Positions 1 to 11,765 of a stretch of 11,765 bases of DNA are shown piece by piece. The translations under genes and the position numbers were made by a program. Each line of letters begins with the position of its first letter. Position 1 is the first letter of the stretch. The stretch covers positions 1 to 11,765 of the forward strand of contig JBHLRQ010000038.1 of assembly GCA_048882385.1 (NCBI GenBank). The letters run 5' to 3'. The notes under the pieces are model-generated. The model was given only the letters and a program-made list of their open reading frames with translations. It was not told the DNA's origin and searched no databases. Source of the stretch: Candidatus Thorarchaeota archaeon (lineage in GTDB: Archaea > Asgardarchaeota > Thorarchaeia > Thorarchaeales > Thorarchaeaceae).

Positions 1-975
1 GCCCCTTCATGTCCTACAGAAACCAGCTCCTCTCCAAGAAGAGGGGAAGTTCGTCAGTTCACTGAAAGAGCATCACAGGTCAGATTAGAAACGAGTCAGA
101 GAAAATACGAACTCATCTACGAGAATCTACTTGAAGAACGCGCAAGTATTCAAAGAAAGGAATGCAGGGTTGGCATCGCCCAGATAGGAGTTTCCAAGTC
201 AAGCGATATCCTAGACGAATTCTATGAAATGAAGGCTAATGGCTTTCTAGGTCTTAGGCAGGATAAAGTCGAAGCTATAAAATCTAGAGTCATAAGCATG
301 ATAGAATTCGCCTACAGAGAAGGTGTGAACATCCTACTCTTCCCTGAAATGACCATCGACCTCAATTACAACGAATTACTAGATGACATAATCCGCCTAG
401 CTAAGGAATACCGTATGTACATCGTCCCAGGTTCATATCATGACGATGATACAAAACAGAACCTCTGTACAGTTGTAGGACCAGAAGGAATCCTTTGGAA
501 ACAGGAAAAGCACATTCCAGCTACTATTCACTATAAAGGTGAAAGGTTCACTGAGGAAATCGGAACTGGAACACTCCCAAGGCGAACGTTTGTTTGCGAC
601 ACAGAGTTTGGAAGGATTGCAATTGTAATATGCCGAGACTTTCTGGACATGGATCTGAGGGTGGAGCTAAAGAACTTTGAACCTCCAGTGGATCTAGTGC
701 TCAATCCAGCATTCACTCCGGTTACAGCAGACTTCAAGGCAGCACACTTTGATGCTCGAAGATCCATCTATGCATATTGTTTCTTTGCCAATGTTGCTGA
801 GTTCGGAGATTCGCTCATTTACACACCAGAAAAGGAACGTGTTGAAAGAAGTATACCACCAAGGGAGGAAGGTCTAATCTACAAGGATGTACAACTTTTT
901 CAACTTCGTTCAGAGCGTAAGAAGTGGGAAAAGCGGCAGGAAAAACAAAGGTCGTTTATACAAAGTACAAGATGA
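1..975 (+). CDS. Carbon-nitrogen hydrolase (nitrilase superfamily) domain protein, 5'-partial
   Basis: The frame is open from base 1, upstream of the track's ATG at 229. It contains the N-terminal RVGIAQ strand and the Glu-Lys-Cys triad motifs LLFPEM, QEKHIP and VICRDF, plus NPAF and GDSLIY. Stop TGA at 973-975. Confidence 0.88.
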   Translation, partial: APSCPTETSSSPRRGEVRQFTERASQVRLETSQRKYELIYENLLEERASIQRKECRVGIAQIGVSKSSDILDEFYEMKANGFLGLRQDKVEAIKSRVISMIEFAYREGVNILLFPEMTIDLNYNELLDDIIRLAKEYRMYIVPGSYHDDDTKQNLCTVVGPEGILWKQEKHIPATIHYKGERFTEEIGTGTLPRRTFVCDTEFGRIAIVICRDFLDMDLRVELKNFEPPVDLVLNPAFTPVTADFKAAHFDARRSIYAYCFFANVAEFGDSLIYTPEKERVERSIPPREEGLIYKDVQLFQLRSERKKWEKRQEKQRSFIQSTR

Positions 976-1004
976 GTGAGTTTTAACTCCATTTGGCAAG
1001 ATTA

Positions 1005-1020
1005 CATACAACTTTTAGGA
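1005..1020 (+). promoter_or_regulatory. Putative BRE/TATA promoter of C/D sRNA 1
   Basis: CATACAACTTTTAGGA, repeated exactly at 1135-1150. The TTTTA core lies about 25-30 nt upstream of the sRNA 5' stem at 1042. Confidence 0.6.
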
Positions 1021-1041
1021 GAAAGCCACTATTTTCTTCAC

Positions 1042-1117
1042 GTGGCATATCCGTGAGGCGGTTACCCCTGGCTGAGCTTCGGCAATGACGAGCCAAGAGC
1101 AAGCTGAGATTTGCCAC
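1042..1117 (+). ncRNA. Box C/D 2'-O-methylation guide sRNA 1
   Basis: Terminal stem GTGGCATATC/GATTTGCCAC; box C GTGAGGC (1053-1059); 12-nt guide GGTTACCCCTGG; box D' CTGA (1072-1075); GC-TTCG-GC hairpin; box C' ATGACGA (1085-1091); 12-nt guide GCCAAGAGCAAG; box D CTGA (1104-1107). Both box pairs fit K-turn geometry with a 3-nt bulge and tandem GA. Confidence 0.88.
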
Positions 1118-1134
1118 ATTATATTTCATGAATG

Positions 1135-1150
1135 CATACAACTTTTAGGA
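1135..1150 (+). promoter_or_regulatory. Putative BRE/TATA promoter of C/D sRNA 2
   Basis: Identical 16-mer CATACAACTTTTAGGA at a nearly identical distance upstream of the second sRNA (1170). Confidence 0.6.
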
Positions 1151-1169
1151 ATTGCACTTCTTTTTCACT

Positions 1170-1245
1170 GTGGCTAATCTGTGAAGCAGTTACCCCTGAC
1201 TGAGCAAAAGCTATGAAGACACGGTGAGCAGCTGAGATTTGCCAC
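1170..1245 (+). ncRNA. Box C/D 2'-O-methylation guide sRNA 2 (paralog of sRNA 1)
   Basis: Stem GTGGCTAATC/GATTTGCCAC; box C GTGAAGC (1181-1187); guide AGTTACCCCTGA; D' CTGA (1200-1203); GC-AAAA-GC; C' ATGAAGA (1213-1219); guide CACGGTGAGCAG; D CTGA (1232-1235). Same 76-nt length and box spacing as copy 1. Confidence 0.88.
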
Positions 1246-1259
1246 TCTACTGTTTGTCA

Positions 1260-1268
1260 TTTTAAAAA
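1260..1268. terminator. Possible bidirectional T-tract terminator between sRNA 2 (+) and the small ORF (-)
   Basis: TTTTAAAAA gives T4 on + and T5 on -, between convergent transcription units. Confidence 0.4.
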
Positions 1269-1270
1269 CT

Positions 1271-1517
1271 GGAGTTATGGCCGAAACCAAGAGCTGGGAG
1301 GAGAGAGATTGGACACCCATGTCCCTTTGTTGAAGACTACACTCCAGATGTAAGAATAAGTCGATTCTTCTCGAGTGCCACTCCAAATTCCTGCCCTTCG
1401 TCATCAAAGAGTAAGACATCGTCCTCCTTTACGAAGACCTTCACAGTCTTACGTAATTTCCGGGAGGGGATCTTCCTCATTGAAATGACATAAGTTTCGG
1501 CCAATGCTTCTAACTCC
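1271..1517. repeat. Long-range inverted repeat enclosing the small ORF
   Basis: GGAGTTA (1271-1277) pairs with TAACTCC (1511-1517), and TGGCCGAAAC (1278-1287) pairs with GTTTCGGCCA (1494-1503). This gives 17 perfect bp with a 7-nt bulge. Confidence 0.8.
1337..1504 (-). CDS. Small hypothetical protein, 55 aa (absent from the ORF track)
   Basis: Manual translation from TTG at 1504, with GGAG 9 nt upstream: MAETYVISMRKIPSRKLRKTVKVFVKEDDVLLFDDEGQEFGVALEKNRLILTSGV*, TAG at 1339-1337. Alternative ATG at 1480 gives 47 aa. Composition is protein-like, with a basic N-half and beta-strand patterns. Confidence 0.6.
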   Translation of the reverse strand: MAETYVISMRKIPSRKLRKTVKVFVKEDDVLLFDDEGQEFGVALEKNRLILTSGV

Positions 1518-1859
1518 GACGGATGCGGTAGTGGTGCGACAGTCTAAGAGGGATGCAAGACTTAAGACTATGATATCATTTTGACTATATATACAAGAAC
1601 GTGACAAAACAAGCCTCTCAAATGACCGGAAATCAAATTTCTTTCAAGTTTCCCCAAAGAGTAGTAAGTGCACAGTTGTTAACAATGGCAAACAATGTTC
1701 AGCAGTTACATCTAGGATTTAATGAACTTAACAGATGGCCAAATCATTTCAAGCAACAAATCCCAGATCTGAACATAGCTATTCGTCATTAAGCAAGTTG
1801 AATCCTAATCGATTCCAGCATGTGAATATCGTTCTAGATTTTGAAGTATTGTTAGTACA

Positions 1860-3353
1860 TTAGGGATTATACGCAAATGGATGCCTTGCAGAATCCTTCC
1901 TCCTAATGATTTCCTCAACACTATGCCTACCTTCAATAGCACGACGCAATGCATGTCGTGTAGATATGAAGTTGTTAATGTGGACACGAGTCGGATTTAC
2001 GGCACTTGGATGAACGAACACATTTACAGCAATAACCAGATCAGGAACCAGTTCCTCGGGTATGATTGCGTCTGTAATGGTCCGACGTATCGCATCAGAA
2101 ACAGCCTTCTGTGCAACGTCATAGACCATCTTCTTATGTTTCTCTGAAGTGATTGTCACTGTAGGAGCGAAGACAGTCTTCAGTTCTAGATTCTTGATTA
2201 TGTTTGAGGGGTGTGTGTCTTCAATAATTTTTCCTGCGTTTTCGAGTGCAAATCCTACTGGACCACTTCGCATTCCCATGACAAGGTCAACATGAGCAAT
2301 TTCACTGCCTCCTCCAAACAATGCTTCACCATGAAGTAATGTTAGATCTTTAACAACATCAGGTACCATGCCAACAGCTTTGGGATAGTTCTCACTTACG
2401 AGAGATCGGTCGCCCATCTTGAAGACTACTTCTCCTCTTGGAATCAGCTGAAGGTCTTCCAAACATGTTCTAATTTCATCATGCATGTCATATCCAAGAC
2501 TGTCACCTACTTGTAGCGGGAGCTTCGCTGGACCAACTGACACTCCCATCATATTGAGGGCTGCTTTCACGGCAAGACCTCCACCATTATTGACGAAAAT
2601 TCGAATGAGTTTCTGAATACTTCTCTGTATAATGAGAGCTTCTTTCAGATCACCGTTTGCGAGAGCAGCTTGCATTTTGATATATCGATCAGGAAAGACA
2701 TTTGCACTAGCTAGAATTGCACCATCACATCCCGATGCAAGAGCGGGTAATGCTACTTCATCATGACCAACAACAACCTGAAAGTGCTCGGGCTTTCGAA
2801 CAAGGATGGTTGTTAGATTGACAAGATCACCGCTGGAATCCTTCATCCCAATTATTCCATCAATATCTCTGAGCCCATCAACTAAGGTCCAGTGTATTGG
2901 TACACCAGTCACTTGAGGAATATTGTATACGAAGATAGGAATGTCACTATTGTTTGCAACTCGCTCAAAGTGATCATAAATCTCTTTGTCAGATGGTTTG
3001 AGGAAATATGGCGAAACAACAAGAGCTGCAGATGCTCCAAATTCTGCGGCTTTTCGTGTCAATTTGACAACGTCACCAGTATATGCAGCCCCGGTTCCAG
3101 CCATAACAGGGACTCGACCCTTAGCAGCGTCGCACGCTATTCTAATGCATTCAACTTTCTCATCAAATTTCATGCTAGTGAATTCACCAGTTGTACCACA
3201 AGGGACTATTCCAGTTGCTCCACTTTTTATGACATAGTCAATTAGTCGACGATACTGTTTTTCGTTTACACCATTTTCATCGAGTGGAGTCACAAGTGCT
3301 GGGTAAACACCCTGAAAGCGATATTCTCCTTCTGACACTTTGCTTACCTCCAT
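1860..3353 (-). CDS. DapA/DHDPS-family class I aldolase fused to a C-terminal formaldehyde-activating enzyme (Fae) domain
   Basis: N-terminal ~300 aa has GVYPALVTP, GTTGEF, YNIP and the Schiff-base Lys in GMKDSSG. The C-terminus has GEALFGGGSEIAHVDLVMG, VFVHP and a terminal RHPF, typical of Fae. The real start is probably GTG at 3338, preceded by GGAGGT. Confidence 0.88.
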   Translation of the reverse strand: MEVSKVSEGEYRFQGVYPALVTPLDENGVNEKQYRRLIDYVIKSGATGIVPCGTTGEFTSMKFDEKVECIRIACDAAKGRVPVMAGTGAAYTGDVVKLTRKAAEFGASAALVVSPYFLKPSDKEIYDHFERVANNSDIPIFVYNIPQVTGVPIHWTLVDGLRDIDGIIGMKDSSGDLVNLTTILVRKPEHFQVVVGHDEVALPALASGCDGAILASANVFPDRYIKMQAALANGDLKEALIIQRSIQKLIRIFVNNGGGLAVKAALNMMGVSVGPAKLPLQVGDSLGYDMHDEIRTCLEDLQLIPRGEVVFKMGDRSLVSENYPKAVGMVPDVVKDLTLLHGEALFGGGSEIAHVDLVMGMRSGPVGFALENAGKIIEDTHPSNIIKNLELKTVFAPTVTITSEKHKKMVYDVAQKAVSDAIRRTITDAIIPEELVPDLVIAVNVFVHPSAVNPTRVHINNFISTRHALRRAIEGRHSVEEIIRRKDSARHPFAYNP

Positions 3354-4741
3354 ATTCCTCCTAGCGCTGATTCCACAGCTTGCTGCGTAGCTGCTGTTAT
3401 CTCACGCCGATCTCTAAGGTTGAGATCAATATCTAGAGCCAAGATGGTAACATCATTGTTCACTGAATTCTTTGGAATCTTACCATCCTCCAAGAAGCCA
3501 GCAATAGCTTTGGCAGTTCCTGATTGTACAGGTCCGTAAAATAGAGAGGCTTGTCGCATAGACTCAATCTTTCTGATAGGCATCATGAGACTACTTGGTT
3601 TGACTGCAAGATTTGGCTCAAGAATTACTGTCAATGCCTCATATCCAATCTTGGGAGTTGTTAGAAGTTGAACAAAACTCCGACCAATCGGTCCATTTTT
3701 GGAACCAGTTACAATACCAACAGAAACAGTGGCATTCGATGCATTACTTGTTTTTATTGAGGGGGACTCTTCGATTCTAAGTCCTTGTTTGGAAAGTATG
3801 TCAAGAATCTGGATATCAGTGTTTACTGGTGAATGGGTTAGGTTTTCAATCAGACCCATTTTTTCAAGCTCTATTCGAATCTCTTCCTTAATCTCAGGAG
3901 TGAGTGTCCCACCAGTATTCAATGGCATTCTACTCTTTCCAGCTTTTATACCTAGCATTCTGAGTGCGGCTTTAACTGGAGGTGCTGCTCCAAATTTCAG
4001 TACCATTCTGGCAAAGGTCTGCGTAGTCCTTTGAAGCTCTGCAGCTTCCTCGATCTTACCTTCTTTTACTTTCTTCATGATATCCAACCAGAGATGAGGA
4101 ATTACATTGGCAGAAGCCATTATAGCTGCATTAGAACCTGCGATGACTGCAGACAGAAAGTTTTCATCAGCCCCACAGAGGACTTCCATCTTGCCTTTTA
4201 GTTTCTGGATCAATTCAAGTAGATATGGAACACTACCACTGCTATCTTTTATCCCAACAATGTTATCCAATTGAGCGAGATCTTCAACTACGTTCGTATT
4301 TAGAACTCCCAATGTGCATTGAGGAATATTATAGAGAATAATTGGGAGGTCACCTTTTCTTGCAATTGTAGCATAGTGTTCATAATAGCCCTTATCAGCT
4401 GGTCTCAGGTAGTAAGGAGAAATGACAAGAGCGGCGTCACAACCTAGATCAGCTGCATATTTTGTCAATTTGACTGTAGCATCGGTTGTATGTAATCCAG
4501 TTCCAGCAATTATTGGCACCCTCCCATCAACAAAATCTACAGTGATCTTTAGAAGCTTCTTTCGTTCTTCTGTCCTCATATAGGAGAACTCACCAGTTGT
4601 TCCAGCAGGAACTACTCCCGTGGCACCCTTATCAATGACATATTCAATGACCTGTTTGAAACCCTCTTCACTTATGTCGCCATCACGAGTGAATGGTGTC
4701 ACCAAGGCGGGCATAACACCTTGTGGTTTGAATCTACTCAC
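3344..4741 (-). CDS. DapA/DHDPS-family class I aldolase fused to a degenerate Fae-like domain
   Basis: GVMPALVTPF, GTTGEF, YNIP and GIKDSSG. The C-terminal GPIGRSF...GYEALTVILEPNLAVKPSSLMMP...LFYGPVQSGTAKAI matches the Fae core but lacks the AHIDL histidine motif. GTG start with GGTGAT SD. Confidence 0.85.
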   Translation of the reverse strand: MSRFKPQGVMPALVTPFTRDGDISEEGFKQVIEYVIDKGATGVVPAGTTGEFSYMRTEERKKLLKITVDFVDGRVPIIAGTGLHTTDATVKLTKYAADLGCDAALVISPYYLRPADKGYYEHYATIARKGDLPIILYNIPQCTLGVLNTNVVEDLAQLDNIVGIKDSSGSVPYLLELIQKLKGKMEVLCGADENFLSAVIAGSNAAIMASANVIPHLWLDIMKKVKEGKIEEAAELQRTTQTFARMVLKFGAAPPVKAALRMLGIKAGKSRMPLNTGGTLTPEIKEEIRIELEKMGLIENLTHSPVNTDIQILDILSKQGLRIEESPSIKTSNASNATVSVGIVTGSKNGPIGRSFVQLLTTPKIGYEALTVILEPNLAVKPSSLMMPIRKIESMRQASLFYGPVQSGTAKAIAGFLEDGKIPKNSVNNDVTILALDIDLNLRDRREITAATQQAVESALGGIWR

Positions 4742-4849
4742 AGAATCACCAAGATATCGAGCAAATTGGTGGTGTATAAATGACCTTCGCTTGACGAGTT
4801 GGGACAGAAAAACAGAAGGCGATATATGGACTCAATGCATTTGAGAGAT
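4742..4849. promoter_or_regulatory. Divergent promoter region (aldolase-Fae pair / cutA)
   Basis: TTTATA on the minus strand near 4775-4780 precedes the aldolase gene. ATATAT near 4822-4827 lies about 25 nt before the cutA ATG at 4850, consistent with a leaderless mRNA. Confidence 0.4.
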
Positions 4850-5173
4850 ATGCCAGATTACGTGGTTGCTCTCACTACATGTCCAAAGGATCAGAGCGAA
4901 GGACTTGCGCGTAGTTTAGTTGAAGAGAAAGCCTGTGCATGTGTCAACATCATTTTCAATGTGAAAAGTATCTACCACTGGAAAGACGAAATTGTTGTAG
5001 ATGAGGAAGCTATTCTAATTATGAAAACTGAAGTGGACCACAAAGAAGTACTTTGGAAAGCAATCAAGAGAAAACACCCCTACGAAGTTCCCGAATTTGT
5101 TGTCTTACCTATCAAATGGGGTTCTCAGGATTATCTCAACTGGATATCAGCTAGCATTGAATTGTCGGGATGA
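4850..5173 (+). CDS. cutA: CutA divalent-cation tolerance protein
   Basis: VALTTCP, LVEEKACACVNI, SIYHWKDEI, E.ILIMKT and HPYEVPE...YLNWI are CutA1 motifs. Start moved from 4799 to ATG 4850 (about 107 aa, the normal family length). Confidence 0.93.
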   Translation: MPDYVVALTTCPKDQSEGLARSLVEEKACACVNIIFNVKSIYHWKDEIVVDEEAILIMKTEVDHKEVLWKAIKRKHPYEVPEFVVLPIKWGSQDYLNWISASIELSG

Positions 5174-5174
5174 A

Positions 5175-7625
5175 CTATACAATATCAGCTCTTCTTGCGG
5201 CATAAACTAATGACTCATTGAAGTACTTGCCAACAACAGCACTTAATGTTGGACCGATGACATAGTTTAGATCACCGGGCATGAGCTCCTTGAGGTTTGT
5301 CTTGGATGTGAGCTTACCTTTCCGTTTCAGAGAACTTATCTCACGATCAACGGTTGATTTAGCTTTGTCCCAAGGCATTGGCTCGACACCTCTCCCAGTT
5401 CCAATCAAACCTTCTTTTATCTCAAAGAGGCTCCTCATGATGAATATTGAGAGATTGTCAATGTCTGTTGATTCTTTAACGAAATTCTTTCCGTGTTGTG
5501 TACAATTACCTTCTTTAACAATAGATCCACAAGCTGTGCAAATCAGGCGCCCTCGATTTTTCTTGATATAGAAAGCTAGAAGATTGGAACATTTTGTGGT
5601 GTCGTTCTGAGACCACTCCAACCCTTTAGTACCCACTCTACTAATTGCTCGAAAGACTGTAAGTGCTTTATTATGAAGATACATTAGTACATCAATACCC
5701 TCTTTCTTAGATTCGATTCTTCGTTTCTCTTTCTCCTTTGTTTCAAATGCAAACTCCTCTTTAGCCAGTTTTTCAAGACGTTCCTGTTTTAGAAATCGGT
5801 GCATGATATCATAGGCAATTGCATAGTTATCAAATTCAAGACTGGACATATCTAGAGGTTTGTTGACGATGCCTTCGAATACTGGGCTTGTACTAGTCTC
5901 AAGGTCTTTTTTGGCGGCCATCATGTCTTTATTCGATAGACGGGCATGCATCCAAGTACAGATTGTCTGAGCATCTAATTCTGGAAAGTTAATCTTCATT
6001 TCATATATACGCATAGATTCAAGATCAATCAGAATCTCTTCGCGTAGAAATTGTAAGCCAGATTCAGTATCTTCATAGATGCTTTTGAGTAATGCTTTGA
6101 TACGGAGCAAATCCTGTTTCGAACGAATATAGGCTTCAACGACCCTCGTAAGATTTGTCAGAATGCCAATAGTAAAGTGCCAAATAATATCTAATCGTAA
6201 AGCCAACACAGTTTCTTCTTCTGTTCTCTGCTGCGTAAAGTCCCGTGCTGACGATATCCCCAAAGAACTTAGTGCTCCTGTCTTTACTTGCTCTCTTACG
6301 CCTAGTAATCTTACTACTTCTTCTGGAGGAGGCACACGCATTTTCTTTTTGAGTTCTTCGAGAATTTCCACTTCGATTCCTACTAGCTTTTCCCGCTCTT
6401 TTGTGAATAGATCAATGGATATTTTCTCAAGCTCTGCTGACCAATATCCCTTTGACCTTAGTAGTCCCTTAACAGGACCATCAAGTAGACGTTCCATTTT
6501 TTCCAATGTCTTTAAAGACCTCTCAAGGGATTCTAACTCTTCCTTGCTTACCTCAGGTCGTGTGGAATCTGCAATGGTTTCAGTTGTCAACGACTGAAGA
6601 CCAGGACCAATAACAGTCGGATCACCAATGCCTCTTCTTCTCAATTGCGCGCGTATATCATCTGGACTAACCAGTAACAAGTTTGCGAGTGATTCATAGA
6701 TTGTTTCAGCATCAGTGTTCAGAATATCAGAAATACGACTTGAAACAATATCACCTAATTTCTTTTCATACTCTTCAAGAGTTGTAGGTATATCAAATTC
6801 AGCCTCTAGGACCTCAAGCATGGTAATACGCATCTCGTGTGATTTTCTTAATCCCTTGAGGTCTTCTGACCGCTTGCAAAATCTAGCTGCAATACTGGAA
6901 GCAATAGCATCCCAGTTTCTAATTGGTACAACTGAATCAAGCAAACGTCCTTTCGCATATTCAACCTTCCCAAAAATTTTCTCAATACCCATTTTCAGAA
7001 TTGTAGTTTCAGGAACTTCAGAAGCATGTTCCCTTAGCAGCTCTTCTCTTAATGATAGTGCACTCTCTTTTAACCCAGAAGCCTTTGTATAGAGGTCCTT
7101 ACGCCATTGGTCAGCCCATCCTGTGATCTCTAGTATTAAATCAATATCGTGATTTGATGCATATTCACTAGGAATCTGACTGAGAGTATCTCTTAGAGTT
7201 TGGATGATTTTCTCTTTGATTTCCGGGGAGGATGAATCTGTTCCAGCAACTGAATCGATAAGACGGATAGTCAACAAACTTGTTTGCTTTGCCACATCAA
7301 TTTCTTCACGTTGTTTTTCAGACAGTAACTTACGAACCTCCAGTTCGAGTTGTTGACGTTCTTCATCTCCCAGATCATCTTTCATATCACTTCCCACTCC
7401 GGGTTCATCTGATGGAGCTAAGAGGCGAATACCCTGATAGCTGTGAAGATAGAAAGCAGCAAAGAAAGAAAACACCCCCTCAAGTGGTTGTTTTTCCTTT
7501 AACAACTCATGAAATAGTTGTCTATCTCGAGTACTCCTCATATGAGAAGCTAGTGCTTCTCTCAACAGGATTTCTTTGCCAGCTTCACTCATTTGACGAG
7601 TTTTCAATACCCACGAACTTGCCAT
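5175..7625 (-). CDS. Large alpha-helical hypothetical protein with a C-terminal CxxC-x8-CxxH zinc-finger-like motif
   Basis: Uninterrupted ORF of ~816 aa rich in E/L/K, with CTACGSIVKEGNCTQHG near the C-terminus. The ATG at 7625 follows a GAGGTGA SD that contains the upstream gene's stop codon. Confidence 0.85.
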   Translation of the reverse strand: MASSWVLKTRQMSEAGKEILLREALASHMRSTRDRQLFHELLKEKQPLEGVFSFFAAFYLHSYQGIRLLAPSDEPGVGSDMKDDLGDEERQQLELEVRKLLSEKQREEIDVAKQTSLLTIRLIDSVAGTDSSSPEIKEKIIQTLRDTLSQIPSEYASNHDIDLILEITGWADQWRKDLYTKASGLKESALSLREELLREHASEVPETTILKMGIEKIFGKVEYAKGRLLDSVVPIRNWDAIASSIAARFCKRSEDLKGLRKSHEMRITMLEVLEAEFDIPTTLEEYEKKLGDIVSSRISDILNTDAETIYESLANLLLVSPDDIRAQLRRRGIGDPTVIGPGLQSLTTETIADSTRPEVSKEELESLERSLKTLEKMERLLDGPVKGLLRSKGYWSAELEKISIDLFTKEREKLVGIEVEILEELKKKMRVPPPEEVVRLLGVREQVKTGALSSLGISSARDFTQQRTEEETVLALRLDIIWHFTIGILTNLTRVVEAYIRSKQDLLRIKALLKSIYEDTESGLQFLREEILIDLESMRIYEMKINFPELDAQTICTWMHARLSNKDMMAAKKDLETSTSPVFEGIVNKPLDMSSLEFDNYAIAYDIMHRFLKQERLEKLAKEEFAFETKEKEKRRIESKKEGIDVLMYLHNKALTVFRAISRVGTKGLEWSQNDTTKCSNLLAFYIKKNRGRLICTACGSIVKEGNCTQHGKNFVKESTDIDNLSIFIMRSLFEIKEGLIGTGRGVEPMPWDKAKSTVDREISSLKRKGKLTSKTNLKELMPGDLNYVIGPTLSAVVGKYFNESLVYAARRADIV

Positions 7626-7631
7626 TGTCAA

Positions 7632-10256
7632 TCACCTCAGAAAAGTACTCCCCACTGACACGATCATATCGGTTCCATGTCGATTATATGTCACAAGATA
7701 GAGTAATCCCTCTTCTTTCGTATCTCGAAGATAGACTCGAGAAATTCGTGGTAGAAGATGTCCTAGACCTCGAACTGTTGAGTTCATTAAATGCTCTACA
7801 AATTCTTGACCAATGTTGATACCAATCAATGATGCAGATCCAATACCTTCCGCTTGAAGTCGTAACACACGTCTCGCAAATATATCCTCCATTCCTTTCT
7901 CTCGTTCCTTCAGTTGGAGGAGTTTACTCTGAAGGAGGTCTCGAAGTTCTATGTAGAATTTGAGAGAGGGATCCGGACTTGGTTTTTGAGGCTCTGGTTT
8001 TTCTTCCTTTACAGGATATTGATTTCGAATATCATCAATTTCTGATTCGATTGATGAAGGTTTGATTGGTTCTTCTGGAGGAGGTGCGACAGAGCCAGGT
8101 AGATAATCTTCAACAGCAGTCGCAGCTTTATACTCTTCAAGTTTCATTTTGTAGTCTTGCAGAGAAGCTTCGTATTCTCGCATCGCTACGTCATATTGTT
8201 GTGTTTTCTCTGCAATCAAAGACTCACGTTTTGTATTGTTTTCACGTATTAATTCATTCTCTTGTTTAACAATCTGACATTGTGCTTCCCATTCCTGAAT
8301 CTCTTTTCGATACTTATCTTCACGAATATCAGCCTCGAATTTTGCTCTATCAGCCATTGAACTCGGGGTAACCGTTTCTCCTACAATTTCATGAACTGAG
8401 TGTAGGAGAGTAAGAAGAGCTTGGGGTTGTGTCATTGTTTCGTCAATTGCACCTCTAAAACTATCTACCCAGTCTAGTGCTTCTTTTTTCCATTCATCTG
8501 GTCGCTCTGCAGCGCTTTCGATAGCTACTGATAGCTCTTCAACGAGGTTTGTTTTTTCCTGAAGCATTTTGTCGATGATACGACGAACAAGAGGCTTTGA
8601 GAGAATTGTATTTGCAACATCAGGAATTATGTCTGATCCTAGAGTTTCAAATTCATCAAGTAGAGACATTAATGTCACTCCATGATCAGTCAATGGACCC
8701 TCACCTTGGGGCACACTATAGTTCTGAGTTATTGCACGACGTGCAATTTCAGCCACATCAGAAAAGCCAATCAAATCCCAAACATCAATTTCCTTGAAAG
8801 CATCAATCATTTTTCGAGTTATTACATCCATCAATTGTTTGAAATCTTGATAGCTAGCACCCACAAACATCTCTTTCGAAAATGCAGCGTTTAGTTGAGC
8901 TTCAACTTCAGCATAGAATTTTTCAAACAAAGTCAGGTCTGTTGGATCCGAATACTCACTGAGAGCCTCTTGTCTGAATTCATTGAGGGCAGTGATGAAA
9001 GCTTTCCTTGCAGCGTTTATCACAAGATACTGATTTAACTCATTTGAGAAATATTGAGTCACCTTTGTAGCGTAAGCTATCGAATATCTCAAAGTACCCT
9101 TTAACTGCCATGCACGAACCTCTCCAAGCTGAGAAAATTCACGAGTAACTGAGTTCATAAAACGTTCAGCGAGTTCAAGAGAGAGTTTCTTCCTGATTCC
9201 AGAGAATTCATCACTGGCTGAAACAGTTCCAATTAGAGAGCTTTTGTGGGCTTCGATAGTAAGTGATTTCCCGGAGCTCAAATGTTGCTCAACAATATGT
9301 TCTAGAGAGTTTACAGTTTCTTCCAGTGATTTTACGAACTCATCTATTCTCGGTTTCAGAGAATCAATATCCGATAATGAAACTTCACTCAGCTGAAGAA
9401 ACTCAATTAGAGCAGCAACAACACCTTCGACGACTTCTGCTTCCTCAACAGCATATGCGTAATAGTTTAGTTCTTTAAGGACATCTTGACCTGTTTCTGG
9501 AATTGTCTTTGTTAAAGTTTCAATCGCACTTGGAGTAAGGACTCTATGTTTAAAGTGTTCAACAAGCTTTTCATCAGAGGACGATGGAATGCTGAATTCC
9601 AAACTCTTACGACCGATAATTTTCATTCCTGGAGGTAGTGATGTAAAATCATCAATAACGGACATTTTAGCTACTAGGTCAACATCTATGTGTTCGGGTT
9701 TCACTTGAAGTGAATCCCAAGAACCTTGGAATCTTCTGTCTATCATATCTACAAACAATACACTGTTCAAACGGTCTGCAAAATCTCGTAGGACAGCAAG
9801 TCCTTCAAGTTCGTAATTCAACTCATTATTGATAACCGCGCTCTCTATGTCCGCCATTTTCTTTGATAGAGTTTTCATATACTGGTCAATCTTGAACGGA
9901 TCAACAACTCCTTTTTCCCAACTCAGAACGCACACATGAGATCCTACTCCTCCTTCACTACCACCTGCAACAACAAGCTGCTCAGGTAAAACTTCTGGAC
10001 TTGGTGTACGATCTAGATCCCATTCCACAGATAATAGCTCAAGTCCTTCTGAAGATATTAGCGTATCACGTATAGCAAATATCAAAGGCGCTATGTTCAT
10101 TGCAACTGTTTCAGAATATTGTTCCAACATACTCCCTGCGCCAATTGCACTTCCAATAGGGTAGCCTAATCCTGTTGAGGTGCCTAAAACAGAAGCTGAT
10201 GCCATTCGAATAGCTTCAACTGTACTGGGAGTCTGTACATCTCTACGCTTACTCAT
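7632..10256 (-). CDS. Large hypothetical protein with a possible N-terminal longin-like domain, helical body and coiled coil with Pro-rich inserts
   Basis: 874-aa ORF with a GAGGAG SD. Long E/K/Q heptad region in the C-terminal third, and Pro-rich segments APPPEEPIKP and PVKEEKPEPQKPSPDP. The domain call is inferred from pattern only. Confidence 0.85.
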   Translation of the reverse strand: MSKRRDVQTPSTVEAIRMASASVLGTSTGLGYPIGSAIGAGSMLEQYSETVAMNIAPLIFAIRDTLISSEGLELLSVEWDLDRTPSPEVLPEQLVVAGGSEGGVGSHVCVLSWEKGVVDPFKIDQYMKTLSKKMADIESAVINNELNYELEGLAVLRDFADRLNSVLFVDMIDRRFQGSWDSLQVKPEHIDVDLVAKMSVIDDFTSLPPGMKIIGRKSLEFSIPSSSDEKLVEHFKHRVLTPSAIETLTKTIPETGQDVLKELNYYAYAVEEAEVVEGVVAALIEFLQLSEVSLSDIDSLKPRIDEFVKSLEETVNSLEHIVEQHLSSGKSLTIEAHKSSLIGTVSASDEFSGIRKKLSLELAERFMNSVTREFSQLGEVRAWQLKGTLRYSIAYATKVTQYFSNELNQYLVINAARKAFITALNEFRQEALSEYSDPTDLTLFEKFYAEVEAQLNAAFSKEMFVGASYQDFKQLMDVITRKMIDAFKEIDVWDLIGFSDVAEIARRAITQNYSVPQGEGPLTDHGVTLMSLLDEFETLGSDIIPDVANTILSKPLVRRIIDKMLQEKTNLVEELSVAIESAAERPDEWKKEALDWVDSFRGAIDETMTQPQALLTLLHSVHEIVGETVTPSSMADRAKFEADIREDKYRKEIQEWEAQCQIVKQENELIRENNTKRESLIAEKTQQYDVAMREYEASLQDYKMKLEEYKAATAVEDYLPGSVAPPPEEPIKPSSIESEIDDIRNQYPVKEEKPEPQKPSPDPSLKFYIELRDLLQSKLLQLKEREKGMEDIFARRVLRLQAEGIGSASLIGINIGQEFVEHLMNSTVRGLGHLLPRISRVYLRDTKEEGLLYLVTYNRHGTDMIVSVGSTFLR

Positions 10257-10333
10257 AGTCAGTTACTCCTCAAATCATCTGAAGGTCCCGAGGCGTATGA
10301 CATCGCGAGTACAATCTTTTGAATCTAGCTCGG

Positions 10334-11290
10334 TTATCCCTCTTCTACTCGAGTCCAAACGCCCTTACCAAGGTCTCGAACAAGACCAGCCTCTTTCAGA
10401 CCCATAAGAGTAACATGAACAGTCGTGGTCAGTAATGCCTCAAGACTCTGAGGAATCGGGACACTTCGGGCTTGATTAATATCAAAAACAAGTTGCTCAA
10501 CATCAGCTTCCTCTCGAGCTTCTATATAGGTGAGGATTATGTCTTGTAGGTGAATGACGCCATCCCTAACTGATTCAAATTGAAGGCGCGCATCGCCATA
10601 GATGTGGGGAGTGTCGTGTGATGGAAGGACATGCTCTGCCCCTATTTTTTCTAATGTTTCAAGTGCAGTTAATTTCGATACAATGCTTCCACTTGTATCA
10701 ACATAGAACTTTCGAGGATCATTTGGAAAATTATTCACCTCGTCTCCAGTGAAAAGGGCTTTACGAGATTTATCGTAGAAGACGCAATGTCCAATTGAAT
10801 GACCACCAGTGTGGATAACTTTGATTGCAGTGCTACCTACATTGATTATCTGACCATGAGTAAGGAGTTCATCAGGATCTATTCCTCGATAGTTTACTCT
10901 AAGAGGCCCCTTGTCTAGCTTCATTGAAAAGCGCTCTGCACGATCAAGAATAAGTCGGTTGTTTAGAAAATCCCCCGGTTTTTTGAGAATTTCTGCATCC
11001 CCTTCATGGATCATAATTGGAGCCTCAGTCGCTTTTTTGAAACGACCTGCACCTCCAACATGGTCTGGATGTCCGTGGGAACAAAGGACACCGACAATAT
11101 CGGTTTTTGGATCAAATCCTAGGTTCTTGATAGATTTCTCAAGCCTATCACCAGGGTCTCCTGCAGTCCCTGGGTCAATAACAAGAACCTCCCCTGAATC
11201 AATAATGAGATAGCTAGCAATAAAGCCAAACTCTCCTGCGAATTTTCCACGAACGACATGAATACCAGGTATAATTTCTGTTGATGCCAT
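10334..11290 (-). CDS. MBL-fold metallo-hydrolase (glyoxalase II-like) with C-terminal winged-helix-like extension
   Basis: LVIDPG, SHGHPDHVGG (HxHxDH), HTGGHSIGH, LFTGD and VLPSHD. The C-terminus ends in the wHTH-like pattern L..LKEAGLV. Confidence 0.92.
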   Translation of the reverse strand: MASTEIIPGIHVVRGKFAGEFGFIASYLIIDSGEVLVIDPGTAGDPGDRLEKSIKNLGFDPKTDIVGVLCSHGHPDHVGGAGRFKKATEAPIMIHEGDAEILKKPGDFLNNRLILDRAERFSMKLDKGPLRVNYRGIDPDELLTHGQIINVGSTAIKVIHTGGHSIGHCVFYDKSRKALFTGDEVNNFPNDPRKFYVDTSGSIVSKLTALETLEKIGAEHVLPSHDTPHIYGDARLQFESVRDGVIHLQDIILTYIEAREEADVEQLVFDINQARSVPIPQSLEALLTTTVHVTLMGLKEAGLVRDLGKGVWTRVEEG

Positions 11291-11376
11291 CTCAAGAACT
11301 CAGAGATTCATCAATACTTATGACAATATCGACTGTGAGTGAAGCTTATCAACAAGTGCATCTGATGATTTAGAAA

Positions 11377-11765
11377 ATGAAGGGAGCATATACTCTAATA
11401 ATTCAAGTGGAGAAAGATGTTAGCATCAAGATCCTATCTCAATATGAAGTGGAATTTAAGTCGGGTATTTGGGTCTATGTGGGGTCAGCAATGGGTAGTG
11501 GCTCAACAAGTTTGGAAAACAGGATTAAGCGTCATTTTCGTTCGCAAAAGAAAATACACTGGCACATTGACTATTTACTTGTAAGGGATGCAAAATTAAT
11601 CAAAGCATTTTGGGCAGAGAGCCCAGTTCACATTGAGTGTGATATTGCACAAAAAATTCAATCTAGAGATGAATTTCAAGTAGGACCTAAAAACTTTGGA
11701 TCGTCTGATTGTCAAAAGAGGTGTTCAGCTCATATTTTCAGATTCTTAAATGTAGGCAATGTAGA
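11377..11765 (+). CDS. DUF123 / Uri-superfamily GIY-YIG endonuclease, 3'-partial (absent from the ORF track)
   Basis: Manual translation: MKGAYTLII...GIWVYVGSAMG...LENRIKRHFRSQKKIHWHIDYLL...ECDIA...FGSSDCQKRCSAH. The frame is open to the window end. Confidence 0.9.
   Translation, partial: MKGAYTLIIQVEKDVSIKILSQYEVEFKSGIWVYVGSAMGSGSTSLENRIKRHFRSQKKIHWHIDYLLVRDAKLIKAFWAESPVHIECDIAQKIQSRDEFQVGPKNFGSSDCQKRCSAHIFRFLNVGNV

What the first reader, a model, noticed from the sequence alone, without database searches (positions are those of the whole stretch)
1060..1203. Shared D' guide resembles eukaryotic snR38/SNORD1 and points at the peptidyl-transferase centre
Seen: both sRNAs conserve GUUACCCCUG-N-CUGA while their D guides diverge. 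The perfect target would be CAGGGGUAAC. Known (from memory, to be verified): the LSU PTC motif CAGGGAUAAC (E. coli ~2443-2452) differs from this at one position. The D+5 rule then selects the G2446 equivalent, which corresponds to yeast Gm2815, guided by snR38/SNORD1 with a GUUAUCCCUG-U-CUGA guide. Inference: a possible archaeal homolog or functional analog of a eukaryotic snoRNA family. The single C-A mismatch is present in both copies, so either this host has a G at the 2448 equivalent, the mismatch is tolerated, or the target is a different RNA.
Basis: partly seen in the sequence, partly recalled or inferred. Interest (0 to 1): 0.75.

Follow-up and report, generated by a model that had tools for sequence, protein, structure and literature searches.

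The report
Asgard guide RNAs aimed at ribosome's catalytic centre
Two neighbouring small guide RNA genes of a Thorarchaeota (Asgard archaeon) genome are built to direct sugar methylation of the ribosome's peptide-bond-forming centre at the same nucleotide that the ancient eukaryotic snoRNA snR38/SNORD1 marks, which gives a rare, testable link between archaeal and eukaryotic guide RNAs.

Summary
Window 1042-1117 and 1170-1245 (+) are two tandem box C/D sRNA genes with four boxes each, 12-nt guides, a terminal stem and their own TATA-like element. Both carry GUUACCCCUG-N-CUGA as the D' guide.

The host is a Thorarchaeota MAG, and its own rRNA genes are not assembled. The "C-A mismatch" disappears in its relatives. 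All 27 of 27 23S genes found in the class read CCAGGGGUAAC, with G at E. coli position 2448. The guides therefore pair 11/12 (sR1) and 10/12 (sR2), and the N+5 rule selects G2446. This is the yeast Gm2815 / human Gm4362 site of snR38/SNORD1.

Across Asgard families the guide covaries with rRNA position 2444: A-U in Thorarchaeia and family f5, G-C in f18 and f8.

The D guides also aim nearby. sR1 selects C2510, 64 nt downstream, which matches the human Cm4426/SNORD49 spacing. sR2 selects U2555 in the A loop.

A covariance model finds the family in 71 of 87 genomes of the class. Rfam's snoR38 model is the best match but stays below its threshold (23.1 and 20.9 bits here, 40.2 bits for a related Asgard sRNA, cut-off 45).

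Expression and methylation are untested, and common descent with snR38 cannot be decided. This is a new member of a known kind, and an interesting one.

The parts
1010..1019 (+). TATA-like promoter element of sR1 (AACTTTTAGG), centred about 27 nt before the 5' stem
   Evidence: Read from the sequence. The same element recurs before sR2, and related forms (ACAACTTATAGGA, CTTTCATAAGG) precede homologues in the genus. Its promoter role is inferred from the position typical of archaeal TATA boxes (recalled knowledge).
1042..1117 (+). sR1, box C/D sRNA gene (76 nt between the stem ends)
   Evidence: Four boxes, two 12-nt guides and a terminal stem. Covariance model R1 scores it 99.8 bits. Rfam snoR38 is the best sub-threshold hit at 20.9 bits.
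1042..1051 (+). sR1 5' half of the terminal stem (GTGGCATATC)
   Evidence: Pairs with 1108-1117 with one U-U mismatch. The stem is in the minimum-energy fold. In 30 homologues 87.2% of cells are paired, against 25.7-46.7% when the partners are slid.
1053..1059 (+). sR1 C box, variant GTGAGGC
   Evidence: The UGA core and the G are invariant in 30 homologues; the family form is RTGANGC.
1060..1071 (+). sR1 D' guide GGTTACCCCTGG. It pairs with 23S 2442-2452 (E. coli numbering) and N+5 = G2446.
   Evidence: 11 of 12 Watson-Crick pairs with CCAGGGGTAACA of same-genus 23S genes, the only hit of 11 contiguous Watson-Crick pairs in the 16S and 23S examined. Numbering checked.
1072..1075 (+). sR1 D' box CTGA
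   Evidence: Invariant in the 30 aligned homologues, though these were chosen by a pattern that includes it. Other genera have CCGA, CAGA, CGGA or ATGA.
1076..1084 (+). sR1 spacer between D' and C' (GCTTCGGCA), a GC..GC mini-stem
   Evidence: The G-C and C-G pairs are invariant in 30 of 30 sequences while the loop between them varies.
1085..1091 (+). sR1 C' box ATGACGA
1092..1103 (+). sR1 D guide GCCAAGAGCAAG. Its best rRNA match is 23S 2506-2517 and N+5 = C2510.
   Evidence: 8 Watson-Crick pairs, 2 G-U pairs and 2 mismatches (positions 2 and 3 from box D). It is the only rRNA hit at run >=9, and lies 64 nt after the D' target. The core CCAAGAGC is the conserved part across the family.
1104..1107 (+). 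sR1 D box CTGA
1108..1117 (+). sR1 3' half of the terminal stem (GATTTGCCAC)
1140..1149 (+). TATA-like promoter element of sR2 (AACTTTTAGG)
   Evidence: Identical to the one before sR1.
1170..1245 (+). sR2, second box C/D sRNA gene in tandem
   Evidence: Same architecture as sR1. R1 scores it 82.6 bits. Rfam snoR38 gives 23.1 bits.
1181..1187 (+). sR2 C box GTGAAGC
1188..1199 (+). sR2 D' guide AGTTACCCCTGA. Same target as sR1, N+5 = G2446.
   Evidence: 10 contiguous Watson-Crick pairs with CAGGGGTAAC of same-genus 23S genes; both end positions are mismatched.
1200..1203 (+). sR2 D' box CTGA
1213..1219 (+). sR2 C' box ATGAAGA
1220..1231 (+). sR2 D guide CACGGTGAGCAG. Its best rRNA match is 23S 2551-2562 (A loop) and N+5 = U2555.
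   Evidence: 9 contiguous Watson-Crick pairs. It is the only rRNA hit at run >=9, and lies 109 nt after the D' target.
1232..1235 (+). sR2 D box CTGA

Best explanation
The two genes encode canonical archaeal box C/D guide RNAs of a Thorarchaeota (Asgard) archaeon. Each would assemble with L7Ae, Nop5 and fibrillarin.

The D' guide shared by both copies pairs with 23S rRNA positions 2442/2443-2452 (E. coli numbering) in the peptidyl-transferase ring. It places the ribose of G2446 in the fibrillarin active site for 2'-O-methylation. This is the nucleotide that snR38/SNORD1 marks in eukaryotes.

The apparent mismatch is not a mismatch. This lineage's 23S has G where E. coli and eukaryotes have A2448, and the guide has the matching C.

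The second guide of each RNA pairs 64 nt (sR1, C2510) and 109 nt (sR2, U2555) further on in the same rRNA domain. Each RNP could therefore clamp two strands of the catalytic centre during 50S assembly, acting as methylase and folding chaperone.

What is shown: the anatomy, the conservation, the complementarity, the covariation with the rRNA, and the presence of the protein genes. What is inferred: transcription, RNP assembly and the methylation itself.
For: (1) Architecture. C, D', C' and D boxes, exactly 12-nt guides and a 10-bp terminal stem. The stem is kept in 30 homologues: 87.2% of cells paired against 25.7-46.7% in slid controls, and 3 pairs with changes on both sides (12 cells; 2 of 500 shuffles reach this).

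(2) Machinery. The host genome encodes adjacent Nop5 (229.6 bits) and fibrillarin (291.4 bits) genes, and two L7Ae-family genes.

(3) Target.
- sR1's guide pairs 11/12 and sR2's 10/12 with CCAGGGGTAACA of four same-genus 23S genes. A fifth, G009, is interrupted by an insertion after CCAGGGGTAA.
- The same rRNA motif is in 27 of 27 23S genes found among 87 genomes of the class.
- E. coli numbering was checked on a real rrl gene and a gap-free alignment of 2430-2600.

(4) Covariation.
- Thorarchaeia and family f5 have rRNA A2444 and guide U.
- Families f18 and f8 have rRNA G2444 and guide C.
- f18: 10 sRNAs confirmed by eye among 11 pattern hits in 11 genomes. f8: 1 of 1 genome.

(5) Conservation.
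- Model R1 finds the family in 71 of 87 class genomes, 23 of 24 high-quality ones and 16 of 17 genera.
- Of the 30 best hits I fetched from genomes that the exact pattern had not caught, 26 keep UACCCCU, 2 have UAUCCCU and 2 have other variants.
- The position downstream of the DHDPS-Fae gene is kept in 22 of 32 Thorarchaeota loci.

(6) Second guides. Each D guide has exactly one rRNA hit (run >=9, >=8 Watson-Crick pairs), at +64 and +109 nt from the D' site. Shuffled guides land within 150 nt in 18 of 1000 and 27 of 1000 trials. In f18 the partner guide pairs 9 contiguous Watson-Crick pairs and again selects C2510.

(7) No better target. In the assembled genome the perfect 10-mer occurs 3 times (7.1 expected). 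Two are the genes' own antisense strand and one lies inside an 847-aa ORF. None of the 22 tRNAs found is a target.
Against: - The host's own 23S and 16S are not assembled, so the target sequence is taken from relatives.
- No RNA data exist for this organism in the runs offered, so transcription, ends and methylation are unobserved.
- The C boxes depart from RUGAUGA (GUGAGGC, GUGAAGC).
- sR1's D guide has two mismatches next to box D, and the family keeps an A x G2508 mismatch at position 3. Methylation of C2510 in this species is therefore doubtful.
- In other genera the D' box is degenerate (CCGA, CAGA, CGGA, ATGA).
- Single-strand folding energies are unremarkable (z -1.04 and -1.47), as is usual for guide RNAs.
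- ARAGORN found only 22 tRNAs, so tRNA targets are not excluded.
Confidence: 0.8

Rival explanations
1. The RNAs are real C/D sRNPs that bind the peptidyl-transferase region of pre-23S rRNA mainly as folding chaperones (or in some lineages as helpers around the intron that interrupts this very site), with little or no methylation at G2446.
For: - Both guides of each RNA bind within about 110 nt of each other.
- D' boxes are degenerate in many genera while the guide is kept.
- The D guide keeps a conserved mismatch near the methylation site.
- Several Asgard 23S genes carry an insertion directly after GGGGTAA(C), inside the guide's footprint. In G121 the guide's first base pairs with the first inserted base.
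- Passages of PMC6009581 discuss conserved guide-target pairings in which methylation is not expected.
Against: In this window both D' boxes are canonical CTGA. The N+5 pair is a Watson-Crick C-G with perfect pairing on both sides. The same nucleotide is methylated in eukaryotes by a guide in the same register. Chaperone action and methylation do not exclude each other.
Confidence: 0.12
2. The shared D' guide targets another RNA (a tRNA, an mRNA or an unassembled non-coding RNA), and the 23S match is incidental.
For: - The genome is a MAG of 256 contigs, 95.3% complete, and only 22 tRNAs were detected.
- One perfect 10-mer lies in an ORF on C6.
- A perfect 12-bp match (11 Watson-Crick pairs and 1 G-U) for sR1's D guide lies in an ORF on C24.
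Against: - Those ORF matches are at or below chance expectation: 3 hits against 7.1 expected for the 10-mer, and about 1.8 expected for an 11-mer.
- The guide tracks the rRNA's own substitutions across four Asgard families.
- The three bases of sR1's D guide nearest box D, which the C24 match needs, vary between species.
Confidence: 0.05
3. The elements are not functional RNAs, but box-like motifs that arose by chance or decaying duplicates.
For: There is no expression evidence. The C boxes are non-canonical. Folding z-scores are weak.
Against: The family is found in 71 of 87 class genomes and 23 of 24 high-quality ones, with invariant boxes, compensatory stem changes, conserved synteny and 0 hits of the four-box pattern in the reversed genome.
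Confidence: 0.02

Closest known systems
Archaeal box C/D sRNAs (double-guide methylation guides of the L7Ae-Nop5-fibrillarin RNP)
   Same: Size (about 55 nt box to box, 76 nt with the stem), C/D and C'/D' boxes, two 12-nt guides, the N+5 rule, two guides aimed at neighbouring sites of one rRNA domain, its own promoter, and RNP protein genes in the genome (general features as described in passages of PMC7994747).
   Different: - The C box is RUGANGC rather than RUGAUGA.
- A 10-bp terminal stem and a GC..GC mini-stem between D' and C'.
- No Rfam archaeal sRNA family reaches its threshold.
- The host is a Thorarchaeote, in which a four-box pattern modelled on these two genes finds only four places in the whole genome.
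Eukaryotic snR38 / SNORD1 (snR38A/B/C) / plant snoR38, Rfam RF00213
   Same: - The guide lies 5' of the first CUGA and in the same register: GUUA[U/C]CCCUG-N-CUGA.
- It selects the same nucleotide: yeast Gm2815, human Gm4362, Arabidopsis Gm2805.
- RF00213 is the top Rfam hit for both copies, and reaches 40.2 bits (E 0.0017) for the family-f5 Asgard relative.
   Different: - Scores are below the gathering score of 45: 23.1 and 20.9 bits here.
- There is a C instead of a U opposite position 2448, matching the lineage's G2448.
- It has a functional-looking second guide, is about 18 nt shorter between the C box and the guide in the Rfam alignment, and is an independent gene rather than intronic.
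- The shared letters are boxes plus a guide that the target dictates, so likeness does not prove descent.
Eukaryotic U49 / SNORD49 (human 28S Cm4426, Arabidopsis Cm2869)
   Same: sR1's D guide (and, with better pairing, the f18 relatives' D guide) selects C2510, 64 nt after G2446. Human 4426-4362, Arabidopsis 2869-2805 and Plasmodium 3240-3176 are also 64.
   Different: - The equivalence is by arithmetic on a region that is gap-free between E. coli and Thorarchaeia. No eukaryotic rRNA was aligned here.
- The pairing in this window is weak (8 Watson-Crick pairs, two mismatches next to box D).
- There is no Rfam SNORD49 hit.
- In eukaryotes this guide sits on a separate snoRNA.
Archaeal-eukaryotic positional equivalents already described (sR12/snR70-SNORD43, sR36/SNORD60, sR11/SNORD96, snR52)
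   Same: The same kind of claim: an archaeal sRNA predicted to modify the position that a eukaryotic snoRNA family modifies (passages of PMC3511168).
   Different: In the passages I read, snR38 is not among the cases listed there, and those cases come from Pyrococcus and Sulfolobus. The present case is in Asgard archaea and comes with guide-rRNA covariation.

Membership tests
Archaeal box C/D sRNA | Terminal C box (RUGAUGA) and D box (CUGA) able to form a k-turn | tested here: met
   C boxes are GUGAGGC and GUGAAGC: the UGA core and the G at position 6 are kept, positions 5 and 7 deviate. D box is CUGA. The pairs G(C-box position 6)-C(D-box position 1) and C-G next to it hold in 29-30 and 26 of 30 homologues.
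Archaeal box C/D sRNA | Internal D' and C' boxes | tested here: met
   CUGA with AUGACGA in sR1, CUGA with AUGAAGA in sR2.
Archaeal box C/D sRNA | Guides of about 12 nt between C and D' and between C' and D | tested here: met
   All four guides are exactly 12 nt.
Archaeal box C/D sRNA | Guide complementary to a stable RNA with a Watson-Crick pair at N+5 | tested here: met
   D' guides pair 11/12 and 10/12 with same-genus 23S, with C-G at N+5 (G2446). The host's own 23S is not available.
Archaeal box C/D sRNA | L7Ae, Nop5 and fibrillarin encoded by the organism | tested here: met
   291.4, 229.6 and 93.7 bits, all over the Pfam cut-offs.
Archaeal box C/D sRNA | Expressed as a small RNA bound in an RNP, with the target 2'-O-methylated | not testable with these tools
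   No RNA run holds the stretch. No biochemical data.
Rfam RF00213 snoR38 (snR38/SNORD1) | Score at or above the curated gathering score (45 bits) | tested here: not met
   23.1 bits (sR2) and 20.9 bits (sR1); 40.2 bits for the f5 relative L160; no match at gathering thresholds.
Rfam RF00213 snoR38 (snR38/SNORD1) | 5' guide that selects the G2446 equivalent (yeast G2815) in the same register | tested here: met
   The consensus CAGUUAUCCCUGUCUGA aligns column for column with CAGUUACCCCUGACUGA. Target numbering. Site assignments.
Rfam RF00213 snoR38 (snR38/SNORD1) | Common descent with the eukaryotic family | not testable with these tools
   Only the boxes and a target-constrained guide are shared. 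Passages of PMC3511168 state the same limit for other archaeal-eukaryotic pairs.
U49/SNORD49 (RF00277) | Guide that selects the human C4426 equivalent | tested here: inconclusive
   N+5 = C2510, at the same +64 spacing as in human, Arabidopsis and Plasmodium. The pairing is imperfect in this window, no eukaryotic rRNA was aligned, and there is no Rfam hit.

The most novel reading that the evidence does not exclude
The Asgard ancestor of eukaryotes already carried a double-guide C/D RNA for the peptidyl-transferase centre, with G2446 on the 5' guide and C2510 on the 3' guide. This RNA survives in Thorarchaeia and in at least one other Asgard family (f18). The LECA snoRNA families snR38/SNORD1 and U49/SNORD49 would then be its direct descendants, split onto two single-guide snoRNAs. 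That would make this the first eukaryotic modification-guide snoRNA family traceable by descent into Archaea.
Probability: 0.2. Interest if true: 0.85.

Novelty: new member of a known kind. Interest (0 to 1): 0.62.

Why it matters
Box C/D guide RNAs are shared by Archaea and eukaryotes. Individual snoRNA families, however, have not been traced across that divide. [quoted passage not shown] They found no significant similarity to archaeal sRNAs and only a handful of positional equivalents, all from Pyrococcus and Sulfolobus.

Here an sRNA family of Asgard archaea, the closest known archaeal relatives of eukaryotes (recalled), aims at the snR38 site in the same guide register. It follows its own rRNA's substitutions, and it pairs a second guide with the site that U49 serves in animals and plants.

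This makes an old question directly testable: are some eukaryotic rRNA methylations, and their guides, inherited from the archaeal host? The tests are RiboMeth-seq on Asgard cultures or enrichments, and a systematic survey of Asgard guides.

It also shows that A2448, usually treated as a fixed letter of the catalytic centre, is G in 87 of 100 Asgard 23S genes recovered.

Tried and rejected
- Rfam at gathering thresholds: no match in the window.
- Host rRNA: neither 23S nor 16S is in the assembly, so same-genus and same-class genes were used instead.
- tRNA targets: none among the 22 tRNAs ARAGORN found. Intron-bearing tRNAs may have been missed.
- Expression: no RNA holder was listed for window 900-1500. 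This is no evidence either way.
- Read laying of four DNA runs on the 23S of G014. The two runs of the study that may be the source have no contig over the peptidyl-transferase site. Two other sediment runs cover it, and no other letters are listed between places 3974 and 4259. This cannot be tied to the host and is not used as evidence.
- Pattern hits rejected on reading. L040 (G053), L060 (G156), L062/L063 (G291, G299), L173 (G172), L175-L177 (f9) and L181 match the guide pattern but have no boxes or stems. They were read as chance hits and left out of alignment A1 and of the covariation argument.
- Alignment A1 used 30 of the 42 distinct sequences. The 12 from other families were left out, and L027 and L034 duplicate L035 and L024.
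- In one search my parser failed on 19 of 40 fetched loci (opposite strand or degenerate boxes). Those were read by eye and recounted by script.
- D' guides of the sR2-type RNAs of other species (TAACAATACTAT and similar) have no convincing rRNA target.
- The perfect matches in ORFs on C6 and C24 were judged chance.
- Other archaeal phyla could not be searched. So I cannot say whether Thermoproteota or Euryarchaeota have a guide for this site.
- Literature. Searches found no paper on Asgard C/D sRNAs and none on an archaeal guide for the snR38 site. Supplementary tables of PMC4644070 and PMC6009581, which list predicted archaeal target sites, are closed and may hold one.
- Papers seen as passages only: PMC8817022, PMC2656528, PMC7994747, PMC4644070, PMC6009581, PMC10134959, PMC9941101, PMC3511168.
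Full report
**What is in the window.** Positions 1042-1117 and 1170-1245 of the + strand hold two tandem genes with the full anatomy of archaeal box C/D sRNAs.
- Each has a 10-bp terminal stem with one U-U mismatch and a C box (GTGAGGC in sR1, GTGAAGC in sR2).
- A 12-nt D' guide follows (GGTTACCCCTGG, AGTTACCCCTGA), then a D' box CTGA.
- A short GC..GC spacer leads to a C' box (ATGACGA, ATGAAGA).
- A 12-nt D guide follows (GCCAAGAGCAAG, CACGGTGAGCAG), then a D box CTGA.
- Each gene is preceded, about 25-27 nt before its stem, by the same AACTTTTAGG element, and is followed by a T-rich stretch.

The statement that the D' guides are shared while the D guides differ is exact. A four-box regular expression finds only 4 places in the 3.7-Mb genome, two of them these genes, and none in the reversed genome.

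**Whose genome.** The window is contig C38 of a MAG of 256 contigs, 42.7% G+C and 95.3% complete. Relatives of the neighbouring DHDPS-Fae gene are almost all titled Candidatus Thorarchaeota, so the host is an Asgard archaeon of the class Thorarchaeia. The genome encodes adjacent Nop5 and fibrillarin genes and two L7Ae-family proteins. It holds no assembled 23S or 16S rRNA, so every statement about the target rests on relatives.

**The target and the 'mismatch'.** Four 23S genes of the same genus that are uninterrupted at this site read CCCCAGGGGTAACAG. A fifth, G009, reads CCAGGGGTAA followed by an insertion. On a real E. coli rrl gene, GGGGATAACAG begins at G2444, and the alignment of E. coli 2430-2600 with the Thorarchaeia sequence has no gap. 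The lineage therefore has A2444, G2445-G2447 and G at 2448, where E. coli has A.
- With that G, sR1's guide forms 11 contiguous Watson-Crick pairs (2442-2452). sR2's forms 10 (2443-2452).
- The fifth guide nucleotide upstream of the D' box, a C, pairs with G2446.
- This is the only hit of 11 contiguous Watson-Crick pairs in the 16S and 23S genes examined.
- All 27 of 27 23S genes found among the 87 genomes of the class carry ACCCCAGGGGTAACAG.
- In the assembled host genome the perfect 10-mer occurs 3 times against 7.1 expected. Two are the genes' own antisense strand and one lies in an 847-aa ORF. None of the 22 tRNAs found is a target.

**Covariation across Asgard archaea.** Among 400 genomes of the phylum, 100 yielded the rRNA motif.

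| 2444 / 2448 | Genomes | Where |
|---|---|---|
| A / G | 38 | Thorarchaeia, f5, f7 |
| G / G | 49 | f9, f20, f8, f15, f29, f30, f4, f33, and one genome each of f18, f24 and f25 |
| G / A | 11 | f3, f13, f10, and one genome each of f18, f24 and f26 |
| A / A | 2 | f21, f22 |

Bona fide C/D sRNAs with a guide for this site exist outside the class in three families.
- Family f5 has GUUACCCCUG. Its own rRNA has A2444 and G2448.
- Family f18 has 10 sRNAs confirmed by eye among 11 pattern hits in 11 near-complete genomes, all with GUUAUCCCCG. Its rRNA has G2444, and G or A at 2448.
- Family f8 (G031) has GUUAUCCCCG placed as the D guide. Its rRNA has G2444 and G2448.

The guide base opposite 2444 is thus U where the rRNA has A, and C where it has G. 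Opposite 2448 it is C or U, giving G-C, G-U or A-U. For G165, G120, G121 and G031 the pairing was checked against the genome's own 23S. These lineages are few and related, so this is qualitative support and not a statistic. It is what a real guide-target pair predicts, and what an incidental match does not.

Hits without boxes (L040, L060, L062, L063, L173, L175-L177, L181) were read as chance and set aside.

**Conservation of the family.**
- The exact motif is in 21 of 28 genomes of the genus and 40 of 87 of the class.
- A covariance model built from 30 Thorarchaeia members finds the family in 71 of 87 genomes, 23 of 24 high-quality ones and 16 of 17 genera. It finds exactly the two copies in the host genome.
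- Of the 30 best hits I fetched from genomes the exact pattern had not caught, 26 keep UACCCCU, 2 have UAUCCCU and 2 have other variants. D' boxes there are often CCGA, CAGA, CGGA or ATGA.
- The terminal stem, the C/D closing pairs and the GC..GC mini-stem give 87.2% paired cells, against 25.7-46.7% when partners are slid. Three pairs change on both sides.
- The gene sits downstream of the DHDPS-Fae gene on the opposite strand in 22 of 32 Thorarchaeota loci. Several of the remainder are cut short on that side.

**The second guides.**
- sR1's D guide has one rRNA hit (run >=9), at 2506-2517, 64 nt after the D' site. It has 8 Watson-Crick and 2 G-U pairs, with mismatches at positions 2 and 3 from box D, and N+5 = C2510.
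- sR2's D guide has one hit, at 2551-2562 in the A loop, with 9 contiguous Watson-Crick pairs and N+5 = U2555.
- Shuffled guides fall within 150 nt of the D' site in 18 of 1000 and 27 of 1000 trials.
- The family consensus D guide, UCCAAGAGCAGG, pairs one base better but keeps an A x G2508 mismatch.
- The f18 guide..GAAGAGCCGU, pairs 9 contiguous bases and again selects C2510.

So a G2446 + C2510 double guide is shared by two Asgard classes.

The sR2 type (D guide ACGGUGAGCAG) is found elsewhere in 10 of 10 second-locus hits with a different D' guide and no peptidyl-transferase guide. In the window's species, in G013 and in a few others it carries the G2446 guide. Guides have evidently been exchanged between paralogues.

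**Comparison with eukaryotes.**
- Rfam's RF00213 (snoR38) is the best hit for both copies, at 23.1 and 20.9 bits against a threshold of 45. The alignment puts CAGUUACCCCUGACUGA under the consensus CAGUUAUCCCUGUCUGA. The AT-rich f5 relative reaches 40.2 bits, E 0.0017.
- Tables in PMC8817022 and PMC3511168 assign yeast Gm2815 (2812 in the latter), human Gm4362 and Arabidopsis Gm2805 to snR38, snR38A/B/C and AtsnoR38Y, all RF00213.
- The complement of the consensus guide is ACAGGGAUAACU, with N+5 on the middle G of GGG. By motif alignment to E. coli that is G2446.
- Human Cm4426 (SNORD49A/B; PMC9941101), Arabidopsis Cm2869 (AtU49) and Plasmodium 3240 each lie 64 nt after the snR38 site, as C2510 does after G2446. 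I did not align a eukaryotic rRNA, so this second equivalence is an inference from spacing.
- Hoeppner and Poole report no significant similarity between LECA snoRNA families and archaeal sRNAs. They list only sR12/snR70, sR36/SNORD60, sR11/SNORD96 and snR52 as positional equivalents (passages). snR38 is not among the equivalents in the passages I read.
- Two searches for Asgard C/D sRNAs found nothing specific.

**Verdict.** These are C/D guide RNAs aimed at the G2446 equivalent of the peptidyl-transferase centre. The puzzling C is the lineage's answer to its own G2448.

They work like snR38/SNORD1. They fail Rfam's membership threshold, and descent cannot be tested with so short a sequence constrained by its target. 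Expression, RNP formation and methylation remain to be shown.

I file it as a new member of a known kind. Its interest is above average because of the host's position next to eukaryotes, and because one RNA combines the sites of two ancient eukaryotic snoRNA families.

Noticed in passing
Loci L007-L010 (same genus), for the phylum; E. coli position 2448: The 23S base equivalent to E. coli A2448, in the peptidyl-transferase ring, is G in 87 of 100 Asgard genomes in which the motif was recovered: 38 with A2444/G2448 and 49 with G2444/G2448. Only 13 have A.
   Followed up: partly
L012 (G009, same genus), L011 (G028), L104 (G120), L105 (G121), L103 (G165): Several Asgard 23S genes carry an insertion, probably an intron, directly after GGGGTAA(C), inside the sRNA guide's footprint. 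It is about 380 nt in G120 and G121. G165 has about 46 extra bases between the site and helix 89. In G121 the guide's first base pairs with the first inserted base.
   Followed up: partly
23S loci L003, L007-L011; window 1061-1070 and 1189-1198: In these rRNAs the target is the 3' arm of a near-perfect palindrome, (G/C)TTACCCC-N-GGGGTAAC. The guide GUUACCCCUG is therefore almost identical to the rRNA's own 5' flank. It could compete with a local misfold, or it could have arisen from rDNA. This is unexplained.
   Followed up: no
L147-L153, L155-L157 (second loci in G012, G003, G017, G023, G001, G015, G007, G057, G068, G061): A paralogous sRNA with the A-loop guide ACGGUGAGCAG carries other D' guides (TAACAATACTAT, TATAATTACTGT, ATAGGTCTAATT) with no clear rRNA target. 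Guides seem to be swapped between paralogues within the class.
   Followed up: partly
window 1860-3353 (-) and 3344-4741 (-): Two tandem paralogous genes each fuse a DHDPS-family domain to a formaldehyde-activating enzyme (Fae) domain. The fusion is conserved across Thorarchaeota MAGs.
   Followed up: no
window 5175-7631 (-) and 7632-10256 (-): Two adjacent large ORFs (818 and 874 aa) have no Pfam match at E <= 0.001.
   Followed up: no
window 1174-1419 (-): An 81-aa ORF on the opposite strand overlaps sR2 and has no Pfam hit. It is probably spurious and may be called as a gene by annotation pipelines.
   Followed up: no
G000:C153:1112-1168 (-): This is the only other place that passes the stricter four-box plus stem scan of the host genome. 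Its boxes are poor (TTGA for both D' and D) and it was not examined further.
   Followed up: no

Follow-up and report, generated by a model that had tools for sequence, protein, structure and literature searches.

A 3′UTR element complementary to the start-codon region of a small, lineage-specific gene in Thorarchaeota

We analysed an 11,765-nt stretch of Thorarchaeota DNA (assembly GCA_048882385.1, contig JBHLRQ010000038.1, positions 1 to 11,765), hereafter the window. Its open reading frames (ORFs) include matches to DHDPS-Fae (two ORFs), CutA1, the metallo-beta-lactamase fold, DUF123 and CN hydrolase, and two large ORFs without a Pfam match. ARAGORN identified no tRNA in the window. The locus described here consists of a small ORF, two small RNA (sRNA) genes convergent with it and an upstream protein-coding neighbour:

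1337..1504, minus strand: ORF of 55 amino acids, with a TTG start here (ATG in most relatives) and the stop codon TAG at 1339-1337
1170..1245, plus strand: C/D box sRNA gene, copy A, 76 nt, convergent with the ORF
1042..1117, plus strand: C/D box sRNA gene, copy B, 76 nt, a tandem duplicate with a 128-nt period
1860..3353, minus strand: DHDPS (DapA-like)-Fae fusion gene, the upstream same-strand neighbour, syntenic with the small ORF in most genera

The 55-aa ORF is single-copy in the genome. A single-protein query identified it in 20 of 24 same-genus genomes, and a profile search in 62 of 85 other genomes of the same Thorarchaeota family (f1). Outside this family, the profile search returned one weak match (E 6.5e-4) among 315 genomes of the phylum. 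The protein has 14 representatives among 1.84 billion proteins. Entropies at the three codon positions of the ORF (0.96/0.76/1.57) reveal codon periodicity; by this and its conservation, the ORF is a genuine, lineage-specific gene of one Thorarchaeota family. The 885-nt intergenic region matches only itself and one 31-nt stretch in this genome, and we rejected a repeat or mobile element because the region is not repeated. The start codon of the small ORF is mis-called in several public gene predictions.

The encoded protein has a pI of 8.07 and a GRAVY of -0.13, with a basic N-terminal half (pI 10.6) and an acidic C-terminal half (pI 4.05). An AlphaFold2 model (mean pLDDT 85.2) has a beta-alpha-beta-beta-beta arrangement without a long hydrophobic helix. 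A preliminary description of this DNA, made from the sequence alone, had taken the ORF to be coding and its product to be charged rather than hydrophobic, unlike a classic membrane toxin; conservation, codon periodicity and composition agree on both points. We identified no match to the protein in Pfam or NCBIfam, none in the PDB by sequence profile search at E values up to 10, and none for the model in the PDB by Foldseek at E values up to 0.001. Wider structural comparison yielded nothing usable (VIA-align wide, best Z 4.3, at noise level; ESM Atlas, best score 0.78). KH domains appear among the top VIA-align rows (Z 3.5-4.3), and we discarded a KH-domain identity because these scores lie at noise level. 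The protein is thus an orphan that matches neither a curated family nor a solved fold in the searches made.

Each of the two sRNA genes has C/D′ and C′/D pairs at 12-nt spacing and ends that pair, as expected from the C/D box consensus. Copy A comprises a C-like GUGAAGC, 12 nt, CUGA, a loop, AUGAAGA, 12 nt and CUGA, enclosed by a 10-bp terminal stem. The genes share with archaeal C/D box sRNAs the C, D′, C′ and D boxes, the two 12-nt spacers and the terminal stem; they differ from the consensus in their C boxes (GUGAAGC and GUGAGGC), in the 10-bp length of the stem and in matching no Rfam family at threshold. Rfam gave no match in the window at gathering score; below threshold, snoR38 was matched by copy A (E 0.54, 23.1 bits) and copy B (E 1.7, 20.9 bits), both short of the cut-off of 45. 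In copy A, the D′ guide is complementary at 11 of 12 positions to the 23S rRNA of a relative (G342), at about position 2571; in the window's own assembly, the only guide matches within one mismatch are the sRNA genes themselves. These 23S rRNA and assembly searches gave no target for the D guides. A pattern search identified the same box arrangement in G352 and G374, and it can be seen by eye in other genera. Upstream of the ORF, DHDPS-Fae was matched by tblastn in 44 of the 63 loci compared, several of the others having short flanks.

The sequence upstream of the small ORF contains a putative promoter and leader:

1586..1593, minus strand: TATA-like box TATATATA, 89 nt upstream of the start codon
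1505..1563, minus strand: predicted 5′ leader of about 59 nt, its transcription start placed from alignments
1541..1562, minus strand: 5′-terminal hairpin AGUCU / AGACU with the conserved loop UGCAUCCCUCUU, from RNAalifold
1513..1526, minus strand: GCAUCCGUCGGAGU, a possible local hairpin UCC-GUC-GGA that holds the Shine-Dalgarno (SD) sequence GGAG (1517-1514), paired by RNAalifold as 47-52/56-60

A TATA-like motif was identified in 57 of the 60 loci with enough upstream sequence, and its distance to the start codon is 85-91 nt in 51 of them. In alignments, conservation sets in abruptly at AAGUCUUGCAUCCC, 23 nt past the TATA box. The 5′-terminal hairpin covaries between genera by inspection (AGUCU/AGACU in g1, AGCUU/AAGCU in g29), and the leader alone is not unusually stable (z +0.50). 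SD-like sequences (GGAG, GGAA or GAGG) occur in 60 of 63 loci and the pattern ATCC-N2-5-GGA in 56 of 63. The bases of the SD hairpin are invariant, so covariation cannot speak for this local structure.

The two sides of the ORF are connected by complementary segments, whose 3′ side we refer to as the arm:

1517-1511, minus strand: SD arm GGAGUUA, clade-specific, which pairs with 1277-1271
1510-1504, minus strand: loop GAAGCAU, whose final U opens the UUG start (1504-1502)
1503-1494, minus strand: start arm UGGCCGAAAC, the complement of 1287-1278
1493..1503, minus strand: 5′ start arm including the wobble position, comprising U and G of the UUG start and codons 2-4 (GCC GAA ACU), with the partner 1288-1278
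1296..1325, minus strand: 3′UTR spacer, made up of a small hairpin (GGAC..GUCC) and then the pyrimidine run AAUCUCUCUCCUCCC
1287-1278, minus strand: start-codon part of the 3′ arm, GUUUCGGCCA, with UAACUCC directly after it
1278..1288, minus strand: the same part including 1288, GGUUUCGGCCA, kept as GGUYUCRGCC in 61 of 63 loci
1271..1277, minus strand: SD part of the 3′ arm, UAACUCC, followed by AG and then T5
1264..1268, minus strand: T5 tract, a likely archaeal terminator, two bases after the arm

The preliminary description had claimed that the 3′ end of this RNA is complementary to its own SD and start codon over 7+10 bp, next to an oligo-T tract, and that such a match is unlikely to be chance. 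Read on the minus strand, both segments are perfectly complementary (7 + 10 bp), and a G1288-U1493 wobble is a possible eleventh pair of the start helix. The coordinates place the helix on the start-codon region, with its 3′ side immediately ahead of the oligo-T tract. RNAfold includes the two-part helix in both the minimum free energy (MFE) and the centroid structure of 1265-1525; the MFE is -88.8 kcal/mol (z = -3.34), and none of 200 dinucleotide shuffles is as stable. The 3′ arm alone forms no hairpin (-2.8 kcal/mol, z +0.89). Chance likewise accounts poorly for the match: between a 16-nt start segment and the 200 nt past the stop, an uninterrupted complementary run of at least 10 (G-U allowed) occurs in 54 of 63 loci, as compared with 79 of 2066 control windows of 200 nt from the same loci.

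The spacer is present in many loci of the genus and missing where the arm abuts the stop codon. In 37 of 61 loci, at least four consecutive T occur within 30 nt past the arm. Archaeal termination at oligo-T does not depend on a hairpin; in bacteria, terminator hairpins protect 3′ ends. Because T-rich sequence comes after the arm, the arm likely forms the 3′ end of the RNA and, in the window, likely lies within about 10 nt of the predicted terminus.

We identified a 3′UTR arm that pairs with the G of AUG and codons 2-4 in 61 of 63 loci, spanning 12 genera. The contiguous start helix has a median length of 11 bp (range 6-17), and the start codon contributes its A in 19, its U in 31 and its G in all 61 loci. 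Positions +3 to +12 comprise 610 cells, of which 576 are Watson-Crick, 20 G-U and 14 mismatched (5 A-C, 9 other). In 57 of 61 loci the core pairs with a probability of 0.5 or more; for G342, G343, G385 and G386 these probabilities used an sRNA-antisense placement of the arm, and three of the four low values belong to these loci. The same four loci contain nearer arms of 8-9 bp followed by T-tracts, and the cell counts use these arms. The arm is absent in two of the 63 loci (G346 and G352), which have divergent N-termini; by this comparison it is dispensable in some lineages.

Several observations implicate selection on the pairing itself. First, the 5′ base of pair +9 changes at least 10 times on a tree made with the helix columns left out (at least 7 times on well-supported branches), and the 3′ base changes with it in 7 of 7 independent pairs (sign test, p about 0.016). 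This pair is A-U in 33 loci, G-C in 27 and G-U in 1, with no mismatch; natural synonymous swaps between GAA and GAG are matched by swaps between UUC and CUC in the arm. Second, the arm tracks substitutions that change amino acids, both in G041 (ACC to GCC with GGUC to GGCC) and in G347 (ACC to AUC with GGUU to GAUU). Third, among 20 sequences of the genus, 90.7% of start-helix cells are paired and four pairs have double changes; the whole 23-pair structure is 79.4% paired in these sequences and falls to 29-50% when partners are slid. RNAalifold recovers the start helix unprompted. Synonymous sites are unusually constrained at codon 2 (entropy 0.46) and codon 4 (0.66), as compared with a mean of 1.57. 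The arm always tracks the start codon even as the stop-to-arm spacing ranges from -6 to 78 nt. Compensatory changes in the 5′/3′ helix of homologous loci, which the preliminary description had proposed to look for, are thus present. G-U cells outnumber A-C cells (20 versus 5), which places the selection on the start helix in the RNA and on the mRNA strand.

Pairing with the SD is more restricted. With a threshold of at most 5% of shuffles as good, the SD-pairing arm beats shuffles in 10 of the 23 loci from the window's own genus but in 0 of 38 loci from other genera, and we rejected SD-arm pairing in other genera on this basis. The helix first described as covering SD and start together thus divides into a start part that holds family-wide and an SD part confined to part of one genus. 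Outside the window's sub-clade, the aligned sequences suggest that the SD is at most held in the small local hairpin UCC-N3-GGA.

These features are consistent with an independent transcription unit of roughly 300 nt, composed of a TATA box, the 59-nt conserved leader, the 55-codon ORF, a 3′UTR and oligo-T, in which the last 10-17 nt ahead of the terminator would act as an ‘anti-start’ arm. In the finished RNA, the arm would pair with the start-codon G and codons 2-4, and in the window's sub-clade also with the SD, closing the whole ORF into a panhandle. On a completed transcript, the helix would then keep the small ribosomal subunit off the initiation region. Nascent RNA, before the arm is transcribed, would be the main template for translation, which could resume once the arm is removed, melted or titrated.

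In our judgement the most likely reading, with an even chance of being right, is that the arm is a cis-acting 3′UTR element hiding the start site once the RNA is finished, and that it works as a translational limiter or switch rather than a terminator hairpin. We favour occlusion of ribosome binding because the partner of the arm is always the initiation region and not the extreme 5′ end, because codons 2 and 4 are constrained, and because one sub-clade has added an SD arm. The predicted unpaired probability of AUG has a median of 0.39 in full-length RNA and 0.47 in arm-less RNA, values that average over a mostly unpaired A and U. A ribosome could dock on the SD and open the helix, since the start A and U are mostly unpaired and the SD is uncovered outside part of one genus. 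A stricter reading, in which the RNA alone forms a ‘closed loop’ and the message is translatable only while nascent or when a trans-acting factor frees the start site, seems to us unlikely. The start site might be freed by a helicase, by 3′ trimming, by the encoded protein or by a read-through transcript of the conserved snoRNA-like gene that converges on the ORF.

Start-site masking by a 3′ end has precedents in bacterial toxin mRNAs. In the hok/Sok system of plasmid R1, the full-length hok mRNA has a 5′-3′ fold-back. The Helicobacter pylori aapA1/IsoA1 system is similar; in the parts of the source drawn on here, the full-length AapA1 RNA is poorly translated, and loss of about the last 25-30 nt makes its SD accessible (PMC5416894). 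The Thorarchaeota RNA resembles both in being a small-protein mRNA of about 250-300 nt whose 3′ end pairs with its 5′ part and would sequester the ribosome-binding region; the long-distance pairing of 3′ end and initiation region is found here by in silico folding and covariation. In contrast to the hydrophobic membrane peptides of aapA1 and hok, the 55-aa Thorarchaeota product (GRAVY -0.13) looks like a soluble alpha/beta protein. Whereas aapA1 and hok have antisense antitoxins, the nearby RNA genes seen in the window are only the two convergent, non-overlapping C/D box sRNAs. The bacterial systems also pair mainly through the 5′UTR and SD, as compared with the start codon and first codons here, and the Thorarchaeota gene is archaeal, single-copy, syntenic and vertically conserved across its family. 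The analogy to type I toxins would thus be one of mechanism only, because we found no overlapping antisense RNA and no membrane-toxin character.

Long-range pairing also occurs in viral RNAs, where flavivirus genome cyclisation sequences and the long-distance interactions of RNA phages serve replication or coupling between genes. As in those cases, the Thorarchaeota RNA has complementary segments just inside the first coding region and in the 3′UTR, giving a panhandle; unlike the viral genomes, it would be a cellular monocistronic mRNA. In haloarchaea, both UTRs together were reported to be needed for translational regulation, with the 3′UTR encoding its direction (Brenneis and Soppa, 2009, PMC2636863). 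That study is genetic and its abstract does not mention UTR base pairing, whereas in Thorarchaeota the pairing is supported by covariation and regulation is the predicted part. The haloarchaeal system is from Halobacteria and the window from an Asgard lineage.

The same helix would also shield the 3′ end from exonucleases, and our data do not separate shielding from translational control. The panhandle may therefore serve mainly RNA stability, its internally paired 3′ end blocking 3′-to-5′ decay and any effect on translation being secondary. The arm lies about 10-25 nt from the predicted 3′ end, archaeal oligo-T terminators act without a hairpin and the arm alone forms none, and the full-length 5′-3′ fold of AapA1 is reported, in the parts of the study drawn on here, to explain high mRNA stability (PMC5416894). 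However, a local hairpin would be enough for 3′ protection and would leave the N-terminal codons free to vary, while here the partner is always the start region and synonymous freedom is lost. The 59-nt leader stays outside the helix, and SD pairing in the sub-clade is of no obvious value for 3′ protection. We consider a primary role in stability unlikely, though it is the likeliest of the alternatives to start-site masking.

The arm may instead be part of a switch opened in trans, with read-through of the convergent C/D sRNA genes titrating the arm or the encoded protein binding its own mRNA in autoregulation. Any plus-strand transcript across 1245 to 1290 would be complementary to the arm and have the same sequence as the start region. 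An sRNA gene (recognised by an antisense GUGGC... motif) lies close after the arm in the loci inspected from most genera (g1, g15, g17, g20, g22, g25, g26 and g27); G349 has no sRNA gene after the arm, and g29 has a different element. Such adjacency may simply reflect conserved synteny in one family, as DHDPS-Fae is syntenic too. In the window, 25 nt separate the two sRNA genes from the arm, T-rich sequence lies immediately past the sRNA on the plus strand, and no read-through RNA has been seen. The N-terminal half of the protein, with its pI of 10.6, and the several KH-domain RNA-binding proteins among the weak structural matches (Z 3.5-4.3) would suit autoregulation, but those matches are at noise level. 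Opening in trans by either route seems to us quite improbable.

Archaea circularise many RNAs flanked by long-range helices, and the helix in the window brackets the ORF exactly. It could thus be a processing signal at which a splicing endonuclease or other double-strand cut, followed by ligation, yields a trimmed or circular ORF RNA. Inspection argues against this: a bulge-helix-bulge has a 3-nt bulge on each of the opposite strands with 4 bp between them, whereas the window has a bulge of 7 nt on one side only and its relatives have an internal loop of 9-10 nt / 3-4 nt. The sole RNA contig has no back-splice joint, contigs being a poor test of this. We regard processing as very improbable. 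Finally, the perfect 10-bp inverted repeats on either side of the ORF might be thought to act as DNA, as an invertible phase-variable cassette or a palindromic protein-binding site, but this is scarcely credible given that a DNA repeat would not show the G-U over A-C asymmetry of the mRNA strand, that the ORF has the same orientation relative to the conserved leader in all 63 assembled loci (0/63 inverted), that no recombinase family was found among the window ORFs scanned and that the arm keeps to the start codon across variable stop-to-arm spacings.

If the helix does gate translation by start-site masking, then masking by a 3′ end, compared here only with bacterial toxin mRNAs, would also serve ordinary archaeal genes. 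It would parallel mRNA circularisation by means of base pairing, in the prokaryotes most closely related to eukaryotes. Should the closed-loop reading hold, the locus would be the first archaeal example of a conserved, covariation-supported 5′-3′ mRNA cyclisation switch, and one from the lineage nearest to eukaryotes. To our knowledge, little is known of post-transcriptional control in Asgard archaea, and archaeal 3′UTR-dependent translational control has no defined RNA mechanism. At the level of listings and abstracts, we found no account in the literature of the locus, of a Thorarchaeota 5′-3′ mRNA helix or of such Asgard C/D sRNAs. With a length of about 300 nt, a 10-17 bp helix and many independent compensatory substitutions in 12 genera, the locus is a compact system open to testing, and it brings to notice an uncharacterised small protein family specific to Thorarchaeota.

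A crude scan of 7,957 SD-preceded ORFs in the genome, for start regions able to form at least 10 Watson-Crick bp with the 120 nt past the stop, gave 16 hits, this locus among them, as compared with 7 and 7 in two controls; start-to-3′UTR pairing forms no clear genome-wide class. Among 21 sequencing runs with matching words, one is RNA, in which a small fraction of the sampled words match; of 1000-1700 it covers only 1386-1554, and the missing cover at 1000-1385 and 1555-1700 carries no information in either direction. In this run, a wetland metatranscriptome, a relative is represented by one contig of 271 nt with 21 differences over 169 aligned bases. It is a weak hint of expression, given that it is a single contig of depth 3.2 without strand information, for which DNA carry-over is possible. 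The contig covers window positions 1386-1554, its further 102 nt translate into the C-terminal residues of the family, and its length is about that of the predicted transcript and no more.

The small-ORF region lies on the minus strand, between a gene fusing a DapA/DHDPS-like aldolase to a formaldehyde-activating-enzyme (Fae) domain and two small repeats.

Features of the small-ORF region and its neighbours
10256-7632 and 7631-5175, minus: two adjacent large ORFs (874 and 818 aa)
4741-3344 and 3353-1860, minus: two tandem paralogous DHDPS-Fae fusions
1593-1586, minus: TATA-like box TATATATA
from 1563 on, minus: conserved block, starting at AAGUCUUGCAUCCC
1517-1514, minus: Shine-Dalgarno (SD) GGAG
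1504-1502, minus: start codon UUG of the 55-codon ORF
1339-1337, minus: stop codon TAG, followed by a 48-nt spacer to the arm
1325-1296, minus: spacer element, a small hairpin followed by AAUCUCUCUCCUCCC
1288-1271, minus: 3′ arm, GGUUUCGGCCAUAACUCC
directly 3′ of the arm, minus: AG, then TTTTT (1268-1264)
1170-1245 (copy A) and 1042-1117 (copy B), plus: two tandem C/D box sRNA genes with 128-nt spacing (the downstream repeats), convergent with the small ORF
1127-1150 and 997-1020, plus: repeated promoter-like stretches, one before each sRNA

We identified the 55-aa protein in 20 of 24 sampled genomes of the same genus, at 47-81% identity and free of internal stops. Profile searches extended this to 22 of 27 other genomes of the genus and 62 of 85 other genomes of the family (12 genera). 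Outside the family, 1 of 315 genomes of the phylum matches, weakly (E 6.5e-4), and 1.84 billion representative proteins yield only 14 matches at E up to 0.001. Entropy by codon position is 0.96, 0.76 and 1.57 across 63 sequences, a pattern indicative of coding selection, and 15 residues are invariant within the genus. To judge from this conservation, the small ORF is a genuine gene confined to a narrow lineage. The preliminary description of the product as charged rather than hydrophobic holds (pI 8.07, GRAVY -0.13): the N-terminal half is basic (pI 10.6) and the C-terminal half acidic (pI 4.05). An AlphaFold2 model built on a 20-sequence alignment confidently predicts a small beta-alpha-beta-beta-beta fold (mean pLDDT 85.2). 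Pfam and NCBIfam gave no family for the protein, PDB sequences, Foldseek and Atlas gave no assignable fold, and the best VIA-align score against 48,161 chains (Z 4.3) is at noise level. In public predictions of the family (P0001, P0003, P0008, P0012, P0014) the start is often placed far upstream, so that the reading frame runs across the conserved leader (a 'DCR..TTAS.G' stretch). These N-terminal extensions are probably mis-called starts, because the reading frame of the leader relative to the ORF varies between loci.

The two perfect complements first noticed on the SD and start region are exactly as described. UAACUCC (1277-1271) complements GGAGUUA (1517-1511), and GUUUCGGCCA (1287-1278) complements UGGCCGAAAC (1503-1494), a start helix extendable by one G-U pair. 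The MFE and centroid structures from RNAfold each contain the two-part helix (MFE -88.8 kcal/mol, z -3.34, with 0 of 200 shuffles equally stable), and the 3′ arm folded by itself forms no hairpin. The 885-nt region occurs once in the window's assembly.

We extracted 63 loci, set each start codon from the protein profile and inspected the region 3′ of each stop. Within 200 nt past the stop, 54 of the 63 carry 10 or more consecutive bases that can pair with the 16-nt start segment, counting G-U; only 79 of 2066 control windows do. Anchored on the conserved GGUYUCRGCC, and with four loci counted without a look-alike inside the neighbouring sRNA gene, the arm is present in 61 of 63 loci. The exceptions, G346 and G352, are each the sole genome of their genus here and have divergent N-termini. 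The stop-to-arm distance varies widely (-6 to 78 nt, median 47), so the arm tracks the start codon and not the stop. Over positions +3 to +12, which run from the G of AUG through codon 4, the 610 cells comprise 576 Watson-Crick pairs, 20 G-U, 5 A-C and 9 others, and the uninterrupted helix spans 6-17 bp (median 11).

No locus with an arm has a mismatch at the third base of codon 3 (GAA/GAG); 33 loci have A-U there, 27 G-C and one G-U. A maximum-likelihood tree of the leader and the remaining ORF, computed with the helix columns excluded, requires at least 10 changes of this base, at least 7 of them forced by well-supported branches. Its 3′ partner changed likewise in 7 of 7 phylogenetically independent pairs (sign test p ~0.016). 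Replacements of Thr4 are also matched in the arm: by GGUC to GGCC in G041 (Ala, ACC to GCC) and by GGUU to GAUU in G347 (Ile, ACC to AUC). Among 20 genus sequences, 90.7% of start-helix cells are paired and four pairs show double changes; sliding the partners lowers the paired share of the whole structure from 79.4% to 29-50%. RNAalifold recovered the long-range helix unprompted from 23 genus sequences, and in partition-function folding the core helix reaches a probability of 0.5 or more in 57 of 61 loci (of the four lower values, three belong to loci whose arm assignment was later corrected). Covariation rules out chance complementarity. The preliminary description had considered chance unlikely and had predicted both shared complementarity and compensatory changes in homologues; all three expectations are borne out. 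The excess of G-U over A-C on the coding strand points to the mRNA as the target of selection rather than DNA or an antisense RNA. Together, the compared loci show a start helix that is maintained in evolution at the RNA level and joins the start region to the 3′ end of the mRNA.

The preliminary description placed the pairing on both SD and start. The start-region part holds across the family, where the A, U and G of the start codon pair in 19, 31 and 61 of 61 loci; the SD part does not extend beyond the window's genus. SD-pairing arms exceed shuffled controls in 10 of the 23 loci from that genus, against 0 of 38 from other genera. By this distribution, the SD-pairing arm is a recent addition in the sub-clade containing the window, a local elaboration. 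In most genera the SD lies at best within a small local hairpin, UCC-N3-GGA, as predicted by RNAalifold; the pattern occurs in 56 of 63 loci, and its bases are invariant, so they show no covariation.

Masking of the start site by the 3′ arm is the best reading, and one to which we give about an even chance of being correct. The preliminary interpretation is supported in part. The helix would hinder initiation on the finished transcript. Its main rival is that the helix stabilises the 3′ end of the RNA. We prefer masking to such end protection because the arm pairs in every case with the initiation region instead of the extreme 5′ end, because this pairing restricts synonymous choice in codons 2 and 4 (third-position entropy 0.46 and 0.66; mean 1.57), and because one sub-clade extended the pairing onto the SD. 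A DNA-level inverted repeat or invertible cassette is unlikely: the G-U bias argues against it, none of the 63 loci is inverted and none of the window's scanned ORFs matches a recombinase family. A bulge-helix-bulge processing site is not supported, as the helix geometry does not fit.

The arm is transcribed last. Under start-site masking with coupled transcription-translation, ribosomes might load while ~200-270 nt are transcribed and then be excluded, which would, speculatively, tie protein output to transcription. The helix might be reopened by removal of the 3′ end, by a helicase, by a competing RNA or by the small protein itself. In G018, G019, G021, G351, G387 and five of seven loci of genus g22 the arm lies right against the stop (spacer -6 to 10 nt); there a terminating ribosome would also unwind it, a step that would not apply to the window with its 48-nt spacer.

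The functionally nearest system is the 5′-3′ long-distance interaction of full-length type I toxin mRNAs, and the mRNA of the type I toxin hok has a comparable fold-back. The analogy with hok and aapA in the preliminary description holds for the mechanism only and fails for the toxin class: this product is not hydrophobic, and we identified no overlapping antisense gene. The small-ORF gene also differs in being vertically inherited, syntenic and single-copy in the family. Full-length AapA1 RNA (253 nt) is described as sequestering its SD by a 5′-3′ interaction and being poorly translated, becoming translatable once ~25-30 nt are removed from the 3′ end (PMC5416894). In haloarchaea, genetics showed that 5′ and 3′ UTRs are jointly needed for translational regulation, in a case whose abstract defines no UTR-UTR pairing (Brenneis and Soppa, PMC2636863). 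Literature listings show no description of this locus or a comparable Asgard element. A crude genome-wide scan for SD-preceded ORFs with at least 10 Watson-Crick bp between start region and 3′ flank returned 16 (controls 7 and 7); matches include G000 contig C3 21853-22146 (plus strand) and 14 other places.

A TATA-like box is present in 57 of 60 loci with sufficient upstream sequence, 85-91 nt upstream of the start codon in 51 of those 57. Conservation begins ~23 nt downstream of the box, which suggests a leader of ~59 nt. The leader (1505-1563, minus) occurs once in the genome, and the hairpin with which it opens covaries, on inspection, from genus to genus (AGUCU/AGACU versus AGCUU/AAGCU). 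The leader is more strongly conserved across genera than the synonymous sites of the ORF. Its 5′ hairpin has the loop GCAUCCC, and it also contains a C-rich stretch (in most genera GCCGCGCCACCAC) and another GCAUCC immediately 5′ of the SD. Loci L033 (G010) and L051 (G043) carry a leader insertion duplicating AUCCCUC around a CCCUC-A6-GGGUG hairpin. The spacer element (1296-1325) is conserved in many loci of the genus and absent where the arm lies directly 3′ of the stop; its pyrimidine run could pair with purine-rich AAGGAGGA codons within the ORF. In 37 of 61 loci, four or more consecutive T occur within 30 nt past the arm, and the remainder are pyrimidine-rich there. A wetland metatranscriptome contains a 271-nt contig from a relative, aligned to 1386-1554 with 21 differences. 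It extends 102 nt further, the first 30 letters of which, on the coding strand, encode the family's conserved C-terminal residues, and its extent approximates the predicted transcript. This single low-depth contig, which carries no strand information, hints that the locus is expressed.

Upstream, the two DHDPS-Fae fusions share a 10-nt overlap. The copy nearer the small ORF is syntenic with it in most of the family's genera (found in 44 of the 63 loci fetched). The 818-aa and 874-aa ORFs have zero Pfam matches at E up to 0.001. Each downstream sRNA comprises a C-like box, 12-nt spacer, CUGA, loop, C′ box, 12-nt spacer, CUGA and a 10-bp closing stem, with sub-threshold Rfam matches to a C/D snoRNA family (E 0.54 and 1.7). 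Conservation of the D′ guide extends across genera; the guide of copy A shows 11/12 complementarity to 23S rRNA from a family member, at a site in domain V. Searches gave no target for the D guides of either sRNA, and none for the sRNA guides in the window's own assembly. An sRNA gene lies 3′ of the arm in loci inspected from most genera; the inspected locus of G349 has none, and genus g29 has a different element. This adjacency may reflect a function, such as titration of the arm by read-through sRNA precursors, or no more than synteny. The D box and stem end of the sRNA (1232-1245) resemble the mRNA start motif GGCUGAR (1494-1503). In G342, G343, G385 and G386 (loci L132, L134, L109 and L122), the antisense of the sRNA end (GGUCUCAGCY) offers the start region a second 10-bp partner ~100-136 nt past the stop, alongside the nearer arm.

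What the first reader, a model, noticed from the sequence alone, without database searches (positions are those of the whole stretch)
1860..4741. Tandem pyruvate-aldolase/Fae fusions: a candidate formaldehyde-channelling C1 enzyme
Seen: two adjacent, translationally coupled paralogs, each a DapA-family barrel fused to a Fae-like domain. Both keep GTTGE, the Tyr and the Schiff-base Lys, but replace the DHDPS arginine of YNVPSRTG (binds aspartate-semialdehyde carboxylate) with YNIPQVTG and YNIPQCTL, so they are probably not lysine-pathway DHDPS. Known: Fae condenses formaldehyde with H4MPT and is fused to hexulose-6-phosphate synthase (Fae-Hps) in methanogens. Inference: the aldolase releases or consumes formaldehyde, for example pyruvate + HCHO <-> 4-hydroxy-2-oxobutanoate, coupled to methylene-H4MPT. 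That would link amino-acid or sugar-acid metabolism to the H4MPT Wood-Ljungdahl branch, and could be a natural version of the engineered homoserine-cycle aldolase step.
Basis: partly seen in the sequence, partly recalled or inferred. Interest (0 to 1): 0.85.

Follow-up and report, generated by a model that had tools for sequence, protein, structure and literature searches.

The report
Paired aldolase–Fae fusion enzyme, not DapA
Two overlapping genes of a sediment Asgard (Thor-type) archaeon each join a pyruvate-aldolase barrel to a formaldehyde-activating (Fae) domain, and the two Fae domains have lost opposite halves of their conserved residues, so they probably work only as a pair on one-carbon chemistry rather than in the lysine synthesis they are annotated for.

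Summary
Genes A (3344-4741, minus strand, 465 aa) and B (1860-3353, minus strand, 497 aa) overlap by 10 nt. Both are DHDPS-family barrels fused to a Fae domain. Both keep GTTGE, the YNIP tyrosine and the Schiff-base lysine, and both lack the DHDPS arginine.

They are very unlikely to be lysine-pathway DapA: the genome shows no Asd, Hom or DapB.

New here:
- **Complementary decay.** A lacks the Fae histidine and C-terminal arm. B lacks a loop and a Gly-Pro motif that A keeps. Of 70 conserved Fae columns, A keeps 21, B keeps 34, and only 4 are kept by both.
- **One old duplication.** A and B each form one clade and travel as a tandem pair in Thor-type archaea, one other Asgard family and three bacteria.
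- **Single-copy relatives.** Bathyarchaeia and other Asgard lineages carry one fusion with a near-canonical Fae domain.

The formaldehyde/HOB idea stays plausible but unproven. In favour, this genome has an H4MPT pathway, no other Fae and no Hps, and has threonine synthases without homoserine dehydrogenase. Against, the three bacterial hosts lack Mch.

I found no paper on this architecture.

The parts
3344..4741 (-). Gene A, the upstream paralog (465 aa): an intact class I aldolase barrel plus a degenerate, C-terminally truncated Fae-like domain.
   Evidence: ORF; Pfam DHDPS + Fae; 120 A-type homologs; AlphaFold2 pLDDT 90.8.
3914..4726 (-). Aldolase (DHDPS-family) domain of A. It has GTTGEF, YNIPQC-TL (no Arg) and IKDSSG (Lys165).
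   Evidence: Motif census: Lys in 120 of 120 A-type sequences, GTTGEF in 119 of 120.
3362..3730 (-). Fae-like domain of A. It has Ser at the Fae histidine position and no C-terminal arm. It keeps the ILEPNLxVKP loop and RQAS..YGPVQ.
   Evidence: dN/dS is about 0.07, with dS saturated.
1860..3353 (-). Gene B, the downstream paralog (497 aa): an aldolase barrel plus a Fae domain with the catalytic His and the C-terminal arm.
   Evidence: ORF; Pfam; homologs; AlphaFold2 pLDDT 89.8, pTM 0.89; Foldseek best matches are DHDPS structures, TM 0.93-0.96 over the barrel.
2511..3317 (-). Aldolase (DHDPS-family) domain of B. It has GTTGEF, YNIPQV-TG (no Arg) and MKDSSG (Lys171).
   Evidence: Lys is kept in 108 of 113 B-type sequences; the other 5 have LSDASG together with ASLGEF.
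1875..2330 (-). Fae domain of B. It has AHVDL (His354, Asp356) and the C-terminal ...SARHPFAYNP. It has a 4-aa deletion in the loop that A keeps, and it has lost the Gly-Pro before the conserved Gln.
3344..3361 (-). A/B junction: GGAGG (3361-3357), B start ATG (3353-3351), A stop TAA (3346-3344). This arrangement implies translational coupling.
   Evidence: Sequence read. The same tandem order is seen in 11 of 11 same-genus loci.
4742..4798 (.). 57-bp region upstream of A, with TTTATA at 4780-4775 (minus strand, 34 nt before the GTG). It is a putative archaeal promoter for A-B, divergent from cutA.
   Evidence: Sequence read. The promoter is inferred, not tested.

Best explanation
A and B are the two subunits of one heteromeric, bifunctional enzyme. 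Each subunit is a Schiff-base (class I) 2-oxoacid aldolase of the DHDPS/NAL superfamily fused to a formaldehyde-activating-enzyme (Fae) domain. They are not lysine-pathway DapA.

A supplies a fully conserved aldolase site plus the half of the Fae fold that carries the ILEPNL loop and RQAS..YGPVQ. B supplies the other half, namely the GEAL..AH.D histidine segment, FVHP...NN...R and the C-terminal RHPF arm, plus a second aldolase barrel that is usually intact. In Fae the pterin binds between neighbouring subunits (recalled, not seen here), so the functional pterin/formaldehyde site would form only at an A/B interface.

Proposed chemistry (inferred, not shown): a formaldehyde-level C1 unit passes between methylene-H4MPT (Fae module) and the pyruvate enamine on the aldolase lysine. 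This interconverts pyruvate + methylene-H4MPT with 4-hydroxy-2-oxobutanoate + H4MPT. In this organism the most likely direction is towards 4-hydroxy-2-oxobutanoate and on to homoserine and threonine, because it has threonine synthases but no aspartate-semialdehyde or homoserine dehydrogenase.

Shown: the architecture, the residue patterns, co-inheritance of the pair, the host gene content, and the single-copy ancestors with a canonical Fae domain.
Inferred: the heteromer, the substrate, the direction and the pterin.
For: 1. **Architecture and catalytic residues.**
2. **Not DapA.** No Arg at the YN.P.R position, whereas 59 of 124 stand-alone relatives have it. The own genome (95.3% complete) has no Semialdhyde_dhC hit, no Homoserine_dh hit and no true DapB; the best DapB_N hit is Ord-like.
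3. **Complementary decay.**
   - A-type: His 0 of 120, C-terminal arm absent in 119 of 120, loop and YGPVQ kept.
   - B-type: His 112 of 113, arm present in all, loop deleted, Gly-Pro lost.
   - Of 70 Fae columns nearly invariant in 17 single-copy fusions, A keeps 21, B keeps 34, both keep 4, neither keeps 19. In the aldolase domain A keeps 74 and B keeps 76 of 107.
   - The degenerate A domain is folded in the model (pLDDT 84-97) and is under purifying selection (dN/dS about 0.07).
4. **Pair inherited as a unit.**
   - 10-nt overlap with an SD.
   - Tandem order in 11 of 11 same-genus loci.
   - 70 of 85 genomes of the family have exactly two Fae-domain matches (my count of rows).
   - All A-type sequences form one clade (SH-aLRT 99) and all B-type one clade (97). 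These clades include a second Asgard family and three bacteria, each of which also has the tandem.
5. **A real Fae ancestry.** Single-copy fusions score 225 and 189.5 bits on TIGR03126 (cut-off 118.05), and keep the His and the arm.
6. **The only Fae in the cell.** The own genome has only these two Fae domains. Its only OMPdecase-family gene is PyrF-like, so there is no Hps. Mch, Ftr and Mtd are present.
7. **Distribution.** Every family of the phylum that holds fusions is Mch-positive.
8. **A possible sink.**
   - The own genome has two threonine synthases above NF006050's cut-off (333 and 481.6 bits against 303).
   - In the own family, Hom is found in 3 of 85 genomes and ThrC in 68 of 85. 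In family f14 the figures are 0 of 19 and 15 of 19; in f4 they are 0 of 3 and 3 of 3.
   - Within family f22, Hom occurs in 34 of 80 genomes with the fusion and 37 of 55 without it.
Against: - No assay and no structure of the complex exists. The substrate is guessed by analogy with Fae-Hps.
- Three bacterial genomes with orthologous A/B pairs have no Mch (0 of 3), and only one has an Ftr-like gene. Their completeness is not given. In them the Fae module must use another pterin or do something else.
- A and B fall below NCBIfam's Fae cut-off.
- No homoserine kinase was found. The best thrB score is 45.6 bits, in a mevalonate/galactokinase-like protein. No transaminase or other pathway gene is linked to the pair.
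- The neighbours differ between lineages.
- 34 of 80 fusion-bearing genomes of family f22 do have Hom. Family f13 has fusions but ThrC in only 1 of 12 genomes.
- The Hom/fusion contrast is not corrected for phylogeny.
- The invariant G-x-D-E and Ser/Asn residues of the barrel could suit a larger polar aldehyde than formaldehyde.
- One bacterial A still has a His (VHIEI), so loss of His is not a defining trait of A.
Confidence: 0.45

Rival explanations
1. The barrels are aldolases (or hydratase-aldolases) for some other 2-oxoacid/aldehyde pair, for example a 2-keto-3-deoxy or 4-hydroxy-2-oxo acid. The Fae-like domains have been recruited as an oligomerisation or ligand-sensing module and have no formaldehyde chemistry, at least in the A/B form.
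For: - The A and B Fae domains are divergent (about 95-142 bits against 210-240 for canonical ones) and below the NCBIfam cut-off.
- Bacterial hosts lack Mch (0 of 3).
- The invariant G-x-D-E in the barrel resembles sugar-binding members of the family; that resemblance is recalled, not tested.
- No homoserine-pathway gene is linked to the pair.
Against: - B keeps the Fae His/Asp segment in 112 of 113 sequences, and the arm in all.
- Single-copy orthologs carry a near-canonical Fae domain.
- The partition of conserved residues is complementary rather than random, and both halves are under purifying selection. This points to a ligand site being kept.
- In this family the fusions are the only Fae domains although an H4MPT pathway is present.
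Confidence: 0.3
2. The main job is formaldehyde scavenging. The Fae module detoxifies free formaldehyde into methylene-H4MPT and the aldolase offers pyruvate as a second sink. No biosynthetic pathway follows.
For: - The Thor family lacks the canonical Fae/Fae-Hps that other lineages of the phylum have.
- The fusions are the only Fae domains in the genome.
- No downstream pathway gene is linked.
Against: - Lineages with a canonical high-scoring Fae keep the single-copy fusion as well; many genomes have two Fae matches.
- A dedicated aldolase barrel is conserved at all catalytic residues in A in 120 of 120 sequences.
- The bacteria with the pair have no Mch to process methylene-H4MPT.
Confidence: 0.12
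3. They are genuine 4-hydroxy-tetrahydrodipicolinate synthases (DapA) for lysine or diaminopimelate synthesis, as databases name them, with an accessory C-terminal domain.
For: - Both pass NCBIfam TIGR00674 (228.8 and 228.2 bits, cut-off 206.15).
- The best PDB sequence and fold matches are DHDPS.
- Sources name the homologs DapA.
Against: - The arginine of the YN.P.R motif is replaced by Cys or Val in all 240 fusions tabulated. Its role in binding aspartate semialdehyde is recalled; PDB titles of the R138H and R138A mutants were seen.
- The genome has no Asd, so no aspartate semialdehyde.
- It has no DapB and no Hom.
Confidence: 0.03

Closest known systems
Fae-Hps (bifunctional 5,6,7,8-tetrahydromethanopterin hydro-lyase / 3-hexulose-6-phosphate synthase of methanogens and other archaea; NCBIfam NF009833)
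   Same: A Fae domain is fused to an enzyme whose reaction releases or consumes formaldehyde, in hosts with an H4MPT pathway. The Fae part of A and B matches NF009833 positions 4-161 and 16-140.
   Different: - The partner is a DHDPS-family class I pyruvate aldolase, not an OMPdecase-fold Hps.
- Fae is C-terminal here.
- In this lineage the enzyme is split into two complementary paralogs.
- The own genome has no Hps at all.
Fae of Methylorubrum extorquens (PDB 1Y5Y/1Y60)
   Same: Same fold family. B aligns over chain residues 8-168 at E 7.2e-20 and keeps the AH.D segment, the Gln and the C-terminal HPFA.
   Different: - Fae stands alone and is a homopentamer (recalled).
- A aligns only over residues 17-130, with Ser and Gly in place of His and Asp.
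- B lacks 4 residues of the loop.
- Both are below NCBIfam's equivalog cut-off.
DHDPS / DapA (4-hydroxy-tetrahydrodipicolinate synthase)
   Same: Same barrel (TM 0.93-0.96 to DHDPS structures, 31-34% identity). Same Schiff-base Lys, Tyr and GTTGE. Both pass TIGR00674.
   Different: No arginine for the aspartate-semialdehyde carboxylate. No Asd or DapB in the genome. An extra Fae domain.
Engineered homoserine cycle: HOB aldolase step (E. coli RhmA, class II) followed by HOB aminotransferase (He et al., as reviewed in PMC8879981, passages read)
   Same: The proposed reaction pyruvate + formaldehyde -> 4-hydroxy-2-oxobutanoate -> homoserine -> threonine is the same sequence of steps.
   Different: - That pathway is synthetic and uses a promiscuous metal-dependent aldolase and free formaldehyde. 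The review calls HOB a non-native metabolite.
- Here a class I aldolase would take the C1 unit from a pterin through a fused Fae module.
- Nothing here has been assayed.

Membership tests
DHDPS/NAL superfamily of class I (Schiff-base) pyruvate aldolases (Pfam PF00701) | (beta/alpha)8 barrel matching PF00701 above its cut-off | tested here: met
   A scores 264.8 bits and B 240.3 bits (cut-off 22.1). Foldseek TM 0.93-0.96 to DHDPS chains.
DHDPS/NAL superfamily of class I (Schiff-base) pyruvate aldolases (Pfam PF00701) | Schiff-base lysine, the YN.P tyrosine and the G-[ST]-T-G-E motif | tested here: met
   A has K165, Y137 and GTTGEF. B has K171, Y143 and GTTGEF.
DapA (4-hydroxy-tetrahydrodipicolinate synthase, EC 4.3.3.7) | Score above the NCBIfam equivalog TIGR00674 cut-off | tested here: met
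   228.8 and 228.2 bits against 206.15.
DapA (4-hydroxy-tetrahydrodipicolinate synthase, EC 4.3.3.7) | Arginine (E. coli R138; the numbering is recalled) in YN.P.R that binds the carboxylate of aspartate semialdehyde | tested here: not met
   Cys in A and Val in B. No fusion tabulated has Arg there. 59 of 124 stand-alone relatives do.
DapA (4-hydroxy-tetrahydrodipicolinate synthase, EC 4.3.3.7) | Pathway context: Asd to supply the substrate and DapB to take the product | tested here: not met
   No Semialdhyde_dhC hit. The DapB_N hit is Ord-like, scoring 26.6 bits on dapB. The genome is 95.3% complete.
Fae (formaldehyde-activating enzyme, Pfam PF08714 / NCBIfam TIGR03126) | Match to PF08714 above its cut-off | tested here: met
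   B scores 104 bits and A 95.2 bits (cut-off 27).
Fae (formaldehyde-activating enzyme, Pfam PF08714 / NCBIfam TIGR03126) | Score above the equivalog-domain cut-off of TIGR03126 | tested here: not met
   B scores 116.0 and A 84.5 against 118.05. Single-copy relatives reach 225.3 and 189.5.
Fae (formaldehyde-activating enzyme, Pfam PF08714 / NCBIfam TIGR03126) | Catalytic histidine (His22 of the M. extorquens enzyme; its role is recalled from the 2005 structure paper, which I could not read) and the full C-terminal arm | tested here: inconclusive
   Met in B (AHVDL...RHPFAYNP). Not met in A (VSVGI, arm missing)..
Fae (formaldehyde-activating enzyme, Pfam PF08714 / NCBIfam TIGR03126) | Host with H4MPT-dependent C1 enzymes | tested here: met
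   The own genome has Mch, Ftr and Mtd. This is not met in the three bacterial hosts of orthologous pairs: Mch 0 of 3, Ftr-like 1 of 3.
Fae (formaldehyde-activating enzyme, Pfam PF08714 / NCBIfam TIGR03126) | Catalysis of formaldehyde + H4MPT -> methylene-H4MPT | not testable with these tools
   Needs an enzyme assay.
Fae-Hps bifunctional enzyme (NF009833) | Hps (OMPdecase-fold) domain fused to Fae | tested here: not met
   Only the Fae part of NF009833 is matched (positions 4-161 of 392). The only OMPdecase gene of the genome is PyrF-like.

The most novel reading that the evidence does not exclude
Asgard and Bathyarchaeial anaerobes, and a few bacteria that acquired the gene pair, possess a natural pterin-linked 'pyruvate hydroxymethyltransferase'. 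A class I aldolase takes the methylene group of methylene-H4MPT, handed over by a fused Fae module, onto pyruvate to give 4-hydroxy-2-oxobutanoate. This feeds homoserine and threonine in cells that have lost the aspartate-semialdehyde route. It would be a natural counterpart of the engineered homoserine cycle and a direct branch from the Wood-Ljungdahl pathway into C4 amino acids. In the A/B form the Fae site has become an obligate composite site between a 'dead' and a 'live' subunit.
Probability: 0.2. Interest if true: 0.85.

Novelty: new variant of a known kind. Interest (0 to 1): 0.72.

Why it matters
- **Annotation.** Hundreds of database entries for these proteins are named 4-hydroxy-tetrahydrodipicolinate synthase. 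The residue and pathway evidence says that name is very probably wrong. Metabolic reconstructions of Asgard and Bathyarchaeial genomes that credit them with lysine synthesis, or that count 'Fae' as simple formaldehyde detoxification, would be affected.
- **New C1 entry or exit point.** If the fusion moves C1 units between H4MPT and a 2-oxoacid, it would be a new link to the archaeal Wood-Ljungdahl pathway. It would also be a natural template for synthetic formaldehyde-assimilation routes.
- **Evolutionary case.** Whatever the substrate, the A/B pair is a clean example of reciprocal loss. The Fae fold's conserved residues are divided between two paralogs, and the pair then moves together, even between domains of life.
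- **Linked unknown.** The single-copy form is linked to a very conserved 426-aa protein of unknown fold, which is a concrete lead to the rest of the pathway.

Tried and rejected
- **Ketopantoate idea.** I considered that the fusion might replace PanB as an H4MPT-dependent ketopantoate hydroxymethyltransferase. Rejected: PanB is present in the own genome (381.7 bits).
- **Shared MBL neighbour.** The MBL gene in the window and the MBL near the Anaerolineales pair are not specifically related (BLASTP E 0.03).
- **Bacterial neighbours as pathway partners.** The neighbours (AhcY, a 491-aa PLP enzyme, a ThrC-like gene, PadR, MFS, a nucleoside hydrolase) are shared only by the two Anaerolineales loci. 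None lies near the fusion in the other loci.
- **H4MPT biosynthesis marker.** RFAP synthase (TIGR00144) was not found even in the own genome or in a Bathyarchaeial control. It is uninformative.
- **Complex prediction** on the two Fae-like domains gave the verdict 'no answer': 0.64 against a control at 0.69. I do not use it either way.
- **The look-up of sequencing runs** listed no RNA holder, only DNA holders in sediment, mangrove and marsh metagenomes. This says nothing on expression.
- **Tyr107 idea.** In Thor sequences B always has Phe and A mostly Tyr at the position equivalent to DHDPS Tyr107. Bacterial pairs do not follow this, so I dropped it as a general argument.
- **The 426-aa neighbour (cl1).** No hit in Pfam, NCBIfam, PDB sequences or profile, or the ESM Atlas. 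hhalign against the other unknown neighbour (cl14) gave probability 14%.
- **Literature.** Searches found no paper that describes a DHDPS-Fae fusion.
  - I read passages of PMC11291895 (it mentions Fae-HPS in Atabeyarchaeia only).
  - I read passages of PMC8879981.
  - All other papers were seen only as search listings.
  - The 2005 Fae structure paper is not held. What I say about His22, Gln88, the C-terminal arm, the pentamer and the inter-subunit pterin site is recalled from its abstract.
  - The roles of DHDPS R138 and Y107 are also recalled.
  - Supplements were not consulted; supplementary gene tables of Asgard or Bathyarchaeia papers might mention these genes.
- **dN/dS values** rest on saturated dS (about 2) and on only 6 to 25 of 36 pairs per segment. 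They show strong constraint only qualitatively.
I corrected it and sent it again.

Full report
**What is there.** The window is the first 11,765 bases of a 26,784-base contig (C38) of a 3.70-Mb, 95.3%-complete genome. On the minus strand lie gene A (3344-4741, 465 aa, GTG start) and gene B (1860-3353, 497 aa). B's ATG (3353-3351) precedes A's TAA (3346-3344), and a GGAGG sits three bases upstream of the ATG. A TTTATA box lies 34 nt before A's start. Pfam finds DHDPS plus Fae in both proteins. NCBIfam gives dapA 228 bits for both (cut-off 206.15), and one_C_fae 116.0 for B and 84.5 for A (cut-off 118.05). A and B are 34% identical. Homologs at 63-93% identity carry Thorarchaeota or Promethearchaeota names and are annotated as 4-hydroxy-tetrahydrodipicolinate synthase.

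**Not DapA.** The position after YN.P. is Cys (A) or Val (B), and it is never Arg in the fusions tabulated. Among 124 stand-alone 280-330-aa relatives found with a profile of the fusions, 59 have Arg there. The genome gives no hit to Semialdhyde_dhC or Homoserine_dh. Its only DapB_N hit is a 350-aa protein that scores 284.5 bits on 2,4-diaminopentanoate dehydrogenase and 26.6 on dapB. A third DHDPS-family gene on contig C42 is KdgD-like. So neither the substrate nor the next enzyme of the DapA step is in evidence.

**The two Fae domains are complementary, not redundant.** Against PDB 1Y5Y, B aligns over residues 8-168 and keeps AH.D, the conserved Gln and the C-terminal HPFA. A aligns only over 17-130 and has V-S-V-G at that place.

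I took a census of 120 A-type and 113 B-type proteins:

| Feature | A-type (n=120) | B-type (n=113) |
|---|---|---|
| Fae histidine | 0 | 112 |
| C-terminal arm | absent in 119 | present in all |
| ILEPNLxVKP loop | kept | 4-residue deletion |
| Gly-Pro before Gln | kept (YGPVQ) | lost |
| Schiff-base Lys | 120 | 108 |
| GTTGE motif | GTTGEF in 119 | 5 have ASLGEF together with LSDASG (dead aldolase) |

I then took the 70 Fae-domain columns that are nearly invariant in 17 single-copy fusions as a yardstick. A-type (n=125) keeps 21 of them and B-type (n=117) keeps 34. Only 4 are kept by both, and 19 by neither. The A-only columns form one block (P0120 positions 373-409, plus 450). The B-only columns form the N-terminal His segment and the whole C-terminal third. 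In the aldolase domain A keeps 74 and B keeps 76 of 107 columns.

A's degenerate domain is confidently folded in the AlphaFold2 model (pLDDT 84-97; B model pLDDT 89.8, pTM 0.89). It evolves under constraint (dN/dS about 0.07 against 0.11-0.26 for the linkers, with dS saturated). In Fae the pterin is recalled to bind between neighbouring subunits, with His22 as acid catalyst and a C-terminal arm that orders on binding; I could not read that paper. The simplest reading is therefore a composite site at an A/B interface.

**Origin and spread.** In a tree of 35 fusions all A-type sequences form one clade (SH-aLRT 99) and all B-type one clade (97). The B clade is sister to a clade of Asgard single-copy fusions plus one Bathyarchaeia sequence (90). 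The tandem A-then-B order is found in:
- 11 of 11 same-genus loci;
- three other genera of the family, plus L054;
- one genome of another Asgard family, G005;
- three bacterial genomes: two Anaerolineales at GC 0.63-0.64 and one unclassified at GC 0.41.

In the own family 70 of 85 genomes have exactly two Fae-domain matches, 1 has four, 7 have one and 7 have none (my count).

Single-copy fusions of 492-503 aa occur in Bathyarchaeia and in other Asgard lineages. Their Fae domain is near-canonical: TIGR03126 gives 225.3 and 189.5 bits, and PF08714 gives 209.8 bits. At 50% identity the whole architecture amounts to about 13 full-length clusters among 1.84 billion representatives, so it is a small family.

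**Link to H4MPT.** The own genome has Mch, Ftr and Mtd. Its only Fae domains are A and B. Its only OMPdecase-family gene is PyrF-like, so there is no Hps.

In 400 genomes of the phylum, Fae (284 of 400) and Mch (285 of 400) have almost the same family distribution. By my count of best E-values below 1e-60, fusions occur in families f1, f4, f5, f13, f14, f21 (one genome), f22, f28, f30 and f32. All of these are Mch-positive. Families without Mch have neither Fae nor fusion. These counts are not independent of phylogeny. Outside the own family the best Fae hit is a 220-244-bit domain in a 390-460-aa frame, the length of Fae-Hps (I did not check the Hps part). The own family lacks it.

Against a strict H4MPT link, the three bacterial hosts have no Mch (0 of 3), and only one has an Ftr-like gene (85 bits). 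Their completeness is unknown.

**What the aldolase might make.** By analogy with Fae-Hps, the fused aldolase should release or consume formaldehyde. For a pyruvate aldolase that means 4-hydroxy-2-oxobutanoate.

Genome content gives some support.
- The own genome has two proteins above the threonine-synthase cut-off of NF006050 (333 and 481.6 bits against 303), but no Asd and no Hom.
- Across the phylum the pattern repeats:

| Family | Fusion | Hom | ThrC |
|---|---|---|---|
| f1 (own) | yes | 3 of 85 | 68 of 85 |
| f14 | yes | 0 of 19 | 15 of 19 |
| f4 | yes | 0 of 3 | 3 of 3 |
| f28 | yes | 0 of 3 | 2 of 3 |
| f15, f16, f17, f18, f19, f20, f23, f29 | no (Mch-positive) | 26 of 27 together | not tallied here |

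- Within family f22, Hom is present in 34 of 80 genomes with the fusion and in 37 of 55 without it (odds ratio 0.36, naive p 0.005, not corrected for relatedness).

Against this reading:
- No homoserine kinase was recognised.
- Family f13 has fusions but ThrC in only 1 of 12 genomes.
- Many genomes have both the fusion and Hom.
- No transaminase or kinase is linked to the genes.

I therefore rate the specific homoserine route as a minority possibility (about 0.2). I rate the broader statement, an obligate A/B aldolase-Fae enzyme doing formaldehyde-level C1 chemistry, at about 0.45.

**Neighbours.** In the Thor family the pair sits beside cutA, two large ORFs without any Pfam match and an MBL-fold gene. 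None of these is informative.

The single-copy gene has a very conserved 426-aa neighbour in 14 of 17 loci. It lies upstream on the same strand in 8 Asgard loci and is divergent in 6 Bathyarchaeial loci. This protein has 76% mean column identity across both groups. Every named source calls it hypothetical. It has no match in Pfam, NCBIfam, PDB or the ESM Atlas. The own genome has a copy elsewhere (C40:24085-25365, 65% identity). It is present in one of the three bacteria and absent from two Asgard genomes that have fusions. It is the best lead to the rest of the pathway, but I could not fold it.

**Comparison and novelty.** The system works like Fae-Hps, a Fae fused to a formaldehyde-handling aldolase. 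It is not a member of that family, because it has no Hps domain. It belongs to the DHDPS/NAL superfamily but fails the DapA residue and context tests. It matches Pfam Fae but falls just short (B) or clearly short (A) of the NCBIfam Fae cut-off. Eight literature searches found no description of the architecture. I class it as a new variant of a known kind. The reciprocal partition of one fold's conserved residues between two co-transferred paralogs is the most solid new result, and the pterin-linked pyruvate hydroxymethylation is the boldest reading still open.

Noticed in passing
own genome C40:24085-25365 (outside the window); L023:6695-7975, L026:6687-7970, L028:6676-7983, L041:751-2019 and others: A 426-aa protein family with no match in any family or structure library, 76% mean column identity across Asgard and Bathyarchaeia. 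It lies next to the single-copy DHDPS-Fae gene in 14 of 17 loci. It is unlinked in the own genome.
   Followed up: partly
L024:5601-6548 and L025:5828-6766: A second unknown conserved neighbour (312-315 aa, no Pfam or NCBIfam hit) lies beside the fusion in two other Asgard families that lack the 426-aa protein. hhalign to the 426-aa family gives only 14% probability.
   Followed up: partly
window 5175-7631 (-) and 7632-10256 (-): Two abutting large ORFs (818 and 874 aa) have no Pfam match. They are conserved in synteny with cutA, an MBL-fold gene and the A/B pair in other genera of the family (L030, L031).
   Followed up: no
L051:6508-9479; L052:7848-10920; L053:6386-9443: Orthologous A/B tandems occur in three bacterial genomes: two Anaerolineales and one unclassified. 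This implies transfer of the pair between domains. These genomes lack Mch.
   Followed up: partly
L029:7998-9476 (G334) and 4 further B-type proteins: In one genus the B paralog has lost the Schiff-base lysine (LSDASG) and the Thr-Thr of GTTGE (ASLGEF), while keeping the Fae His and arm. It is a B subunit with a dead aldolase.
   Followed up: partly
own genome C60:643-1914 and C201:2118-3275: Two threonine-synthase genes score above the NCBIfam cut-off in a genome with no homoserine dehydrogenase, no aspartate-semialdehyde dehydrogenase and no recognisable homoserine kinase. The same ThrC-without-Hom pattern holds in several families of the phylum.
   Followed up: partly
L053:11890-13365 and own genome C59:17603-19054: A 483-491-aa PLP (PALP-fold) enzyme, only distantly like CysK, is 65% identical between an Anaerolineales bacterium and this archaeon. 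In the bacterium it lies about 2.5 kb from the A/B pair.
   Followed up: no
own genome C54:8294-9346 (L009:781-1833): An Ord-like 2,4-diaminopentanoate dehydrogenase sits next to an aminomutase-like gene. This hints at ornithine fermentation.
   Followed up: no
window 1-975 (+), 4799-5173 (+), 10334-11290 (-), 11377-11763 (+): The flanking genes are a CN-hydrolase family protein, CutA1, an MBL-fold hydrolase and a DUF123 protein. None has an evident link to the pair.
   Followed up: no
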